Positions 1 to 64,000 are shown, counted from the stretch's first letter. The stretch: 64,000 bases of DNA from an uncultured archaeon (GCA_964534625.1 CAZHRF010000002.1:54723-118722); one strand, 5' to 3'. The notes: a model not told the origin generated them from the letters alone. Made by a program: numbers and translations.

Positions 1-90
1 TATTGCTGAATCTCCTGATAAAGAGTCAGAAGAGACTATTGCTGAATCTCCTGATAAAGAGTCAGAAGAGACTATTGCTGAATCTCCTGA
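1..90 (+). repeat. 36-bp in-frame tandem repeat (about 2.5 copies visible)
   Basis: tattgctgaatctcctgataaagagtcagaagagac occurs at 1 and 37, with a partial copy at 73. Confidence 0.95.
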
Positions 91-157
91 TGGAACTGCT
101 AAAGAAATATCCAAAAAAAAGAAAACTTCTTCTGAACACTCAAAGAAAAAAAAGTGA
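2..157 (+). CDS. 3' end of an unknown protein with acidic 12-aa repeats and a Lys-rich tail (partial, runs off window)
   Basis: Frame +2 is open from the window edge: IAESPDKESEET x2, IAESPDGTAKEISKKKKTSSEHSKKKK, TGA at 155-157. This is more protein-like than the 3..197 frame in the track. Confidence 0.65.
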   Translation: MAESPDKESEETIAESPDKESEETIAESPDGTAKEISKKKKTSSEHSKKKK

Positions 158-188
158 GATAACACAAGCAAAAAAAGTTTTGATTGTA

Positions 189-1163
189 TTAATATAGTAG
201 TATAATTGCAATAATTATCCCTATGAGTATTGTAATGGCAAATGCAATTCTTATTGCGTATCTTTTAGTGATAATCTGAAATTCTCTAGAGGAAACAGAT
301 CCACCTTTAACCAAACTACGGGAAGTCCAAAATACTATGGCACAGGATGCATAGATGGATATTACATTAAGTACCAAAAGTATCAAAGATCCTAAAGCTT
401 GAGGAAAAAGTTGATTAGCTAATAATACCCCTATGTTAGCTGCTGGTGGACACAATGATGCAGCAACAGCAACACCAACGATATTTGCACTTTCACCACG
501 CAAAATAAATATTCCTCCCGCAAAGCCACTTATAATTGCAAAAACTATTTCTGCAATACCTGGTTGTGTTCGAACACTTATCTGAAATGGTATATTCCCT
601 AGATCTAGCTTAAAAATATAACCTATAAATAAACCTATAAGAATATTAGAAAAAAGTCCAAAAAATTCTGCACGAAAAGCTTTTTTAACATGAACATTAC
701 TAGGCATCATCGTTCCTAATACCGATAGAGCGATTGGACCTAATAGTGGAGCAATGATCATACTAGCTATAATAATGATAATATTATCATACAATAGACC
801 AAAAGAAGCTAGAATGCCTGCTAGTATGGATAATATGATGAAGGTAGGCGATATTTCAGCTAGATTTTTTATATTACTAATCATTTCATCAATACTGATG
901 CCTTTTCTCATCTCTATTGTGCTTTTCTTTTCTGAAGAGAGGTTTAAACTTACGGGAAGCAGTGTGATCGATCCAAAAATCTTACCTAAACCAATCCCCT
1001 TTAATTCTTCAAGTAGTAGAGTAGTGTGATTATCTTCAATTACTGTTGTAACAATAGTCTGGTCATTGTGAATTGAGATATCCCATTCAACAAAGATCCT
1101 CTCTTTTAATTCTTCAAGAATATCTAATTTATCACTAGGAAGTGAAACTCTTACTAGTTTCAT
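189..1163 (-). CDS. DUF389/TIGR00341-family membrane protein
   Basis: Motifs IIASMIIAPLLGP and VGVAVAASLCPPA, multiple TM helices. Start moved to the ATG at 1163 (MKLVRV), which follows an AGGAG SD. Confidence 0.85.
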   Translation of the reverse strand: MKLVRVSLPSDKLDILEELKERIFVEWDISIHNDQTIVTTVIEDNHTTLLLEELKGIGLGKIFGSITLLPVSLNLSSEKKSTIEMRKGISIDEMISNIKNLAEISPTFIILSILAGILASFGLLYDNIIIIIASMIIAPLLGPIALSVLGTMMPSNVHVKKAFRAEFFGLFSNILIGLFIGYIFKLDLGNIPFQISVRTQPGIAEIVFAIISGFAGGIFILRGESANIVGVAVAASLCPPAANIGVLLANQLFPQALGSLILLVLNVISIYASCAIVFWTSRSLVKGGSVSSREFQIITKRYAIRIAFAITILIGIIIAIILLY

Positions 1164-1434
1164 TTTGATAACTCCTATGTTAAAATTAGCTACATCTACT
1201 AAAGTTTTTCTCCTAAAACTATACTTTTCCTTTTCTCGTTCCCTTAATGGAGTATAATTGGTTTTAATTGAATTAACAAGAATTTGTTCCTTTATATGTT
1301 TCTTCAACAAATCTCAACAATTAAGAACTCTATATCGCACAAAGAAAGAACACTCTCTCTTTCTTAACATTAAATCTTATATTATAGTAAGGTATATAAG
1401 GGGCTAAAAAGATGAATGTTTGTAAAGCAAGGAA

Positions 1435-3471
1435 TTGAAAGAAATGGTAAGTTCGACACATCTAATAAAAAATGATATTGATAATGGGGCTGAATTTTAC
1501 GATCCTGTCATGGATCGTTTTTCAAAAGAATCCCATCTAAGATGGATGATAAGTCATATTGGGGTCCATAAAGGATTAATGTTCGCTTTCTTTTTTGTGG
1601 CAACAATAAATATAATTATTGGGGTCATCAATCCTTTGCTTTATGGTGAAGTTGCTAGTTCTATTGTAAGTTTAGGTAGGGCAGATGACTTATTACCTCT
1701 TGATAGTCTGAAAATCTGGAATGAAGTAAAGTTATATGCTTTTATTATTTTAATTTTAACTATAATCTCAGGACTAACCAGTTTATTTACCGGTTATCTG
1801 ATTGAAATTGCCTCTCAACGTGTTGAGCGAGATATTCGAGACGAATATTATGCTCATATGCTTTCTAAATCCATGACGTTTCATGATGAAGTAAAACAAG
1901 GGGATGTTATGGCAAGGGCAACTAATGATACGCGAATGGTCAATTTTTTTGTAAATCCTACTATTAATCTCTTATATAGAGGTACTGTAGGCGTTTTATT
2001 TGCTTTTGGTGCTATGGTGACTATAAGTCCTCGTTGGTATGGTATTCCTCTTCTACTGTTACCTCCCTTGTTTATTGTAATTCCAATAATCTTTTTAGCT
2101 AAGCGTTACTACCATTCTGTTGGCCCTATCTCTATGCAAATTCAAGAATCTTATTCTAATCTCTCTTCTTACTTACAAGAAAAACTCCTTGGCATCAGTG
2201 TCATTAAAACATTTGCTAAAGAGCCTATTGAAAAACGGAAATTCAAAGAGATTAATGATATATTATCTGATCAGATTGTAGAACGTGGTAAACTCCGTTC
2301 CAAGTATTATCCTGCTTTATTAATTGGTTTATCTGTTGGTGTAGCTTTAGTTTGGGGTGCATATTTGATCAATTTAGACTTGTTTACAATAGGTGGATTA
2401 ATTAGTTATGTGAGCCTAATGGGAAATCTCTTTTTCCCTGTTTGGATGTTGAGTTGGATGTTAGTCATTATTCAGATGAGTTTTGCTGGTGCTCGAAGGA
2501 TTCTATCTATCTTAACTAAAGAAACAAAAATACCCAAATCAGATAAACCTATTGAACTCGAATCACTTGAAGGTAATGTAGAGTTTGCTAATGTGTATTT
2601 TTCATATGATCAAAAAACGCAAATATTAGAAGATGTGTGTTTTAAAGTTTTGGCAGGAAAGCGAGTTGCGATAGTTGGACCATCTGGTAGTGGAAAAACA
2701 ACGCTAATGAAGTTATTAACTCGGCTGTATGATGTTGAAGAACCTTTTGTTTTCATAGATGGAAAAAAACATTCAATTAAAGATAATAAAATTGACTATC
2801 AAGGTAAGTCATATGTAGTAAAAAATAACCATATAACTATAGGTGGTCAATCGTATCCCATCATCCGCAGTCGAATTAAGATCGATGGTTATGACGTACG
2901 TGATCTTTCTATTGAAACTTTACGAGATAATATTGGCGTAATTGAACAAGATATTATATTGTTCTCTGCCAAAATTAAAGAAAATATAAGTTATGGGCGC
3001 CCAAATGCGACTGAAGAAGAGATAATCAATGCAGCTAAGATGGCACAAGCGCATGAATTTATTATAAAGTTTGATAAAGGATATGATACAGTTGTAGGCG
3101 AGCGAGGAACCACGCTTTCTGGAGGGCAAAAACAACGGATTGCTATAGCTAGAATGATATTGTCTAATCCTAATATCCTTGTATTTGATGATTCCACTAG
3201 TAGCGTTGACTCTGAAACCGAAGACAAAATAAATAAAGCAATTAATACTGTTTTGAAAAACAGAACTAGTTTTGTGATAACTCACAGACTTTCAACAATC
3301 AGACATTCAGACCATATTATTGTATTAAAAGACGGAAAAATTGTTGCACAAGGTAACCATGACGAACTACTAGCGAGTTCTGTCGATTACTGGCGAGTTT
3401 TCGCACGATTCTCTGAAATACGAAATCAGATGCCAGTTTCTCTTCAACAACCAAAAGGAGGACAAAGGTGA
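1435..3471 (+). CDS. Heterodimeric ABC exporter subunit (TMD+NBD, degenerate Walker B)
   Basis: TM domain, GPSGSGKT, LSGGQKQRIAIAR, LVFDDSTS (catalytic E to D), ITHRLST. Confidence 0.95.
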   Translation: MKEMVSSTHLIKNDIDNGAEFYDPVMDRFSKESHLRWMISHIGVHKGLMFAFFFVATINIIIGVINPLLYGEVASSIVSLGRADDLLPLDSLKIWNEVKLYAFIILILTIISGLTSLFTGYLIEIASQRVERDIRDEYYAHMLSKSMTFHDEVKQGDVMARATNDTRMVNFFVNPTINLLYRGTVGVLFAFGAMVTISPRWYGIPLLLLPPLFIVIPIIFLAKRYYHSVGPISMQIQESYSNLSSYLQEKLLGISVIKTFAKEPIEKRKFKEINDILSDQIVERGKLRSKYYPALLIGLSVGVALVWGAYLINLDLFTIGGLISYVSLMGNLFFPVWMLSWMLVIIQMSFAGARRILSILTKETKIPKSDKPIELESLEGNVEFANVYFSYDQKTQILEDVCFKVLAGKRVAIVGPSGSGKTTLMKLLTRLYDVEEPFVFIDGKKHSIKDNKIDYQGKSYVVKNNHITIGGQSYPIIRSRIKIDGYDVRDLSIETLRDNIGVIEQDIILFSAKIKENISYGRPNATEEEIINAAKMAQAHEFIIKFDKGYDTVVGERGTTLSGGQKQRIAIARMILSNPNILVFDDSTSSVDSETEDKINKAINTVLKNRTSFVITHRLSTIRHSDHIIVLKDGKIVAQGNHDELLASSVDYWRVFARFSEIRNQMPVSLQQPKGGQR

Positions 3472-3477
3472 TATCTA

Positions 3478-5313
3478 ATGGGCTTTATTCAAGAGTTACC
3501 AGATGAAAAATATGATCGAAAATATGGCGATATTTATCTTTTTAAGCGTTTACTAAAATATGTTGGAACCCATGATATAGAAACTTTATCTAAGGTAATA
3601 GCATTCATGCTAATCGGGACAGCTTCAAATATAGGCATACCTTATGTGATTAAATATGTCATTGAACAAGTTGAGAAGTCCTTTGCTGATCCTTCTACTA
3701 ATGTATTTACGGGGATTTTTTATTTAGTTGCATTCACTGTGGTACTCCTTTACGGAACTCAATGGTATGCTAATTATAGGGCTCAATATTATACGTCTAT
3801 TTTAATGGGTGAGATGATTAGGACTGTTCGCCGAGATTGTTATTGGTCACTGCTTAAACAAGATATGACATTTTATGATGAAAATAAATCAGGAAAATTG
3901 GTCTCAAGAGTTACATCTGATACAGAAACAATCAGTAATATGGTTCAACTTTTAACCAATTTCTTTATAAATTTACTAGTAATGACCTCTATTCTTTTTA
4001 TCCTCTTTTTAACAAATGTGACGTTATCCTTAATTATTCTAGCTATTATTCCATTCCTTTTTGTTTCTGCTATGGGCGTAAGAATTCTCGCAAGACGAAC
4101 ATCCAAAAATTGGCGAAAAACAATTGCAATACTCAATGCTAATGTGGCAGAATCTATTTCAGGAGTAGAAGTAACAAAATATTTTAATCAAGAAGAAGCT
4201 GCATTTGATCGTTTCCAAACTATCAACATGAGAAATTATCGAGCAGCAAAATACAGAGCAATAGGAATTAGTGTGTTCTTCCCAATTATACAAACTACGT
4301 TCGGTGTTGGATCCTTTCTTATTATTTATTTTGGAAGTAGAATGGCTATTTTTGATCAGTCCATTGCCATAGCTGATCTATACTTCTTTATTCTTATGCT
4401 TAATCGTTTCTTCATGCCACTATTAGAAATAACTCAATTCTTCAATCAATTTGAAGCGGGCTTGGCAGCTGTTGAAAGAATTTTTAGTTTAATTGATAGC
4501 GAACCTAGTGTGCAAGAAATAGATAAACCTGAAGAGATTAAACAAGTTAAAGGAGAAATAAAGTTTGAAAATGTTGAATTTTATTATAATCCCGATGAAC
4601 CACTATATAGACACTTCACCCTTAGAATTAAGCCTGGAGAACAGTTAGCTCTCGTTGGAAAAACGGGGAGCGGAAAAAGTACTTTAGTATCTTTAATAGC
4701 AAGATTCTATGATGTAAGAGCTGGAAAATTATTGATTGATAATGTGGACATCAAAAAATTAAGATTGCATAATTATCGTGATAATATTGGGATTGTTTTA
4801 CAAGATAATATCCTTTTCTCTGGTACAATAGCTGATAACATTGCCTACGGTAAACCCCACGCAAAACAAGAAGAAATCGAACAAGCAGCAAAAAATGTCT
4901 ATGCCTGGGAATTCATAAGTAATTTACCTAATGGATTATATACTGAAGTTGGCGAGAAAGGCAATAAATTATCTTTAGGACAAAGACAATTGATATCATT
5001 TGCCAGAGCTTTACTGTCCGATCCAAAGATTCTCATAATGGATGAAGCTACAAGCGCAATAGATGCGTATACAGAATCTCTGATCCAAGAAGCTCTTAAA
5101 GTTCTGCTAAAAAATCGCACTTCCATAATCATTGCACATAGACTAACAACAGTAGAAAATGCTGATCGTATTGTTGTAATTGATAACGCCAAAATCATTG
5201 AACAAGGAAGTCATCAAGAATTGATGAACCAAAAAGGAAAATATTTCCAGCTCTATGATATGTATTTCCGACATCAAAGCCTTGAATATATTGAGCAAGC
5301 CGCAGAACTTTAA
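3478..5313 (+). CDS. Heterodimeric ABC exporter partner subunit
   Basis: GKTGSGKS, LSLGQRQ, LIMDEATS, IAHRL. Starts 6 bp after its partner, following an AGGTGA SD. Confidence 0.95.
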   Translation: MGFIQELPDEKYDRKYGDIYLFKRLLKYVGTHDIETLSKVIAFMLIGTASNIGIPYVIKYVIEQVEKSFADPSTNVFTGIFYLVAFTVVLLYGTQWYANYRAQYYTSILMGEMIRTVRRDCYWSLLKQDMTFYDENKSGKLVSRVTSDTETISNMVQLLTNFFINLLVMTSILFILFLTNVTLSLIILAIIPFLFVSAMGVRILARRTSKNWRKTIAILNANVAESISGVEVTKYFNQEEAAFDRFQTINMRNYRAAKYRAIGISVFFPIIQTTFGVGSFLIIYFGSRMAIFDQSIAIADLYFFILMLNRFFMPLLEITQFFNQFEAGLAAVERIFSLIDSEPSVQEIDKPEEIKQVKGEIKFENVEFYYNPDEPLYRHFTLRIKPGEQLALVGKTGSGKSTLVSLIARFYDVRAGKLLIDNVDIKKLRLHNYRDNIGIVLQDNILFSGTIADNIAYGKPHAKQEEIEQAAKNVYAWEFISNLPNGLYTEVGEKGNKLSLGQRQLISFARALLSDPKILIMDEATSAIDAYTESLIQEALKVLLKNRTSIIIAHRLTTVENADRIVVIDNAKIIEQGSHQELMNQKGKYFQLYDMYFRHQSLEYIEQAAEL

Positions 5314-5381
5314 TTAAGGTTTATATCTCCTATTTTCCTTTATAGCAAAAATTAATAATCTTGTTGGAATCTTTCAGTTGA

Positions 5382-6521
5382 GTGTGCTTTTTGACCTCAA
5401 ATGATAACTTGTTTAATACCCAGTTTGCTAATCCCACTACCATACTTGATCTTGGGTCTTATACCATCAAAGCTGGTTTTATGTCAGATTATAGACCAGT
5501 ATGTGAAACACATTCGGTAATTGGATACCCGAAACAAAAATATATGACACAAGATAGTAGACCATATTTTATTGGTTCACAAGTATTTCATAATAAGAAA
5601 ATAGGAAAAATAGAAAGTCCCATATGGGATGGTAAGATTCAAAATTTTGATATCTTTGAACGTATACTTCATTATGTTTTTTATAATGAGCTTAAAATAA
5701 TTCCTCATGAACATAAATGTACTATAACGCTTCCTCTTTTATATACACCCAAAATGAAAAATCAACTACTAGAAAGTATGTTTGAGGTATTTAACGTTCC
5801 CGCTATTTATTTAATGGAGCAACCTTTAGCTGCTCTCTATGCCCATGGTAAATTAACAGGTACAGTAGTTTTAATAGGACATGAGTTTACCGTTTCTGTG
5901 CCTATCTATCAAGGATATTTCATAGAAAAAGCAGTAATGATAGCTAATATGGGTGGAAAAAACATTACTGACTATTTACATGGCCTATTGAAAAAGAGAG
6001 GTTATCTACTTAAATCAAAAAAAGAAAAAAGATTAATCGAACAATGGAAAGAAGAGTGCAGTTATATTGCCCTATATCCCTCAAAAGAAAAAACAGCGTA
6101 TCAAATAAATGAACAGTTACATAGAAATCAACTGTTACCTGATGGTGAACAGATCACTTTGAAAACTGAAAGATTTAAAGCACCTGAATTGTTATTTAAC
6201 CCTCAAATAGCCGGTTTATCTGATAAATCTTTACCAAATATTATTCACATTTCAATTCAGAACTGCGATCGAGATTTAAGAAAGGAATTATCTTCAAACA
6301 TAATATTGGCTGGTGGCTCTTCTGTATATCCAGGATTAATAGAAAGATTATATAAGCACTTAAATGAAAGCTCATCTAATAACTTAAAATACCAAATTCA
6401 TAATAGTGAAGATAGAAAATATAGTGTATGGAGAGGAACAAGTGTATTTAGTTCAATCAATGTTTTTAAGGACTTTTTAATCAAAAGATCTGACTGGCTT
6501 AAAGGTAAAATTATCTTTTGA
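5382..6521 (+). CDS. Divergent eukaryote-type actin / actin-related protein (Asgard ARP)
   Basis: ILDLGSYTIKAGF, MFEVFNVPAIY, VPIYQGY, GGKNITDYL, LPDGEQITLKTERFKAPELLFNP, NIILAGGSSVYPGLIERL and DRKYSVWRG are colinear with actin. Start codon uncertain. Confidence 0.93.
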   Translation: MCFLTSNDNLFNTQFANPTTILDLGSYTIKAGFMSDYRPVCETHSVIGYPKQKYMTQDSRPYFIGSQVFHNKKIGKIESPIWDGKIQNFDIFERILHYVFYNELKIIPHEHKCTITLPLLYTPKMKNQLLESMFEVFNVPAIYLMEQPLAALYAHGKLTGTVVLIGHEFTVSVPIYQGYFIEKAVMIANMGGKNITDYLHGLLKKRGYLLKSKKEKRLIEQWKEECSYIALYPSKEKTAYQINEQLHRNQLLPDGEQITLKTERFKAPELLFNPQIAGLSDKSLPNIIHISIQNCDRDLRKELSSNIILAGGSSVYPGLIERLYKHLNESSSNNLKYQIHNSEDRKYSVWRGTSVFSSINVFKDFLIKRSDWLKGKIIF

Positions 6522-6566
6522 TGAACTACCCCACCCTAAAGGATGGGGTTTTCAAGAAGACGTTCA
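6521..6566 (-). mobile_element. Orphan IS200/IS605 (TnpB-type) right-end hairpin / PATE-like remnant
   Basis: Minus strand reads TGAAC-gtcttctt-GAAAACCCCATCCTTTAGGGTGGGGTAGTTCAT. This matches the typical GC hairpin with CTTTAG loop and GTTCA(C/T) end. No tnpA or tnpB is adjacent. Confidence 0.7.
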
Positions 6567-6689
6567 AATAAATTCTATTTGGTTATTTTTCAGTTTGTAT
6601 ACTCTACTTTTTGATTCCATATTAGCTTGTCTTCAAAAATATGCGATAAAGTTAAATTTTAGTAGTTATAATCTTTAATAGGTGATATT

Positions 6690-6860
6690 TTGTCCATTAA
6701 TAGACCTGATGCATATATTTGTAAAAGCTGCGGGCATAGATTTAATAATGAAGATAAGAAAACAAAACAAAAACAAGTCGATGGGATCTTTACTAGAGTG
6801 CCTGTTTGTCCAAAATGTGGTTCAGAGGATTTAAGAACTACGATAACTGGAAAAAACTAA
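6690..6860 (+). CDS. Small zinc-ribbon protein (56 aa; absent from ORF track)
   Basis: AGGTGA SD at 6680-6685, TTG start, MSINRPDAYICKSCGHRF...VPVCPKCGSEDL with two CxxC knuckles, TAA at 6858-6860. Confidence 0.85.
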   Translation: MSINRPDAYICKSCGHRFNNEDKKTKQKQVDGIFTRVPVCPKCGSEDLRTTITGKN

Positions 6861-6976
6861 AGCAATATCATAGCGAATTATGCTTGTTAATTAGAAAAAT
6901 GGGTTTTTTCTTTGTAATACCCGCATAATATCGAAATGTTAATTTAGTAATTAATCTAAATCCTTTTTTTATTCTC

Positions 6977-7165
6977 ATGGAACCCGAAACAGCAATTGAA
7001 GAATTGAATGGTTTAATAACTGAAATGGATAATGATTTAACTAATTTGAAAGCCGATCTAGAACAAATACTTAATGAATATCCCCGATATGAAGGGCCAA
7101 TTGTAAAAAGTACAACAGCTATGCATGATTTACTGGAAGAATTACGGAAATATTCTGAGGTTTAA
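6977..7165 (+). CDS. Small acidic helical hypothetical protein
   Basis: 62-aa ATG ORF with amphipathic helical pattern that fills an intergenic gap. Confidence 0.6.
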   Translation: MEPETAIEELNGLITEMDNDLTNLKADLEQILNEYPRYEGPIVKSTTAMHDLLEELRKYSEV

Positions 7166-7314
7166 AAACCAATAGTACTTCAAACTAGAAGTTTATTTAT
7201 TGATATTGAAGAAAAAATTAAGTAATATGATTACTGGTGGTATTAAACTAGTATATCACTAAAAAAACAACAAAAAAAAACACCTTTTTCTTTTAAATTC
7301 ATTATTGCCTTAAC

Positions 7315-7896
7315 CTAATTATTAGTTGATTCTACTATTTCTATTGTACGAACACTTTTTGTCCAAAGAGTGGAATCCGTTAAATTGCCATCATCATTAA
7401 TATAACCAATACGTAAGGGGCCACCAGATAAATATTGCTCACCAATCTCCTCATAGATTAATATCATCTGCATATCTCCTTCAATCTCTGTTTCGTTACC
7501 TGTTTCTGGATCATAAGTTGTTACTTTTCCCTGCACCATATTATAAGTATAGGTAGCTCGATAATTATCAATTGCAGTTACAATTAAATCATTTGTTTGT
7601 TCCATTCCACTTGCTTGTTGAAGCAGTATCTCTATAGTTATACCCTTGTATTCATTTGGACCCTCTAATGTTCCTGTGGTTTTTTTGTATCCCCCAAAGC
7701 CTCTTATCGAGTCTAGTGCTTTTAACTCTTCCATTGTGAAATCAATAGATGTTTCCCCTTTTAACAATGTTAGTACTATCTCTGCTTCTTCATCTTCTGG
7801 TTTTTCTCTTATGAAACCATAGTATATTCCAATGGATGTTCCAACTATAACAATTAGTGAAATTAGTAAAACTTTTGTGTTATTATTAATTGCCAT
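7315..7896 (-). CDS. Membrane-anchored protein with molybdopterin-oxidoreductase-like domain
   Basis: N-terminal TM. Pattern FTMEEL, YKGITIEILL, AIDNY, GGPLRI, WTKSVRTIEI resembles the Oxidored_molyb fold. Confidence 0.6.
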   Translation of the reverse strand: MAINNNTKVLLISLIVIVGTSIGIYYGFIREKPEDEEAEIVLTLLKGETSIDFTMEELKALDSIRGFGGYKKTTGTLEGPNEYKGITIEILLQQASGMEQTNDLIVTAIDNYRATYTYNMVQGKVTTYDPETGNETEIEGDMQMILIYEEIGEQYLSGGPLRIGYINDDGNLTDSTLWTKSVRTIEIVESTNN

Positions 7897-8070
7897 TATT
7901 TTCAGTGGAGTAAGCCTATTATTAAATTTTATTGAAAGTCATATTCTCTAATTGGGTATTTAAACAAATATCATGTGGTAGAAGCAAAAATTCATAATAA
8001 ATTCCTCTTTCGGTTTAAACATTAATATAACAAATAATGAAGAAAGTTTTATTATATTGGATGTGATCTG

Positions 8071-9318
8071 ATGAAATTAAATAAAGCTACCAAGATAGGC
8101 TTATGTGTATTAACTATCTTATTAGTACTTGCTCCATTGTTATATTTTAATTTAAGAACCACTAGTGAGGAAAAAATCACGATAGAGGTGTGGTATACAT
8201 ATGAAGGGTTCTCAATTATTCAAGAACAAGTAAGGGAGTACAATGAAATAACAGCTAATATCGAGATTATTCTTTCTAAACAACCATCTTCAGGCTTTAT
8301 TGATAAGTTCATTAGTGTTGCACAAACTGGTTCTACTCCAGACATTTTTCTTGGTAAAGCTTCATGGCTAGGCGAGTTGGCTAATTTAGGATATATTAAA
8401 GGATTGAGTGATTTTTTGTCGCCTTCGGAAGAAGCGCTCTTCTTTCCTCTCTCTATTGATGGGTTAAGCTATATGAACGAACTCTGGGCTATACCTTTAT
8501 GGATTGATTCTTTTCTGTTATTCTATAATAAGGATTTATTTGATGAGAACAATGTTAAATATCCCACTAATAACTGGACCGAACAAGATTTCATAACTGC
8601 AGCCAAAAAAATTAATGATTTTTCCCAAGACAAAATGATTTATGGATCCGCGTGGAGTACTTTATCCCCGTATTTTTGGCCAGCCTTTCAATATGGGTTT
8701 GGTCATGGCCCCCTTTACCAAGACGGAATGATAATTATAAATGATAGCGCATCTTACGATGCTATGAAGTTTTTATATGACAGTATGTGGGATCATGAAA
8801 TTGTGGGTTATTCTGATACAAGTAGTGCTGCGAGTCAACAGTTTCTCAGTAAAAAGGTAGGGATGTTAATATATGGAGGTTGGTTTTTACCTACTCTAAA
8901 ACAGAGTGATATTAATTATGGCGTAGAAATATTGCCCTATATTAACTCAACTGGAGAAAGTCTTTCTCCCTTTAGGGAAATTAAAGGATGGGGTATGTCT
9001 AAAGATACAAAATATCCTGACATCTGTTTTGACATTATTAAATTTCTCTCAAACGAAGAAATACAACTTAAGTTTTTAGAGAGGGAACATAAAGTTCCAA
9101 CATTGAATTCATTAATTTATTCTACTATTGTACAGAATAACAGAGATATAATAACACAAATTGAACAAACAGAAAATGGACAATATTTCCCATTTGATCC
9201 GCTATATAATGTTTATTCTGATTATATGAGAGCTGCGTTACAATTTATTCTGCTTGACCATGAAGACATAGGTGAAACTTTAGATGAAGCACAAAGGGGT
9301 ATAAATGAACATGTTTAA
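8071..9318 (+). CDS. Sugar ABC transporter substrate-binding protein (MalE-like)
   Basis: N-terminal anchor, TPDIF, LFYNKDLFDE, GMLIYGGWF. Lies upstream of the permease and ATPase. Confidence 0.9.
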   Translation: MKLNKATKIGLCVLTILLVLAPLLYFNLRTTSEEKITIEVWYTYEGFSIIQEQVREYNEITANIEIILSKQPSSGFIDKFISVAQTGSTPDIFLGKASWLGELANLGYIKGLSDFLSPSEEALFFPLSIDGLSYMNELWAIPLWIDSFLLFYNKDLFDENNVKYPTNNWTEQDFITAAKKINDFSQDKMIYGSAWSTLSPYFWPAFQYGFGHGPLYQDGMIIINDSASYDAMKFLYDSMWDHEIVGYSDTSSAASQQFLSKKVGMLIYGGWFLPTLKQSDINYGVEILPYINSTGESLSPFREIKGWGMSKDTKYPDICFDIIKFLSNEEIQLKFLEREHKVPTLNSLIYSTIVQNNRDIITQIEQTENGQYFPFDPLYNVYSDYMRAALQFILLDHEDIGETLDEAQRGINEHV

Positions 9319-12300
9319 TCAGAAAAAGAGACAAAACAAAACTATAAGATTGTTTTTGCTACTCATATTCCTTTGTGTATTCCTCTTTTCAACTACCCCT
9401 ATCGAATGTTCCAAAGGATATAAACAAAATAATGAAAATATAGTCCAAGTTGAATTGGTGAATATCAATGCTAGGTCAGTTACAGTGAATTGGACATCAA
9501 TTCCTCTTAATGATTCAAATAGTTTTTTCATTTCTTTGGAATCTAACATATTCAATCAGAGTAAAATATGGAGTGTAATATTTCTTAATGAAACAGTTGA
9601 AGAAAAACAAAATATCCTTTCTCCGATTAATTATACAATAAACGGAGAATTAATGCAAGCTCAAAAATCTCTTGCATTAAATTTTACTTACTATATCATT
9701 AAAGAAGATTATTCATCAATTCAAGCTAAAATAACAAGTTTAAAACCTTTAACTAAATACAATATTAGTCTTTATAGTTCCTATTCGACTCTTAAAGAAG
9801 GAGATATACCGATCATTACTATAACCAATTCAACAGTATTATGGCGATCTAACATTGAAACGAGTATTAGTTTAATTGAGCAATTAGAACATTCACAACT
9901 GTCTTTAGTATTATCTTTAGTAACAATTTTGATTGTTTTCTTACTTTTATTTTATTATATTGCAAAAAAAGATTTACCCTACAATCGTTTAGCATATCTC
10001 TTCATATTACCCGCTGTATTAGCTCTTATTTTGTTGGAAGTCTATCCAATAATTTATGGTATATTTCTTTCCTTTACATCATATGGGCTTAAAAGAGGCG
10101 AGATGCCAGTTTTTGTGTTTTTTAGAAATTACGCTGAGGTAACTAAAAATCCACAATTATCAATAGCCTTTACCACAACTATAGTTTGGACTGTTATTGT
10201 AATTTTCTTTAAATTACTTTTAGGATCTATTTTCGCTTACTCTCTTCAGTTTAAAATTAAACGAAAAAAACTATGGTATGTCCTTCTTTATCTCCCTTGG
10301 GCAATACCTGCATATATCAAGATTCTATCGTGGCGGTCATTCTTTCAAGGTTATTCTGGAGATTCTTTCTTTAACATGCTTTTCCAAACCGACATTAATT
10401 TGTTTGTTCAACCTTATACTGCTCTTCTTATAGCATCCTTCGTTGAAATATCGATGGCAATTCCTTTTATTACAACAGTTTTTTTGGGTGCGTTGGCCAG
10501 TATCTCAAAAGAATTAATAGACATATCAGAAGTAGATCAAATATCTGAATGGGAGAGAATAAGGAAAGTTGTAATTCCGTTAATTAAACCCATTATACTA
10601 CCTGCTGTTATGTTAGAGATAATAAAATCTTTTGGAAGTTTTAATGTTGCGTTTTTATTAACGGGAGGATATCCAATTTTAAAATATGGCGTGAGTGATA
10701 TAGGGGTTATTGGGGCAACAGATTTGTTTAGTACCTTTACATTTTATATGTTTTATCAGCAGAGAGCTATTGGTATAGCTGCAGCTTATTCAACCATAAT
10801 GAGCATGATAACCCTTTTCTTTGTTTTAATATGGATAAAAATATCTAAAGGAATGGAAAATAAATTTCAGCCAGAAGATAGGAAAACAAAACAAAGTAGT
10901 TTATTTACAATTATTTCATTTGTTCTACTCCAAAGTATTGGATATCTTATATCTGCATTCGCCGGTTTTAGATATTTTGGCTTCTACTGTAGCAAAGTAA
11001 CCACTTTAATTGTTGCTATTTTTTATCTGCTGATATTTATTTCACTAATAACAAGAAAAGGAAGGATTATACCTTTTTTCCGTTCAATTTTGATTTTTGA
11101 TTTCTCCATCTCAATTTTTCAGTTGGCAAGATACCAAATGTGGTATGCTTTTAATTGGAATATCCTTATAATAACTATTGAATTGTTATTGTTAGCACAA
11201 ATTGATTATAATGGACAAAGATTGACCTATCTCTCTTTTATACTCGAAACAATAAGAAATGGAGTAAATCAACTCATAAACCATACTAAAGTATTACTAA
11301 GAAGAGTAGATAATGCAATAATCCGAGTCAATAAATATACCGTAATAATAACTTTAGAAGTGATACTTCTATTTATGTATGCTCTAATAGTCCATTCAAC
11401 AGTTTATATGTTGATCTCTTTTATAATGATAATAATGGCTCTTATAGGTTACACTTTTCTTAAACACGATTTGAAGTTGGATTATATAGTTCAATTATTA
11501 GTCATTTCACTACTTATTTTTCAAAACCTAGGGCTTGGTTGGATTGCTCTTGTGACTTTGTTACTTGTAATTTTCTTCCTAAACAAATTGCAATCGTATT
11601 TAATTTTTAATGGGACTGGAAGGAACAGGGCAATAAGTAAATCAATATGCAATATGGATATTAATTTTTCAGCTATGTTTTTGTTAGTGGTATTTATCTC
11701 ACTTATACCTTTTTGGAATATTTTATGGATTGCATTTGCGCCATTGAATCAATTAGTTCCAACTTCGCTTATTCCTAGTAATCCTACTCTTGACAATTTC
11801 AAACACATTTTTACCCAAGAACAAATACATGTCCATTTTCTGAATTCATTAGTAGTTTCATTCGGTTCTGCAATTATTTGTCTTATGGTGACAACTCTAG
11901 CAGGATATGCAATCTCTAGATATTCATTCAAGGCGAAAGACAAAGTTATGCTCGGGGTATTTATTCTCAAAATGTTTACTGGAGTTTTAACTCTCATACC
12001 TTTTTATCTTATAATGTACAATTTAGGATTAATAGACCGATTTATTGGTGTCATCTTAGCTTATAGTGTCAATAGTATCCCTATTCTTTTATGGATTATT
12101 AAAGGCTACTTTGATTCAATTCCAACAGAACTTGATGAAAGTGCATTAATAATGGGTAATTCGCGATTCAGAATACTAAGAAAGATAATCTTTCCTCTTT
12201 CGAAGCCAGTATTGGCTATCGCCTTTCTGTTAAACTTTCTATCTGCATGGAATGGCTTTCTATTAGCTTTTGTTTTACTGCAATCCACAAGCAAATACAC

Positions 12301-12487
12301 GCTTCCTATAAAACTGTATTCTTTTTTGGGATCAATTGAAACAAGTTCTCCTGAATGGGGACTATTTGCTGCAGCATCTGTCTTAGTAATAATACCTATA
12401 CTTCTTTTATTTATACTATTGAGAGATTACATAATGGGTGGCACTAAACAGAAAATAGAAGTTAAAATTGAGGAGATTGCAAAATGA
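9305..12487 (+). CDS. Fused sugar ABC permease (MalF-like + MalG-like) with N-terminal extracellular domain
   Basis: MalF-like YLFILPA, LPWAIP, ISKELIDISEVD. MalG-like PTLDNF, FLNSL, IPTELDESALIMG, SAWNGF, YTLPI. Confidence 0.88.
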   Translation: MNMFNQKKRQNKTIRLFLLLIFLCVFLFSTTPIECSKGYKQNNENIVQVELVNINARSVTVNWTSIPLNDSNSFFISLESNIFNQSKIWSVIFLNETVEEKQNILSPINYTINGELMQAQKSLALNFTYYIIKEDYSSIQAKITSLKPLTKYNISLYSSYSTLKEGDIPIITITNSTVLWRSNIETSISLIEQLEHSQLSLVLSLVTILIVFLLLFYYIAKKDLPYNRLAYLFILPAVLALILLEVYPIIYGIFLSFTSYGLKRGEMPVFVFFRNYAEVTKNPQLSIAFTTTIVWTVIVIFFKLLLGSIFAYSLQFKIKRKKLWYVLLYLPWAIPAYIKILSWRSFFQGYSGDSFFNMLFQTDINLFVQPYTALLIASFVEISMAIPFITTVFLGALASISKELIDISEVDQISEWERIRKVVIPLIKPIILPAVMLEIIKSFGSFNVAFLLTGGYPILKYGVSDIGVIGATDLFSTFTFYMFYQQRAIGIAAAYSTIMSMITLFFVLIWIKISKGMENKFQPEDRKTKQSSLFTIISFVLLQSIGYLISAFAGFRYFGFYCSKVTTLIVAIFYLLIFISLITRKGRIIPFFRSILIFDFSISIFQLARYQMWYAFNWNILIITIELLLLAQIDYNGQRLTYLSFILETIRNGVNQLINHTKVLLRRVDNAIIRVNKYTVIITLEVILLFMYALIVHSTVYMLISFIMIIMALIGYTFLKHDLKLDYIVQLLVISLLIFQNLGLGWIALVTLLLVIFFLNKLQSYLIFNGTGRNRAISKSICNMDINFSAMFLLVVFISLIPFWNILWIAFAPLNQLVPTSLIPSNPTLDNFKHIFTQEQIHVHFLNSLVVSFGSAIICLMVTTLAGYAISRYSFKAKDKVMLGVFILKMFTGVLTLIPFYLIMYNLGLIDRFIGVILAYSVNSIPILLWIIKGYFDSIPTELDESALIMGNSRFRILRKIIFPLSKPVLAIAFLLNFLSAWNGFLLAFVLLQSTSKYTLPIKLYSFLGSIETSSPEWGLFAAASVLVIIPILLLFILLRDYIMGGTKQKIEVKIEEIAK

Positions 12488-13605
12488 ATGTAAAACTAGA
12501 AGATATTTCAATGTACTTTGGTGCTAAAAAAGCGCTAAACAATGTGAATCTATCGATACCTGAGGGCTCATTTGTGGTCATTTTGGGACCAAGTGGTAGT
12601 GGGAAGACAACATTATTACGAATTATAGCTGGTTTACAATACCCTACTAGTGGAAAAGTTTATTTTGACGATAAAGATGTCACAGATTTACCTGCAAATA
12701 AAAGAAATATTGCTATGGCTTTTCAAAACTATCCTTTGTTTCCACACATGACAGTAGAAGAAAATATGCGGTTTGCTTTAGAGTCAAAAAAGAAAGGTAA
12801 AATCTTTAAAGAAAATGTCTATAGCGCGGTAGAAATAACAGATAAAGTAAAACAAACTCTTGAATTGCTTCATATTACTGAACATAGAAACAAATACCCT
12901 TCACAGCTATCTGGGGGAGAAAAACAAAGAGTGGCAATAGGTCGAGAAGTAATAAGGGATCCATGTTTATTTTTATTTGATGAACCATTAAGTAATATTG
13001 ATGCAAGATTAAGATATGAAATGCGAACATGGATTAGACGATTACACAAATTATTGGGTAAAACAATGATATATGTAACACATGATCAAGATGAAGCAAT
13101 GGCTTTGGGAGAAATGATTATCCTACTTGAGCAAGGGAAAATACAACAAAGTGGTAAAAAACACGAACTGTACTATGAACCAAAAAAGAAATTTGTGGCT
13201 GAATTTATAGGAAATTATCCAATGAATTTTATCAATTTTGAAAAAAAAGGAGACCAATATTACGTAGTTGACAATAAAAAAACCCCATTACCAGTTAAAT
13301 TGGCAAATATGGAGGGAATGAAGAAACTAGAAAAGGGTGAAATTGGGTTCAGAGCTGAATATATTAGAGAATATAAAAAAGATAAACTGCTTGATGACAA
13401 AATGGTTTTATTACACTGCAAAATTGAAGATATTGAAAAAGTATTAGAACAACAAATACTTTCTTTGCGGTATAATAAATATAAAGTAATCTTTGTTACA
13501 GACACTAAAAAGGAATTTAGCATTAACCAAGAATTGTCTGTTATAATCAATCTTGATGATCTCTACATTTTTGACTCCAATGGAAAAAGAGTTGAAGAAG
13601 GCTAG
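12484..13605 (+). CDS. Sugar ABC transporter ATP-binding subunit (MalK/UgpC-like)
   Basis: GPSGSGKT, FQNYPLFPHMTV, LSGGEKQRVAIGR, DEPLSNID, YVTHDQDEAM, C-terminal TOBE-like region. Confidence 0.95.
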   Translation: MNVKLEDISMYFGAKKALNNVNLSIPEGSFVVILGPSGSGKTTLLRIIAGLQYPTSGKVYFDDKDVTDLPANKRNIAMAFQNYPLFPHMTVEENMRFALESKKKGKIFKENVYSAVEITDKVKQTLELLHITEHRNKYPSQLSGGEKQRVAIGREVIRDPCLFLFDEPLSNIDARLRYEMRTWIRRLHKLLGKTMIYVTHDQDEAMALGEMIILLEQGKIQQSGKKHELYYEPKKKFVAEFIGNYPMNFINFEKKGDQYYVVDNKKTPLPVKLANMEGMKKLEKGEIGFRAEYIREYKKDKLLDDKMVLLHCKIEDIEKVLEQQILSLRYNKYKVIFVTDTKKEFSINQELSVIINLDDLYIFDSNGKRVEEG

Positions 13606-13672
13606 AACAATAGCATATCACGTTTTCATAAGAAGAAAAAATCAACTAAAAAAGAATGAGAGAGAAAGTGTG

Positions 13673-14893
13673 TTATATTTCGTTAAATACCTTCTCAATA
13701 ACATCTAAAGCATAGTCTAGGTCTTTTTCATTTATAACGAGAGGTGGTGCAAACCTAATTGAATATGAATGGGTTTCTTTTGCCAAGATACCTACTGGTT
13801 CATAATCTTTCATTGCTTCAGTATATGGTCTGGCTTTTACATGTAATTCAATAGCGGTTAGTAATCCTTTTCCTCGTACTTCTTTGATCTTTTTAGGAAA
13901 CTTTTGTTGGATTGCTGTGAGACCGTCCATAAAGTATTCTCCTAGTTCTTGAGCTCTTTCAGAGAAGTTATTGGCATTAATAAGATCACAAACAGATTCT
14001 AAAACTGCCATACCTAGAGAATTACCCCCCCATGTGCTACCATGAGTACCTTTGGTTAGTACATCCATATATTCCCAATGACTGAGCACTCCAGCTACAG
14101 GAAATACCCCACCGCCTACTGCTTTTCCAACAAGTGTCATATCGGGTTGGAACCCTTCATGATCACATGTGAAGAGTTGACCTGTTCGACAGAAACCTGT
14201 TTGGATTTCATCAGCAATAAAAAGAACATTATTTTTCTTACAGATATCATATGCTTTCTTAAGATATCCATTACTAGGAACTTTAACACCTGCTTCACCT
14301 TGGATAGGTTCAACTAGAAAAGCTACAGTTTTATCATTAATTGCTTTTTCTAACATTTCAATGTCATCATAGGGGATGATTTTGAAACCTGGTGTTTTAG
14401 GACCAAATCCTTCATAAGTTGTTGGGTCAGTCGAAAATCCTACAATCGTAGTTGTTCTGCCATGAAAGTTGTTTTCACAGACGATAATCTCAGCTTTATC
14501 TTCTTTAACACCTTTCTTTTCATAACCCCATTTACGCGCAATTTTGATTCCAGACTCAACAGCTTCAGCACCTGTGTTCATAGGCAAAAATACTTCATAA
14601 TTAGTTAATTTACACAGTTTCTTAGCTGCAGGTCCCATGCTGTCATTACAGAAAGCACGACTGGTAAGAATGACCTTTCTTGCTTGCTTTTTTAATACTC
14701 GAACAAGTTTACGGTTACAATGACCAAAATTTTGTGAGGAATAGGCACTTAGACAATCAATATATTTCTTACCATCAACATCCCATACAAAAGCACCCTT
14801 GGCTTTTTTAATAACGACAGGGATGGGTTTATAATTGTGGGCTGTCCATTTTGCATCTAATTTTAAGTAATAATCGGTTTTGTTGTCACTCAT
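13673..14893 (-). CDS. rocD: Ornithine aminotransferase (class III PLP)
   Basis: AHNYKPIPVV, LSAYSSQNFGH, PMNTGAEAVE, NFHGRT, EPIQGEAG, ADEIQTG, HGSTWGGN. Confidence 0.93.
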   Translation of the reverse strand: MSDNKTDYYLKLDAKWTAHNYKPIPVVIKKAKGAFVWDVDGKKYIDCLSAYSSQNFGHCNRKLVRVLKKQARKVILTSRAFCNDSMGPAAKKLCKLTNYEVFLPMNTGAEAVESGIKIARKWGYEKKGVKEDKAEIIVCENNFHGRTTTIVGFSTDPTTYEGFGPKTPGFKIIPYDDIEMLEKAINDKTVAFLVEPIQGEAGVKVPSNGYLKKAYDICKKNNVLFIADEIQTGFCRTGQLFTCDHEGFQPDMTLVGKAVGGGVFPVAGVLSHWEYMDVLTKGTHGSTWGGNSLGMAVLESVCDLINANNFSERAQELGEYFMDGLTAIQQKFPKKIKEVRGKGLLTAIELHVKARPYTEAMKDYEPVGILAKETHSYSIRFAPPLVINEKDLDYALDVIEKVFNEI

Positions 14894-14954
14894 AAAAAAT
14901 ACACCCTAAGAGAGTAAAAAGAGTCAATTTAAAAAAATTCCGCTGTGTGTATGT

Positions 14955-16064
14955 CTAAGCAGTTATTTTTGTTTGTTTTTTAAGTTCGCTATATATCCCA
15001 ACACCTATAGCAGTAATTACCATAGCTATGACAAGAATAATTGTTCCAATAGGCGGTTTTTGCCTAATAACCTCGAACTCGAAAATGGTCTGTTCAACTT
15101 GCAAAACATCTTCTAAAACCATTAATATTATATCATTTTGTTCATTAGTTGTATTTGTAGATTGAATGGCACTAAAATCTATATAAATTGGATCTCCTAA
15201 TGGTATGTCAGCAATTTCTATTGAAATATTTGCAGAGCTTGTTAGAATAGTAGTATTTGAAATATCGTAGGTGATGTTTGCAATCTCTAGTTGGTAAATA
15301 TCTGATTCTTTAGGGATCTGGATGTTTTTCATGTATAATTCATCCCCTTTTGTCCAGTTCAACATCTGGTTTTGAATTTGAGCTGAAAGACTTATTGTGC
15401 CTACTAGATAAACCTCTGGTTCGATTATAATTGAAAGGTTTTGGTCTTGATTTAATGCTCTAAGAGCGTTGATGGTATTTATGATTAGTATTAATTCGTC
15501 TGACATATCTTCGGTAGTTTCTATTTCTGGTAACTTGGCTAATTCTGTCGTATATCTCGTTGTTTTAACGTTAATGGGAACAGAAATATTTTCACCTACA
15601 AATGTTTCAAATTCTGAATAGGTTGTTTGTTTACTCTCTTCTTGAATGTAAAATGGTATTAATGTATCATTAAATGCTACAATTATTGAACCATTGAGTG
15701 ATAATGCGACTATACCACTCTCACTATTTAGCGTAAGGGCAAGTCTAGTGTTATTTTTATCAAATTGTTTATCGATAAAACCTGTTGCATTTAAAGGGGC
15801 ATCAATAGTAATATTTGAAGATAAGTATATACCCATACCAAGGGTAGCGTTCCCAAAAGAAAGGAATAAATTTCGCTGAAGAGATTTGTTTAAATCGATT
15901 TGTTGTTGAGACATCGTCCAATTTTCTTCTTCATCTATTTTTCCTTCATAAAATGAATCATTTAATGATAATGATGGTACAGTTACGAATAAGAGTGATA
16001 AATATAAAAACATAAAAAATATTGCAATTGTTCTTTTTTTTGCAGATTTATAGAATACTTTCAT
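14955..16064 (-). CDS. Exported hypothetical protein with C-terminal TM anchor
   Basis: Signal-like N-terminus, beta-rich body with many N-x-S/T sequons, C-terminal TM followed by basic residues. Confidence 0.8.
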   Translation of the reverse strand: MKVFYKSAKKRTIAIFFMFLYLSLLFVTVPSLSLNDSFYEGKIDEEENWTMSQQQIDLNKSLQRNLFLSFGNATLGMGIYLSSNITIDAPLNATGFIDKQFDKNNTRLALTLNSESGIVALSLNGSIIVAFNDTLIPFYIQEESKQTTYSEFETFVGENISVPINVKTTRYTTELAKLPEIETTEDMSDELILIINTINALRALNQDQNLSIIIEPEVYLVGTISLSAQIQNQMLNWTKGDELYMKNIQIPKESDIYQLEIANITYDISNTTILTSSANISIEIADIPLGDPIYIDFSAIQSTNTTNEQNDIILMVLEDVLQVEQTIFEFEVIRQKPPIGTIILVIAMVITAIGVGIYSELKKQTKITA

Positions 16065-16111
16065 TTCAACTTAGTATTATGAAAATGAAGTATAAAGTTT
16101 TTGATGCTTAA

Positions 16112-16294
16112 AAGTGACTTTCTCCTCAACATTTTTGATATAAAAGTATTACGAAAAAATAAGGAGAAATGGGAGAAAGAGCTTATCCCCGAATAAGCGT
16201 GAAAAAAACTAATAGAACAGAATAATACGTTTTTAGCCATTAGTATTTCTCCTCAAGAAGACAAGTAGATTTTTAAATGGGGAGAAAGACACTT
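16112..16294. repeat. About 183-bp intergenic element with nested inverted repeats
   Basis: aagtgactttctcc (16112-16125) and ggagaaagacactt (16281-16294) are complementary at 13/14 positions. Inner aggagaaat/atttctcct pair and central gcttat-N6-ataagc hairpin. Confidence 0.5.
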
Positions 16295-16352
16295 AAAAAA
16301 TTCTTTTGCTCGTCGCAAAAATTTTAATAAGACTGAATGCTATAAGATAATT

Positions 16353-17354
16353 ATGCCAAAAAATAACAAAGATAACGAAGATAATACAGAAGAAAGTGAA
16401 GAAAAAGCGGAAGTGTTGGCAGAAAAGCCCAAGAAACCCCGTAAAAAGAGGGTAAAAGGGGGTAAAATTACAAGGGATGATATTAAACTTTTACTTTTAG
16501 CAATCTGGAAAGTTATACTAGTTGTGCTCAGATTTATTTTTTCACCATTTATCTATACAGGAAAACTAATGGCAAGAACATATCGTTTCCTTAAAGATCG
16601 TGGTGATCACGAGCTAACAAATGAAGAGAAAGACTATCTGTCTTTGATACCCACAATGTATTTAATGCTTAGTATAAGCGTAACAATTGTCGTGGTGTTC
16701 TTTACTGTCTCATTTCTAGAAGAATTGTGGAGAGTTATAGCAAGTTTCAATATATGGGACGGTATTGTGTGGTTTTTCTTAGCAATTGGGAAAGGTATTG
16801 CATGGATTTTTAAAGGTATTTTTGGGGGGTTGGCGGCATTAGCCATGTTAATAGGTGAATTGCTATCAATAGATCCCTTCCTTGCATCATTTTTAGTATT
16901 ATTTATGATGGTAATTGTAGCGGGATTATTATTATTGTTATATCAAGCTCCATTTACACAAAAAGTAATAGCCGCTATAAGACGATTTGTAAAGTATATA
17001 GGAGAATTTCCTAAAAAAATCGGTTTATGGTTTAAGGAACTCCATGATAAATTCAAACTACTTGTTCTGAAATACATTATTGGAGAAAAACTGGTAGAAA
17101 CAAAAACTAAGAACTTCTTTTTTATAACGATTTTGTGGGTAGTAATTTTCACTATAATATCTTGGGTATTTTTTGCCGTCTATGCCATTTACACTTGGAT
17201 GGGTGTAGCATGGGATTGGCGTGATGCTTTAGGGTATATGGTATTTATCTTTCTCATCGAGTTTTTGATGGTCGGTATATTTGGAACTTGGTTCTTCCAT
17301 AGAATGCTCGGTATAGCTACTAAGCACTCTAATAGATACGCTATCAAAACCTAA
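16353..17354 (+). CDS. Hypothetical multi-pass membrane protein
   Basis: Charged N-terminus followed by several hydrophobic and amphipathic helices. Confidence 0.8.
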   Translation: MPKNNKDNEDNTEESEEKAEVLAEKPKKPRKKRVKGGKITRDDIKLLLLAIWKVILVVLRFIFSPFIYTGKLMARTYRFLKDRGDHELTNEEKDYLSLIPTMYLMLSISVTIVVVFFTVSFLEELWRVIASFNIWDGIVWFFLAIGKGIAWIFKGIFGGLAALAMLIGELLSIDPFLASFLVLFMMVIVAGLLLLLYQAPFTQKVIAAIRRFVKYIGEFPKKIGLWFKELHDKFKLLVLKYIIGEKLVETKTKNFFFITILWVVIFTIISWVFFAVYAIYTWMGVAWDWRDALGYMVFIFLIEFLMVGIFGTWFFHRMLGIATKHSNRYAIKT

Positions 17355-17614
17355 TTTTTTTTATTTTTTTCACTATTTTTAAACGTTCCCTCCCTAATCA
17401 TTGGTGCGTTGTTTTCCATAGAATTGAATTTAGTAGAATTGATGTGGGGTCTAAGATACTAAATGTAGCCTCAAAAAATGGGTAATATGGTATATCAAGA
17501 GCAAATAGGGGTGTTTTACAACTAGTTTTTTATTCATTATTTGTGATTTGTGAGTGCGCTTTATATTTATTGACATTAAATAATGTTTAAAAAATTGCTT
17601 GTACATTTATTCTT

Positions 17615-18613
17615 ATGACAATTCGTATGGGAATAAATGGTTTTGGTCGCATTGGACGCGGTGTATTTAGGGCTGGTTTTGGTAATGAAGCCATTGAATT
17701 TGTTGGTATTAATGATATTACAAGTGTAGAAATCTTAGCTCATTTATTGAAGTATGATTCAACCCATGGGACATTTCCTTACCCAGTTTCTGTTAAGGGA
17801 AATAATTTGGTTGTTGATGGTAAGATTATACCTGTATTTAGTCTTAAAAATCCTGCTGATATACCTTGGGATTCCGTTGATACTGATATAGTTGTAGAAT
17901 GTACTGGATTCTTTAGAACATATGATGATGCAGCTAAACATCTCAAACCTGGGGTGAAAAACGTTATAATTTCAGCTCCTTCAAAAGGTGGGCCTGTATC
18001 GACATTTGTCATGGGGGTGAATGAATCTGAGTTTAGTTTTGAGAAGCATAAAGTTATATCTAATGCTAGTTGCACAACGAATTGTTATGCACCAGTTACA
18101 AAAGTTTTAGATGAAAAGTTTGGTATTGAACAAGGATTTATGACAACCGTCCATAGTTACACAGGAGATCAGAGAATATTAGATGCACCACACAAAGATC
18201 TTAGAAGAGCACGTTCCGCTGCAGTTTCGATCATACCTACCACTACAGGATCAGCTAAAGCAGTAGGGGCTGTTTTACCCCATTTAGACGGAAAGTTAGA
18301 TGCTATCGCAATAAGAGTACCCTCTCCTAATGTATCAATTATAGATGCGGTATATACTCTTAAAAATGAAACAACTGTAGATGAAGTGAATGAAATATTC
18401 AAAGAAGCAGCAGAAGAAGAATTAAAAGATATATTGGCTGTATCAAATGAGCCATTAGTATCAATAGATTATAACGGGGATCCCCATTCTGCAATTGTAG
18501 ATTTATTATCTACCAAAGTTATGGGTAATAAGGTAAAAATTGTAGCATGGTATGATAATGAAACGGGATATTCACATAGAATGATTGATTTGGCCCGTTA
18601 TATTTCAAAATAA
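17615..18613 (+). CDS. gap: Glyceraldehyde-3-phosphate dehydrogenase, class I (bacterial/eukaryotic type)
   Basis: GINGFGRIGR, LLKYDSTHG, SNASCTTNC, DLRRARSAA, WYDNE. Confidence 0.97.
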   Translation: MTIRMGINGFGRIGRGVFRAGFGNEAIEFVGINDITSVEILAHLLKYDSTHGTFPYPVSVKGNNLVVDGKIIPVFSLKNPADIPWDSVDTDIVVECTGFFRTYDDAAKHLKPGVKNVIISAPSKGGPVSTFVMGVNESEFSFEKHKVISNASCTTNCYAPVTKVLDEKFGIEQGFMTTVHSYTGDQRILDAPHKDLRRARSAAVSIIPTTTGSAKAVGAVLPHLDGKLDAIAIRVPSPNVSIIDAVYTLKNETTVDEVNEIFKEAAEEELKDILAVSNEPLVSIDYNGDPHSAIVDLLSTKVMGNKVKIVAWYDNETGYSHRMIDLARYISK

Positions 18614-18768
18614 GTTCAGCTTTTTCTTGACTTTTTTTCTTTTTACTATAATTATAAAGGAAGAACAAAAGAGCGATTCTAGAGATTTTGATTTTTATAT
18701 GAGTGAATTTCAAACCTTCCATTAATTTTTCAATATAAGAGAAAAATAAAGAAGAGGAAAAAAAAGTA

Positions 18769-21700
18769 TTATCTTCTTCGAGGCGGTCTGCTACGATATT
18801 CATTATACATTGTGAGAATATTTAAAACCATATTCTCATTAACAGACATAATAAGTACTAGATCGCCTGATTTTGTCCTATGACCAATAAACCCTTGTTC
18901 TCCGCCATCACGAATTCCTATCATGACTGGTGCATCTGGGAAATCATTAACAACAATTGTTCCTCTATCTTTAGGCTTGTTGAGTATTTCCGTTAAATTA
19001 GGACTGAGTTTATCTTTATCTGTATATACCTCTAGTCTCCCAGTAAATGTTCCAATCCATTTTTCATCTGCCCAACTGAATTCAGGTGCAATGATATTTG
19101 CTTTGGTTTTTACATCTTTTAACATCCCCATCATAGATGCTGTTACTTCTTTTTCTCCTGAAATTATCCATGTGTCTTCTACGGGTTTGGGTTCAATTCC
19201 TCCACCCAAAGAGAGAACTTGTTTCATTAAAACCATTGATTCATCTATTGCATCTAGGGTTGAACCAATTCTGTTCGGGATGTTTTGGAGTTCTTTTTTA
19301 ACATTGGTTTCGAGTTTAGTTACCTCACCTTGTGATGTTTTAACAAACTGTTCTTTATGAGTCATTAATGAGTTAACATAGGTCTTTTGATCTTTTTTGA
19401 CTTCCGTAACCTCTTTTACCAACGTATCTAATTGCTCTGTTTCGGTTACATGCATCTCTTTTGCATATTCATGTGCTAATTTTTCGAACGATTTAAGATC
19501 TTTTGTTACATTAGTTTTAACTGTTCCAGTAGCATCCAGTAATGTATCTCTTGTTCCTTGAATATTTGTGACTAATGAACTTGAGTTGGTGTCTGATGCT
19601 GTTACGAGGCTTGATGTTTGATGTTGTACATTTAATCCAAAGTCGTTTATTGTTTTCTCAAATATTTCGTCTAGGCTTGTCTTTGTTTCTTCAAGATTTT
19701 GTGCTTTTGTTGAGTAAGTTCCATCTAAATCTTTCTTAACTTTCTCTATAACTTGATTTAAGATAGACTGAATTTGTTCTTGATATTGAATCAAATTTTC
19801 TTTTGTACTACTCATGTAAGCTTTGTGCTCTTCTTCGAAATTATTTGGATAGCTCTTAATTAGATTATCAAGTTCCGTCTCAATTTTTTCTGTCTCTTTA
19901 TCTAAAAGTGATGATTTTTCAGGTCCAATTGATATTTCTGCCATGATTTCTTCAGAATCAGTTGAGAAAACTTCCTTTTGTTCTTTGATAAGCGTGCTTA
20001 TATCCTGTGATACTCTCTCTGTATGCTGTGAGAACTGGTTTGACGCCTTATCAAGAGTGACAGAAATGTCTTCATCTAATGCTTTTTTAGCATTGTCTAG
20101 TTCATTTTCCAAGGATTCCATTGTGCTGTCCATTGACGAAGTTAAGTCTGTTACAAGAATTGAATGTTCATCAATTTTTGTTTTAATAGTTTCTTCAATC
20201 GATGCAGATACATTTTGTGTACTGTTCTTAATAATACCCAAAATTTGTTCTTTTTCTGTTTTCAAGCTATTTATACCTGTCTCAACCTTTTCTTTTATTT
20301 CTACCTTCTTAGCTTCAACCATTTCGTTAGTCTTAGCTTTACTCTGTGTAATCTTCCCGTCTATTTCTTGAGTGGCTTTTTCAATTGCTGAATTGAGAAG
20401 TGAAACCCCTTTCTTGTTTAGAGATTTATTGGCTTTTGAAAGTTCAGTTGATACTTCTGTCATATTACCAGAAACAGATTGATTGAATGTATCTATTTGT
20501 GTTTTAATTGTCTCTAAAAGCCCTTTTACCGCTTTTTGTTCACCTTTAATTAGTTTCGTATTTTCTTTTGAAACTAGATTAATGATCTCTTTTCCATCCT
20601 TATTTAATTCAGTGAAGAATGTTTTAATGTCTTCAGACTCGGCAAGACTTCCCACAGCTTCGATTACATTATTAGTTGAAGATTCTAATTGTGAATATGA
20701 TTCTTTTACCGCTTCTTCATCACGACCAATTAACTCTTTCATTTTTGTTGTGTGTGTTTCTTGTATCTGATTGAAAGATTCAGAATATTCATCATAAGCC
20801 TTGTTTATGTGCGTTTTCATACTTTTTAATGTGTGATTAAACGATTGATCAAGTTCGGTTTCTGATTTTGTAACAACTTTTCCTAATTCTTGTATAGCTG
20901 CATCCTTTTTTTCTGTCAAATCATCTAGGTGTTTATTCATATTTTGGAACACATTAGACGTAATAGCCTCTTTATTTGCCATTAGAGTACTTAATATACT
21001 TGTCATTTTTTGATTAGTTTCTCTTTCTATTAGTTGATACTCAGAACGGAGTATTTCATATTTGTCTCCAAATAGCTCTGCGTCTTCTTTTTCCATAACC
21101 GTTTTAAGGGCGTTCTGAACTTTTTTATCAGTATAATCAAAAGAATCAAAGACTGATAGAACATCATTCAACTTTTCTAGAAAACGCTTCATTTTGTTTT
21201 CTAACTCATTTAATCGGTCCATCGTTGCTTGATAACTCAATTCAACAGTATTTGGAACATCATCTCTGACATCTCTCCCTTCTTTTAGAAATTCATCTAT
21301 GATCAAAGAGTAATTCTGAACATATTCTTCTTCTTTTTCTCGTATTTTTTGTTTGATGTTTTCACTATTAGAAGAAATATTATTAGAAATATCAGAAATA
21401 ACGGATGTCTTTAGTTCAGTTAAGTTATTTTGGAAATTATTCTTAAAGTCTTCATGAATATTGTCAAAGTTCTCTAATTCGGTTTCAACAAGAGAGGTAT
21501 ATCCTTCAACTTTTTCTGCCAGCGCTTGAATATTTTGCTTTCCCATTTCATTGAAAGATGAAGAAGCATCCAATAATACTTTAAATAGGGCTGTTTGTTT
21601 TTCTTTTATCTTTTCATCCATTGCATTAGAATAAGAGGTGCTGATTTTTTCAATGCTAGAAATTGATTGATTTTGTTTTTCGATAATATCTGATTTGGCT

Positions 21701-23238
21701 TTCCCAAGGTTGGCTTTATTTTTATCAATAGATTGTGCTAGTGTCGAAGTAAAACTCTCTTGTAAGTCTAAAACTTTTTTCTCAGTTGTTTGCAACGTTT
21801 CGCTTGAAGCTTGTTTAAACGATTCTAGTCCTGTGTTCAAGTTTTCTATTATTCCTGAATTAAGATTATCTATATCGGTAAATACATTGGTAATATACGC
21901 AGTAATGAATTCTTCAAGAGTATTATTTAATTCCATTATATTATTACTAAGTGTTGTAACAGATTTATTCAAACCCTTCTCTAATTCATTTACTCCCTTA
22001 GTTAAACCCTCTTTTAGCATATCCAACAGATTATCACTATTCGTCTTGAAATCCTCTAAATAACCACTTAGGGATACTGTGAGTTCATTTTTCATTGACA
22101 CAGATTTTGTCTTAGTATCGGTAATTATACTTCCCAGACTCTTAACAGCCATGTCCTTTGTTCTATTTACAAGTTCTACAAAATTAGTTTCGTTTTCTTT
22201 GAGTCTTTCAACTGCTATATTTTTTGATTTTTCGATACTTGATTCAATTCTTGTGGTTGTCTGTATTTCAAGATTTTTTAATTCATCATTTAATGATGAA
22301 AGGATCTCTTTAACGTTTTGTTGATATTGCTTTATTTGTTGTTTATAATTTTCAACTGTCGTATTTATTGTCTGTTGTGCTAATGTTTTCGCTTCTTTCC
22401 CAACTCTCTCTGAATCTAACTTTAATTCATTAAATGTGTCATTTGTATTTTCTTGTATTAGATCTTTCTTTTCATTAAATAAAGTATTATATTCTTCTTG
22501 AAGTGTTTGAATCTTTGTTTGTATTTCATCTATCTTTTGTTTGATATCCGACAATTCCGAATGAACTCTTTCTTTATGCTTTTCTTCGATTTCAGTATAT
22601 GTACTTTCTATTTTCGTTTTAAAATTTTCATGAAAGGCTCCTATTTTTGTAATAGTGGTATCAAAGCTTTTCGTTGTATTTTCATCCATTCTTTGAATTG
22701 ACTTGTTGAAGGTTTCTATGTTAGTTGATAGCAGAGACGAACTTTCTTCCAATAATTTGTTTTTAATCTCCGTAATTCTTTGTTTATTTTCATCGATTGT
22801 AGATGAAATATTATCCAAGTAGCTCTTAGTATGCTTTTTAACTTCTGATGCGTGTTTATCTGAGTTTGTAATAATTGCATTATTGAGATTGTTCAAATTA
22901 CTGGAAAGTGTATCTATAGTTCTCTTCCATTCATCTAAAACTCCATCACTTGTTTTTCTCAGTTCATTCTTTAAACGCAATGAAACATCTTCAGTTAGCT
23001 TTATTTGAGGAGGGAGGGGAATATAATAGGGTGTCGCTTGTTGATTCTCTGCCTTGATCTCTTTTATATATCCACGCTCTATCAAACTCTTTAACGCGCC
23101 CATAATCACATCAGAAGATTGATCATAATAAACTTGGATTTGACCAAGTGTTCGGTAACCAAATTGAATAATTGTCGAATATACTTGTATTTCTTCTTCT
23201 TTTAAACCAAGATCTTTTAGTGTTGCATCTAATTCCAT
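18769..23238 (-). CDS. Giant TrmB-like protein: N-terminal wHTH, about 1270-aa hendecad coiled coil, C-terminal TrmB effector/PLD-like domain
   Basis: N-terminus LKDLGLKEEEIQVY...LKSLIERGYIKEI...YYIPLPP is TrmB-type wHTH. C-terminus TWIISGEKEV...ANIIAP...IGIRDG resembles the TrmB C-domain. The middle shows 11-residue periodicity. Confidence 0.8.
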   Translation of the reverse strand: MELDATLKDLGLKEEEIQVYSTIIQFGYRTLGQIQVYYDQSSDVIMGALKSLIERGYIKEIKAENQQATPYYIPLPPQIKLTEDVSLRLKNELRKTSDGVLDEWKRTIDTLSSNLNNLNNAIITNSDKHASEVKKHTKSYLDNISSTIDENKQRITEIKNKLLEESSSLLSTNIETFNKSIQRMDENTTKSFDTTITKIGAFHENFKTKIESTYTEIEEKHKERVHSELSDIKQKIDEIQTKIQTLQEEYNTLFNEKKDLIQENTNDTFNELKLDSERVGKEAKTLAQQTINTTVENYKQQIKQYQQNVKEILSSLNDELKNLEIQTTTRIESSIEKSKNIAVERLKENETNFVELVNRTKDMAVKSLGSIITDTKTKSVSMKNELTVSLSGYLEDFKTNSDNLLDMLKEGLTKGVNELEKGLNKSVTTLSNNIMELNNTLEEFITAYITNVFTDIDNLNSGIIENLNTGLESFKQASSETLQTTEKKVLDLQESFTSTLAQSIDKNKANLGKAKSDIIEKQNQSISSIEKISTSYSNAMDEKIKEKQTALFKVLLDASSSFNEMGKQNIQALAEKVEGYTSLVETELENFDNIHEDFKNNFQNNLTELKTSVISDISNNISSNSENIKQKIREKEEEYVQNYSLIIDEFLKEGRDVRDDVPNTVELSYQATMDRLNELENKMKRFLEKLNDVLSVFDSFDYTDKKVQNALKTVMEKEDAELFGDKYEILRSEYQLIERETNQKMTSILSTLMANKEAITSNVFQNMNKHLDDLTEKKDAAIQELGKVVTKSETELDQSFNHTLKSMKTHINKAYDEYSESFNQIQETHTTKMKELIGRDEEAVKESYSQLESSTNNVIEAVGSLAESEDIKTFFTELNKDGKEIINLVSKENTKLIKGEQKAVKGLLETIKTQIDTFNQSVSGNMTEVSTELSKANKSLNKKGVSLLNSAIEKATQEIDGKITQSKAKTNEMVEAKKVEIKEKVETGINSLKTEKEQILGIIKNSTQNVSASIEETIKTKIDEHSILVTDLTSSMDSTMESLENELDNAKKALDEDISVTLDKASNQFSQHTERVSQDISTLIKEQKEVFSTDSEEIMAEISIGPEKSSLLDKETEKIETELDNLIKSYPNNFEEEHKAYMSSTKENLIQYQEQIQSILNQVIEKVKKDLDGTYSTKAQNLEETKTSLDEIFEKTINDFGLNVQHQTSSLVTASDTNSSSLVTNIQGTRDTLLDATGTVKTNVTKDLKSFEKLAHEYAKEMHVTETEQLDTLVKEVTEVKKDQKTYVNSLMTHKEQFVKTSQGEVTKLETNVKKELQNIPNRIGSTLDAIDESMVLMKQVLSLGGGIEPKPVEDTWIISGEKEVTASMMGMLKDVKTKANIIAPEFSWADEKWIGTFTGRLEVYTDKDKLSPNLTEILNKPKDRGTIVVNDFPDAPVMIGIRDGGEQGFIGHRTKSGDLVLIMSVNENMVLNILTMYNEYRSRPPRRR

Positions 23239-23251
23239 TTTATAACCTCTT

Positions 23252-24691
23252 CTACTCTAATTCTTCAATTTTTTCAGTTAATTTGTCAATCTTATTAGTA
23301 ATATCATTCTTTGATTTTACAATATTCTTAGCATTTTCTTGTACGTCATTCGCTTCTTTTTCAAGTTCAGAAAGACCTGTAGACTGTGTTGAACCAATAG
23401 TATCTTTTGCTTGTCCAATGTCATTTTTAATCTGCTTGACTGAAAGTTCTTTAGTTTTTGTTATGTCTTTGTTAATCGATTGTTGTGTATTATTTATTTC
23501 TTCTAGAAGTCTTTCATCGATTTGGGTTAAATTGTTATCAATTGTAGTAGTCTTGTCTTCACTCTGTTGTTTAAATTGTTCTTTATTTTGATCAATTGAG
23601 GTAAGTATATTTTTTACTTCTTTCTGAACCCGTTTTTGTTCTTCATTTATTGTACTTTTAACTTCATCCTTCATTTTTTCTGATTGTTCTTCGAAACTCT
23701 TTAAAGTTGTATTAAAATCTGTTTCTAACCCACTTTCAATCTCTTTAAGTTCTATTTCATTTGCTGTTAAAGCATCTTGAGTTATCTCATCAAAAAGATT
23801 GAACATAGAGTTTTTTTCTTCATCAAAATTATTAAGAATGACAGAATTTATATCCAGCATACCTGTTTCGTATTCAGCTAAGGTTTCTTGTATCTTAGAT
23901 ATTTCATTGATGAGATATTTATCCATTGTTGTATTAATATCTGATAACTCACTTTGGATTCTTTGTACAGCATTAGAAACCATTAGTTGTAACTCATCCT
24001 TTATTTTACCAAAACTATCAAAAACGGCTTCCATGTTATTTGTGAGTTTGTCACGATATTCAGAACGAAGGTGATCAATAGACTTGTCGATTAAATCTTC
24101 ATTAACTTGCATACTTTTGTCAAGCTGATCACGTAATTTTTGGGTATTAGTTTGCATAGTTTCAACATTAGTTTCTCGTCTGTCTTTTATAGAACCTATA
24201 GTACCATCAATCGTTTTCCTTAATGCATTGACTTGTTTATTTGCAAATAATTCAAACTTTTGGCTATGTGTCCCAAGTGTCTTCACTATCCTTTCATCAA
24301 AGGATTTAGATACATTCGAGAAGTCCTTACTACCTGTATTCAATAAATCAATATATTCGTGTTGCAATTCTTGGAGTTTATCCTTAATTGATTTGATCTC
24401 TTTGTTTATGGTACCCTTATTCTTCTCCGACCACGAATTGGTTTGTTCAATCGCTGTCTCTGAAATTTTATTGATTTGGGTTTTGGCTTTATTTTCTACT
24501 TCTGTTTGAATAGTCGTGACTTTATTTTCCATCTCAATAAATTTTGATTGAATAAGGTTTGACATTTCTTTATAATGCAGTTCTAAGGACTGCAAATTTC
24601 CTAAAGATTCTTTAAAAATGGTTAATTCGCTTCCTATCTCTTCAAGTTTCTTTTTTGCTTTTTCTATATCCTTGGCAATTTTTTCTGACAT
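23252..24691 (-). CDS. All-helical hendecad coiled-coil protein (479 aa)
   Basis: No prolines and continuous 11-residue amphipathic repeats. GGTGA SD precedes the start. Ends 13 bp before the giant gene. Confidence 0.85.
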   Translation of the reverse strand: MSEKIAKDIEKAKKKLEEIGSELTIFKESLGNLQSLELHYKEMSNLIQSKFIEMENKVTTIQTEVENKAKTQINKISETAIEQTNSWSEKNKGTINKEIKSIKDKLQELQHEYIDLLNTGSKDFSNVSKSFDERIVKTLGTHSQKFELFANKQVNALRKTIDGTIGSIKDRRETNVETMQTNTQKLRDQLDKSMQVNEDLIDKSIDHLRSEYRDKLTNNMEAVFDSFGKIKDELQLMVSNAVQRIQSELSDINTTMDKYLINEISKIQETLAEYETGMLDINSVILNNFDEEKNSMFNLFDEITQDALTANEIELKEIESGLETDFNTTLKSFEEQSEKMKDEVKSTINEEQKRVQKEVKNILTSIDQNKEQFKQQSEDKTTTIDNNLTQIDERLLEEINNTQQSINKDITKTKELSVKQIKNDIGQAKDTIGSTQSTGLSELEKEANDVQENAKNIVKSKNDITNKIDKLTEKIEELE

Positions 24692-24702
24692 TTTTTTTCA
24701 CC

Positions 24703-26472
24703 TTAAAAATCTAATTCTTTCTCTAAATCCAAATCTTCGATTGAAACTTTTTCAACTTTATCTGGTTCTATCTCAGGTAATGAATCTATTGCTATTTGTT
24801 CTTTTTGATATTTGGTTGACTGGAAGTATTCATGGTGAACTGGATGTTCTTTAAACACTTTCATTGTCTTTTGTCTAATTTTTTCGAATTGATTGCTATC
24901 ACCAATCGCTTTATAACAATCGATACAAGATTTATAATATGCTCGGATGGCATATCCCGATTTTTTAACGTTTAAAGAGGAGGCTAGTTTTTCAAATTGA
25001 TCAGCTGCTCTCCTATATGATCTTTCTGCTTTTGTTTCTTCATCCACATCAGCATAATATTTTGCCGATTTTACATATAATTTAGCAGCAAATTTATAGT
25101 TTTTTTCTTCAAAGTCTCTAGCTATTTCCTCACATGTATTTCCTGCTTGATCATAATCATTTACACTTTCTAATTTCTCAGCATTCAGTAAGGTAAGTTT
25201 GTATGCTTTATAGAACATTTCATTAGAAATGCATAAAGAAATAATATGATGTAGTTTCTTAGCTACAGCAAAATAGCATAGTGGGTCTTTAACTTTCTTT
25301 ATATAATCGCTTAATAATTCTATCTCAGTATTACTTGGAGCAATCTTGTTTTCTAAGTTTGCTATTATCTTATTGATACTGTGAATAAGTGTGGGAAGTG
25401 GAATGTAAAGTTTTGATCGTAGGTTAATTGAATTTAATAAGGCGTTGTTTTGGAGTCTAGCAAAAGAATCACCAATCCATAAGATGTCTTTTTCCTTAAG
25501 TTCGTTTACTCCCTCTTTAGAAGTGTTTTTGATTAAACTTTTTAAGGGAAATAAGTTTTCATTATAAGTTGCTATCTCCTCCAAAACTTCCTCTTCTTTA
25601 TCTGTCATATCCATTAATTTAGATAAATTACGTTCAACAAAGTCATTAATAGTAAGTCCTTTATCAACAAATCCTATGCCTAACATTAAATCAAAATGGG
25701 TCTTTGTACTATTAGTGATTATATCTAAAAGACCTTTATTTACTAACATGGGCGCTTTTCTTCTTAAAAATATCTCTGCTTCAGAGGATGACAATGCTTC
25801 AATTTTTAAGATCTCAGAATTATTTGTTAAATAAGAATTGTAATCAAATTCGGGTAAATATTGTTCTGAAAATGCACTCGTCACTAGTATATTAAGTTCT
25901 TTTTTACTAATTTCATGTATAATTTGTGCAAATATAGGATAAAATTGATTCAAATTTAGAAGCTTAAAAGTCTCAAGATTGTCTATCGTAAAATAGAGTT
26001 TAGTTTTTGTTTCCTCAAGTTTTTCGTTGATTTTTTCTAGTTTTTTCATGAATTCTGATGTATAAAAATCTGCAAAACTTATTGAATCCGGTAATTTTGG
26101 ATTGTCAAGGAGGCTAGGTAAATCATCACCTGGCTTTTTTTTGCGGAGTTTTTCAAAGAAACCTCTCCATTCTGGAGCAAGCTCATCAGCCTTATTTAAC
26201 CACAACTTAAAAAAATCCGCCATTTTTTGTTTTTCAGGAAGTAATTCAAAGTAAAACCTCTCTTCTTTCCTTCCAATGATGGATGAATTAAATTTATGCA
26301 ATAAGGAAGATTTACCTGTTCCAGCATCTCCAAGGACTAATAAACATCTTTTAGGCGTTTCTTTTAGCTTAAAAGCATTCTTAAATTTTTCAAAACGGTT
26401 AACTATATCAATAAAACCAATAAACTCTTCTGGTGTTGCTGCATATAGAAATTGATTTTGTAACTGTTCCAT
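24703..26472 (-). CDS. STAND-like P-loop NTPase with C-terminal TPR/alpha-SNAP-like repeats
   Basis: Walker A GDAGTGKS, Walker B LYFTIDNLE, helical/wHTH middle, C-terminal Ala/Tyr-rich helical repeats (AAKLYVKSAKYY, AERSYRRAADQFEKLA). Confidence 0.75.
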   Translation of the reverse strand: MEQLQNQFLYAATPEEFIGFIDIVNRFEKFKNAFKLKETPKRCLLVLGDAGTGKSSLLHKFNSSIIGRKEERFYFELLPEKQKMADFFKLWLNKADELAPEWRGFFEKLRKKKPGDDLPSLLDNPKLPDSISFADFYTSEFMKKLEKINEKLEETKTKLYFTIDNLETFKLLNLNQFYPIFAQIIHEISKKELNILVTSAFSEQYLPEFDYNSYLTNNSEILKIEALSSSEAEIFLRRKAPMLVNKGLLDIITNSTKTHFDLMLGIGFVDKGLTINDFVERNLSKLMDMTDKEEEVLEEIATYNENLFPLKSLIKNTSKEGVNELKEKDILWIGDSFARLQNNALLNSINLRSKLYIPLPTLIHSINKIIANLENKIAPSNTEIELLSDYIKKVKDPLCYFAVAKKLHHIISLCISNEMFYKAYKLTLLNAEKLESVNDYDQAGNTCEEIARDFEEKNYKFAAKLYVKSAKYYADVDEETKAERSYRRAADQFEKLASSLNVKKSGYAIRAYYKSCIDCYKAIGDSNQFEKIRQKTMKVFKEHPVHHEYFQSTKYQKEQIAIDSLPEIEPDKVEKVSIEDLDLEKELDF

Positions 26473-26685
26473 TGGTATCCCTACTTTCTTCTCTTCTTTT
26501 TATTTCATTACACTAGTTAATAAAATATGCGAATGTATCGCATGAAATAACTTAGACTCATGAGTTATTAATCTATTTGCCTATTTTATTGATTCTTCCT
26601 GAATTATGGTTGAAATTCTACTGAAAGAATAATTATTAACATATAATAATAATGTTTTATCATTGAAAAATATTATCCTTTTAGT

Positions 26686-26795
26686 TAGTACTTCCGAAAT
26701 AGTGTTCTACTGCTATTCTTTCAGTAACCAAATAAAGCAAAGATTCGTTTTAAATCGATAAAGTCTTTAATCTTTATTTTAATTCGGAAGTACTA
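26686..26795. mobile_element. MITE-like element, copy 1 (perfect 13-bp TIR)
   Basis: tagtacttccgaa (26686-26698) and ttcggaagtacta (26783-26795). Confidence 0.65.
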
Positions 26796-26967
26796 TTTAG
26801 TATAATAACTGGACAAAAAAAGGAATTTTATCTTTAAATAATATCTAAAATTCTTCAATAACTGTTTAATAATTTTGAACGCTTATTCATATACAAAGAT
26901 AAAAATAATCAGTTGCTTTACATGACATAGGTTAAGCAGTCACTAATTTAAAGCCACGGTGTAAATA

Positions 26968-27912
26968 ATGAGTAGTAAACAAAGTGCTGACTTGGATTAT
27001 TACCAACAGTCCGGTACTATTTTGAAACAGGCAATGAAACTTGCTTTAAATATAACAAAACCAGGAGAAAAAGTTTACGATATAGCTGAAGCGGTTGAAA
27101 AATTAATAATTAAAGAAGGAGGGTGGCCAGCTTTTCCTGTAAATGTATCCACTAATGAAGAAGCAGCGCATTATTCCCCGGTAATTTATGATGATAAAGT
27201 AATCCCTAAAAATTCAGTTGTAAAAATAGATCTTGGTGTATCTTATAAGGGTTTTTTAACGGATTGCGCGAGAACATGTGTTTTTGATGATACTTATGTT
27301 GAAATGTACGAAATAGCTAAAAGGGCTTTAGATAAAGCATTAAATCTAATAAGTAATGCAGTAAGTGTATATGATTTAGGCAAAGAAGTGGAAATTTATG
27401 TAAAAGAAGCAGGTTATAAAACAATCAGTAATCTGTCTGGTCATTCCCTAGGTAGATATAATTTGCACTCTGGTGTTAGCATACCAAGCACGGATGTTCC
27501 TGCTATGCATAGGCATTCAGATCAATTCTTTATCTTAGGTAAAGCTTATGCTGTGGAGCCTTTTGTAACAGATGGAAAAGGGAAAGTGAAAAATGGCAAG
27601 GATATGACTATTTTTAGACAATATAATACAATTAAAACAAAAAAATTATCCATAAGTGTTAGGGAGATTTATTTAACTATAAAAAATGAATATTTTGGTT
27701 TACCCTTCTCTCCCAGATGGTTGTATAACAAAGGATATAGTATAAACTCAATAGATAATGCAATAAATGTATTAATGAATAAACGAGTTCTCCACGGATA
27801 CGCCGTATTAATGGAGATGAAAGGTAGACAAGTAACACAAGCCGAAGATAGTGTCTTTTTAACGGAAGCAGGTCTAGTGAATTTGACTCGAGAGAGTTCT
27901 AATTTTGAATAA
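26968..27912 (+). CDS. map: Methionine aminopeptidase type II
   Basis: PAFPVNVS, AAHYSP, KIDLGV, DCART, NLSGHSL, AVEPF, helical insert with LPFSPRW, QAED. Confidence 0.93.
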   Translation: MSSKQSADLDYYQQSGTILKQAMKLALNITKPGEKVYDIAEAVEKLIIKEGGWPAFPVNVSTNEEAAHYSPVIYDDKVIPKNSVVKIDLGVSYKGFLTDCARTCVFDDTYVEMYEIAKRALDKALNLISNAVSVYDLGKEVEIYVKEAGYKTISNLSGHSLGRYNLHSGVSIPSTDVPAMHRHSDQFFILGKAYAVEPFVTDGKGKVKNGKDMTIFRQYNTIKTKKLSISVREIYLTIKNEYFGLPFSPRWLYNKGYSINSIDNAINVLMNKRVLHGYAVLMEMKGRQVTQAEDSVFLTEAGLVNLTRESSNFE

Positions 27913-29083
27913 TTAAATCTTCAATCTCACGGGGATAGGGAGTAATATGTTCAGAACCATCTTTTGTAATAATGACTGTATCGCTATGTCTAAACCCCCC
28001 AAACTTGTACTCATAGATTCCTGGCTCACAAGTGAATACCATGCCTGGCTTGATGATTTCATCAACTCCTAAATCAAGAAAAGGAGCTTCATGACCTTCC
28101 ATGCCTATTGCATGACCTGTGTGATGTAACATCTTATCTTCGAATCCATATTCTTTGATCACCTTTCTTGCAGTTTGATCAACTTCACTACACTTTACAT
28201 TGGGAGCAAAAGTGGCTAAAGCGGCGTCTTGTGCTTCTTTCATTACTTTAAAATATTTTCTCTGTTTGTTAGTTGGTTCACCAATAAACATTGTTCTTTC
28301 AAGTTCAGAGAGATAACCCGATATATTGGCTGCTGCACCAGTTACTAACACTTGGCCCTTTTCAAAGGCCTTATTTTCAAGTACTGAATGAGGGATAGCA
28401 GACCATTCCCCAATCTGCCCCCTATATCCAGCATAGGCTGGAAGGATACTCTTGGGTATAAAATCTTCTAATTCTGTTAGCATTTCCATAGATGCTCTTT
28501 TCGATGCTTCTAATGATACGTCAATTTCTGTTTTACCGATCCCAGTTAGTTCTTGTAAATATTTATGTGCTTTATGACCCCATTTGGCAGATTCTTTGAT
28601 AAGTGTAATTTCTTCTTCGTCTTTGATTTTTCGCATTTCTGTTATATGATGGGGATACAATTCACATGTGAACTCGGAAAGTATATCTGTTAAACTGGGT
28701 CCTTCATAGCCCCAAGTTGCTGCAAAAGAAGAAGATTCCAACCCTATCTTTTTTTCTGTTGCTATTTTTTCACGTATTACTTCTACAAAAAGATTTGCAG
28801 GGTGTCTCAAATCAGGATATTCAAAATAATGCTCAATTTCAACCCAAGGTATCTTTTCTTGAATGTGTTCGACTTCCAGTCTAGGAACGTAGAACCAAGG
28901 TTCGTCTGCAACTGGTACAACTAGACACAATGGTCGCTCTGTAGGAATAAAAACATAACCTGTAAGATAATTTATGGAACTTGGTTTGAAAAAAATGAAA
29001 CCGTCTAAACCCCTGTCTTCGACAAAAGATCGGATTTTTTCCACTCGTTCTTTATGTTTTTTTTCCGTAATTTTATATTTCAT
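27899..29083 (-). CDS. pepQ: Xaa-Pro aminopeptidase/prolidase (M24B)
   Basis: Creatinase-like N-domain, RKIKDEEEI, HHTGHAIGMEGHEAP, FTCEPGIY, FRHSDT. Metal ligands are partly non-canonical, so specificity is uncertain. Confidence 0.8.
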   Translation of the reverse strand: MKYKITEKKHKERVEKIRSFVEDRGLDGFIFFKPSSINYLTGYVFIPTERPLCLVVPVADEPWFYVPRLEVEHIQEKIPWVEIEHYFEYPDLRHPANLFVEVIREKIATEKKIGLESSSFAATWGYEGPSLTDILSEFTCELYPHHITEMRKIKDEEEITLIKESAKWGHKAHKYLQELTGIGKTEIDVSLEASKRASMEMLTELEDFIPKSILPAYAGYRGQIGEWSAIPHSVLENKAFEKGQVLVTGAAANISGYLSELERTMFIGEPTNKQRKYFKVMKEAQDAALATFAPNVKCSEVDQTARKVIKEYGFEDKMLHHTGHAIGMEGHEAPFLDLGVDEIIKPGMVFTCEPGIYEYKFGGFRHSDTVIITKDGSEHITPYPREIEDLIIQN

Positions 29084-29155
29084 ATACTATTCATTATAAT
29101 ATATCATTATAATAATTTATTTGAAATAAATATAATGAAAATAAAATGAGAAGAA

Positions 29156-29261
29156 TAGTACTTCCGAATTAAGGATATAATCTAAAATTAAACTTGTTAG
29201 AAGGGGTCTAATTTTTTCTATATCGCTCCAGATACACTTACACGCTACTTCGAAGGTACTA
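29156..29261. mobile_element. MITE-like element, copy 2
   Basis: aatagtacttccgaattaa (29154-29172) is the exact reverse complement of 26779-26797. Right end ttcgaaggtacta matches the TIR at 11/13. Confidence 0.6.
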
Positions 29262-29343
29262 AAAAAGAAAAAGATTTATTAAATTAGATAATTAATATTC
29301 GTTCTTTAGCTACTATAAGTATCTTAAACCCTATTTCTAACTT

Positions 29344-30384
29344 TTATTTGACTTTATTTGCCTCTGTCTTTTCTTTTATTGAATAAATAAGATCCAGTTT
29401 ATCGTACAGGATATGTGTCCCTAACAAAAATGGAAAACCAATTGTTATTATATTTATAATTAGAAAACTGAAAGCGGCACCTAGTAGAATAGTTGTAGGG
29501 ATGTCTGCTGGATCGAAAATCCATATAAGTATAAGAGAAAATAGCACTTGCCAACAGATATTACCTAGAATAAAAGTAATTATCCATTGATTTTGTTTAT
29601 CTGTTTTTTCATGCAAATATTCTCTATTACGTATAAATTTACTCATTATAAATGCAATGAACATTGTTATAGGTATTGTGATAAAAAATATTCCACCACT
29701 AAGGGTGAAGTTTTCTCCAAATTGCTCAGTAATAGGAAGAGTAAAGTGTAAATCAGGCTCAGAAGTGAAACTTGTTAAAAACGCTAAAATATTTGTTCCA
29801 TAATGTAAAAGAGATATAATGAGGGTGAGAATGCTGAAACTTATATAAAATTTCGTTCTTATGTCTAATCTTTTACTTCTCTCTTTTTCTACTGGAATTT
29901 CTTTATACTCAGATTCCACTTTCGATATATCAATTGGCTCACTCTCTTTTTCGTCATCTGGTATTTCTGGTAGTCTCATCTTTTTTTCTTTGGATGATGG
30001 AACTGGTACTTCTAATTCATTTATAGAAGGGGATATCTCTGGTACTTCTTCGTCTGTTGTTGGTAGTGAAGTATCACTCTTTCTTGTTGAAGGAACTGTT
30101 GTTGGTGCTGGACTTGGCGCTTTTTGTCTTTTTGAAGGAACAGGCAGTCCTTCTGGTAGGTCTTTACTTATTGGTGCCTCTCTCTCTCTTTCTTCTTCTC
30201 TACCGCAAATGGGACAGATTTTTGATGATACTGGTAATTCAGTTTCACAGTTAGGACAGATATATGTTTCTATCTCTTTTTCTTCTGTTTCCGGAAGTTC
30301 TATACCACAAAACAGGCATTCTTTTGTACCAACTATGTTTACATTGCCACAGCCTGGACATCTAATGAAGTCTTCATCACTCAT
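29344..30384 (-). CDS. Double zinc-ribbon protein with Pro/acidic linker and C-terminal TM helices
   Basis: CPGCG...CLFCG and CPNCE...CPICG, low-complexity linker, about 4 TM segments. Confidence 0.85.
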   Translation of the reverse strand: MSDEDFIRCPGCGNVNIVGTKECLFCGIELPETEEKEIETYICPNCETELPVSSKICPICGREEEREREAPISKDLPEGLPVPSKRQKAPSPAPTTVPSTRKSDTSLPTTDEEVPEISPSINELEVPVPSSKEKKMRLPEIPDDEKESEPIDISKVESEYKEIPVEKERSKRLDIRTKFYISFSILTLIISLLHYGTNILAFLTSFTSEPDLHFTLPITEQFGENFTLSGGIFFITIPITMFIAFIMSKFIRNREYLHEKTDKQNQWIITFILGNICWQVLFSLILIWIFDPADIPTTILLGAAFSFLIINIITIGFPFLLGTHILYDKLDLIYSIKEKTEANKVK

Positions 30385-30452
30385 TATCTAAAAGATAATC
30401 ATTGTATATTAAAAAAGTATCTGAAGATTTTGTGAGTACCAAAAAAAAAGAT

Positions 30453-31616
30453 TTAAGAGTGGTTTTTGGCATCTCTGAATAACTTCTTGAATAATTTCTG
30501 TTGTTCTTCTGGTGGTTCCATTATCTCATCAAGTTCTTCTAATAACTTCTTCTGATCTCTAGTGAGTTTATCTGGGATATTAATTCGGACGATTAAATGA
30601 AAATCCCCATAATTTGGTCCATAACGGGTTTGTCTTTGGACACCTTTTCTTCTTAATCGTAAGATTTTTCCATCTGTAATTCCTTTGGGAATTTTTACTT
30701 TCTCTTTACCATAAGGGGTAGGAATGGTCATTTGTCCTCCAAGAACAGCCATGGGATAAGGTACTTGTATCTCAGCAGCCAAATCATCTCCTCTTCGCTT
30801 ATAGAACGGATGTTCACCAACAATGATTCTGATAAGCAAATCGCCTCTTGGTCCGCCTCTACGCCCTTCTTGTCCCTTTCCTCGGATTCTAAGGCGATGG
30901 CCAGAATCAACACCAGCTGGGATATTCAGTTTAATTTTTTCATTTTCGTCAGAACGTCCAGAACCATTACATTCAGGGCAACGATCTTCAGGTGCAATGA
31001 TTTCCCCTTTTCCTTGACATTGGCTACACGTTCGTTGAGAAATAAAACGACTGAAACCATATTGTTGGGTGACGCTTTCTACTCCTGAACCGCGACAATT
31101 TGGACATGTTTTGGGATTTTTACCTGATTTAGTACGAGATCCATTACATACAGGACATTCTTTTTTTATGGGGACATCAATGATTTTAGATGTCCCATAA
31201 ATGGCTTCTTCAAAACTTATTTCGTAATCCATAATCAAGTCAGAACCTTTTTCAGGTCCTGTTGGACTCCTTCTCCTTCCTCCACCTCCAAAGAATGAAC
31301 TAAACAAATCATCACCACCAAATATCTGTGAGATAAGATCTGACATTGTACCAAAATCTGTTGGGTCAACTCTTGCAAAGTCGGAATCAACACCTGCAAA
31401 ACCATAACGGTCATAAGCTGCGCGTTTTTCACTATTTGAAAGTACTTCATATGCTTCGGTGGCTTCTTTAAACTTTTCAGCAGCATCTTTATCTTGGGTA
31501 TTTCGATCTGGATGATATTTCATCGCTAGCTTACGATATGCTTTTCGAATTTCACTTTCAGACGCATCTTTTGAAACACCTAAAACTTCATAATAATCTC
31601 GCTTGTTATCTGACAT
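30453..31616 (-). CDS. dnaJ: Chaperone DnaJ
   Basis: [11 protein letters not shown] motif, G/F region, four CxxCxGxG-type repeats. Confidence 0.98.
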
Positions 31617-31702
31617 CTATATCATCCTTTTTGTTTTTGATAAAAAAGAGGGGATATTAAATTTATCCTTTCTTCTGTAAAGAAGAAAGAAAAATGTTGT
31701 TG

Positions 31703-33622
31703 TTAATCTTCTTCATCTGCTGGTTCATAATCAACATCAATAACATTCTCTTCATCAAAGTCCTCGTCCTCATCAGATGTTGCACCACTTGGAGGAACAC
31801 CACCTGGCGGAACACCACCTGGAGGAACACCACCTGGAGGAACACCACCTGGGGCTTGACCAGTTTGTTGATAGATCCTTTGAGAAATTTTAAACATGGC
31901 TTCAAGCAATTCATCTGTTTTCTTTTTAATTTTAGAGACGTCATCACTTTCTAGTACTTCTTGTAGTTCTTCTCGCTTCTTTTCGATATCCGTTCTTTCT
32001 TCTTCTTGAACTTTATCTCCTAACTCCTTAAGCGTATTCTCAGATGTATATATGGCTTGTTCGGCATTGTTTTTTGTCTCAATAAGTTCTCTCCTCTTTT
32101 CATCTTCTTCTTTGTATTTCTCTGCTTCTTGTTTCATGTTTTCAATTTCATTATCATCTAAATGAGAAGATTGAATAACGATACTTTGTTCTTTATTTGT
32201 ACCTAAATCTTTAGCGGATACGTTGAGAATACCATTAGCATCAATATCAAATTTTACTTCTATTTGAGGAACACCTCTTGGTGCAGGGGGTATCCCAACA
32301 AGTTGGAAACGGCCTAAAGTTATATTGTCTTCTGCCATCGTTCTTTCTCCCTGTAATACATGAATTTCTACAGCTGGTTGATTATTAGCTGCAGTTGTAA
32401 ATACCTTCTTCTTTGTTACAGGAATTGTTGTGTTTCTTTCAATTAATGGTGTCATGATACCACCGAGTGTTTCTACACCCAAAGTTAATGGGGTTACATC
32501 CAATAAGAGAATATCTTTGACATCTCCTGCTAGAACTGCAGCTTGGACTGCTGCACCTAAAGCCACAACTTCATCTGGCTGCACACCTTTTTCTGGTTCT
32601 TTACCAAATAAATCTTTAACAGTTTCTTGGATCATTGGCATACGTGTAGCTCCGCCAACTAGAATAACTTTGTCAATCTCATTTTTAGAGAGCCCAGAAT
32701 CTTTTAAGGCTTGTTTTGCTGGTTCTATACACTTTTTAACTAAATCTTTTGACATATCTTCAAATTTAGCTCTGGTAACTGTTAAATCTAAATTCTTTGG
32801 TTGTTGGGTTTTGGGATCAAAAGTAATATAAGGTAAATTAATATTTGTTTGGACTTTTGACGTCAATTCTATCTTAGCTTGTTCTGCTGCATCCTTTAAC
32901 CTTTGCACTGTTTTGGGGTCTCCGGATAAATCTATACCTTCTGATTTCTTGAATTCAGCAATCATCCAGTCGATAATCTTTTTATCCCAATCACTACCAC
33001 CAAGCAGATTGTTACCACTTGTGGAAACGACTTTGAAAAAGCCATCATCTAATTCAAGAATACTTACATCAAAAGTTCCACCACCAAGATCCCAAACTAA
33101 TACTGTTTCTTCTTCTTGTCTATGCAAACCATATGCTAAAGCAGAAGCTGTGGGTTCATTAACAATCCTAAGTACCTCTAAACCAGCAATCTCTCCTGCA
33201 TCTTTTGTAGCTTGACGCTGAGAATCGCTAAAATAAGCTGGTACTGTAATAACTGCTTTATTAATCTGTTGTCCTAAATAATCTTCAGCATCTTTCTTAA
33301 GCTTAGAAAGGATCATAGCTGAAATTTCTTCTGGTCTGTATTCGTCATCACCAATTTTAGCCATATATTTTGTACCCATTTTTCTTTTAATTTCAATTAC
33401 TGTGCGTTCTGCATTGGCTACAGCTTGTCTTTTGGCTTGAATCCCAACAACACGAGTGTCATCTTCGTTAAAGGACACCACACTAGGAGTAATTCTACCT
33501 CCTTCTGCGTTGGGTATGATTTCGGGTTTTCCTGCTTCCATATATGCAATTGCAGAATTGGTTGTACCTAAATCTATACCTACTACTAATTCTTTTTTGG
33601 TTGTTTCTTTCTTTTGACTCAT
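31703..33622 (-). CDS. dnaK: Chaperone DnaK (Hsp70)
   Basis: [35 protein letters not shown]. Short archaeal/Gram-positive form of subdomain IB. Confidence 0.99.
31791..31850 (-). repeat. 15-bp x4 tandem repeat encoding (GGVPP)4 in the DnaK tail
   Basis: ggaggaacaccacct units at 31791, 31806 (one synonymous change), 31821 and 31836. Confidence 0.95.
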
Positions 33623-33627
33623 TTTAA

Positions 33628-34386
33628 TTACACCTTCACTTTTTGATTTTGATTTTTATTTTGATTTTCTTTTTGATTATTGTTCTGTTTCGTTGATTTT
33701 TTTGCAATAATTACCTTAGCTGGGCGAATAACTTTATCATCCATTTTAAATCCTTTTGTAAATAACTCAACAATTTGATTATCCTCATATTCGTCATTTT
33801 CAATAACATGAATAGCTTCATGGTATCGAGGATCGAATTTGCCTTTACTAGGGGCGATAATATCGATGTTTAAACTCTCAAATGTAAACTGCAAATTTTT
33901 GAATATCATCTTTAAACCCGCTACTATACTCTCTGGATCTGCGTTCTTATCCATAGAACCTAAAGCTCTTTCAAGATCATCATATAGGCTGAAAAATGTC
34001 TTCAATACCTGTATCTTCGTATTTCTGTTTGAGAATTCGATATCCTTAGAAACCTTTTTCTTATAATTCTCAAAATTAGCTTGAACTCTTTGTGAAGTGC
34101 CCAAATAGTCGTCTTTTTGTTCTTTGAGTTCAGTAATTTCTTTATGCATATGAATCATTTTATTGATTAAAGCATCTATACCTTGTTCATCGTGTATTTG
34201 TCTGAATTTATCTTCTAGAATTTCTTCTTCGGATTTTTCAGGTTTTATTTGCTCTTCTGTGCTTTCATTTTCTATTTGAACTTCTATCTCATTTTCTTCG
34301 GATTTTTCAGGTTTTATTTGCTCTTCTGTGCTTTCATTTTCTATTTGAACTTCTATCTCATTTTCTTCGGATTTTTTATCGTTCAT
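33628..34386 (-). CDS. grpE: Nucleotide exchange factor GrpE
   Basis: [44 protein letters not shown]. Directly upstream of dnaK. Confidence 0.96.
34225..34376 (-). repeat. 69-bp perfect tandem duplication in the grpE N-terminus
   Basis: Units start at 34225 and 34294, with a partial unit at 34363. They encode [23 protein letters not shown] twice. Confidence 0.95.
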
Positions 34387-34526
34387 CGTTATTTAAACCT
34401 CGAATCTGCTTCACTCATGTGAAATCGTTAATCATTGATATATAAATCTATGTATTACGCATAATTATTGCTGTATTAAGAATAAAAAATAGAAACAGCT
34501 GAAAATAATAGTTTGAACTGATAAGG

Positions 34527-34534
34527 TTTTTATA
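34527..34534 (+). promoter_or_regulatory. Putative TATA box for the structured RNA / kinase transcript
   Basis: TTTTTATA lies about 21-28 nt upstream of the hairpin start at 34555. Confidence 0.45.
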
Positions 34535-34554
34535 GACTTGGTAAAACAAAACTT

Positions 34555-34624
34555 TGACCAGAGCTCATAGACCAGTACAGAGCGATGTCATGGCTAGCAA
34601 TGATGTGTTGGAGCTCTCTGGTCA
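34555..34624 (+). ncRNA. Structured RNA hairpin with kink-turn (H/ACA-like sRNA or L7Ae-binding 5' leader)
   Basis: 9-bp basal stem tgaccagag/ctctggtca, internal loop, 8-bp stem ccagtaca/tgtgttgg, tandem GA/GA with 3-nt AAT bulge, gc/gc closing stem. GC-rich relative to its flanks. Confidence 0.65.
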
Positions 34625-34646
34625 CTTAATAACGAGAGGTTATAAT

Positions 34647-35255
34647 ATGAAAGTTATAGTATTGACAGGATTACCACTATCAGGTAAAACCACCTATGCC
34701 AAAAAAATAGGTCCTAAATATGATATGCCCTTATACGAAACGGGAACTGAAGTTCTAGAAGAAGTTACAAGTAGAGGATTAGACTTTACTCCAGAAAATA
34801 TTAAACGTGTAACTGATGACTGTAAAACTAAGAGTGATAGTTATTTTACAGAAAGATTAGTGAAGAAAGTTGATAAATTGGGTAAGGATATACCAGGTGT
34901 ATTTATCTCGGGTATTCGTGCTGTTTCTGAAATAGAATTTTTAAAGAACCATTTTGGATTTGATAATGTTAAAATAATTGCTTTTCATGCATCAATGTCT
35001 ACGCGTTTTTCGAGACTTTCTAACGTTGATAGGATGGAATCAACTGAAGGTGCCAAAGGAAAAGAAGATGAATTACTTAGAGATTTTGATAATTTCTCTG
35101 CAAGAAATAAAAAAGAATTAGGATATGGTGTTGGTGATGTTATTGCAATGTCTGACTATCTTATAAACACAGAAAGTAATCATTGGCCCTATGCATCAGT
35201 AACAAAAAATTTGCGTATATTTGAGATCTGTCTAAGAGAAATTTTAGACTTTTAA
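34647..35255 (+). CDS. P-loop nucleotide kinase (UPF0200 / dephospho-CoA-kinase-like)
   Basis: MKVIVLTGLPLSGKTT, ISGIRAVSEIE, RNKKELGYGVGDVIAMSDY. Start moved to the ATG at 34647, after a GAGGT SD. Confidence 0.85.
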   Translation: MKVIVLTGLPLSGKTTYAKKIGPKYDMPLYETGTEVLEEVTSRGLDFTPENIKRVTDDCKTKSDSYFTERLVKKVDKLGKDIPGVFISGIRAVSEIEFLKNHFGFDNVKIIAFHASMSTRFSRLSNVDRMESTEGAKGKEDELLRDFDNFSARNKKELGYGVGDVIAMSDYLINTESNHWPYASVTKNLRIFEICLREILDF

Positions 35256-35468
35256 TTTTCTTTTTTTTAACCAAATTTCTATTTTCAGAAGGTAAGCATG
35301 AAAATATTTGTAATTAGTATTAGTTGTAATTAGTATGATTTTAAATATCATCTAATGTTTTTTATTAGTATATCATTTGCTTGTTTTTTTGCAAATCCTT
35401 TAAAGCATTTACTCATCTGTTCTTGTTAGATTCCATAACTTATTAAGGACCAACACTAAAAAACTCTT

Positions 35469-36404
35469 ATGGCACAGAATCCTTATGGAATTGATGGAGA
35501 CGAAACGGATTTAAGACGAATTAAACTACAAATGCAAGCGTTAAATACGCAGTTACAACAATTACAACACAGAATATCATCACAATCTAGTAAAATAGAA
35601 GAATTAAATGAGCAGATAGAAGAATTACAGCAAATAATCCAGAAAAAGGATGAAACCATCAAGGAATATAAAAATGCCTTAAGGGAACAAGAAAACGTTT
35701 ATGCATCTGCTCAAAAAAGATTCGAACAAGAAAAGGAAGGGTTCTTTAAAAAACTAAAAGATAAAGATCAAACTATTAATGATCTTGAAATTAGACAGGA
35801 TGCACAATTACGAGAATTTGATCAAAAACGTATGAAAAAGTTAGAGGTCAATGATTATATTGATACTTTAATTGCTTATTACAAAAAACCTACAAGTGAA
35901 GAGTTTTTGGATTCATTAATTGCCCTTGTTAAGTATTGTTCGGATGAGGGCACACCCGAACAGAAAGTTCTAGGTAAAATAATTCAAACTAATCTTCCTG
36001 TTAAAAGTGATTATATATTAGAACAAGTAGCAATGGATGAAGGTAGAGTCAACCATATCCTTGAAACACTTAAAGAAAGAAATTTGATTAAGAAAGCGGG
36101 CCAAGGGTATCTTCCATTAACTTCAGACTTTGCAGATGTAACAACTGTTTCAGAAGAGTGGGCGGATTTTTCAGAAATAGAAGCTATAAAAAATCTCAAA
36201 TCTCTAATTATGGTTGGTACGGAACATGAAACACTTTCTGAAGCTTTTGTAAGAGTTAGGGATTTACTGATGGAGAAAGGATTGCTTGCTCCTATGGATC
36301 TCCATCGTTTCAGTACAATAATAAACAATCTAAAAAGACGATCAATGGATCCAAATGAACTAATTGAAGTAGTTGAACAAATCGAATCAAAAATTAATAG
36401 CTGA
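35469..36404 (+). CDS. Coiled-coil + winged-helix + helical-bundle protein
   Basis: About 110-aa heptad coiled coil, then wHTH-like VNHILETLKERNLIKKAGQGY, then a C-terminal helical domain. Confidence 0.75.
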   Translation: MAQNPYGIDGDETDLRRIKLQMQALNTQLQQLQHRISSQSSKIEELNEQIEELQQIIQKKDETIKEYKNALREQENVYASAQKRFEQEKEGFFKKLKDKDQTINDLEIRQDAQLREFDQKRMKKLEVNDYIDTLIAYYKKPTSEEFLDSLIALVKYCSDEGTPEQKVLGKIIQTNLPVKSDYILEQVAMDEGRVNHILETLKERNLIKKAGQGYLPLTSDFADVTTVSEEWADFSEIEAIKNLKSLIMVGTEHETLSEAFVRVRDLLMEKGLLAPMDLHRFSTIINNLKRRSMDPNELIEVVEQIESKINS

Positions 36405-38175
36405 CATTTAGACCGAATAATCCCCTAAATCCTAATGCTATTGGTTCATAATCAGCTTTAATTATATAATCTACATCTTCATGTTTAAGTGAATGTTTAG
36501 AGGCTGAGGCTGAGTCAAATTTTATTTGTCCTTTAATGATTTTTAGTTGTTTCCCGATTTCTATATCATGAATAGAAACATCTTGATTTAGGAAAAGTGC
36601 AATCTTATCACAGTAAATTGGATTGGTAAGATAGATAACAATCTCTCTTTTTTTGTTACTCACAATTTTTTCACTATCATAAATATAAAACCAATCATTG
36701 AACATTTCGCTTAAGTTATTGATATTTTGATATGTGTTGTATTCTACCACTTGTTCTTTTCCTTTCTTTTTCGAGCACGGAATATTGCTGAATTCTTTTT
36801 CTTTGAGAAATAAAAAGGCTGTTTCTACTTGTGGAGGAATCCTTTCTTGTTTGTGATATGAAAGTACAATTGATAATTCTATAATATCCATGATAAGTCT
36901 TGATGCATCCATGTAAATAGCCATATACAGGGCTTGTCTAAGAAGCAAACTTGAAGCTTTTATTTGACCTGTTTGAAGGAATATGTATCCTAATTGAGTA
37001 AGGAGTGAAATATCTTCTATATCATTAATAGCTGCTTTTTCATCAATTAAGCCTGATTCTATTACAGTAGATGCAACAATTATGATTCGGGTAAGCTTGG
37101 AAATATCTGGTCTTTTTTGTTGTTCACAGAGAAAAAGAAATTTTTCTGTATAGTAGCTTTGCAATCTTTCATGATTATTAGTGATAAGTAAAAAAATCAT
37201 GCGTATAAATTGAAGATCCATGAAAATATCTGTAGAGACGTTAGGTTCTAGAAGCATTATTTCTGTTAAAGTGTTCAAGTTTTTCTCTAGATCTTTGAGT
37301 TGCAGTTGCATAAAGTTGATAATGCAAAGAAGATAAAGAATTCTCGATTTTAACCTCGTTGCTAATTTTTGAATGAATGAATCTTTTTCTCGTAGAGAGA
37401 TTCGAATCTGCAAAGAAAGATCAGTAAGTGTTGCATATATCTCATTGAATTCATAGTTTAAGCCTACTATATTTTCGTTTTGTATTTCTTTCAAGTAATC
37501 CGGAAATTCAAATTCGATTTCATTCATAAATTCTATTAGTTTATTTTCTTCTTCTGAAAGATAAACTTCATCTCTCTGTTCTAATTCATATGATGAACTT
37601 TTATTCTCATGAAGTACATCTATTGCATATTCTTGTATCTTTTTAATTCGAGTGACTGGATCAAATCTATCTTGACTATTAACAGAATGGCGAATTTCAT
37701 CTGATAAAATATTATCGTATATTTTGTCTAAAAAAATCAAATCTTGATTATTAACTCTCTCTTTAAGATATACAATAAATGAAGATCCAATCATGGCATT
37801 AATATTAAGTTTTTCACAGGTTTGAATTAAATCTAAATCACTACTGACAATTGTACCATTATTATTCATGGCTAAGGTAATATTAGAGAGGTCATTAAAT
37901 TGTGGAAGTTTATCATTTTGCGTTTTCTCTAATTTTTTCTTCAGAAGACGAATATTTCGATTATCGGTGTCTATAATTTGAACTTCAGGTTGTATACGTC
38001 TCCTTAGGTACCACCGTAGTTCTTCAATAATATTGCTGGACATAACCAGTTGCATACCCATTCTTTGTATTAATGTGGAAAATTGGCTAAAAGAAGCAGG
38101 GTCTTTTTCGAAAGCACTAATCACAAAATTAGAATCAATAATAAAAATTGATTGTTGTGCACTAGACCGCATCAA
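36394..38175 (-). CDS. PIN-domain protein with long helical C-terminal region
   Basis: FIIDSNFVI, NIIEEL, FNDLSNITLA and IVSSDLDL supply the four PIN acidic positions. Confidence 0.75.
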   Translation of the reverse strand: MMRSSAQQSIFIIDSNFVISAFEKDPASFSQFSTLIQRMGMQLVMSSNIIEELRWYLRRRIQPEVQIIDTDNRNIRLLKKKLEKTQNDKLPQFNDLSNITLAMNNNGTIVSSDLDLIQTCEKLNINAMIGSSFIVYLKERVNNQDLIFLDKIYDNILSDEIRHSVNSQDRFDPVTRIKKIQEYAIDVLHENKSSSYELEQRDEVYLSEEENKLIEFMNEIEFEFPDYLKEIQNENIVGLNYEFNEIYATLTDLSLQIRISLREKDSFIQKLATRLKSRILYLLCIINFMQLQLKDLEKNLNTLTEIMLLEPNVSTDIFMDLQFIRMIFLLITNNHERLQSYYTEKFLFLCEQQKRPDISKLTRIIIVASTVIESGLIDEKAAINDIEDISLLTQLGYIFLQTGQIKASSLLLRQALYMAIYMDASRLIMDIIELSIVLSYHKQERIPPQVETAFLFLKEKEFSNIPCSKKKGKEQVVEYNTYQNINNLSEMFNDWFYIYDSEKIVSNKKREIVIYLTNPIYCDKIALFLNQDVSIHDIEIGKQLKIIKGQIKFDSASASKHSLKHEDVDYIIKADYEPIALGFRGLFGLNVSY

Positions 38176-39793
38176 TTCTTCTCCTGTGTTTTTTTATTTT
38201 TTTTAATATTAGACAAATAGTTAACAATAGATAAAAGTTTAACTGAAACGAAGTTTTTTCAGTATGTTCAATTTCTTTATCAGGAGGCGATATGGTATTA
38301 TTTGAAGATTCGATTATATAATCAAATATGTATTCATAATGCCACCTATATTCAAGAGGATCAAAGTAATTACTGATGTGTTGCTTTGCTGAAATAGAAA
38401 AACCAACCAGTTCACCTGTTGAGCTATAAGCTAACCAAGTACTAATATTATAAGTAAACTCTTGAACATGTGTTCTTTGGAAAACAGTTTGTGTATTGTT
38501 TTTTTGTATCCATATATTAAACTCACCTAAAAAGTAACGGATTGAATTATTCATTCGAAGTTCAAAATCAAAAGACATATCGCCGAGTGTAAAAAGGGTG
38601 TCTGTGGATGGACCAGTAAGCAAGAATTGGAATGGATCCATTTCATGTTCTAATTGTCCTAACAAACTCTGGACAAAGATAAGCATACCATCCCACTTAT
38701 CCCATGTGGGAATAATCCAAGGCAATAAGTATTGCAGCAGTGTACTGCTAATTGGTGAAGATTTCGTATATTCTTTATTTTGCAAAAATAATTGATTATA
38801 ATTAAGTTCTAATCCATTATTGTTTTTGTGTTCAAAGAGTAAACCCTGAGTATTATTTATGCTATTTATAGATTCTTTAAGGTTTTTTAAACTGTTATCC
38901 ATGTTTTCATTAAAAATGATATGCTTATAATTGGCAAAACTATTTGAAATAAAGAAACTTTGGTTTTCATTAGAAATGTCTTTGTTAATCCTATTAATCT
39001 CTTTAAATCTAAAAGCCAATACACTTTCCTTGTCTTCATATTGGAAATTAATAGAAAAGGTTTTCATGAGTCCAGTTTGCTTATCCCATGTAACTCTAAA
39101 TGAAAAGAATATTTCTGAAGCATACGTAATTGCCAATGAAAATTGCTTATGCCCGTCATTTAAAATATTAACTGACATATTATCAAGTAAGGCCAAACTT
39201 GCAAATTCTGCTTCATATCTGTTTTTATCTTTACCTAAAATGAAAGGAAGAAAGTTAAGAGATTCTAAACCTATCTCTTCCTCTAATAACTTTCCAAAAT
39301 CAGGTCGAGTAATTGTTGAAAAAAGAAATGGCAATGGTAAACTTGTTCCTTTGGGAATAGCAACAGAAATGGTTTTATTAGAAACAGCTTGATAATTCTC
39401 ATGTATTAATTGTCCTAATAACGGACTTGATGTGTTTAAAATAAGCGTTAATTGACGCGTTGTTGTAAGATAATTTTCAATGGAAAAAGTAGTTACATTC
39501 TGATTAATGTATCTACCAGCATCAATAAAGTAGATCTCTCGATTCTCATAATATTTGTTTTTTAGTAACACATTAAAAGATGAACCAATAAGGGATCCTT
39601 TAATGCCCAATCCATAGGTTGGAAACACCTGATCTATAGAATCTCCTTGAATGATTTCATAGGTGGCCTTATATCCATAATCAGTAAATGGGTCATCCAA
39701 TAAAGAAGAAGAACTAAATGATTGACTTTCAGAAGGTATAATTGTCATTAGAAGACAAATAATTATAAGCTGGGTTACTAACTTATTCTTCAT
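38162..39793 (-). CDS. Exported/surface protein with C-terminal TM + basic tail
   Basis: Signal peptide, beta-rich body, ends TEKTSFQLNFYLLLTICLILKKIKKHRRR. Confidence 0.8.
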   Translation of the reverse strand: MKNKLVTQLIIICLLMTIIPSESQSFSSSSLLDDPFTDYGYKATYEIIQGDSIDQVFPTYGLGIKGSLIGSSFNVLLKNKYYENREIYFIDAGRYINQNVTTFSIENYLTTTRQLTLILNTSSPLLGQLIHENYQAVSNKTISVAIPKGTSLPLPFLFSTITRPDFGKLLEEEIGLESLNFLPFILGKDKNRYEAEFASLALLDNMSVNILNDGHKQFSLAITYASEIFFSFRVTWDKQTGLMKTFSINFQYEDKESVLAFRFKEINRINKDISNENQSFFISNSFANYKHIIFNENMDNSLKNLKESINSINNTQGLLFEHKNNNGLELNYNQLFLQNKEYTKSSPISSTLLQYLLPWIIPTWDKWDGMLIFVQSLLGQLEHEMDPFQFLLTGPSTDTLFTLGDMSFDFELRMNNSIRYFLGEFNIWIQKNNTQTVFQRTHVQEFTYNISTWLAYSSTGELVGFSISAKQHISNYFDPLEYRWHYEYIFDYIIESSNNTISPPDKEIEHTEKTSFQLNFYLLLTICLILKKIKKHRRRIDAV

Positions 39794-42710
39794 TATGTTC
39801 TCTCCTTTTTAGGATTTTTACGTTTTTATACGTTATTTTGTTTAAAGAAAGAGCAAATATTGATGGGATAATAAAAAAACGTGAAACAAAGATATGCAAG
39901 ATAAGGCCAAACCCCATCCCTATTCCAAGTTGTTGGATGAAGGGAGAAGAAGAAAAGATGAGAGTGAAAAAAATACAAGTAAAGATAATTCCTGATCCAG
40001 AAATTTGTTTCATGCTGTTTTTAATTGATAATAGAATTAGCTCCTTTTTGTCTTCCTTTTCCTTTTCGTTAGAAAAAATGAATAAATCTAAACAGAAAAT
40101 ATCAAAATTAACCCAACAGGGGGGTAAAATTGCATATAAGAAAATAGGTACAATCCAGTAAATAGAATTTGTGAAAAAGAGATTGATAAAAAGTGCTAAA
40201 ATCCCCATACTCGTACCAAGCGATAGATAAATGGTAAATAACTCACTTAATGCCATTGTACTATTTTTCAGATAAATAATCAATAAAAGAAAGATGGTTG
40301 CTGGGATTAATAGAATTAATAATATCAGTTCTTGTTGGATTTGATTCTTACTATCCACAAGATAGCTTGCATAACCTGTAACATATATTTTCCACTCTTC
40401 TAAACCTTCTTCATTTTTAAATTTCTGGATAAGCTGTCTAATAAATTCCACTTGTATGGAGAGCCTATCATCCCCCACTTCATACTGTGATTCTAAATAG
40501 GAAAATCCAGAATTGTCATTAATAACAAATGCCTTCATAGTTCGTTTAATTGCCTCTCTGATAAAATAGGCCTCATTATTGATAGACTGGTCATAGGGAT
40601 TGCGTAAAGGATGGCTCAAACCAAAATGATATCCTATTGTTGTTTTGTTGATGATTTCATCGATGAGTCTTTTTATGTGATCAATTGTTTCATAATTCAA
40701 TGTTCCGTTGTTGAACAAAAAGAATTCATCTTCCGGTAATTGATACGTAATAATTATTTGGCTTGCATATGTAGAACCATAATATTTATTGATGGCCTCA
40801 TCACCTCTACCTGACAAATACTTTTCTGATGTTGGCAATCCATAATCAACTGATGAGAAGAAAAAAATTGATGTTCCCACAACACTAATCATAAAAGCTA
40901 CTGATAATACTTTTATGGGATTTTGAATGCCGATTTTCATCTTTTGATAAAATTTTTCTTTGATTGTTCTTCTAAATTTCCATTTCTGAAACCACTCTCG
41001 ACGTAAAAGAGCCAATATTGCAGGAACCAAAGTAATTGAAACAATCATAGCTGATAATACAGCTATAATCCCTGCTATCCCTATCCCCTTCATCTGTGGA
41101 ATGGAGATGAAAAGTAAAGAAACAAATCCAATGGAAAGAATGAGAGAAGAAAAGAGAACTCTTTTCATTGTATATTTCAAAGTATCTCTGATACTTTCAT
41201 GTTTTAACTTTTCTTTTTTTAGATTTCTCAAAAAATCTTCGATAAGAAAGAGGCTATAGAATGTTGTTGTACAAAAGAGCGTAACCGTTAAAATAATCGA
41301 ACTCAGGTTAAATAGACTATGTATATGGTTATTCACAAAAAGAAAAAGAATTCTTGCAAGAGCTAATGCATTTGCTAAAACAAAAAGTAGCAGAAATATG
41401 AAAGTAGGTGAGTGATAAATGAGTAAAAGTATAATGATTACCAAGATAGTACTTATAATTAAAATTTGTCTGTTCTGGATTGTTAGATCTTTAATTAGTT
41501 CGTATAAAAAGGGATTGATGCCCGAAATGTAAATTTCAAGAAAGGAGATTTCATCATTAAAGAATTTAATGAGTTCAAAAATCTCATTGTAGAGTTTTTT
41601 CCCTTCGTTACTAGTGTAATCAACTGTAATGTAAAAAGTGCTTAAGATGGTATCAACAAGAGGATTATATCTATAATTAGTAAATTGTGACAGAAATAGT
41701 TCTACCATTTGTTGATTAAAACAAGGGAGAACAACTTCTTCTTTCAATAGAGGTAAGAGATATTTGTTTTTTGCCAGAATGTATCCATCAAGAGTCCCCT
41801 GAGCATAAACCTCTTCAATAAACTCTGCTGTACTAGTATCATTTTGATCATATAGAAAGACGGAACTGACTAAGTACGGATAAAAATCATCTATCCATAA
41901 ACTCGTATTATAACCACTAGAGAGTTCTAAAGCAATTTCTTGTTCTAAATTATCTGTAGTTATGAAACTAAAAAAGGTATCATTATTGGCAATAAAACTT
42001 TTTAACAAAGTTAAAACCTCATTATCAGAGGAAGGGATAGACGAAGAAGAGATAATGCTATCAAGAAAATTATCAGCCAAATGGCTGATAAAAGAAGAGT
42101 ACCACTCTATATACCGAGTGAGATTATGATTTTGTAAATAGTTGATAAAAAACACTTGATTCATTTCCAAGGTTTGGTTAGTTGCTTCATAAATGTCATT
42201 AGACGTATTATAATGTGAAAGCCAAATGGCTGAAAATCTTTCAGTTCCTCCCCATATTGAAGATACTAGACCATGAATAGTCTCAGTAACAAACCATTGG
42301 GATCGTAAAGATCGTCTTAACAAAGAATCTGCTTCATCAAAAAAAGAAGAATAAGGCTTCTTAGGAGAAAGGAAAGGTTCAATGTTTGAGTTGTTTAATA
42401 TCATGTCGATGATATCTGTAATAATTTCTTTAATCTCAGAGGATAATATCGTACCATTTGTATTATGAATAAGAATTTGGAATGACGCAAGATAATCACT
42501 ACCTTCTAATAATAATTCTTGACCATACTCTGCGTCGGTAGGTTTACTTAGTTGAAAAGACTTACTTCCATCAGTTAAATAAGAAGAGAAAAGCAATAAT
42601 TGGTTTGCATTAACCGAAATGATGATTAACCAAAATAGAATGACAATGGTAGAAATGATTTTGGGTTTATTTCTGATAAAACTAGAGAAGTTCATACATT
42701 CGCCATCCAT
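39783..42710 (-). CDS. MMPL/RND-family transporter
   Basis: Two repeats of TM, large extramembrane domain, 5 TM. Motifs IYISG, IYVTG, SITLVPAIL, RFFIIPSI. Confidence 0.85.
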   Translation of the reverse strand: MDGECMNFSSFIRNKPKIISTIVILFWLIIISVNANQLLLFSSYLTDGSKSFQLSKPTDAEYGQELLLEGSDYLASFQILIHNTNGTILSSEIKEIITDIIDMILNNSNIEPFLSPKKPYSSFFDEADSLLRRSLRSQWFVTETIHGLVSSIWGGTERFSAIWLSHYNTSNDIYEATNQTLEMNQVFFINYLQNHNLTRYIEWYSSFISHLADNFLDSIISSSSIPSSDNEVLTLLKSFIANNDTFFSFITTDNLEQEIALELSSGYNTSLWIDDFYPYLVSSVFLYDQNDTSTAEFIEEVYAQGTLDGYILAKNKYLLPLLKEEVVLPCFNQQMVELFLSQFTNYRYNPLVDTILSTFYITVDYTSNEGKKLYNEIFELIKFFNDEISFLEIYISGINPFLYELIKDLTIQNRQILIISTILVIIILLLIYHSPTFIFLLLFVLANALALARILFLFVNNHIHSLFNLSSIILTVTLFCTTTFYSLFLIEDFLRNLKKEKLKHESIRDTLKYTMKRVLFSSLILSIGFVSLLFISIPQMKGIGIAGIIAVLSAMIVSITLVPAILALLRREWFQKWKFRRTIKEKFYQKMKIGIQNPIKVLSVAFMISVVGTSIFFFSSVDYGLPTSEKYLSGRGDEAINKYYGSTYASQIIITYQLPEDEFFLFNNGTLNYETIDHIKRLIDEIINKTTIGYHFGLSHPLRNPYDQSINNEAYFIREAIKRTMKAFVINDNSGFSYLESQYEVGDDRLSIQVEFIRQLIQKFKNEEGLEEWKIYVTGYASYLVDSKNQIQQELILLILLIPATIFLLLIIYLKNSTMALSELFTIYLSLGTSMGILALFINLFFTNSIYWIVPIFLYAILPPCWVNFDIFCLDLFIFSNEKEKEDKKELILLSIKNSMKQISGSGIIFTCIFFTLIFSSSPFIQQLGIGMGFGLILHIFVSRFFIIPSIFALSLNKITYKNVKILKRREHNEE

Positions 42711-42896
42711 CTTATTATTTTCTACTTTTATAATTATTATAAACCTTCTTGCTATTTAATACCTACGAAATAAAGTTGCAAACTCTTACTTTTATTGGTT
42801 TTTTTTGTTTAAAGCGCATTTTATCTTGTTTTATATACATTAGAAAATAAGTGTTATTCAAAAACGTATAATGGATCACTAAACACATAAAAATCG

Positions 42897-42977
42897 AATA
42901 GTTCTTCCGCTCCGAATTAGAAATATTCTCCAGATAAATTTAGTCGTGCATTTTTTTCTGAGAATTCGAAAGTATTA
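42897..42977. repeat. Degenerate third copy of the tagtacttccgaa TIR element
   Basis: aatagttcttccg(ctccg)aattag ... aattcgaaagtatta. Internal ctccagata is shared with copy 2. Confidence 0.45.
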
Positions 42978-43009
42978 ATTATGTGAAAAAATCTTTTAGC
43001 TTGAACTCT

Positions 43010-43711
43010 ATGAATGAGGAAGAAATTCAAGAAGAACTAGAAGAAGAACCTAAGCAAGCTGATATGGGTCCTACTATTATTAGTGAAAAGAAATTAAAAG
43101 AGTTGACTTCATCTGGAAAGCCTATTATTCTTCAAGCAATAGCATTAATGAAAAAGAACTTAGATGAAAACTTACGTCATCTGGAAAAACATTTTGAATA
43201 TGTTCAATCTGTTAGAGATCGATTATTATCTGACATACGGAGTAAAAACCGTATTTTCATTTTAGCCAGCGGTCGGTCAGCTATGGTCGGACAAATGTTT
43301 CAGACAAGATTGGAGCATTTTGGAGTCGAATGCAGATTTCTAACCAATAGTCGGTCGGTTCCAAAAGTACGCGAAGGGGAAACAATATTGGTGGTTAGTG
43401 GATCAGGTACTACTCCTATTGTAAAAGCGATGTTAGAATCGTATCTTACTGTCAATCCTCATGTCATTGTTATAACCAGTTATCCTTTAAGTGTTATTGG
43501 CAGATTGGGAGATACCACTGTCAAACTAGTTGGTAGAACTAAAGAAGACTTAGTTAGACGCGATCAAGGGTTAGACAGTACCTTAGCTCCTGAAGGTACA
43601 ATGTTTGAGGCTGCTGCTTTAACTTTTCTTGATGGTATCATCGCTGAACTTGCTGTTGCACTTCATCTAGGTAGTGATGACCTTTATGAGCAACACAATC
43701 AAGCGACTTAA
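43010..43711 (+). CDS. SIS-domain sugar-phosphate isomerase (6-phospho-3-hexuloisomerase-like)
   Basis: RIFILASGRS, VVSGSGTT, ITSYPLS, LAPEGTMFE. ATG at 43010 preferred over the GTG at 42983. Confidence 0.85.
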   Translation: MNEEEIQEELEEEPKQADMGPTIISEKKLKELTSSGKPIILQAIALMKKNLDENLRHLEKHFEYVQSVRDRLLSDIRSKNRIFILASGRSAMVGQMFQTRLEHFGVECRFLTNSRSVPKVREGETILVVSGSGTTPIVKAMLESYLTVNPHVIVITSYPLSVIGRLGDTTVKLVGRTKEDLVRRDQGLDSTLAPEGTMFEAAALTFLDGIIAELAVALHLGSDDLYEQHNQAT

Positions 43712-43856
43712 TTTTTTTCTTCTTTGCGATTTTTACTACCGATAAATTTAAATCAAATCAATAGTAAAAGTTTTCATAGTTTATATATCTTTATTTTCAC
43801 GAAAAAGATATAAAGGAACAGAAAAAGAACATTATAATATATTGACGGTAGATACT

Positions 43857-44624
43857 ATGGGTAAACAACTAACCATTAAAGATATTTTTAAAGTTGACGG
43901 GCAAGGCATCCCCTATGTTAAAATAGTTATTTACGGACCTTCTTTATCCGGCAAGACAAGTATGCTTACTGTTTATAACGTCCTTCGTAAGGTTGAGGAT
44001 CCTGAAGCCATTTATTCCTCTCTTAAAAAAATTGATGACCCTAGTGGTCGTACTATTTTTTATGATCAAAGTACCTTTGAATTACCCAAGGGTCAAGGCG
44101 TTAGTGTCCCAAAATTACGTTACCAAGTTTGGACTGTCGCTGGTCAAAAGCGCCATTATATTCAACGTAAGGTTGTTTTAGAGGGTGCTGATGGTCTCAT
44201 TTTCATGTTTGATCCTAGTAAAAATATGTGGAACGACAACGTTGAAAGTCTCGATGAACTTATTAAATTGAAGGGGGATATTCTTGGTAACGCATTACCA
44301 TTTATTGTCGTTTTAAATAAGGTTGATTTACCTGCTGAAACCCGCACTGATACTGATAAATTCTTGGATCTTTTAGTCGAAAAAAATCTTGCAAAAAATA
44401 AAGGAGAGGCTTACATGAATGTTATTGAGACATCCTGTTTAAATGCCCGAAACGATCTTATGTCCTTACTCCGTAGTCCTGATATAAAATCGAAATTGGA
44501 TGAATATGGTCGATTGAAGAAAGGAGCTCGTCCAAACAGCGTTCAAAAAGTATCCCAACCTATTGAGCAATTAACAAGAGAAATTATTGTTCATCGTATA
44601 AAAGATGCCAAAAATACTGCTTAA
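43857..44624 (+). CDS. MglA-like small GTPase (paralog 1)
   Basis: KIVIYGPSLSGKTS, GRTIFYD, WTVAGQ, GADGLIFMFD, LNKVDLP. Confidence 0.88.
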   Translation: MGKQLTIKDIFKVDGQGIPYVKIVIYGPSLSGKTSMLTVYNVLRKVEDPEAIYSSLKKIDDPSGRTIFYDQSTFELPKGQGVSVPKLRYQVWTVAGQKRHYIQRKVVLEGADGLIFMFDPSKNMWNDNVESLDELIKLKGDILGNALPFIVVLNKVDLPAETRTDTDKFLDLLVEKNLAKNKGEAYMNVIETSCLNARNDLMSLLRSPDIKSKLDEYGRLKKGARPNSVQKVSQPIEQLTREIIVHRIKDAKNTA

Positions 44625-44657
44625 CGTTATTAATATTTTATTAACTGCAGTCTATTT

Positions 44658-45359
44658 TTGATGAGTGAATCACCCATGCCTTTAGATACAGTATCAGCTC
44701 GTATAATAACTGCAATCAAAGAAAAGCAACCGATTAATTTTCATTTGCTTACTGATTATCAGAAACAAAAACTTAATGACATATTAGAGGCTAGTGATGT
44801 TACATTTGAACATTTTTGCGATAATTCTGTATTGGAAGATAAACAAATTGGTAAAATTCTTTTTTCTTTAATTGCAGGTGGTGTTGAACCTGCTTCTCTA
44901 TTTCATCACCTTAGCTGGAGAAATTTCGAAATTCTTATTAATTTAATCTTTGATACCTTAGGTTTTAATGTTTTCAATAATTTCCGTTTCAAAGATGATA
45001 TTACACGATATGAGATTGATGTCTTGGCTTTCAAATATCCTTATCTTTATTTAATAGATTGCAAATTCCATAAAAATCCCACTGCCAATCTTAGACGTGC
45101 AGCTGAAAAACAAAAAATACGTACAGACGCTCTATGGCAATCTTTTCCTGTAATTCATGATCAATTGATAAGAATTCTCTCTTTACCTAAACAAAAAGAA
45201 ATTTTACTCTTACCTCTGATTATTTCTTGGCGCAGTTTTACAGTCAATATTCATCAAAAAGTACCTATTGTGCCTTATAGTCATTTAAGTGGTTTTGTTG
45301 ATGAAGTTCCTACTTACAGGGATCGTTTTTATCTTCTTAGTGTCAAAATACTTGATTAG
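44658..45359 (+). CDS. PD-(D/E)XK Mrr-like/restriction-endonuclease-fold protein
   Basis: WRNFEILINLIFDTLGF, EIDVLA, LIDCK. Confidence 0.75.
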   Translation: MMSESPMPLDTVSARIITAIKEKQPINFHLLTDYQKQKLNDILEASDVTFEHFCDNSVLEDKQIGKILFSLIAGGVEPASLFHHLSWRNFEILINLIFDTLGFNVFNNFRFKDDITRYEIDVLAFKYPYLYLIDCKFHKNPTANLRRAAEKQKIRTDALWQSFPVIHDQLIRILSLPKQKEILLLPLIISWRSFTVNIHQKVPIVPYSHLSGFVDEVPTYRDRFYLLSVKILD

Positions 45360-45465
45360 TATTTTTTTCATTCTTTTTATCCCTTTATAAACTCTTGCTT
45401 AGATTTTACGAAATTAATTTAAAGCTATATTGTTAAAATATAGCTAGTAAAAAAGAGCTGGTAAA

Positions 45466-47253
45466 ATGGCCGTTGAAATTGATAGTCCTTTTCAGATTAT
45501 TCGTAAAGTAGTTCAGAAATTCCTCGGTGAAATGAGAGTAGTTCGATCAAGTACTGAGGAACAAGCTAAAGCTAAGGCTGAGGAAATAAAGAGCAATTCT
45601 TTAGCTCCTGGAAAATCGCAGTATTCTGTCTCTGAAGTAGATAATATTGTTAGAGAGTTTAAGAAAAACTATGTTAATTTACTAAGGAATCTACATTTGC
45701 TGATTGTAACCGAAAGTACAACTAAAATTAGACAAGCTGTTGAACAAGGTTTTGTTAATGGGGGGCTTATTACTGAAGAAATGCTTGATCAGTTGGCAAA
45801 GTACAAAGAACGAGCTGAAAGGTTACCCGAGTTAGAAAAAAAATTAAAAGAACAAACTACCAGGAATAGAGAGATTGAAAACGAGTTTGCTAATTTAAAG
45901 AGTGAAAGTGAAAATCTAAAAACAACTGTTGCTGAAATGGAAGCCATCTTAAAAGAAAAAGATGCCAAAATAACTGAATTAATTGAAAGAACTTCAACTG
46001 TCGAAATAGATTCATCAGTTGTTGAAGAAAGAGATGAGTTGCTAAAAGAAAAAGAACGTACTATTCATAAATTGAATCTAGAAAAAAATAATATTCAATC
46101 CGAGTTAAGTCGGGTTAAAATAGAGAGAGATTCATTGGCTTCTCAGGTGAAAGACTTACAAACCAAAGTTAATTCTATAAGGGCTGAAGCTGTTTCTAAG
46201 GAAGATAAACTGTTTGAAGACCTTCAAAAACAACTAAACAAATCACGTTCTATTGTTTTTAATCTTCGTAACCAATTAGCTGAAAAAGAAGACACTGTTA
46301 GAAATCAAAAAATAGACATTCAAACCAAGTCTTCTCAAATAGAGTCATTGAAACAACAAAATGAGCAACAGAAAAAAGAAATCGAAGAATATATGGATAC
46401 TACAAACCGGTTGAAAAATGAAATTAAATTATTGAAGCAAAAACTCGAAGAGGTAGAAGTTTCTTCTGCTGAACGCGCTGAATTAACCGAAGAAGAAACA
46501 CGTCTTAAAGAAATAATTGAGGAAAAAGAAAGAGAAATAGTTAGTCTTCAATCTCAAATAGACACATATCAAACTCAAAATGAAAATATGAAGGTTGAGT
46601 TAAATGAGCGTGATACAGATATCGAGCGTTTAGCTGAGTCAATGATTGAGTTTCAGCAAGAAATAAGTGGAAAGCAACAAGAATTACATTCTCTAAAATC
46701 CCAATTGGACGAAATAATGCTTGAACTTGCAGAGAAAGAAGCTGTAATTAAAGAATTATCGGACTTTAAAGACCAGCATCAAGGAGAAAAACCGATTTAT
46801 GAAGAGAAATTGGCTGAGAAGGAGCAAGAATTTGCTAAAATGAGAGAAGAATATGAATTAAGGTGCAAAGAATTAGAAACAGTAAAAAATACTGTTGAAA
46901 TGATGGAAAAACAAGGAACAATATCTTCTGAGGAAAAATATGCTTATGAGCTAAAAGTGCAAAAATTGAAGAAAAATATAGATTACCTTAAGAAAACAAT
47001 TAAATCCGTGGAATCATTCTTGAACACTGATCCTAAATATAGAATATTATATCTATTAAGTGATTTCAATAGACCACTATCTTTTGAGGAAATCCAAAAT
47101 ATACTAAAAATCGAAAATGAAGTATTGAGTAAATACCTTTTTGAACTAGATTACTTTGGATATGTAAAGAAATCTATAGAAGGAACAAAAACAATGGTTA
47201 TCAATACAAGTCTTTTAACTCCACCCTTATCATATGAAGAAGAGGAACAATAG
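45466..47253 (+). CDS. Long coiled-coil protein with C-terminal winged helix
   Basis: About 400 aa of E/K/Q-rich heptads, then PKYRILYLL...LSFEEIQNIL...LFELDYFGYVKK. No Walker motifs. Confidence 0.8.
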   Translation: MAVEIDSPFQIIRKVVQKFLGEMRVVRSSTEEQAKAKAEEIKSNSLAPGKSQYSVSEVDNIVREFKKNYVNLLRNLHLLIVTESTTKIRQAVEQGFVNGGLITEEMLDQLAKYKERAERLPELEKKLKEQTTRNREIENEFANLKSESENLKTTVAEMEAILKEKDAKITELIERTSTVEIDSSVVEERDELLKEKERTIHKLNLEKNNIQSELSRVKIERDSLASQVKDLQTKVNSIRAEAVSKEDKLFEDLQKQLNKSRSIVFNLRNQLAEKEDTVRNQKIDIQTKSSQIESLKQQNEQQKKEIEEYMDTTNRLKNEIKLLKQKLEEVEVSSAERAELTEEETRLKEIIEEKEREIVSLQSQIDTYQTQNENMKVELNERDTDIERLAESMIEFQQEISGKQQELHSLKSQLDEIMLELAEKEAVIKELSDFKDQHQGEKPIYEEKLAEKEQEFAKMREEYELRCKELETVKNTVEMMEKQGTISSEEKYAYELKVQKLKKNIDYLKKTIKSVESFLNTDPKYRILYLLSDFNRPLSFEEIQNILKIENEVLSKYLFELDYFGYVKKSIEGTKTMVINTSLLTPPLSYEEEEQ

Positions 47254-47297
47254 TGACTTGTATTTCATTCTCTTTAAATTTTTTAAAAATAATTGAT

Positions 47298-48488
47298 TTA
47301 TTTGTGATCTGAAATCCCTTGCAAATATACGTGTCTTTCTTTTGATTCAAAAATGGGCATGAGTATTGCATCTGTTAAAGTGCGTAAAGAATCATTAATG
47401 CGATAGTATGCTTTCCTATTAATGGTTCTTTTGTGTATTATATCTTTATCTGAAAGTTGAGATAAATGATATGCGATTGTTGTTTTTTGTAAATTCATAT
47501 TTTCTATTAGGTCTTCGTAAGTAATTCCAAGATCTAAGGCAATAGATCTCATAGCTATTAGAGTTAATATGAAGTTTCTGCTATTATCGTCTTTAGAAAC
47601 TATTTCCATGAACTCGTCGATTAGAGTATATCTGAAAAGTGCGCGGATATCTTCAACCATTCGACGATTACCATAATCCAGTGCATTAAAATAACATTCC
47701 TCACAAACCTTATTACACATTCTAATAGCATTTTTCAAACTTTTATTAGCACCATATGCGATAGATTCAATAACCTCTTCTGTAAAGGGCTGTAAAATCT
47801 TATTCCGATTAGATAGTTTAATTTTAAGCAGTGTCACTATTTCTTCATTTCCAAGTGGTTCAAGATATAATGCAGGCAATGAATGATTGAATAAGTCATA
47901 ATCTGCATATACCACATGACTCTTTAATCTAGCCCAAGCTGTGGGGGTTAAAATGAATAATATTGGGAGATCTGGAAATTGATACTCAATTGATTGGCGA
48001 AAAGAAACAAAGAAATCAATCAAATAATCAGCGTGGTCAATAATCAAAATGGGAGTATTGTCCATGGTTTCAGCTATGGCAATTTTTTTTCTGAAATTTT
48101 GAATGGAAGCTGTTGGAAGATATTTATTGTCTTCAAATTCTACTAATTGGCTAGCATCTAACAGAATAAGATTAGATAATTCGTCATTTGAAGATTTTAG
48201 TAGATGGACTAAACTTGAAATAAGCGTTGATATACCGTTGTGAGAGGAACCAATTATGAATGCATCTAACAAATCTTCTTGTTCTTGGGAATTGATGAGT
48301 TGTCCGATAATGGTGGCAACTTTTCCAATACGTGGCTTAAGCAATTTTGCTTGTTTAATATCTTGAATGGACGTTTCACTAAAAGGATTACCATCAAACC
48401 CAAAAGCTATAAAAGGATCTTCCGGAAGATAAGGTGTCTCTTTGCCTTTTTCGTAAGCTGATAAGACAAACTCAGTGAATTCGTCCAT
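47298..48488 (-). CDS. Degenerate AAA+ (ExeA/Cdc6-like) protein with C-terminal ArsR-type wHTH
   Basis: FGFDGNPF, Walker A-like GSSHNGIST (no Lys), Walker B-like LIIDHAD, KTTIAYHLSQLSDKDII...YYRI. Confidence 0.7.
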   Translation of the reverse strand: MDEFTEFVLSAYEKGKETPYLPEDPFIAFGFDGNPFSETSIQDIKQAKLLKPRIGKVATIIGQLINSQEQEDLLDAFIIGSSHNGISTLISSLVHLLKSSNDELSNLILLDASQLVEFEDNKYLPTASIQNFRKKIAIAETMDNTPILIIDHADYLIDFFVSFRQSIEYQFPDLPILFILTPTAWARLKSHVVYADYDLFNHSLPALYLEPLGNEEIVTLLKIKLSNRNKILQPFTEEVIESIAYGANKSLKNAIRMCNKVCEECYFNALDYGNRRMVEDIRALFRYTLIDEFMEIVSKDDNSRNFILTLIAMRSIALDLGITYEDLIENMNLQKTTIAYHLSQLSDKDIIHKRTINRKAYYRINDSLRTLTDAILMPIFESKERHVYLQGISDHK

Positions 48489-48964
48489 TGTTAATCATAT
48501 ATCCGTATACATATACAGATAACATCGAACCTTTAAATCTTTTCGAATAGTTCAAATCATTCAAATTTTCGTATATTTGAGACCATTTAACCGACAATAA
48601 TATAATAAAGAAAAAACTTCCTAAATTATTTCTATATTCGTCATGTTATTCTAAAAGAAATTTGTATATAAAGTCAACAATTTTAAACTCACTATTTGGT
48701 GATCTTGATTTTCTCCCATTTCAATTTTAAGTGCTAATTAGAATAGTAAATTTTACGCATTAATTACACGTTGTATCTTCTTTCAGGTATAGGATCTCAT
48801 TAAGGGGAAGGCAACCCATTGTTCTCTTTTTTCGTTTTTGTTCTTGTTAATTCATTATATTAATAATTCAACAAAATTGTTTTAACAATAGCTTTATAGG
48901 TGAGTTAGAGTAATGTACACTAGATATAAACAATAGATACCAATTAGCTAGATAAAACTTATAA

Positions 48965-49567
48965 ATGTATATACACAACGTACCTAGCCTTAAGGAAGAT
49001 TATGATATGATTCGTAGAGACCAACTTGATGATCTAGAAGCACGGGCATTGTTAGATAATACAATGCGTCAAGCAGCAAAAATGTATGCTTTAGAGAGTG
49101 GTAAGCTTGTTCAGATCAATGAGGTTATTAGGTTACGAGAATTTTCTGCTCTATTAGGTTTGATAATAGCCTATAGTGCTGGTAGTTTTATGAGTTTAGA
49201 TCGTTTTAAAATAGAAGATTTTCATCCTATTAGGTATAAGAGGATAATAAACAGGTTAAATTGTCAAAGTGGACAAATTCAAGGGGCTTTGATGATGGAA
49301 TTACTGCGGATACGGGATAAAACAAAACTTAGTAAATATGATATTATAAGAAAAATCCAAAAGAAATATTTCAGTAATAAGCCTATTGGGACTAAAGATA
49401 TAACAGAATCTTTGAATCGTATACTTCGAAAAACTTTTGATGAATATTTTTGGTTTGATGGAAGGTATTTCCGTAAGGGTAAATTTGATGTAAGGATTAT
49501 CCAACTACCTCCAGAAACAAGATATGAAATAGGGAAAATAACTCTTGATAATGTAATTAAAATATAA
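48965..49567 (+). CDS. Hypothetical basic protein
   Basis: 200-aa ORF with no recognised family. Confidence 0.7.
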   Translation: MYIHNVPSLKEDYDMIRRDQLDDLEARALLDNTMRQAAKMYALESGKLVQINEVIRLREFSALLGLIIAYSAGSFMSLDRFKIEDFHPIRYKRIINRLNCQSGQIQGALMMELLRIRDKTKLSKYDIIRKIQKKYFSNKPIGTKDITESLNRILRKTFDEYFWFDGRYFRKGKFDVRIIQLPPETRYEIGKITLDNVIKI

Positions 49568-49693
49568 CCAGCAAAAAGGAATACTTTCTGAAAATTCTCT
49601 CATCTCTTTTATAAACTGGTCTAGAATTAAGCATATTTAATATAATACACTTTTTGCTTGTATATATTAAGATTAGAAAACCTATTAATTTAG

Positions 49694-50170
49694 GTGTTTA
49701 AATACTCACTAATGACAGAAAAATGGCGTTGTGTTGTTGAATCTTTAACTAAAAAAGGAAAAATAACTCCTGTTGATTTCAATTTTATCGATTATGAATC
49801 TGTTGTTGGTAAACCTGCGTTTTTGAATGCAGATTATTATTCTAAACTTATTAATAATGCTAAAAAATATGAGAAATATGCATTAACTGGGGGATTACTT
49901 GAACTAGAACATCCCTCTGGTGAGGATTATTCTGACAAAAATTTTTATGCTGTTTTTGGTGTGAACTCCCAAGATCTTCTTTTAGCTATATTACTAGGAC
50001 AACGAGACGATGATACATATGAGTTAGTTGGTTTTAATCCAGAATTTTTACGATCACAAATAGAAAAAGACCCCAAAATTATTTTAAGAATAGCTGTGGC
50101 ATTGGTTAAACGTCCTAATGATTGGAAAAAAGTTCAAATAATGGCCCGTGGCATTAAAAGTAAAAAATGA
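49694..50170 (+). CDS. Hypothetical protein
   Basis: 158-aa alpha/beta ORF; may start at MTEKW. Confidence 0.7.
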   Translation: MFKYSLMTEKWRCVVESLTKKGKITPVDFNFIDYESVVGKPAFLNADYYSKLINNAKKYEKYALTGGLLELEHPSGEDYSDKNFYAVFGVNSQDLLLAILLGQRDDDTYELVGFNPEFLRSQIEKDPKIILRIAVALVKRPNDWKKVQIMARGIKSKK

Positions 50171-50215
50171 TGAAATACGAGAAAGGTAAAATAATTTTCC
50201 TTTTTAAGAATAGAT

Positions 50216-50974
50216 TTATTGCCCTCTCAGATATTCTAATCTTTGTGAAACAGCAAGTTTTGTAAGTTGTTGGATTGGTCTAACTATTAACCAAACAGAA
50301 TCTGGACGTTTTGCGATACTGAGACGATTATTAACTAAATACTCTGAACGATTTGAAGAGTTGAGTATTTCAATTAGATCATTACGTGCATTTAAACAAC
50401 TACCGGTCATTACATAATTAGCTGTTTGTTGTTCTGGGATTGCATCATGTTCAGCTAAAACTCTAATGAATGCTCTTTTATCTGTTCTTTGTTCAGAAGA
50501 CAAATCTGATTTATTTATAAAGGCTACAACCGGTATCTTTTTCCCAAACTTCTCACCAACAAAATCTTTGGCCTCTCTAATCGTTTTAAGATTTTGATCC
50601 CATGCACTTTTTTCATAATTAAGTACCAATAAAACAGCATCAGCACCTTTCATTACTATCTCTCTTTGAACCTTATGTCTCTCTTCTCCTGGTATAGTCC
50701 AAATCTGATATCGTAACCTATCAAACTTCTTTCCTTTAAAAGGAGGAGTTTGAAAAACACCTTGATCAAAGAAAACTGTACGGCCAGACACATCTTGAAT
50801 CTTTGTTAATGAAGAGACAATTGTATCGGGATTTTCCATCCTTCTCAACGCATTAAATACTGTAACCATACTTGTTTTACCAGCCATTGTGGGACCAAAT
50901 AAAACGATTTTTAGATTTGGAACACCTTCGCGGTCCACTGAGAAAATATTACTTAAGTCTAAATCAGCACTCAT
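50216..50974 (-). CDS. MglA-like small GTPase (paralog 2)
   Basis: KIVLFGPTMAGKTS, GRTVFFD, WTIPGE, GADAVLLV, INKSDL. Colinear with 43857..44624. Confidence 0.88.
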   Translation of the reverse strand: MSADLDLSNIFSVDREGVPNLKIVLFGPTMAGKTSMVTVFNALRRMENPDTIVSSLTKIQDVSGRTVFFDQGVFQTPPFKGKKFDRLRYQIWTIPGEERHKVQREIVMKGADAVLLVLNYEKSAWDQNLKTIREAKDFVGEKFGKKIPVVAFINKSDLSSEQRTDKRAFIRVLAEHDAIPEQQTANYVMTGSCLNARNDLIEILNSSNRSEYLVNNRLSIAKRPDSVWLIVRPIQQLTKLAVSQRLEYLRGQ

Positions 50975-51042
50975 AATGAATAATTTTTTCTAATCTTATA
51001 TAAATATAACTTCTTAAGGACGACTGGATAGAAAAGAAAAGC

Positions 51043-53283
51043 TTATTTTCTTTTTACGTCTATACATATCGCTAGAAGTAAGAAAGACAGCCAAATTGTT
51101 ATCCCTAATTGAAATGAGACAAAAGTTGTTGGAGTTGAGCAACCAACAAAAATCGTTGTTTTATTAGTTTCAATTGATCTTTCAGCATATTTGAACCTGA
51201 CAGTAAATGAATAATAACCCGAAGGCTTATCGGATAAATCTATATTAGAACTTTGCCAGTTGTTAGTAATGGGGCTATAAGATAAAAGAATATAGTCATT
51301 TAAAGAATCATCATCTTCAAAATAAAGAAAAAGAGTTACTTCTGCTTTTTGGGCAAATAGTTCTCTAGAGATTAATTGTGTGTAAGACGCATTTACTGAT
51401 ACTGCATATATATGTGCTGTGTTTTCTAAGTATTCTGGTTCATCTATAGTTAACAAATGTTGAACGGATATTTCTTCTTCATATTTCTTCAATCCATAGA
51501 CATTTTCTCCGTTAACTGAAACATGAATATTATATGTGCTTTCGTCAAAGGATTGTAAGGAGGCGTTAATATTCCATTTTAAATCAGAAGAATAGTTCAT
51601 CAACATTTCAGTGTACAGTTTGTTTTCCCAACTGTCTATAAATTGTATAAAGACATCTAAATTATTGTCTGCAGTAATTTCTGTCCCGTTTGGATAAGAA
51701 ATTTTAAGATCAAAAATCGAAAAGATCCATTCATTAGGTTCATATTTTAAGATATCATTTTGAAAATTAAGTGCAACTCCTGGAGATATTGAATAACTCA
51801 AATATTCATAATATCCTAAACCAAATTGTTCATTCCAAGAAACTCGAGGTATTTTATTTTCCATCAATGATCGAACAACATAAACTGTTTGAATGTTAGT
51901 TCCATTTATTGATTTAACAATGGTAGAGCTATCCTTGCTGTTGATTTCTTGTGTGATAGAAAATCCTGTTTGATTCTTAACTATGACCGATGTTCCTAAA
52001 TAGTAATTTATTGGGGTATCAATTGAAAATATTACATTATCAGGAGCATTGTCCATCTTTGAGACGCTCATCCCATAGTATCTATGATGTGTTTCTTTCG
52101 AAACAGGATATGATTCACTTAACTGATAATCCATTATTTTAAAATCTATATTGTCGAATCCATATATCCCTGTATCAATACTTGGTTCATCAATTGTTAA
52201 AGCTGTTATCCAATTCAAGTATAATTGATTAAAACTGATAGTGTGTCCATTGTTATTTAAAGAATGTCCAATACCTTCTGCCCCTACAAAAGTATTAGAT
52301 ACAATATCTTTAACTGTGTTTGCCCCATATTTTTCTGCTATGTAAAACATGAAAAGATAAGCTCCGCCATAGTCTATCGTGACATCATACCCGCTTTCAG
52401 AATAATAATTCCAGAAAAGTAGTGAATCTTGTGAATTATACTTGAAATTGTTTGTAAAGGGAGTTAAATTTGAGTTACTTAAATATCCTGTAACATAGGT
52501 TGCTAATTCTGCACATCCCTCATCAACAAACCATAATTCATATGGGTCATGATTAAAGTGAATAAGATGCTGGAATTCATGCGTCAATACAGAAAACCGT
52601 TGGTTTCCAGTTAAATAGTCGAAATTTACATGAACCAGCTCTCTTTCATTTGAATAGGGATTACTATTTGTTCTTGCATATTCGTGAGTGGGATCAAAAT
52701 AACCTGCCACGTCTCCATCTAATGAAATTAGGAAAATAGTAACTCGTGGATCTCCATCTATATCCCCTAAATAACCATCTGGATGACCAAAGTATTGTAT
52801 GTTCATAGGATAAATATTTGTTTCAAAATGATCCCGGTATGTTTCTGCTTTGCTTTTAGCTCCTGAAAACCCAGCTGAATCTATATTTTTTGTCGCAACA
52901 TAAACATAGGAAAAATCTCCTATCGCTAGTAATTGTGCTTGAACTTTAATATAATTATAAGAAGTAGTTGTAAATGATTCTATCGTCCAAAAATCTATTG
53001 TTTGGTACAGTTCGTCACTTTTTTTTATTAGTGTCTCTGGGCTTGAGGTACTTGGAAGTTTGTTTTGCTTCTTTAAACTATCCATTCTTTTATTGACTTG
53101 AGCTTTGAGAATCTGTGTTGGGTTGGAAGGATCTAATTCATACAAGTCTTGGACAAGAGAGTTGCTAGTGTTCATCTCTTCTGTTCTGTCAAGATTCACA
53201 TAAGTGTTTGTATTTGCTGAATTTAGTCCAGCTGACATAATACATATGCCAATGATTAAGGTCAATATTACATTCTTGTCCAT
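51043..53283 (-). CDS. Secreted zinc metallopeptidase (M30/hyicolysin-like) with C-terminal anchor
   Basis: Signal peptide, DIDGDPRV, AGYF, SNERE, THEFQHLIH, WFVDEGCAE, DYGGAYLF, C-terminal TM followed by KRK. Confidence 0.85.
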   Translation of the reverse strand: MDKNVILTLIIGICIMSAGLNSANTNTYVNLDRTEEMNTSNSLVQDLYELDPSNPTQILKAQVNKRMDSLKKQNKLPSTSSPETLIKKSDELYQTIDFWTIESFTTTSYNYIKVQAQLLAIGDFSYVYVATKNIDSAGFSGAKSKAETYRDHFETNIYPMNIQYFGHPDGYLGDIDGDPRVTIFLISLDGDVAGYFDPTHEYARTNSNPYSNERELVHVNFDYLTGNQRFSVLTHEFQHLIHFNHDPYELWFVDEGCAELATYVTGYLSNSNLTPFTNNFKYNSQDSLLFWNYYSESGYDVTIDYGGAYLFMFYIAEKYGANTVKDIVSNTFVGAEGIGHSLNNNGHTISFNQLYLNWITALTIDEPSIDTGIYGFDNIDFKIMDYQLSESYPVSKETHHRYYGMSVSKMDNAPDNVIFSIDTPINYYLGTSVIVKNQTGFSITQEINSKDSSTIVKSINGTNIQTVYVVRSLMENKIPRVSWNEQFGLGYYEYLSYSISPGVALNFQNDILKYEPNEWIFSIFDLKISYPNGTEITADNNLDVFIQFIDSWENKLYTEMLMNYSSDLKWNINASLQSFDESTYNIHVSVNGENVYGLKKYEEEISVQHLLTIDEPEYLENTAHIYAVSVNASYTQLISRELFAQKAEVTLFLYFEDDDSLNDYILLSYSPITNNWQSSNIDLSDKPSGYYSFTVRFKYAERSIETNKTTIFVGCSTPTTFVSFQLGITIWLSFLLLAICIDVKRK

Positions 53284-53406
53284 TTTTCTCTAATCAAGGT
53301 AAAACCCTAAGCGCTTATAATGTTTGTCTAGTATCAACTCTTGAACAAAAATAATTATCACACATGATTATCTTTACCATTTTTTAAAAATATGATTGAA
53401 GAAAAT

Positions 53407-54180
53407 CTATCCTGATGGAGAATAGTAGAAGTTTGTTTGCAGACCTACTATTGTTGTTACGATTACATTAACTAAGAGCAAGGACAAAGAAAGTAACATG
53501 AGTTTTGTTGAAAAAATTTCTTTTCTTGCTGTTTTTTTTGCTTTTTCCATTTCTTTTCCCCAATATGTGTTTTCATCACGTTTAAACTCCCAATACTCTT
53601 GGTAATCTTCTTCATCCGCATCTGGATCACAAATGACTTTGATTTCATCTTTCATCAATTTATTCTCGTGATTTTTAGCTTCAGCTTTAATTGATAATGC
53701 AATTAAATTCTGAGGAGGTGATTTGAAGATTTTAGGTACAACATGGACATTATCTTTTCCCTTTTTTGATTTAACTTTTTTATGGTTAACAAAAATCTCA
53801 ATACTATTTTCTTGGACAAATTTTGGGTTATATTTTACGCTAATCTGGAAATTAGCAGGTATAACTGTTTGATCCTCAGGTTCATTTATACGTATTTTGG
53901 GTGGGGGATTGTATCTTGATAATCCTCCCATACATCCTCCAATGATTAAAATGATTCCAGGGATAGTTATCATGGACCACTCAAAAAATGCCCAAGGATT
54001 AAATTGGAAGAAATAAAGAAGAATACAAAAAATTGCATCTAAGAATAATATTATAGTCCCCCATTTGAGTACAAATAAACCATATGATCGCCATTTTTCT
54101 TTTCGAGATAGATTTAGATAGTCTGGTTTATCTTCCTCCCTATTTCCCTTGTTTTTCTTATTTTTCTTTAATGTATTCAT
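53407..54180 (-). CDS. Hypothetical membrane protein with Ig-like soluble domain
   Basis: Two N-terminal TMs, a beta-rich domain (PPKIRINEP...) and a C-terminal TM. Confidence 0.75.
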   Translation of the reverse strand: MNTLKKNKKNKGNREEDKPDYLNLSRKEKWRSYGLFVLKWGTIILFLDAIFCILLYFFQFNPWAFFEWSMITIPGIILIIGGCMGGLSRYNPPPKIRINEPEDQTVIPANFQISVKYNPKFVQENSIEIFVNHKKVKSKKGKDNVHVVPKIFKSPPQNLIALSIKAEAKNHENKLMKDEIKVICDPDADEEDYQEYWEFKRDENTYWGKEMEKAKKTARKEIFSTKLMLLSLSLLLVNVIVTTIVGLQTNFYYSPSG

Positions 54181-54195
54181 ACTTGAATGCCTCTA

Positions 54196-54465
54196 TCAAT
54201 CTGTGATGATGTATTTGAAAGATGTATATGAATAATAGATTAGAAGAATAGATAGATGAATGCCTAAAAACGCCCCTACCATTGGATTACTTTCGCCTTC
54301 TATTTCGATATTTCTAAATGCAGCGTAAACAAATAAAGCTCCACCACTAAATAGAAAAGTAACACTTAAAGCTAGTGCAGTCATCATTTTAATTACAATG
54401 AGATCAAACAAGGGATCTGGTTTTGGTTTTTTTTCCTTTTCTTTTTTATTATTCTGTTTCTTCAT
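54196..54465 (-). CDS. Small two-TM membrane protein
   Basis: Basic N-terminus, two hydrophobic segments, co-oriented with its neighbours. Confidence 0.7.
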   Translation of the reverse strand: MKKQNNKKEKEKKPKPDPLFDLIVIKMMTALALSVTFLFSGGALFVYAAFRNIEIEGESNPMVGAFLGIHLSILLIYYSYTSFKYIITD

Positions 54466-54553
54466 ATTATCAATCCATTAGTCTCATATCCTAATATAGT
54501 GTATCGATATCTATATATTAAGGTCATGTTAATACAAGTGATCTCATAGTTCC

Positions 54554-55414
54554 TCATTTATCATCTTGTACTAAGATGATCTGTTTACCTTCTTTTTTGA
54601 TTCTTATGTCTCTCTGTAATTTCAAGGAACTTATAATGTGTTTAGGTAATTGAATACTGCCATAGGTGTCAATGTACACATGATTAAGATCTTCTAATCT
54701 CTTTATTTTCTCAGTTGGCATGTAACCAGATATCCTTCCATCGACTATTTGTATTAAACGATCTGAATTTCTTGCTACCTCCATTTCATGTGTAACCATA
54801 ATCGCTGTGATACCATATTCTTTGTTCAATCTTTTAAAGTAGTTCATAATCTCTTGAGTTGTAACTGAATCTAATTCTCCCGTTGGTTCATCAGCAAGTA
54901 ATAATGATGGGTTATTAGCTAATGCAGTAGCTAAACCAGCTCTTTGCACTTGACCACCCGAAAGTTGAATTGGTTTATGATGTATTCTATTACCCAATCC
55001 TACTTCTTTAAGTAATTCTTTAGCTCTTGTTATTCTAGTTTCTCTTGGAAAACCAAGTAAGCGCATGGGTATTTCTACATTTTCAAGGATAGAGATCTCA
55101 TAGATGAGATTCCTACTAGGTAGCTGCCACAAGGTTCCTACTCTTTTTCGCCTATATTCTGTACGTTCTTGATCGTTAAAATGATCTAATCGCAAATTAC
55201 CAACTCTAACTGTCCCTGAACTGACGCTAGCCATACCTGCTAAGATCAGAAGAAGAGTTGTCTTTCCACTTCCAGATGGGCCAATAATAGAAATGAACTC
55301 GCCTTTTTTTACATCTAGTTCAATGCTACGTAATGCGGGGACATGTATATTTGTTTCTTTTGAGTGATAAATTTTTATTAAATCACGAATCTCAATAAAC
55401 GAATCTTTACTCAT
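54554..55414 (-). CDS. LolD/MacB-type ABC ATPase with C-terminal AbrB-like domain
   Basis: GPSGSGKT, LSGGQVQR, LADEPTGELDS, VTHE. Tail VYIDTYGSIQLPKHI...IRIKKEGKQIIL. Confidence 0.9.
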   Translation of the reverse strand: MSKDSFIEIRDLIKIYHSKETNIHVPALRSIELDVKKGEFISIIGPSGSGKTTLLLILAGMASVSSGTVRVGNLRLDHFNDQERTEYRRKRVGTLWQLPSRNLIYEISILENVEIPMRLLGFPRETRITRAKELLKEVGLGNRIHHKPIQLSGGQVQRAGLATALANNPSLLLADEPTGELDSVTTQEIMNYFKRLNKEYGITAIMVTHEMEVARNSDRLIQIVDGRISGYMPTEKIKRLEDLNHVYIDTYGSIQLPKHIISSLKLQRDIRIKKEGKQIILVQDDK

Positions 55415-55425
55415 CTTTACTCACC

Positions 55426-58400
55426 TTATCCACTCTGTCTTAATTCTGAACCTACCTCTTTCTTTGCGTGTTGTATAGAAGGTACTATTGCTCCAATCAT
55501 CGTTGAAATTGAAAGAACCACCATAACTATAATTACTGTTATAAACGGATAAACCATTTGAAATGGCGGAACTGTCCGATTTACAGTTAGAATTATCATG
55601 AACATCCTGGAGGTTAATAATCCTCCAAAAAGACCAATAATAATTGAAAAAATTAATAGTAGTATATATTCAGCTAAAAATAATCGTATAAGCTGATTTG
55701 TTGTAATACCTATCGCTTTCATGGTGGCAACTTCTCTTGATTTTTCTATGAGTTGTATAGATGCAAATAAAGCTAGTATTATTGCATTTATAGTAAAGGA
55801 CATGATAAGAGTAGAATTAATAGCAGAATAAAGGATAGATGATCTGGCTGTATTGGGTTTTACAAAAATTTGTTCATTAACATTTTGTATTTCTTTATTT
55901 CCAATAATACCAGCTATTTCGTCACTTATATTATCTATATCTGAATCTTCTGCTACATCTATGTAGAGATAGTCTATCACATCAAAAGAATACACTTCTA
56001 TTTGATTCATAAATTCGAGATTGGTTATTAATTTGTAATTAATGCTTCTAACGTTGCCTGCATTTTCATCTTTTACTAATCTGGGCCAATAAGTAAATTT
56101 GTCTACTACTGTGACAGCTATTTCAGCGTAATAAAAAGGCGATCCTTGTGATGTACGTAATGATTCGTTATACGCTCTATATTTAATGGATATCTGATCA
56201 TCAACGTCACGCTTTAAATCATTAAGAATTGTTTCTCCAGCAAGAACATATGTTTCATTTGTGAGTTTTGCTATTAGCTCTTTATGTGATTTTGCTGCAA
56301 AGTCATCCCTAAAATAGGCTGTTTGTGCATATTCTGAACTGTTAATAGCAAGAACACTATACGTTATACTATAATCCCCAGACACATCTTGGAGATTTAC
56401 AAATCTTACATAAGCTGTAGAAGAAACACCTGAAATTTTTTCAATTTGATTTCTTAAATAAACATTTTCTTTTGGGAAATTTCTAACTACTATATCTGCT
56501 CCCAAATCATAATATGCACCATCATAATTGAATTTTTGATATGAAGCTGGTACTATGATGCAACTTATAACAATAGCAAATGATAAACAAAGTATGATAG
56601 AGGAACGAGAAAAACTGTGTTGATTTCTTAGAACTTGTTTAATACCTACAGTCACAACATTATTCTTGAGCTTTTCAGTTAATTTAATTAGTAATTTACC
56701 AAACCAAGGAAATAATCTTTGACTTACAAGGATTACACCAAACAGTATTAAAACAGCAGCTGGTATTCCAATGTACTTTGAAGTTGTTGCCCTAAATCCA
56801 CTTAATGCAGGCAGCTTAAACAATACCCATATTATAACACCAGTCGAAAGTATCATGAAATCAACGAAGTAATAGTAATATTTAGGCAATTTTTTTTCAA
56901 CTTGCCCATAATCTTCTACTTCTCTACTTTTTAGTAAAGTAAGTATGTTAAAGATTTGTATTAATAATATTGTTCCAATGCTTCCTAAAAGAGCAATTAT
57001 TACTGATGTGATATTCAATTGTAATTGAATGATTTCTAATTTGAAAGTCATAAAACCAGAACTCTTTGATAATAGAAGTGCTAAAGGTATACTTAAAGTA
57101 ATCCCTATTATCAAAGATAAGGAACCAAAAATAAAAGCTTCCAAAATAAGATAAGCAGCAATTTCTCTTTTTTTCGTACCTCGCTCAGATAAAATAGTTA
57201 ACTGTCTATCTCTTTTTTTACGAACGAGATTGGCTGCATATACTGTTAATATAATTGTCAAAATTATTATCGGAGCTAAAAATGAATAAATAAAAATCTG
57301 ATAGAGATTATATTCCTCTTGAAAACTTTCTATAGCATAAAGCAAGTAAGAGTTGATCTCAATTTGCGAATAAGAACCTAAAGTAAAGAATGAATCCTTC
57401 AATTCAAGAGTTATTTGTTTGAGTAATCTAATTTCGTCTCCAATATTAAACGAATCAATCAAAGAAACATCGTAGAACAGGTCTAAATACAAACTAGCTA
57501 CTGAACTTGTGAGAGCTATATTGCCAAGTATGTTGGCTGCAATTGGCCAATTTGCATATGCTACTCCACTAGCTGATAACTCAAAAAGACTTTCTAAAGG
57601 TATTTCCTTTTGTGATCTCAATATTTCATATGGTTCAATATCATCGATAAAAACTATACCTGAAACTGTTGCGTTGGTTTGGGCAGTAGGCATTGTAAGT
57701 GAGGCTTCTTTACTAAGTGAAACGGGTATATATAATGAAATAGTAGAATTTACATCAATATGAGAGTTATTATAAAAATCTGATGTTATAAGCAGTACAA
57801 CTTCACCTAGGTTTGTTGCGGGTTTTCCTATGTGAATATTATTCTGAATAAAACTATCTAACCTTCCCCCTCCTCCTATTAAAGGCATATTAGGAAGTGA
57901 ATACGATCCAGTTGAAGGATCTTTACTATAGGTAAAAGTACCACGTTTAAAAAATAGATCTTGTTGTAAAAATCTATCAGTGACATTCATTTTTTCTAAT
58001 GCTAGCTCTCCAATTCTATTGATTAATTGATATTGAGACATTTGTTGGCGAATCATTGTATTTTCTATCTCAACTTGTATATATGTTCTCGATTCTTCTT
58101 CCATATAAAGATCAAACGCTTGATATTGGTAGGAATAAATGAAAAAAACATATTGGGAAATGATTGTAACTGCCAGAGTTACTCCGATACAAGTAATCAG
58201 ACCATATTTCCAGCCTGCTTTGAATAAAGGTTTGAATATATGTAATCCTGGGATGAACAATAGAAGGAAAATATCTATTAATATTGGAAAAACGATAATC
58301 CAAGAAAAAAGAATGGCAATTACACTATAAAAATAATGTTTAATTCTATTGTTATTATCCATTGAATTAATGATATTGGTTGTTTTTTTGAGAGTAACAC

Positions 58401-58467
58401 GTGTTATGATAAATATGTTTTGTCTTATTTGTCTCTCTCTCTTAATTTGTTCAACATTATCACTCAT
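55426..58467 (-). CDS. FtsX/MacB-type ABC permease (duplicated)
   Basis: RDRQLTILSERG and SREVATMKAIG FtsX motifs, LGADIVV. Start uncertain (58467 or 58545). Confidence 0.88.
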   Translation of the reverse strand: MSDNVEQIKRERQIRQNIFIITRVTLKKTTNIINSMDNNNRIKHYFYSVIAILFSWIIVFPILIDIFLLLFIPGLHIFKPLFKAGWKYGLITCIGVTLAVTIISQYVFFIYSYQYQAFDLYMEEESRTYIQVEIENTMIRQQMSQYQLINRIGELALEKMNVTDRFLQQDLFFKRGTFTYSKDPSTGSYSLPNMPLIGGGGRLDSFIQNNIHIGKPATNLGEVVLLITSDFYNNSHIDVNSTISLYIPVSLSKEASLTMPTAQTNATVSGIVFIDDIEPYEILRSQKEIPLESLFELSASGVAYANWPIAANILGNIALTSSVASLYLDLFYDVSLIDSFNIGDEIRLLKQITLELKDSFFTLGSYSQIEINSYLLYAIESFQEEYNLYQIFIYSFLAPIIILTIILTVYAANLVRKKRDRQLTILSERGTKKREIAAYLILEAFIFGSLSLIIGITLSIPLALLLSKSSGFMTFKLEIIQLQLNITSVIIALLGSIGTILLIQIFNILTLLKSREVEDYGQVEKKLPKYYYYFVDFMILSTGVIIWVLFKLPALSGFRATTSKYIGIPAAVLILFGVILVSQRLFPWFGKLLIKLTEKLKNNVVTVGIKQVLRNQHSFSRSSIILCLSFAIVISCIIVPASYQKFNYDGAYYDLGADIVVRNFPKENVYLRNQIEKISGVSSTAYVRFVNLQDVSGDYSITYSVLAINSSEYAQTAYFRDDFAAKSHKELIAKLTNETYVLAGETILNDLKRDVDDQISIKYRAYNESLRTSQGSPFYYAEIAVTVVDKFTYWPRLVKDENAGNVRSINYKLITNLEFMNQIEVYSFDVIDYLYIDVAEDSDIDNISDEIAGIIGNKEIQNVNEQIFVKPNTARSSILYSAINSTLIMSFTINAIILALFASIQLIEKSREVATMKAIGITTNQLIRLFLAEYILLLIFSIIIGLFGGLLTSRMFMIILTVNRTVPPFQMVYPFITVIIVMVVLSISTMIGAIVPSIQHAKKEVGSELRQSG

Positions 58468-58657
58468 ATTATGTTCAGTAGCAGAAATATCTATAAATAT
58501 TATGTTGGAATAAAATAAAATGGTTTGATTACGGATAAAACCCATCTTTATTTTAGTTATTTGCTTAAATCAAAGATGACAAAGTATAAATTCAATCTAT
58601 TCTTACGACAACAATAACTAATAAATATTAGTTGCATTAATACATGATGTGAATATT

Positions 58658-59713
58658 ATGAGCCCAGTAGCAGAAATGACACGTGCTGTCGGTGTTGATT
58701 TAGGTACTAGTACCATTAAATTAATTTCAGGGGAAAAAATGTTTAAACTACCTTCAGTTATTGGTACACCTAACCCTGGATGGGGTGGCATGTCTCAAGA
58801 TAAAACATGGCAAAATAATTTGATTATTGAAGATGTTAATAAAAGTGAATTATATATTGGCGAATTAGCAAGGCTTCAAAGTGAAATAAGAAAACCTTTA
58901 GCATCTGAAGGCAAAATGAAATCTATTGATAACAGCCTTTTGGCTCTTAAAGCTGCTCTAAGTTTGACAATGGAATCTACTTATGAACAATTTATAGTCG
59001 CAACTGGTGTTCCAATTGCCACAGGAATTGAGGAAAGCAAAATGCTTAGTAAGGGATTAAAAGGCACGCATGAGATCAAGGTTAGAAATGATGCCACAGG
59101 TGAAACTAAGAATCTAAAAATCTTAATTGAACAAGCTTATGTCTTACCTGAACCCTATGGTACCTACTACACCACATTAAAGGATTTAGGTGTTAAGTCC
59201 GCAGTTGATTCTGTAATCGTTGATATTGGACATGGTACTACAGATCTATTATGCATGTATAAGGGAAATATGATGAGAGCTGCATCTGGCTCTTTAGAAG
59301 AAGCAACTGACAGTTTAACCAATGCTTTAGCAAGAGCAATACAAGAGAAAACAGGTAAGATAATTAGGCCTTTTGATTTAATGAAGGCTATAGAAGAAGG
59401 AAAACGTCAAGTTTTAGTTACAGGTAAGGCTTTAGATATTGGTTCTGCTATTGATCAAGCCGTTGCGTCGATTTCTGAAGTAATAATTGATGAAACGAAC
59501 CGTTTACTTAACAATTTACCACCAGATGCGTGGATTGAGAAAGTCATTGTTTGTGGTGGTGGCGCATATATCTTTGGTTCATATCTCAAACAAGCTTTCT
59601 TCGAAGCAGATATCGTTAAATCAATTGAAGAAGTTATCATTCCAGAAAACTCTGTTATGTCAAACGCAAGAGGTTTTGAGCAAATAGCAAATGCCAAACT
59701 AAAAAAGAAATAA
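58658..59713 (+). CDS. ParM/StbA-like actin-fold ATPase
   Basis: VGVDLGTSTIK, VATGVP, VLPEPYG, IVDIGHGTTD, VCGGGA, NARGF. Confidence 0.88.
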   Translation: MSPVAEMTRAVGVDLGTSTIKLISGEKMFKLPSVIGTPNPGWGGMSQDKTWQNNLIIEDVNKSELYIGELARLQSEIRKPLASEGKMKSIDNSLLALKAALSLTMESTYEQFIVATGVPIATGIEESKMLSKGLKGTHEIKVRNDATGETKNLKILIEQAYVLPEPYGTYYTTLKDLGVKSAVDSVIVDIGHGTTDLLCMYKGNMMRAASGSLEEATDSLTNALARAIQEKTGKIIRPFDLMKAIEEGKRQVLVTGKALDIGSAIDQAVASISEVIIDETNRLLNNLPPDAWIEKVIVCGGGAYIFGSYLKQAFFEADIVKSIEEVIIPENSVMSNARGFEQIANAKLKKK

Positions 59714-59740
59714 AAATATCCTTTTTTTCTTCTCATTTTT

Positions 59741-60484
59741 TTATTCCATTTGGTTCTTTTTCCTCTCAAGAAACAAGACGTATTGAGGTCCAAATGCCAT
59801 GTAAATTAACATCCATACAGATAATACATAGCCTGGATATTTCATCAAATCAAATGGTAACACTGCAATTGATAGAATAATTATTGTGGTAGAGATAACC
59901 CAGAACAAATCAAATGCCTTCCAATCTCCTTTAAATGAAGGAAACGGCGTTTTCGTTATCATAAATATTGCAACAGCTAGTGTTGTAACTAAGATGGCCC
60001 ATTCAGGTGTTTCCTCTAAAATTATAAGAGAACCTATTACCATGGCTGCAAATGGTGAAGGAACCCCCTCAAAATAAAGGGTAAAAAGAGGATCTCTTTT
60101 TGTAAATCTATATAAGCGATATATGGCTGCAATAAAGTAGATTAAACCTGACATTATCCCTGCAACCACATGAAAGTTTTTTATATAAAAACCAAGAAAT
60201 ATCGAAGGGAGTAAAGCAAAAGTAACTGCATCTACAATTGTATCAATGTCAACAGCTAAAATCTCTGACAATCCACTTATTCTAGCTAGTTTTCCATCAG
60301 TAAAATCTAAGATACAACAAACAGCGAGAACTTTAGGAAACCATACTATATAATTTGTAAACGATTTAAACATGTATATTATGCTAAATATTGCCAATAA
60401 AAAGCTAGAAAGGGTCATTAAATTAGCTACTATCCAGCATATATACTTTATTATTTTATTTTCCAAAACGATTTTAAATTTCAT
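59741..60484 (-). CDS. pssA: Archaetidylserine/phosphatidylserine synthase (CDP-alcohol phosphatidyltransferase)
   Basis: ANLMT, DFTDGKLAR, IDTIVDAVTF, RLYRF, FEGVPSP. Adjacent to psd. Confidence 0.88.
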   Translation of the reverse strand: MKFKIVLENKIIKYICWIVANLMTLSSFLLAIFSIIYMFKSFTNYIVWFPKVLAVCCILDFTDGKLARISGLSEILAVDIDTIVDAVTFALLPSIFLGFYIKNFHVVAGIMSGLIYFIAAIYRLYRFTKRDPLFTLYFEGVPSPFAAMVIGSLIILEETPEWAILVTTLAVAIFMITKTPFPSFKGDWKAFDLFWVISTTIIILSIAVLPFDLMKYPGYVLSVWMLIYMAFGPQYVLFLERKKNQME

Positions 60485-60502
60485 GATAATAGGCCTCGAA
60501 AA

Positions 60503-61159
60503 TTAATTGAAAGTTGCAAGTAATGTTATTCCAGCGCGTACTGATTGATATTCTTTTACTTGAATGGAGATATTTCTTTCCGTTTCTATTTCTAAGTGAG
60601 TTATGGATCCAAAACGGATATGACCAATACTTGCACTTTGTTCAACTGTGTCATCAAAACTTACATATGCTATTGTTCTTCTTGCAAAAATGCCAGAAAC
60701 TTGAATTACTTTGATCACCAGTGGTATTTTGTCATTACGTATTATGATTGTATTCCGTTGATTCTTCTTCGCATAATTGGGGAAGTAGACTGGCCAGTGA
60801 CTTCCTTTCTGGAAGTGCACTCCAGATACTTTTCCATTAATTGGACTTCTTGTCATGTGAACATCAAAAGGAGACATTCTTATAGTTAATTTCCATGTTT
60901 TTCCTTCTTTTGTGATGTCTGTTACGATTCCATCAGCAGGAGAAATAATTCCTTTATTATTTATCGTTAAATCTCTTATAGGATCTCTAAATGTCCATAT
61001 TATGAAGAAACTAAATATAATTATTGCTACTAATCCTAAACTGATTAACCAATATATTTTATTTAAGTATAATATTATTAGAATTGCGATGCTAGCTAAA
61101 ACCATATCAATTGCTAACATAATAAGGATATAATTAATTGTGTCTTTTGCAATTGACAT
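60503..61159 (-). CDS. psd: Archaetidylserine/phosphatidylserine decarboxylase proenzyme
   Basis: FRDP, ISPADG, MSPFDVH, RSPING, IRFGS self-cleavage motif. Start moved to the ATG at 61159, after a GGAGA SD. Confidence 0.92.
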   Translation of the reverse strand: MSIAKDTINYILIMLAIDMVLASIAILIILYLNKIYWLISLGLVAIIIFSFFIIWTFRDPIRDLTINNKGIISPADGIVTDITKEGKTWKLTIRMSPFDVHMTRSPINGKVSGVHFQKGSHWPVYFPNYAKKNQRNTIIIRNDKIPLVIKVIQVSGIFARRTIAYVSFDDTVEQSASIGHIRFGSITHLEIETERNISIQVKEYQSVRAGITLLATFN

Positions 61160-61257
61160 GTTATGTCTCCAGAAGATTGATCCACTCATATAAGAATCTT
61201 GTAACTTTCATCAAAACGTGAAAATATACACTTAAAAAATTATTGGATGAATTGTGA

Positions 61258-61310
61258 AAGAAAAAAATGAAAAATGAAAAAATAAAATGAAAAAATAAAA
61301 TGAAAAAAAA
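61258..61310 (-). terminator. T-rich tandem tract (aaaatgaaaaaat units on +), probable terminator of the protease gene
   Basis: Repeated oligo-T runs on the minus strand immediately after the stop at 61311. Confidence 0.5.
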
Positions 61311-63998
61311 TTATCTTTTTTTACGTCTTATTTGTTTTGCTAATACTGATATTGCAGCTAATCCAATGAAGAGTCCAATTGAGCCAAAATGTGTTTCTTT
61401 AGGTTCTTCACCTACTTTGATGATATATCTGACATCTAATTTATTTCCAGTAATGTCAGTTGCGGTTATATCTAAGATATTGGATCCGTCAATTAGGTCT
61501 TTTTTAAATATTGAAACTACACGTGTTTGTGATGTTACTTTAGTAACTGTTAAACTTTCTTCGTTCAATGTTGCTTTGACAGAAGCCAATCCCATATCAT
61601 CAAAAATGGTAAATTCAATTGTAGCTAAGTCTGTAGCAGTATTGTTCTCGAATCCTTCAGTATATGAAACGCTAGGTGCTGTAGTATCATACATGAATTT
61701 AGCCAAGTATTTATCATCCTCAGTTATAACTTCAAAAGTATAATAACCATCTTGTTCATATATTAAGGAATAACTATATTGTCCAGTTGAATCTTCAGTT
61801 AGATCTACATTAGTGGTAGTTGTGGTTCCTGTTCCATCAGTAACATGCACATATGCTTGATAAAATATCTCTGGGGGATTAAATGTAATATTAAAATCTA
61901 CTCCCGTACTGGTTTCTATATAGGTTCCTGTTGTCCTATTGTTAGCTGTTAACCAATTAAATGTTTGTAGACCAAATAAATCGTTCTGAGTTCCCGGATT
62001 ATTGTCATTGATGAAACCCGCAGTATCTATGTGGAAGTTGGTAGTTGATATGACAACCCTTGATCCTATTGGACTTTCCCAGGCCGATGCAACTGGTTTT
62101 CCATCCCATGAAGAGAGCACAGTACTGTTACCTGTTTCATCAAGAAAAGTACCATAGTGATCTATTTTTGTAACACCTTCAGTAATCGCATGAATATTAG
62201 TGGTGCTAGCGGTAACAACATCCATATCTGTTGAATAGTACGAATCTGATACACTCACCCCATAGGGTTTTAATAATTCATTTGTCATTGAAATATTATT
62301 TCCAAATACAAGACCATAGTCAGTATTATAATATTTACCAAGTAGATTAACGTATAAACCTCCTCCATTTTCGACAAAGTTATGAATTGCATCTATTTCT
62401 GATTCTGTTAATGGATTATGCGTGTCTGAATAACTATTCGGAAAATTAGGGTATTGAAGATTAAACGGATCAGCAAACCATATCATATCATAACCATCTA
62501 ATAAGTCTGAGGTAATAGTAGCACTTGTATAAGAGTTGACAGCTATACCTAGATCTTTTAAACCTTCAATGAAATGTCTATATTGACCCAAATAGTGATC
62601 GCTGCCCCAATTTGTATGCATCTTTGCATAAAAAACTTTTTTTATACCTCTGATAACTTCAAATTCTAGATGGGTCTCTGCAGTAACACCTGCAGCTGTT
62701 TCAAATGTAATAATACCCGAATATACACCTAACGCAATCTCACTAGGAACATCAATCACGAGTTCATAGTTTTTAGTCCAGTTGGGAGAAGCAGATGTGG
62801 TGTTAAGTAAGCTAACTATCTCGGTTATATTACCTGTCAAAACAGGAGGAAGATCTTCATCTGGTGTTGATGAAACAGATTGGACATATAGTTCTGCATG
62901 AAAACCTTGAGGTAGTGCATAGTATTCTTCTACCGGCATTTCAGGCACTGCCCACATTAGGACAGGAAAATCAGAACCATTAGTTGGTGCAGTTCTTACT
63001 GCGTGAAATGCGTCTCCAATATCAGCTAGTCCAGCACCAAAGGTAAGATAATTTTCATTTGGCTTTTGCGTAGCTGTAAGCATCATAGCAGCTTTTATTA
63101 AACCTGGATCGTAAGAAATTGTCTTTGCATTAAGTGCTTGTACTAATACATTCGTTGCACCAGCAATATGTGGTGAAGCCATTGATGTACCTTGAAGTGA
63201 AGCATATGCAGTAGACGAATCAATATAAGGTGCCCAAATATTTACACCTGGTGCTGCAATATCTGGTTTTGGAAAACCATCGGCAGAAGGACCTATAGAG
63301 CTGAAATAAGCTCGGCTATTCGTAAGACCCAATGCAGCAACCGCAATGCAATCTGCAGCGGTAGCTGGGGTTCCTACAGTGTAATACCCATTAGCTCCTG
63401 AATTACCAGCTGAAGAAGCCACAGTAATACCTGATTTAGTAGTCTCACGTATCACTCTTTCAAGCAAATCTTCTCCCTCTCTATCTCCGCCACCAATACT
63501 GAGATTAATGGCATCAACTTTATCAAGACTAATGGCATAATCAAATGAAGCTACTAGTCCGGGGTTGGTTATTACATCACGTGTACTTCCATCACCTCGC
63601 CCAACTCTGCCAACAATAATCTCAGCTGATGGTGCCATACCTATGTAATCGGAATTTGCTTTTCCGGCACCCGCTGCGGTTCCTGCAACGTGGGTTCCAT
63701 GTCCTCCAATATCATCTATTGACGGATCATTTTCAGGATAACCATATTGTGACAAGATAAAAGATTTACTGTCTGCTGTGTTAATTCTGTCCCCAAAATC
63801 AACATGATCTTGATTAATCCCTGTGTCAATAATCATAATAATTGTGTTTTTTCCATTATACCCTTCATCCCAAAGACCACTAACGTTGATAGCACCTGCT
63901 GTATTCACAGTATGCTTTATGCCTTCAGGAGTGGATAGTGTGTATATTGGTTCTTGAATTGGTTTAAGGGTTTCAAAACGTGTGTTTGTGACATCAAT
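61311..63998 (-). CDS. Subtilisin-like S8 serine protease with GATase-like/DUF4350 and Ig-like domains and C-terminal anchor (5' end beyond window)
   Basis: Catalytic triad motifs IIDTGI, GHGTHVAG, GTSMASPHIAG. The frame stays open upstream of 63908 to the window edge. C-terminal TM followed by RRKKR. Confidence 0.95.
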   Translation of the reverse strand: MDVTNTRFETLKPIQEPIYTLSTPEGIKHTVNTAGAINVSGLWDEGYNGKNTIIMIIDTGINQDHVDFGDRINTADSKSFILSQYGYPENDPSIDDIGGHGTHVAGTAAGAGKANSDYIGMAPSAEIIVGRVGRGDGSTRDVITNPGLVASFDYAISLDKVDAINLSIGGGDREGEDLLERVIRETTKSGITVASSAGNSGANGYYTVGTPATAADCIAVAALGLTNSRAYFSSIGPSADGFPKPDIAAPGVNIWAPYIDSSTAYASLQGTSMASPHIAGATNVLVQALNAKTISYDPGLIKAAMMLTATQKPNENYLTFGAGLADIGDAFHAVRTAPTNGSDFPVLMWAVPEMPVEEYYALPQGFHAELYVQSVSSTPDEDLPPVLTGNITEIVSLLNTTSASPNWTKNYELVIDVPSEIALGVYSGIITFETAAGVTAETHLEFEVIRGIKKVFYAKMHTNWGSDHYLGQYRHFIEGLKDLGIAVNSYTSATITSDLLDGYDMIWFADPFNLQYPNFPNSYSDTHNPLTESEIDAIHNFVENGGGLYVNLLGKYYNTDYGLVFGNNISMTNELLKPYGVSVSDSYYSTDMDVVTASTTNIHAITEGVTKIDHYGTFLDETGNSTVLSSWDGKPVASAWESPIGSRVVISTTNFHIDTAGFINDNNPGTQNDLFGLQTFNWLTANNRTTGTYIETSTGVDFNITFNPPEIFYQAYVHVTDGTGTTTTTNVDLTEDSTGQYSYSLIYEQDGYYTFEVITEDDKYLAKFMYDTTAPSVSYTEGFENNTATDLATIEFTIFDDMGLASVKATLNEESLTVTKVTSQTRVVSIFKKDLIDGSNILDITATDITGNKLDVRYIIKVGEEPKETHFGSIGLFIGLAAISVLAKQIRRKKR

Positions 63999-64000
63999 TA

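Follow-up and report, generated by a model that had tools for sequence, protein, structure and literature searches.

A 64,000-nucleotide window of DNA from a Heimdall-group Asgard archaeon contains a tightly coupled three-gene operon, all on the minus strand, that encodes a STAND/Orc1-Cdc6-type nucleotide switch comprising a winged helix and a TPR-like solenoid but no effector (gene 1), a single unbroken hendecad coiled-coil helix (gene 2), and a complete TrmBL2-type protein, composed of a winged helix-turn-helix (wHTH) and a non-catalytic PLD-like domain, with a hendecad insert of ~1,250 residues (gene 3). Sequence patterns suggest that the two halves of this insert pair antiparallel about a conserved apex, and we propose, with moderate confidence in the explanation as a whole, that a TrmBL2-type protein with a fold-back arm and a hub formed by the STAND protein constitute a nucleotide-gated scaffold. 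The genes and their flanks are located in the window as follows.

24703-26472, minus strand: gene 1, 589 amino acids (aa)
23252-24691, minus strand: gene 2, 479 aa
18769-23238, minus strand: gene 3, 1489 aa
26473-26967, minus strand: upstream spacer, 495 bp, AT-rich, common to the operon and a divergent M24 peptidase gene
18741-18768, minus strand: T-rich tract immediately downstream of the stop codon of gene 3

The open reading frames and gaps were exactly as claimed in an earlier note on this DNA: the three co-oriented genes are separated by 11 nt (genes 1 and 2; GGTGAAAAAAA precedes the ATG) and 13 nt (genes 2 and 3; AAGAGGTTATAAA precedes the ATG), and the SD-like motifs reported ahead of the second and third genes were seen as purine runs in both gaps. 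The operon is also bounded by intergenic DNA on either side, as had been stated. The 495-bp spacer is presumed to be its promoter region, and the 155 bp downstream start with the T-rich tract, which is likely an archaeal terminator.

The domains of gene 3 were delimited as follows.

22984-23238, minus strand: TrmB-type wHTH (residues 1 to 85)
21274-22983, minus strand: N-terminal arm, hendecad helix in near-constant register (residues 86 to 655)
20959-21273, minus strand: apex, hendecad signal lost (residues 656 to 760)
19210-20958, minus strand: C-terminal arm, hendecad helix split by register breaks into three or four blocks (residues 761 to 1343)
18772-19209, minus strand: PLD-like domain of TrmBL2/TrmB type (residues 1344 to 1489, ~146 residues)

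The wHTH scored 27.4 bits against Pfam PF01978 (cut-off, 25.6), and an N-terminal orthologue profile matched TrmB (3qph; E = 1.7e-8), in agreement with its earlier assignment to the TrmB family. Residues R29, T30, G32, Q33, and Y37 were invariant in the orthologue alignment. The counterpart of TrmB's recognition helix in the alignment was variable, rather acidic, and less conserved than any other part of the wHTH; the wHTH was almost neutral (net charge, −4 to +3) and the rod strongly acidic (−44 to −98). The AF2 model of the C-terminal domain (pLDDT 79, above 87 within the domain) matched TrmBL2 (5bqt; E = 4.8e-9) and TrmB (2f5t; E = 1.7e-6) in Foldseek, ahead of PLD nucleases; the top eight matches were TrmBL2 chains (E = 4.8e-9 to 2.7e-7), followed by TrmB. 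No sequence-level match to this domain was found in Pfam or among PDB sequences. It carries an R-D-x-x-E motif that was invariant in the orthologue alignment, and the catalytic HxK(x)4D (HKD) motif was absent, with no His or Lys conserved in that arrangement. Because the last ~146 residues fold as the PLD-like domain of TrmBL2 and TrmB, gene 3 is a complete TrmBL2-type protein into which the hendecad region is inserted. Its two end domains were the best conserved portions of the protein. The earlier reading of gene 3, as a TrmB wHTH followed by a rod, had overlooked the C-terminal PLD-like half.

The domain order of TrmB and TrmBL2 is HTH, dimerization helix, and C-domain, and TrmBL2 forms tetramers and stiff DNA filaments (PMC4877046). 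TrmBL2 (PF0496/TK0471; 5bqt, 5bpd, 5bpi, 5box) and TrmB (3qph, 2f5t) of the Thermococcales thus share with gene 3 the order of extended wHTH, helix, and PLD-like domain, and gene 3, like TrmBL2, lacks the extra sugar-binding subdomain of TrmB. Whereas TrmB and TrmBL2 have one short amphipathic dimerization helix of ~30 residues, gene 3 has, instead of it or in addition, a hendecad helix of ~1,250 residues that includes a central apex. Gene 3 further differs from both in its variable, acidic counterpart of the recognition helix (binding of DNA and assembly into tetramers are predictions here) and in sharing an operon with a STAND ATPase.

The 11-residue amphipathic periodicity that the earlier note described as common to genes 2 and 3 was far above that of shuffled sequences. 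Hydrophobicity power at a period of 3.667 was 807 for residues 90 to 1330 of gene 3 (shuffles, <140) and 421 for gene 2 (shuffled maximum, <140), with approximately no power at 3.5 in either protein. In gene 3, 16 of the 17 Pro residues lie outside the arm repeats. At residues 650 to 730 the periodicity is interrupted and a conserved Pro is present, and register breaks occur in the C-terminal arm near residues 837 to 860 and 1079 to 1101. Within the apex, the motif R-[DE]-x-[VLIT]-P is conserved at ~658 to 662, followed at ~713 to 722 by a basic loop, which reads K-x2-FG-x-K-[DEK] in most orthologues and is less clear in the protein of the window.

Two gene 3 orthologues from a single genus (L027 and L028; 1474 and 1256 aa) differed by indels at residues 444 to 549 (106 aa) and 825 to 928 (104 aa), a pair that is mirror-symmetric about residue ~687. 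Only two length classes of gene 3 were present in this genus (~1257 to 1269 aa and ~1474 to 1475 aa), the sole apparent intermediate being cut by a contig end. Conservation along gene 3 likewise showed a mirror correlation, which peaked at residue 711 (r = 0.72); when gap-free identity was scored in the long forms only, the peak was at residue 713 (r = 0.51, versus ≤0.19 elsewhere). Residue 714 lies halfway from the last residue of the wHTH (~85) to the first of the C-domain (~1343). Because of the paired mirror indels, the mirror peak in conservation near 713, and its coincidence with the midpoint between the head domains, we infer antiparallel pairing between the halves of the insert, with a conserved apex near residue ~713. 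In its simplest form, this is probably a fold-back arm of ~85 to 90 nm that unites both head domains as in TrmBL2. Such mirror symmetry would also arise from an antiparallel homodimer of ~180 nm in which both ends carry a mixed head.

Pro and Cys are both absent from gene 2, and its hendecad register was constant over residues 23 to 479 with an a/d/e/h core pattern, giving a helix of ~455 residues (~68 nm if extended). Its conserved center comprises residues 201 to 280 (window positions 23852 to 24091), and its net charge is −19 to −35.

The following parts were distinguished in gene 1.

25618-26472, minus strand: P-loop domain and helical domain of nucleotide-binding type (residues 1 to 285)
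25408-25617, minus strand: winged helix of the STAND/Orc1-Cdc6 core, from the secondary structure of the model (residues 286 to 355)
24805-25407, minus strand: TPR-like alpha-solenoid, sensor or arm, from the AF2 model (residues 356 to 556)
24706-24804, minus strand: disordered acidic tail, pLDDT 30 to 42 (residues 557 to 589)

Residues 1 to 285 (pLDDT 85 in the AF2 model) hold Walker A (G48 to S56), Walker B (D164), and RR237-238. Walker motifs had been described as intact, and the GxxGxGK[ST] sequence of Walker A and Asp164 were both invariant in an alignment of 24 orthologues. The second acidic position of Walker B varied (N, D, E, or T) among the aligned orthologues. Since this second acidic residue is not conserved, gene 1 looks, on sequence grounds, like a STAND switch or hub and not a remodeling motor. 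P-loop domain, helical domain, and winged helix together form the STAND core, and the solenoid is the C-terminal repeat domain of a STAND sensor; R510 and H546 of the solenoid were invariant and F550 near-invariant in the orthologue alignment. Only ~40 residues precede the P-loop, so gene 1 has no N-terminal effector domain, as previously claimed, and it ends at the C-terminus in a disordered tail of 33 residues; fused effector domains were absent from both ends in the orthologue alignment and the AF2 model. The tail ends in LEKELDF and was confined, among the aligned orthologues, to Heimdallarchaeaceae.

In Foldseek, the gene 1 model matched the STAND-TPR protein PH0952 (6mfv; E = 5.6e-10), aligned up to residue 554, and also Avs3, Avs5, PAB2304, and ORC/Cdc6. 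With VIA, MalT (over residues 11 to 355) and Cdc6 were matched at Z 15.9; alignments to MalT, Cdc6, and NLR chains extended to about residue 355. Z values for the solenoid (LGN TPR, 13.1; Pins, 12.8; gamma-SNAP [2ifu], 12.4) were all within the generic helical-repeat range, with gamma-SNAP tied with TPR proteins and designed repeats, and Pfam SNAP (PF14938) gave no gene 1 match at E values up to 1. Of the C-terminus described in the earlier note as TPR/SNAP-like, the TPR-like solenoid therefore stands, whereas the SNAP likeness is indistinguishable from that of a generic TPR. Pfam scores of gene 1 were under the curated cut-offs (AAA_16, 29.2 versus 32.6), but the orthologue L030 cleared that of AAA_16 (35.1).

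STAND proteins multimerize on induction, from an ADP-bound monomer into an ATP-bound multimeric hub (PMC6468293). PH0952 (6mfv) and MalT (8bob) resemble gene 1 in their succession of P-loop, helical domain, winged helix, and helical-repeat sensor, and the archaeal ATPases PAB2304 (2qen) and SSO1545 (2fna) as well as Orc1/Cdc6 are also near it. Unlike these proteins, gene 1 has no effector domain, a variable second Walker B acidic residue, and a family-specific acidic tail with LEKELDF.

A search of 30 genomes of the same family recovered genes 1 and 2 from every one and the gene 3 C-domain from 28, and the module was single-copy in this family. The gene-neighborhood survey bore out a conserved triplet: in 18 fetched loci from four families the gaps were −8 to +17 nt, and seven further Asgard families had either the triplet or two of the three genes. 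Identity dropped with taxonomic distance (45 to 50% within the family and 23 to 27% within the order), and neighboring genes were housekeeping genes that differed between lineages (GAPDH, M24 peptidases, and DnaJ/DnaK). As judged from these comparisons, the module looks specific to Asgard archaea, and the operon, present in one copy, looks to have been inherited vertically. Of 301 Asgard genomes, 78 were found to have the gene 1 family and 242 a gene 3-type C-domain, the latter frequently in multiple paralogues (460 to 2090 aa); rods of the gene 3 family thus also occur without the gene 1 ATPase. No paper describing the operon was found in the literature, in line with the earlier statement that it matched no named system.

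In the explanation that we propose, gene 3 heads would dimerize or tetramerize and, by analogy with TrmBL2, bind DNA without sequence specificity, and the arms would for that reason project from the nucleoid. The STAND protein would multimerize into a hub upon ATP binding and a cue sensed by the solenoid, and this hub would gather or release rod proteins, acting on gene 2, on the apex or head of gene 3, or on both. In this role the module would be a nucleotide-gated structural scaffold, spacer, or tether and neither an immune sensor nor an ordinary transcription factor. Binding of DNA by the head is probable from the likeness to TrmBL2, although the charge and variability of the wHTH and the acidic rod argue against it.

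The earlier note had proposed that genes 2 and 3 co-assemble lengthwise into a DNA-tethered hetero-oligomeric rod or filament, loaded or remodeled by the NTPase through a SNAP-like grip. Such a rod would agree with the close translational coupling that the three genes show at 18 loci, with the hendecad repeat type of both proteins, and with the diffuse matches of gene 2 profile segments to gene 3 arms, and the grip with the gamma-SNAP alignment of the solenoid. However, the paired indels match gene 3's own halves in length, and gene 2 stays at 485 to 487 aa whether the adjacent gene 3 has 1256 or 1474 aa; across lineages, the lengths of gene 2 (425 to 773 aa) and gene 3 (1110 to 1812 aa) showed no relation, two lineages (L050 and L051) have modules without gene 2, and gene 3 is displaced by ~10 kb from the module in lineage L045. 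The SNAP match was no better than generic TPR matches, and the lack of conservation at the second acidic position of Walker B speaks against a fast motor. We consider this reading rather unlikely. A transcription regulator, in which gene 3 is a TrmB-type activator or repressor with sequence specificity and the arm as sensor or spacer and gene 1 a MalT-like co-regulator, is unlikely: it would fit the retention of both TrmB-family end domains as the best conserved parts of gene 3 and the rank of MalT, a STAND transcription factor, among the best gene 1 fold matches, but a conserved target would predict conservation of the recognition-helix counterpart, which is where conservation within the wHTH is lowest. 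Moreover, gene 1 has no DNA-binding effector domain, no regulated neighboring genes are conserved, and an arm of 1,250 residues with conserved, length-matched halves would be a large cost, for which we know of no precedent among regulators.

The period of 11 residues is also that of lipid-binding amphipathic helices, and gene 3 scored 102.8 bits (cut-off, 90) against the Pfam family of exchangeable apolipoproteins (PF01442), which have 11/22-residue amphipathic repeats; matches of gene 2 and of orthologues were weaker. That the rods open onto a vesicle, droplet, or membrane protrusion, as apolipoproteins or perilipins do, is nevertheless quite unlikely, given that they are strongly acidic and belong to an archaeal cytoplasm, with neither a signal peptide nor a hydrophobic N-terminus, that no TM-like segment was found in any of the three proteins, that their hydrophobic stripe is narrow and follows the a/d/e/h seam of coiled coils, that they lack the Pro residues that typically separate the 22-mers of apolipoproteins, and that the paired indels of gene 3 indicate helix-helix pairing; the PF01442 match most likely reflects repeat type and not descent. 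An antiviral module, with gene 1 as an Avs-like STAND sensor and the rods as effectors or as a transmission element like the ZorA tail, would account for the Foldseek matches to Avs3 and Avs5, a weak PDC-S39 match on the gene 1 solenoid, and PADLOC ZorA matches on genes 2 and 3 (E down to 1.7e-21). The latter were restricted to the long coiled-coil tail of the models, and, unlike in Zorya, neither a MotA/ExbB membrane domain nor ZorB was found. Because of the housekeeping context, the vertical-looking descent of this single-copy module, the absence of HKD from the PLD-like domain, and the absence of a nuclease, protease, SIR2, or TIR effector, a role in defense is very unlikely.

Scy and FilP of Streptomyces are very long hendecad-based coiled-coil rods that build scaffolds (PMC9858780, PMC6599971). 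Genes 2 and 3 resemble them as very long non-heptad prokaryotic coiled coils, a likeness of repeat type and not one from sequence comparison; Scy and FilP are bacterial and have no TrmB-type end domains, STAND partner, or evidence of fold-back arms.

SMC, Rad50, and MukB have long antiparallel intramolecular coiled coils with length-matched halves, a hinge or apex in the middle, and a DNA-associated head. Gene 3, with its inferred pairing, shares the length-matching signature of these arms (mirror indels, mirror conservation, and a central break). The head of SMC, Rad50, and MukB is an ABC ATPase, whereas the termini of gene 3 are a TrmBL2-type pair of wHTH and PLD-like domain and the ATPase is a separate STAND protein; their repeats are heptads and those of gene 3 hendecads. 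No kleisin-like partner was recognized for gene 3. Weak NCBIfam SMC matches, of coiled-coil type, were obtained on gene 2 only.

Three minus-strand open reading frames make up the operon, at exactly the coordinates assigned to them in an earlier note made from the sequence alone:

24703-26472, minus strand: gene 1, open reading frame of 589 aa, predicted STAND-like ATPase
23252-24691, minus strand: gene 2, open reading frame of 479 aa, predicted hendecad rod
18769-23238, minus strand: gene 3, open reading frame of 1489 aa, predicted TrmBL2-like protein with a long arm

The genes are separated by gaps of 11 and 13 nt, and a purine-rich, SD-like run can be read in each gap, as had been described. 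A 495-bp AT-rich spacer upstream of the operon is common to a divergent M24 peptidase gene, and an oligo-T tract lies immediately 3' of the gene 3 stop. Neighbouring genes in the window are housekeeping genes (type-I GAPDH, two M24 peptidases, DnaJ, DnaK, an aminotransferase, and an ABC ATPase). Two open reading frames sited between the aminotransferase and GAPDH genes (14955-16064, minus strand, 369 aa; 16353-17354, plus strand, 333 aa) matched no Pfam family at E values up to 0.001.

The N-terminal 85 residues of gene 3 were confirmed to be a winged helix-turn-helix (wHTH) of the TrmB type, with PF01978 above cut-off and a match of the orthologue profile to TrmB (3qph) at an E value of 1.7e-8. 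For the last 146 residues, neither a profile run against PDB sequences nor Pfam searches of 17 members gave anything meaningful, and this C-domain was identified by fold search only: with an AF2 model built from 17 orthologues (pLDDT 79 overall and above 87 within the domain), Foldseek returned TrmBL2 chains first (E 4.8e-9), TrmB next, and PLD-fold nucleases after these. The HKD motif is absent from the C-domain, whose invariant residues are R-D-x-x-E. TrmB and TrmBL2 have a common domain order of HTH, dimerisation helix, and C-domain; TrmBL2 is without the sugar-binding subdomain and coats DNA non-specifically, as tetramers (PMC4877046). Because the wHTH and the modelled C-domain of gene 3 stand in this order, gene 3 is predicted to be a complete TrmBL2-type protein, with about 1,250 residues of hendecad helix (hendecad power 807, versus below 140 for shuffled sequences) at the site of the short helix. 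Conservation is highest in the head, formed by the wHTH and the PLD-like C-domain. Residues R29, T30, and Q33, at the beginning of the first HTH helix, are invariant, and the helix aligned with the recognition helix is variable. This pattern would fit backbone contacts, and thus non-specific binding, better than sequence reading; alternatively, taken with the acidity of the aligned recognition helix and of the rod as a whole, it could indicate a wHTH that no longer binds DNA.

The arm of gene 3 carries a symmetry about its centre. In 19/19 orthologues examined, the hendecad signal collapsed and a conserved proline occurred near the middle (about residues 650 to 730 of the window protein). Two orthologues from a single genus (L027 and L028; 1474 versus 1256 aa, 55% identical) differed by two indels only, at residues 444-549 (106 aa) and 825-928 (104 aa), which are mirror images about residue ~687. 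Conservation in the N-terminal half, compared with that in the reversed C-terminal half, gave a sharp correlation peak at residue 711 (r = 0.72), and the mirror correlation of ungapped identity in long forms only peaked at residue 713 (r = 0.51; at most 0.19 off-centre); residue 714 lies halfway from where the wHTH ends (~85) to where the C-domain starts (~1343). At the least, four agreeing lines of evidence argue that the two halves of the arm pair antiparallel, and a parallel coiled coil predicts none of them. An antiparallel homodimer would predict identical symmetry. A hairpin of about 570 to 590 residues per arm (about 85 to 90 nm) would be the simplest reading, since it keeps the two head domains adjacent, as in the ancestor. 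The genus of the two orthologues contained two gene 3 length classes only (about 1257 to 1269 and about 1474 to 1475 aa); a frame of 1375 aa in one of its genomes (G029) was rejected as an intermediate because the contig end cuts it. Changes of register were seen in the C-terminal arm near residues 837-860 and 1079-1101, and the N-terminal arm had weak spots close to where their mirror positions fall, at about 507-529 and about 221-265; these irregularities (residues ~837-1101 and ~221-529, at 19930-20730 and 21650-22580 of the window) may be elbows of a folded arm.

The 11-residue periodicity that the earlier note had seen in both gene 2 and gene 3 was also found in gene 2, whose hydrophobicity spectrum peaked only at 3.66 residues (power 430; at most 119 in shuffled sequences), with no signal at 3.5. 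The phase stayed within about 35 degrees over residues 23 to 479, so that the hendecad register runs on without interruption; hydrophobic residues occupy the a/d/e/h positions typical of hendecad coiled coils, and both proline and cysteine are absent. If gene 2 forms one helix, its length is about 68 nm. The best-conserved part is the centre, residues 201-280. Mirror-symmetric indels fitted one pair of gene 2 orthologues (L039 versus L030, centre about 235) and not the others, and identity to orthologues from outside the family was 11 to 17%, so no conclusion was drawn from the indel pattern. Profiles of five gene 2 segments gave diffuse matches on both arms of gene 3 and pointed to neither a specific docking site nor a motif common to the two proteins. 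Complex prediction with full-length gene 2 and residues 340-589 of gene 1 scored 0.11 (mark, 0.32), which is evidence neither way.

Pfam matches of gene 1 to P-loop families (AAA_16, ATPase_2, and NACHT) were all below threshold. In an alignment of 24 gene 1 orthologues, the GxxGxGK[ST] motif and the Walker B Asp164 were invariant or nearly so, in line with the intact Walker A and B motifs reported before, and the RR pair at residues 237-238 was nearly invariant; the residue following the Walker B Asp varied (N, D, E, or T), which would fit a slow switch better than a motor. The AF2 model (pLDDT 85) contained a P-loop domain, a helical domain, and a winged helix to residue ~355; residues 356-556 formed a helical solenoid, and the acidic tail beyond it was disordered. 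The top Foldseek match was the STAND-TPR protein PH0952 (6mfv; E 5.6e-10), followed by Avs3, PAB2304, ORC/Cdc6, SAMD9, NOD2, and MalT, and VIA-align gave a Z score of 15.9 for MalT and Cdc6. On the basis of this domain model and these matches, gene 1 is predicted to be an effector-less switch of the STAND/Orc1-Cdc6 type with a TPR-like sensor, in agreement with the earlier description of a STAND-like NTPase lacking an N-terminal effector. The C-terminal repeats had been called TPR/alpha-SNAP-like; the TPR-like solenoid held, and the likeness to SNAP was neither confirmed nor excluded, as the Z scores of the solenoid alone for LGN and Pins TPR (about 13) and gamma-SNAP (12.4) were tied and inside the generic helical-repeat range.

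All three genes were single-copy in the Heimdallarchaeaceae, where gene 1 and gene 2 were each found in all 30 genomes and the C-domain of gene 3 in 28 of them, with gene 1 identities of 45 to 50%. Most genomes of the three other families of the order also had all three genes (gene 1 identity, 23 to 27%). Co-location of the triplet in related genomes, on which the idea of a three-gene system had hung, was found in 18 fetched loci, where the genes lay next to each other and the gaps ranged from -8 to +17 nt. A gene 1 profile matched in 78/301 Asgard genomes, and this survey found the triplet in five further Asgard families. In one family (L045:62-14198), genes 1 and 2 were adjacent and a gene 3-type gene lay about 10 kb off on the other strand; in two families (L050:8523-13792 and L051:4587-9849), genes 1 and 3 were adjacent without gene 2, and gene 1 was longer (627 to 636 aa). 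A search of viral contigs found no close relative of gene 1. The gene 3-type C-domain was far more widespread (242/301 Asgard genomes), often in 2 to 5 copies and in frames of 460 to 2090 aa. The genome under study has a gene 3 paralogue of 753 aa (L057:3830-6091, minus strand of contig C83), which combines a TrmB-like wHTH and hendecad helix over about 500 residues with the PLD-like C-domain seen in gene 3 (profile E 4.8e-14). This paralogue has no gene 1 homologue as a neighbour and is one of a large family of TrmB-headed rods in Asgard archaea, with frames of 460 to 2090 aa. ESM Atlas neighbours were unannotated TrmB-bearing clusters from the same phylum. No conserved neighbours gave functional hints: the flanking genes were metabolic and differed between lineages (DHDPS, MFS, AFOR, PALP, RagA-like, and others). 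In two other families of the order (L030:13316-17345, L039:11772-16728, and L035:8519-13526), same-strand genes precede the triplet, namely, a DUF58-like gene (in 2/3 loci examined), a gene for a CARDB surface protein that has a signal peptide, a run of Gly, and an anchor at its C terminus, and one for a polytopic membrane protein (about 745 aa); none of these is found upstream of the operon in the window.

According to an account of the class (PMC6468293), STANDs are closed ADP-bound monomers that become ATP-bound multimeric hubs once the sensor is engaged. An effector-less STAND encoded together with two rod proteins suggests a client role for both rods. The STAND hub would gather rods bound to the gene 1 solenoid, and the head of gene 3, built like TrmBL2, would anchor the rod on DNA; on these grounds, the favoured reading is a scaffold or tether that is gated by nucleotide and probably anchored on DNA. 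We hold the anatomy of the module to be very probably as described and give the whole statement, anatomy included, an even chance; the scaffold or tether function taken by itself is tentative. A more specific version is a long shot, namely, a fixed-length, nucleotide-gated, Asgard-specific tether with heads on the chromosome, ~90-nm arms extending to a second structure (the cell envelope, the cytoskeleton, or another DNA segment), and the STAND hub as on/off control, in which the TrmB-headed rods, with discrete lengths between 460 and 2090 aa, would serve as molecular rulers. If true, it would represent prokaryotic nucleoid spacing or anchoring in the closest relatives of eukaryotes.

Three points weaken the hetero-rod of genes 2 and 3 proposed in the earlier note: gene 3 appears to pair with itself, the two genes do not co-vary in length, and some modules lack gene 2. 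An ordinary regulator is difficult to reconcile with a recognition helix this variable and with an arm as costly as that of gene 3. A Pfam match to Apolipoprotein suggests lipid-binding rods, but the rods are strongly acidic and proline-free and have a narrow coiled-coil seam. Defence, which had been listed among the possible roles and for which PADLOC returned ZorA matches, is unlikely, as these matches are to the tail only, a membrane domain and an effector are absent, and the genes are single-copy, apparently vertically inherited, and set among housekeeping genes.

All parts of the module come from known fold families (STAND, hendecad coiled coil, and TrmB/TrmBL2). Literature searches yielded no description of this three-gene system, and one preprint merely listed "TrmBL" among chromatin families; the view that no named system has this composition thus stands. 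The combination matches no system found in these searches, and this applies above all to the way in which a TrmBL2-type protein has grown a long arm with length-matched halves. Through an inserted, length-matched helical hairpin, a small DNA-binding regulator would have become a structural element of roughly 90 nm, and this element is paired with an effector-less STAND switch. The layout is like that of SMC-type proteins, which attained a similar architecture with a different head; here, in contrast, the head is not an ATPase and the ATPase is a separate STAND protein. No closer relatives of eukaryotes are known than the Asgard archaea, and how the cell interior and the chromosome are organised in them is poorly understood. 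The operon recurs across the phylum, yet its proteins are labelled hypothetical in public records, as is the gene 1 orthologue in the related closed genome of Candidatus Heimdallarchaeum aukensis. Interest comes chiefly from the lineage and from a clear, testable architecture, and these defined, expressible proteins offer a route to testing DNA-anchored scaffolds in Asgard archaea.

The tail of gene 1 (24706-24804 of the window) consists of an acidic disordered linker with a conserved LEKELDF-type motif at its C-terminal end, which among the sequences aligned was present in Heimdallarchaeaceae gene 1 proteins only. The C terminus of gene 3 (18772-18800) carries a basic Y-R-S-R-x-P tail in most Heimdallarchaeaceae, and the two tails may be a family-specific docking pair.

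Follow-up and report, generated by a model that had tools for sequence, protein, structure and literature searches.

The closest described relatives of the protein analysed here are TrmB (PDB 3qph, 2f5t) and, in Thermococcales, TrmBL2 (TK0471 / PF0496; PDB 5bqt, 5bpd, 5bpi, 5box), which share the order wHTH, helix and C-terminal PLD-like domain. In TrmB, the helix following the wHTH builds a dimer coiled coil, and TrmBL2, a chromatin protein, lacks the barrel subdomain that completes the TrmB sugar site (PMC4158304). Long folded arms are known from SMC, Rad50 and MukB, in which an intramolecular antiparallel coiled coil doubles back at a hinge (Melby et al. 1998, PMC2141774).

In this work, we focused on a minus-strand ORF (18769..23238, 1489 aa) of a Heimdall-group Asgard archaeon, located in a window of 64,000 nucleotides, i.e. 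the whole stretch of DNA that was analysed. The encoded protein has the same domain order and is a TrmB-family member split by ~1250 residues of hendecad helix. A first-pass annotation had described it as a TrmB regulator; the family assignment holds, but the nearest relative is TrmBL2 (wHTH, helix and PLD-like domain, without the sugar-binding barrel) and not the sugar-sensing TrmB. No paper on this protein family or its operon was found in the literature. The features of the locus are listed in the table.

Features of the rod gene and its operon (positions counted from the first nucleotide of the window)
Feature	Residues	Position	Strand	Basis
Putative P-loop NTPase of STAND/AAA_16 type (589 aa), first operon gene; TPR/SNAP-like helical C-terminal part, acidic tail		24703..26472	-	
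Single-helix hendecad protein (479 aa), middle gene; no proline, heptad N-terminal cap		23252..24691	-	
Rod protein: TrmB-type wHTH, head part 1	1-88	22975..23238	-	PF01978 and family profile
Rod protein: N-arm, uninterrupted hendecad helix, outward strand of predicted hairpin	89-698	21145..22974	-	11/3 periodicity and AlphaFold2
Rod protein: N-arm dispensable zone	~454-559	21562..21879	-	missing from short (1256-1264 aa) orthologues
Rod protein: apex turn (loop, short helix, break)	699-716	21091..21144	-	AlphaFold2, indel, mirror centre
Rod protein: C-arm, returning hendecad helix	717-1344	19207..21090	-	phase analysis and AlphaFold2
Rod protein: C-arm dispensable zone, mirror partner of the N-arm zone	~855-958	20365..20676	-	missing from short orthologues
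Rod protein: PLD-like alpha/beta domain of TrmB/TrmBL2 type, head part 2	1345-1489 and stop codon	18769..19206	-	

Both terminal domains proposed in the first-pass annotation were recovered. At the N-terminus, Pfam TrmB (PF01978) matched aa 7-77 with 27.4 bits (cut-off 25.6), and a family profile of aa 1-200 matched TrmB 3qph_A (E 2.8e-11) and TrmBL2 (E 3.7e-4), TrmB residues 6-105 being aligned with the wHTH plus the beginning of the N-arm. The helix after the wHTH begins at aa ~89, can be aligned with TrmB up to residue 105 and then runs on as hendecads. Seven wHTH residues (L7, G11, Y20, T30, L52, P77 and I79) are invariant in the orthologue alignment. The equivalents of the DNA-contact residues Tyr50/Asp51 of TrmB (aa 46/47) read M/G here; 25 orthologues have S/N/Q/K/R at the first site and S/G/A at the second. 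With 8 K+R vs 13 D+E, the wHTH is neutral to acidic. Because these positions vary and the head is not basic, DNA binding by the head is a prediction only, and the head could instead be a protein-binding module.

At the C-terminus, the top structural matches of the PLD-like domain are TrmB and TrmBL2, and this domain, together with the last 55 residues of the C-arm, superposes on the linker helix and domain of TrmBL2 (5bpd_C, model range 7..197). Across 16-25 orthologues, it retains invariant P, K, W, R-D and E. As the HxK(x)4D catalytic motif of PLD enzymes was not found, and no His is invariant in the same orthologues, the domain is not an HKD enzyme. The protein stops after it: the alignment covers 2f5t residues 110-239 only, and the barrel-like sugar-site subdomain of TrmB is absent. 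Pfam and further profile searches gave no P-loop family match in the rod protein, which has neither a signal peptide nor a membrane segment. Two TrmB-family end domains would suit a ligand-responsive transcription factor in which the long helix is a mere spacer between sensor and DNA-binding domain. We consider such a factor exceedingly unlikely, since the subdomain completing the TrmB sugar site is missing (cf. PMC4158304), the specificity residues Tyr50/Asp51 are not conserved, and an unconstrained spacer would not hold its length within a few residues at 20-24% identity.

The hendecad character of the spacer, also claimed in the first-pass annotation, was confirmed by Fourier analysis of hydrophobicity over aa 96-1355, which gave a single peak at 3.667 residues (11/3) with a power of 746 (shuffles 53±12, maximum 96) and no peak at the heptad period of 3.5 (power 4.3). 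The same 3.67 peak was present in 23/23 homologues found, which is far beyond chance. The phase is constant over aa 89-650, i.e. ~50 hendecads in register, and shifts in the C-arm near aa 837-858 and 1079. Within the 11-mer, hydrophobic residues occupy positions a, e and h/i and form a narrow stripe (~3/11 positions), flanked by Lys (positions 1, 3 and 8) and facing acidic residues on the opposite side (position 9: 0% K/R, 37% D/E). The rod contains no Cys and only three prolines in 1232 residues (aa 662, 1106 and 1131); P662, the single one of the N-arm, is conserved.

Pfam Apolipoprotein (PF01442) matched eight stretches of the rod at 102.8 bits (cut-off 90), ApoA-IV and ApoA-I were also matched by the profile (E 2e-9 to 1e-4), and the PADLOC ZorA3 tail model reached 74 bits (E 1.7e-21), NCBIfam ZorA matching weakly. 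The apolipoprotein scores, with the class-A-like charge pattern of the 11-mers, would be expected of a lipid-surface binder whose amphipathic repeats lie on a membrane or lipid droplet in the manner of apolipoproteins or perilipins, a hairpin being the lipid-free storage form. Apolipoproteins, however, have 22-residue repeats punctuated by proline, which the nearly proline-free rod does not resemble. Its hydrophobic stripe is as narrow as that of coiled coils, it lacks any export or membrane signal, and the strict matching of its arms over evolution, described below, indicates mutual pairing of the helices. The similarity is explicable by a common 11-residue periodicity, from which it probably derives, rather than from common descent, and we regard lipid binding as quite improbable.

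Comparison of orthologues revealed that the two arms change length together. Relative to a long congener (P0002), a short-class protein (P0007) has 106 residues fewer in the N-arm and 106 (82+24) fewer in the C-arm, with gaps placed 142-229 and 149-238 residues from the apex, i.e. as mirror images. In an independent lineage, P0051 (1303 aa) lacks 78 residues in a region 110-224 from the apex and a further 89 in one at 121-263. The dispensable zone of the N-arm is the least conserved part of that arm, and a mirror centre at aa 710 predicts aa 861-966 as its partner, close to the zone observed. Arm lengths co-vary accordingly among orthologues (561/589, 572/591, 455/484, 483/499 and 539/574). 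The conservation profile of the N-arm was further compared with that of the mirrored C-arm in long-class sequences only, giving r=0.77 with a sharp peak at a centre of aa ~710, against 0.04±0.22 for other centres and 0.36 in parallel register. For the short class alone, the best centre fell at aa 588-591 as expected, but with r 0.55-0.60 vs 0.49-0.58 elsewhere it is not clearly above background.

These observations bear on an extended coiled coil of ~185 nm formed by parallel homodimers (or higher oligomers), in which the usual TrmB dimerisation helix would be overgrown, with the wHTHs at one end and the PLD-like domains at the other. The post-wHTH helix of TrmB does make a dimer coiled coil (PMC4158304), and the hendecad register is uninterrupted over 560 residues. 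Such an arrangement would nevertheless not call for a second deletion at the mirror position, although pairs of matched length occur in two lineages; conservation correlates in the mirrored and not in the parallel sense, and the break at the midpoint is conserved. We therefore judge it very improbable.

The midpoint itself was modelled with AlphaFold2 (aa 560-850), which returned a confident hairpin (pLDDT 88) with the N-arm helical up to aa 698, followed by a loop (699-704), a helix (705-714) and a break (715-716). The irregular segment noticed earlier near the midpoint (FDSFDYTDKK, aa 697-706) coincides with this loop. An indel of six residues at the apex (aa 702-707), a length that is not hendecad-compatible, recurs across the compared orthologues with a single exception. 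Other indels are mostly of 4, 7, 11 or 22 residues. Neither a globular hinge nor a zinc hook was found at the apex, which consists of a turn of ~18 residues.

Deletions, co-varying arms and mirrored conservation are predicted equally well by an antiparallel intermolecular dimer without fold-back, i.e. extended chains arranged head-to-tail as a two-ended DNA bridge of ~185 nm, each end carrying one wHTH and one PLD-like domain from different chains. TrmB-family proteins are, moreover, known to dimerise via the post-wHTH helix (PMC4158304). The mirror evidence does not separate the two arrangements, a hairpin being favoured solely by the model of the monomer and the loop at its apex: instead of forming a regular helix, the centre holds an invariant Pro (P662 region) and tolerates a non-periodic indel of six residues, and AlphaFold2 gives a loop followed by a short helix and a break, whereas a straight self-pairing centre would need no helix breakers. 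On these grounds the head-to-tail dimer appears unlikely. Of the two geometries offered in the first-pass annotation, the SMC-style fold-back at the midpoint, which would give a rod of ~90-95 nm and bring head and tail together, is well supported by sequence comparison and modelling, and the extended rod of 190 nm is disfavoured.

The rod gene is the last of a conserved three-gene operon, a context which the first-pass annotation had not considered and which changes the picture of this gene. The spacers are of 11-13 nt with Shine-Dalgarno-like motifs, the 13-nt gap between the middle gene and the rod gene holding AGAGG. The product of the first gene is a putative STAND-like NTPase, an assignment that rests on sub-threshold Pfam matches (AAA_16, 30.0 vs 32.6; ATPase_2, 28.7 vs 33.2; NACHT and nSTAND1 also below their cut-offs). 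Its Walker A motif is GDAGTGKSS, its C-terminal part resembles SNAP (PF14938) below threshold (aa 406-543, E 0.0061, 16.5 bits, cut-off 25), and its neighbours in ESM feature space are AAA_16+TPR proteins (0.91-0.94). The middle protein shows an 11/3 power of 435 and a constant phase over aa 23-479, with no Pro and no midpoint break. Its gene lies directly upstream of the rod gene in every locus extending far enough, and the position of the NTPase gene is likewise conserved. Within Heimdallarchaeia, the middle protein measures 479-487 aa whether the accompanying rod has 1257 or 1475 aa, i.e. its length does not track arm length.

The rod gene was found in 30/30 genomes of the host family; ORF lengths are 1464-1489 aa at only 20-24% identity in sister families. 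In three families of the order, the three genes stand together, overlapping or separated by short spacers (0-14 nt), and a trio of 572/770/1812 aa is present in Freyarchaeota, where the ATPase is homologous (E 2e-28) and the middle protein is also devoid of proline, with hendecads in constant phase. The operon is vertically inherited and keeps one and the same housekeeping neighbourhood in the 30 genomes, its conserved neighbours encoding GAPDH, an aminotransferase and M24 peptidases. This distribution is the opposite of that of patchy, island-borne defence genes, which weighs against an anti-virus defence or other accessory system in which a STAND NTPase would act as sensor and a long helical tail, similar to that of Zorya, would conduct the signal. 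STAND NTPases are frequent in defence, and the ZorA3 score of the rod and a weak match of the NTPase to PDC-S39 go in the same direction; the ZorA matches are, however, confined to the helical tail, the MotA-like membrane part is missing, and no nuclease or other effector gene is present in the operon. A defence function is thus very unlikely. That the protein keeps its length, is present in single copy and lies in housekeeping synteny speaks for a structural role of core type, not for one in defence or regulation.

Taken together, we consider it probable, though well short of certain, that the protein is a fold-back rod of TrmBL2 type, encoded with an NTPase and a second rod protein, which serves as a DNA-anchored spacer or bridge. 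The short linker helix of a TrmBL2-type protein (winged helix and non-catalytic PLD-like domain) has been expanded into two length-matched helices of ~610-630 residues with a strict 11/3 repeat, and sequence comparison and modelling show these helices reversing at aa 699-716 and pairing in antiparallel fashion. This brings the wHTH (aa 1-88) together with the PLD-like domain (aa 1345-1489) in a single head of TrmBL2 type, from which a stiff rod of ~90 nm extends, or one of ~75 nm, as would be expected for the 1256-1264-aa orthologues. By analogy with TrmBL2, the head may anchor the rod on DNA or chromatin, and the rod is probably a dimer, which would form a four-helix, chemoreceptor-like shaft. 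The STAND-like NTPase-TPR protein, the 479-aa hendecad protein and the rod are encoded in this order in a translationally coupled operon. The rod may act as a spacer or bridge of fixed length, the NTPase controlling how it assembles with the second rod protein. More specifically, and with little likelihood in our opinion, the trio could build a fixed-length, NTPase-controlled tether holding chromatin ~90 nm from, or bridging it to, a further structure of the cell, e.g. the membrane or the Asgard cytoskeleton. If so, it would be a functional analogue, or a forerunner in prokaryotes, of the structures that tether chromatin to the envelope in eukaryotes and of lamina-like scaffolds, with a rod length tuned per lineage from 75 to >110 nm.

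Compared with known systems, the rod shares with the ZorA tail of Zorya a very long helical region of similar repeat and composition, but has no MotA/ExbB-like membrane domain and no ZorB/C/D partners, and its gene is core and syntenic instead of island-borne. With apolipoproteins A-I, A-IV and E it shares tandem 11-residue amphipathic helical repeats and class-A-like charges; it differs in its 11-residue unit of constant phase, narrow stripe and length-matched arms, and in lacking proline punctuation and a secretion signal. The cytoplasmic domain of chemoreceptors (2ch7, 1qu7) has a heptad-based repeat, in contrast to the hendecads of the rod, which shows no sequence relation to it and no membrane/HAMP part or methylation/kinase-control tip. 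As in SMC, the arm appears to be antiparallel and folded mid-chain (deletions, conservation and hairpin model), both intra- and intermolecular pairing fitting the mirror evidence. Unlike SMC, the head consists of wHTH and PLD-like domains and not of an ABC ATPase, Walker motifs are absent, the NTPase of the operon being a distinct STAND-like protein, an 18-residue turn at the apex takes the place of a globular hinge or zinc hook, and the repeat is purely hendecad, in an arm nearly twice as long as that of SMC. TrmB and TrmBL2 remain the nearest systems: the DNA-contact Tyr/Asp of TrmB is not conserved and the sugar-binding barrel is missing as in TrmBL2, but the ~30-residue helix is replaced by a predicted fold-back rod of ~1250 residues, whose gene, in Asgard archaea and not in Thermococcales, shares an operon with the genes of an NTPase and of another rod protein.

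Our analysis strongly supports a TrmBL2-type head carried on a hendecad rod of fixed length that folds back on itself, encoded by the third and last gene of a co-oriented trio. Over aa 96-1355 of this rod protein, the Fourier spectrum of hydrophobicity had a single peak at 3.667 residues with a power of 746, against 53±12 (maximum 96) for shuffled sequences and 4.3 for the rod protein at period 3.5, so that the long helical spacer, read as an 11/3 coiled coil in the first-pass annotation, is indeed hendecad and not heptad. The 3.67 peak was present in all 23 of the 23 homologues. The repeat keeps one phase between aa 89 and about 650, i.e. for roughly 50 hendecads in register; it is shifted near aa 660-730, 837-858 and 1079, and can be followed to about aa 1300-1320. 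Within the 11-residue frame, position a is ILVMF in 73 % of cases, e in 63 % and h/i in 37-39 %, with Lys beside the hydrophobic stripe and acidic residues opposite; there are three prolines in the 1232 residues of the rod.

The same annotation had assigned TrmB-type domains to both ends. For the N-terminus this was upheld by Pfam (TrmB winged helix-turn-helix, wHTH, at aa 7-77, 27.4 bits for a cut-off of 25.6) and by a profile built on the N-terminal 200 residues of 25 orthologues, which matched TrmB (3qph_A, E 2.8e-11), aligned as far as its residue 105, as well as TrmBL2 (E 3.7e-4). For the last ~145 residues, a sequence-only search of Pfam, NCBIfam and PDB returned no significant match, and the kinship with TrmB appears at the level of the predicted fold only: an AlphaFold2 model of aa 1290-1489 (core pLDDT about 90) had TrmBL2 chains as its top Foldseek matches (E 2e-8). 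An invariant His was sought in this PLD-like domain among orthologues and none was found, hence it is not an HKD enzyme. Like TrmBL2, the rod protein ends after the PLD-like domain, and it differs from TrmB in lacking the second subdomain of the sugar site (PMC4158304).

The fold-back rests on five lines of evidence, of which four are comparative and one is a predicted structure. Orthologues are either long (1440-1489 aa) or short (1256-1264 aa), and in the pairwise alignment of a long with a short congener (P0002 and P0007, respectively) the N-arm is shorter by exactly 106 residues and the C-arm by 106 (82+24), the gaps lying 142-229 and 149-238 residues from the apex (aa 699-716). The short form is derived, because sister genera and families carry the long one. 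A second, independent case is P0051 (1303 aa), from a separate lineage, in which 78 residues are missing at 110-224 residues from the apex and 89 at 121-263. Arm lengths co-vary in all orthologues, being mostly 561/589 and otherwise 572/591, 455/484, 483/499 or 539/574. Rod indels, which the first-pass annotation had proposed to check for multiples of 11, are mostly of 4, 7, 11 or 22 residues. With a single exception, the orthologues compared share a 6-residue indel at the apex (aa 702-707), which is incompatible with hendecads.

Conservation is mirrored between the two arms. The smoothed profile of the N-arm correlated with that of the mirrored C-arm at r=0.77, with a sharp optimum at centre aa 710, against 0.04±0.22 for other centres (next best 0.43) and 0.36 for the parallel register; as only long-class sequences were used, this test is independent of the 106/106 deletion evidence. 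When the test was confined to the 15 sequences of the short class, its best centre was 588-591, as expected and not clearly above others, and the mirror correlation of local hendecad power was uninformative, its best centres being spread over 676-772. Finally, AlphaFold2 modelled aa 560-850 with 25 orthologues as a hairpin (pLDDT 88.4), whose segments are listed with the other features below.

Positions of the rod protein, its partner genes and its paralogue, and segments of the hairpin model
Feature	Position	Strand	Remarks
Rod protein ORF	18769..23238	-	1489 residues, coordinates confirmed
Middle gene, second of operon	23252..24691	-	479 aa, proline-free hendecad protein
NTPase gene, first of operon	24703..26472	-	589 aa, Walker A GDAGTGKSS
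Paralogue (753 aa), window's own genome G000	contig C83, L024:3830-6091	-	PF01978 wHTH, 32 bits
Hairpin model, helix	aa 561-698		AlphaFold2
Hairpin model, loop	aa 699-704		AlphaFold2
Hairpin model, short helix	aa 705-714		AlphaFold2
Hairpin model, helix	aa 717-849		AlphaFold2

The comparative evidence does not distinguish such a hairpin from an antiparallel dimer of two molecules, which is the less favoured reading: the apex loop, the conserved proline (P662) and the monomer model all favour the intramolecular hairpin. The SMC-style folding at the midpoint suggested by the first-pass annotation is supported by matched deletions, co-varying arms, mirrored conservation and the hairpin model. Folding around aa 710 would pair residue i with about 1420-i, so that the end of the wHTH would meet the start of the PLD-like domain and a TrmBL2-like head would be rebuilt. 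Complex prediction between aa 1-200 and aa 1206-1489 (25-row alignment each) scored 0.19, the mark being 0.32, a result that weighs on neither side. For a rise of about 0.15 nm per residue, the folded rod would measure about 90 nm, and that of short-class proteins about 75 nm. Recent duplication of the N-arm into the C-arm was ruled out, BLAST between the arms showing no specific similarity. Across the family, the midpoint break lies at 0.49-0.50 of the rod in close subfamilies and is absent from several distant ones (about 900-1000 aa), and we therefore do not claim the fold-back for the whole superfamily.

The rod gene is a core gene. The full-length protein was matched in 30/30 genomes of its own family. 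Within the order, three sister families also gave matches, there in ORFs of 1464-1489 aa with an identity of only 20-24 %. The window's genome holds one copy and, on a different contig, a 753-aa paralogue built alike, in which the TrmB wHTH is followed by a hendecad helix of about 520 residues and, at the C-terminus, by the same PLD-like domain (E 7.8e-13); the paralogue lies outside any NTPase operon, next to genes for a DegV-family protein and a CitMHS transporter. The C-terminal domain profile matched 231 of the 301 phylum genomes sampled (77/90 of the high-quality genomes and 61/70 genera), in ORFs of lineage-typical lengths from about 460 to 2090 aa. It also matched 220 clusters of a library of 1.84 billion proteins, where the organism-named members are all Asgard (Freyarchaeota, Helarchaeota, Thorarchaeota and Promethearchaeota) and nearly all of the longer ones combine a TrmB-like N-terminus with a hendecad middle. 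One partial homologue, P0024 (987 aa, E 1.7e-115), is recorded at source only as 'bacterium'; as all other named homologues are Asgard, this is probably a matter of binning or labelling. We did not find the family described in the literature.

Conservation extends to the three-gene operon, as strongly supported by its retention at every locus examined in three families of the order, where the genes overlap or are set apart by short spacers (0-14 nt); the window's own spacers, of 11 and 13 nt, both contain a Shine-Dalgarno-like motif. The NTPase matched AAA_16, ATPase_2, NACHT and nSTAND, each slightly under the cut-off, and its C-terminal part is TPR/SNAP-like (SNAP E 0.006, sub-threshold), followed by an acidic tail. 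The middle protein consists of a heptad N-terminal cap and constant-phase hendecads up to its end, and the midpoint break is absent from it; its best score in the ESM Atlas was 0.88, without a named family. BLAST showed no specific similarity between the middle and rod proteins, ruling out a recent duplication. In Freyarchaeota, the trio measures 572/770/1812 aa, with a homologous NTPase (E 2e-28) and a middle protein that is likewise a proline-free, constant-phase hendecad helix, and more distant paralogues of Helarchaeota and Promethearchaeota (n=2) have different neighbours. Within Heimdallarchaeia, the length of the middle protein does not track that of the arms.

Several further observations were made around these loci. 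Species of g4, a genus of the same family (e.g. loci L016, L019 and L021), have either long (1474-1475 aa) or short (1256-1273 aa) rods, a dimorphism of about 16 nm, with the middle protein constant at 485-487 aa. Directly upstream of the Freyarchaeota trio (L025:1-1708) lie two co-oriented genes for Arf/Ras/Roc-like small GTPases, one with a weak longin-like match; the Heimdall loci are without them. A divergent intergenic region of 495 bp (26473-26967) precedes the operon of the window and contains, about 50 nt ahead of the start of the NTPase gene, a TATA-like stretch rich in A/T. A search of sequencing runs listed four DNA runs from a single microbial-mat study, possibly the source, and one more run with a small share; neither RNA runs nor other expression data were found. 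The 94-aa ORF 18519..18803 (-), which overlaps the 3' end of the rod gene by 35 bases, is probably not a gene, with its odd Phe/Tyr/Lys-rich composition and a sole, weak DUF match (DUF7197, E 0.007).

A defence island could be suspected from the PADLOC model ZorA3, which the rod protein matched at 74 bits and the middle protein at 33 bits. These matches reflect a likeness to the long helical tail of ZorA (Zorya defence), the MotA-like part being absent from both rod proteins, and suggest that the repeat of ZorA tails is of a similar, hendecad-like type; beyond tail-type and weak matches, PADLOC recognised no known defence system. The operon is flanked by conserved genes with housekeeping roles (GAPDH, an aminotransferase and M24 peptidases), which together with universal presence argues against a defence island.

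By analogy with TrmBL2, a general chromosomal protein in Thermococcales (PMC4158304), the head would bind DNA, and the protein would dimerise as other TrmB-family members do. Equivalents of TrmB Tyr50/Asp51 vary among orthologues and the wHTH is not basic, so that the head may bind protein instead of DNA. The rod may act as a spacer or bridge, and the NTPase may control its assembly with the second rod protein. Its length, steady to a few residues at 20-24 % identity, and the equal changes of its arms are the signature of a molecular spacer.

Among known prokaryotes, Asgard archaea are the nearest relatives of eukaryotes, and to our knowledge almost nothing is known of their spatial DNA organisation. 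The natural 106+106-residue deletion offers a ready-made length variant of the rod. Known kinds of parts, i.e. a TrmB family head and an SMC-like fold-back arm, are here combined within an uncharacterised operon. The rod protein shares with SMC the split head and the fold-back arm, but is without an ATPase head; it represents a new solution to SMC-type architecture, in which the nucleotide switch lies on a separate protein.
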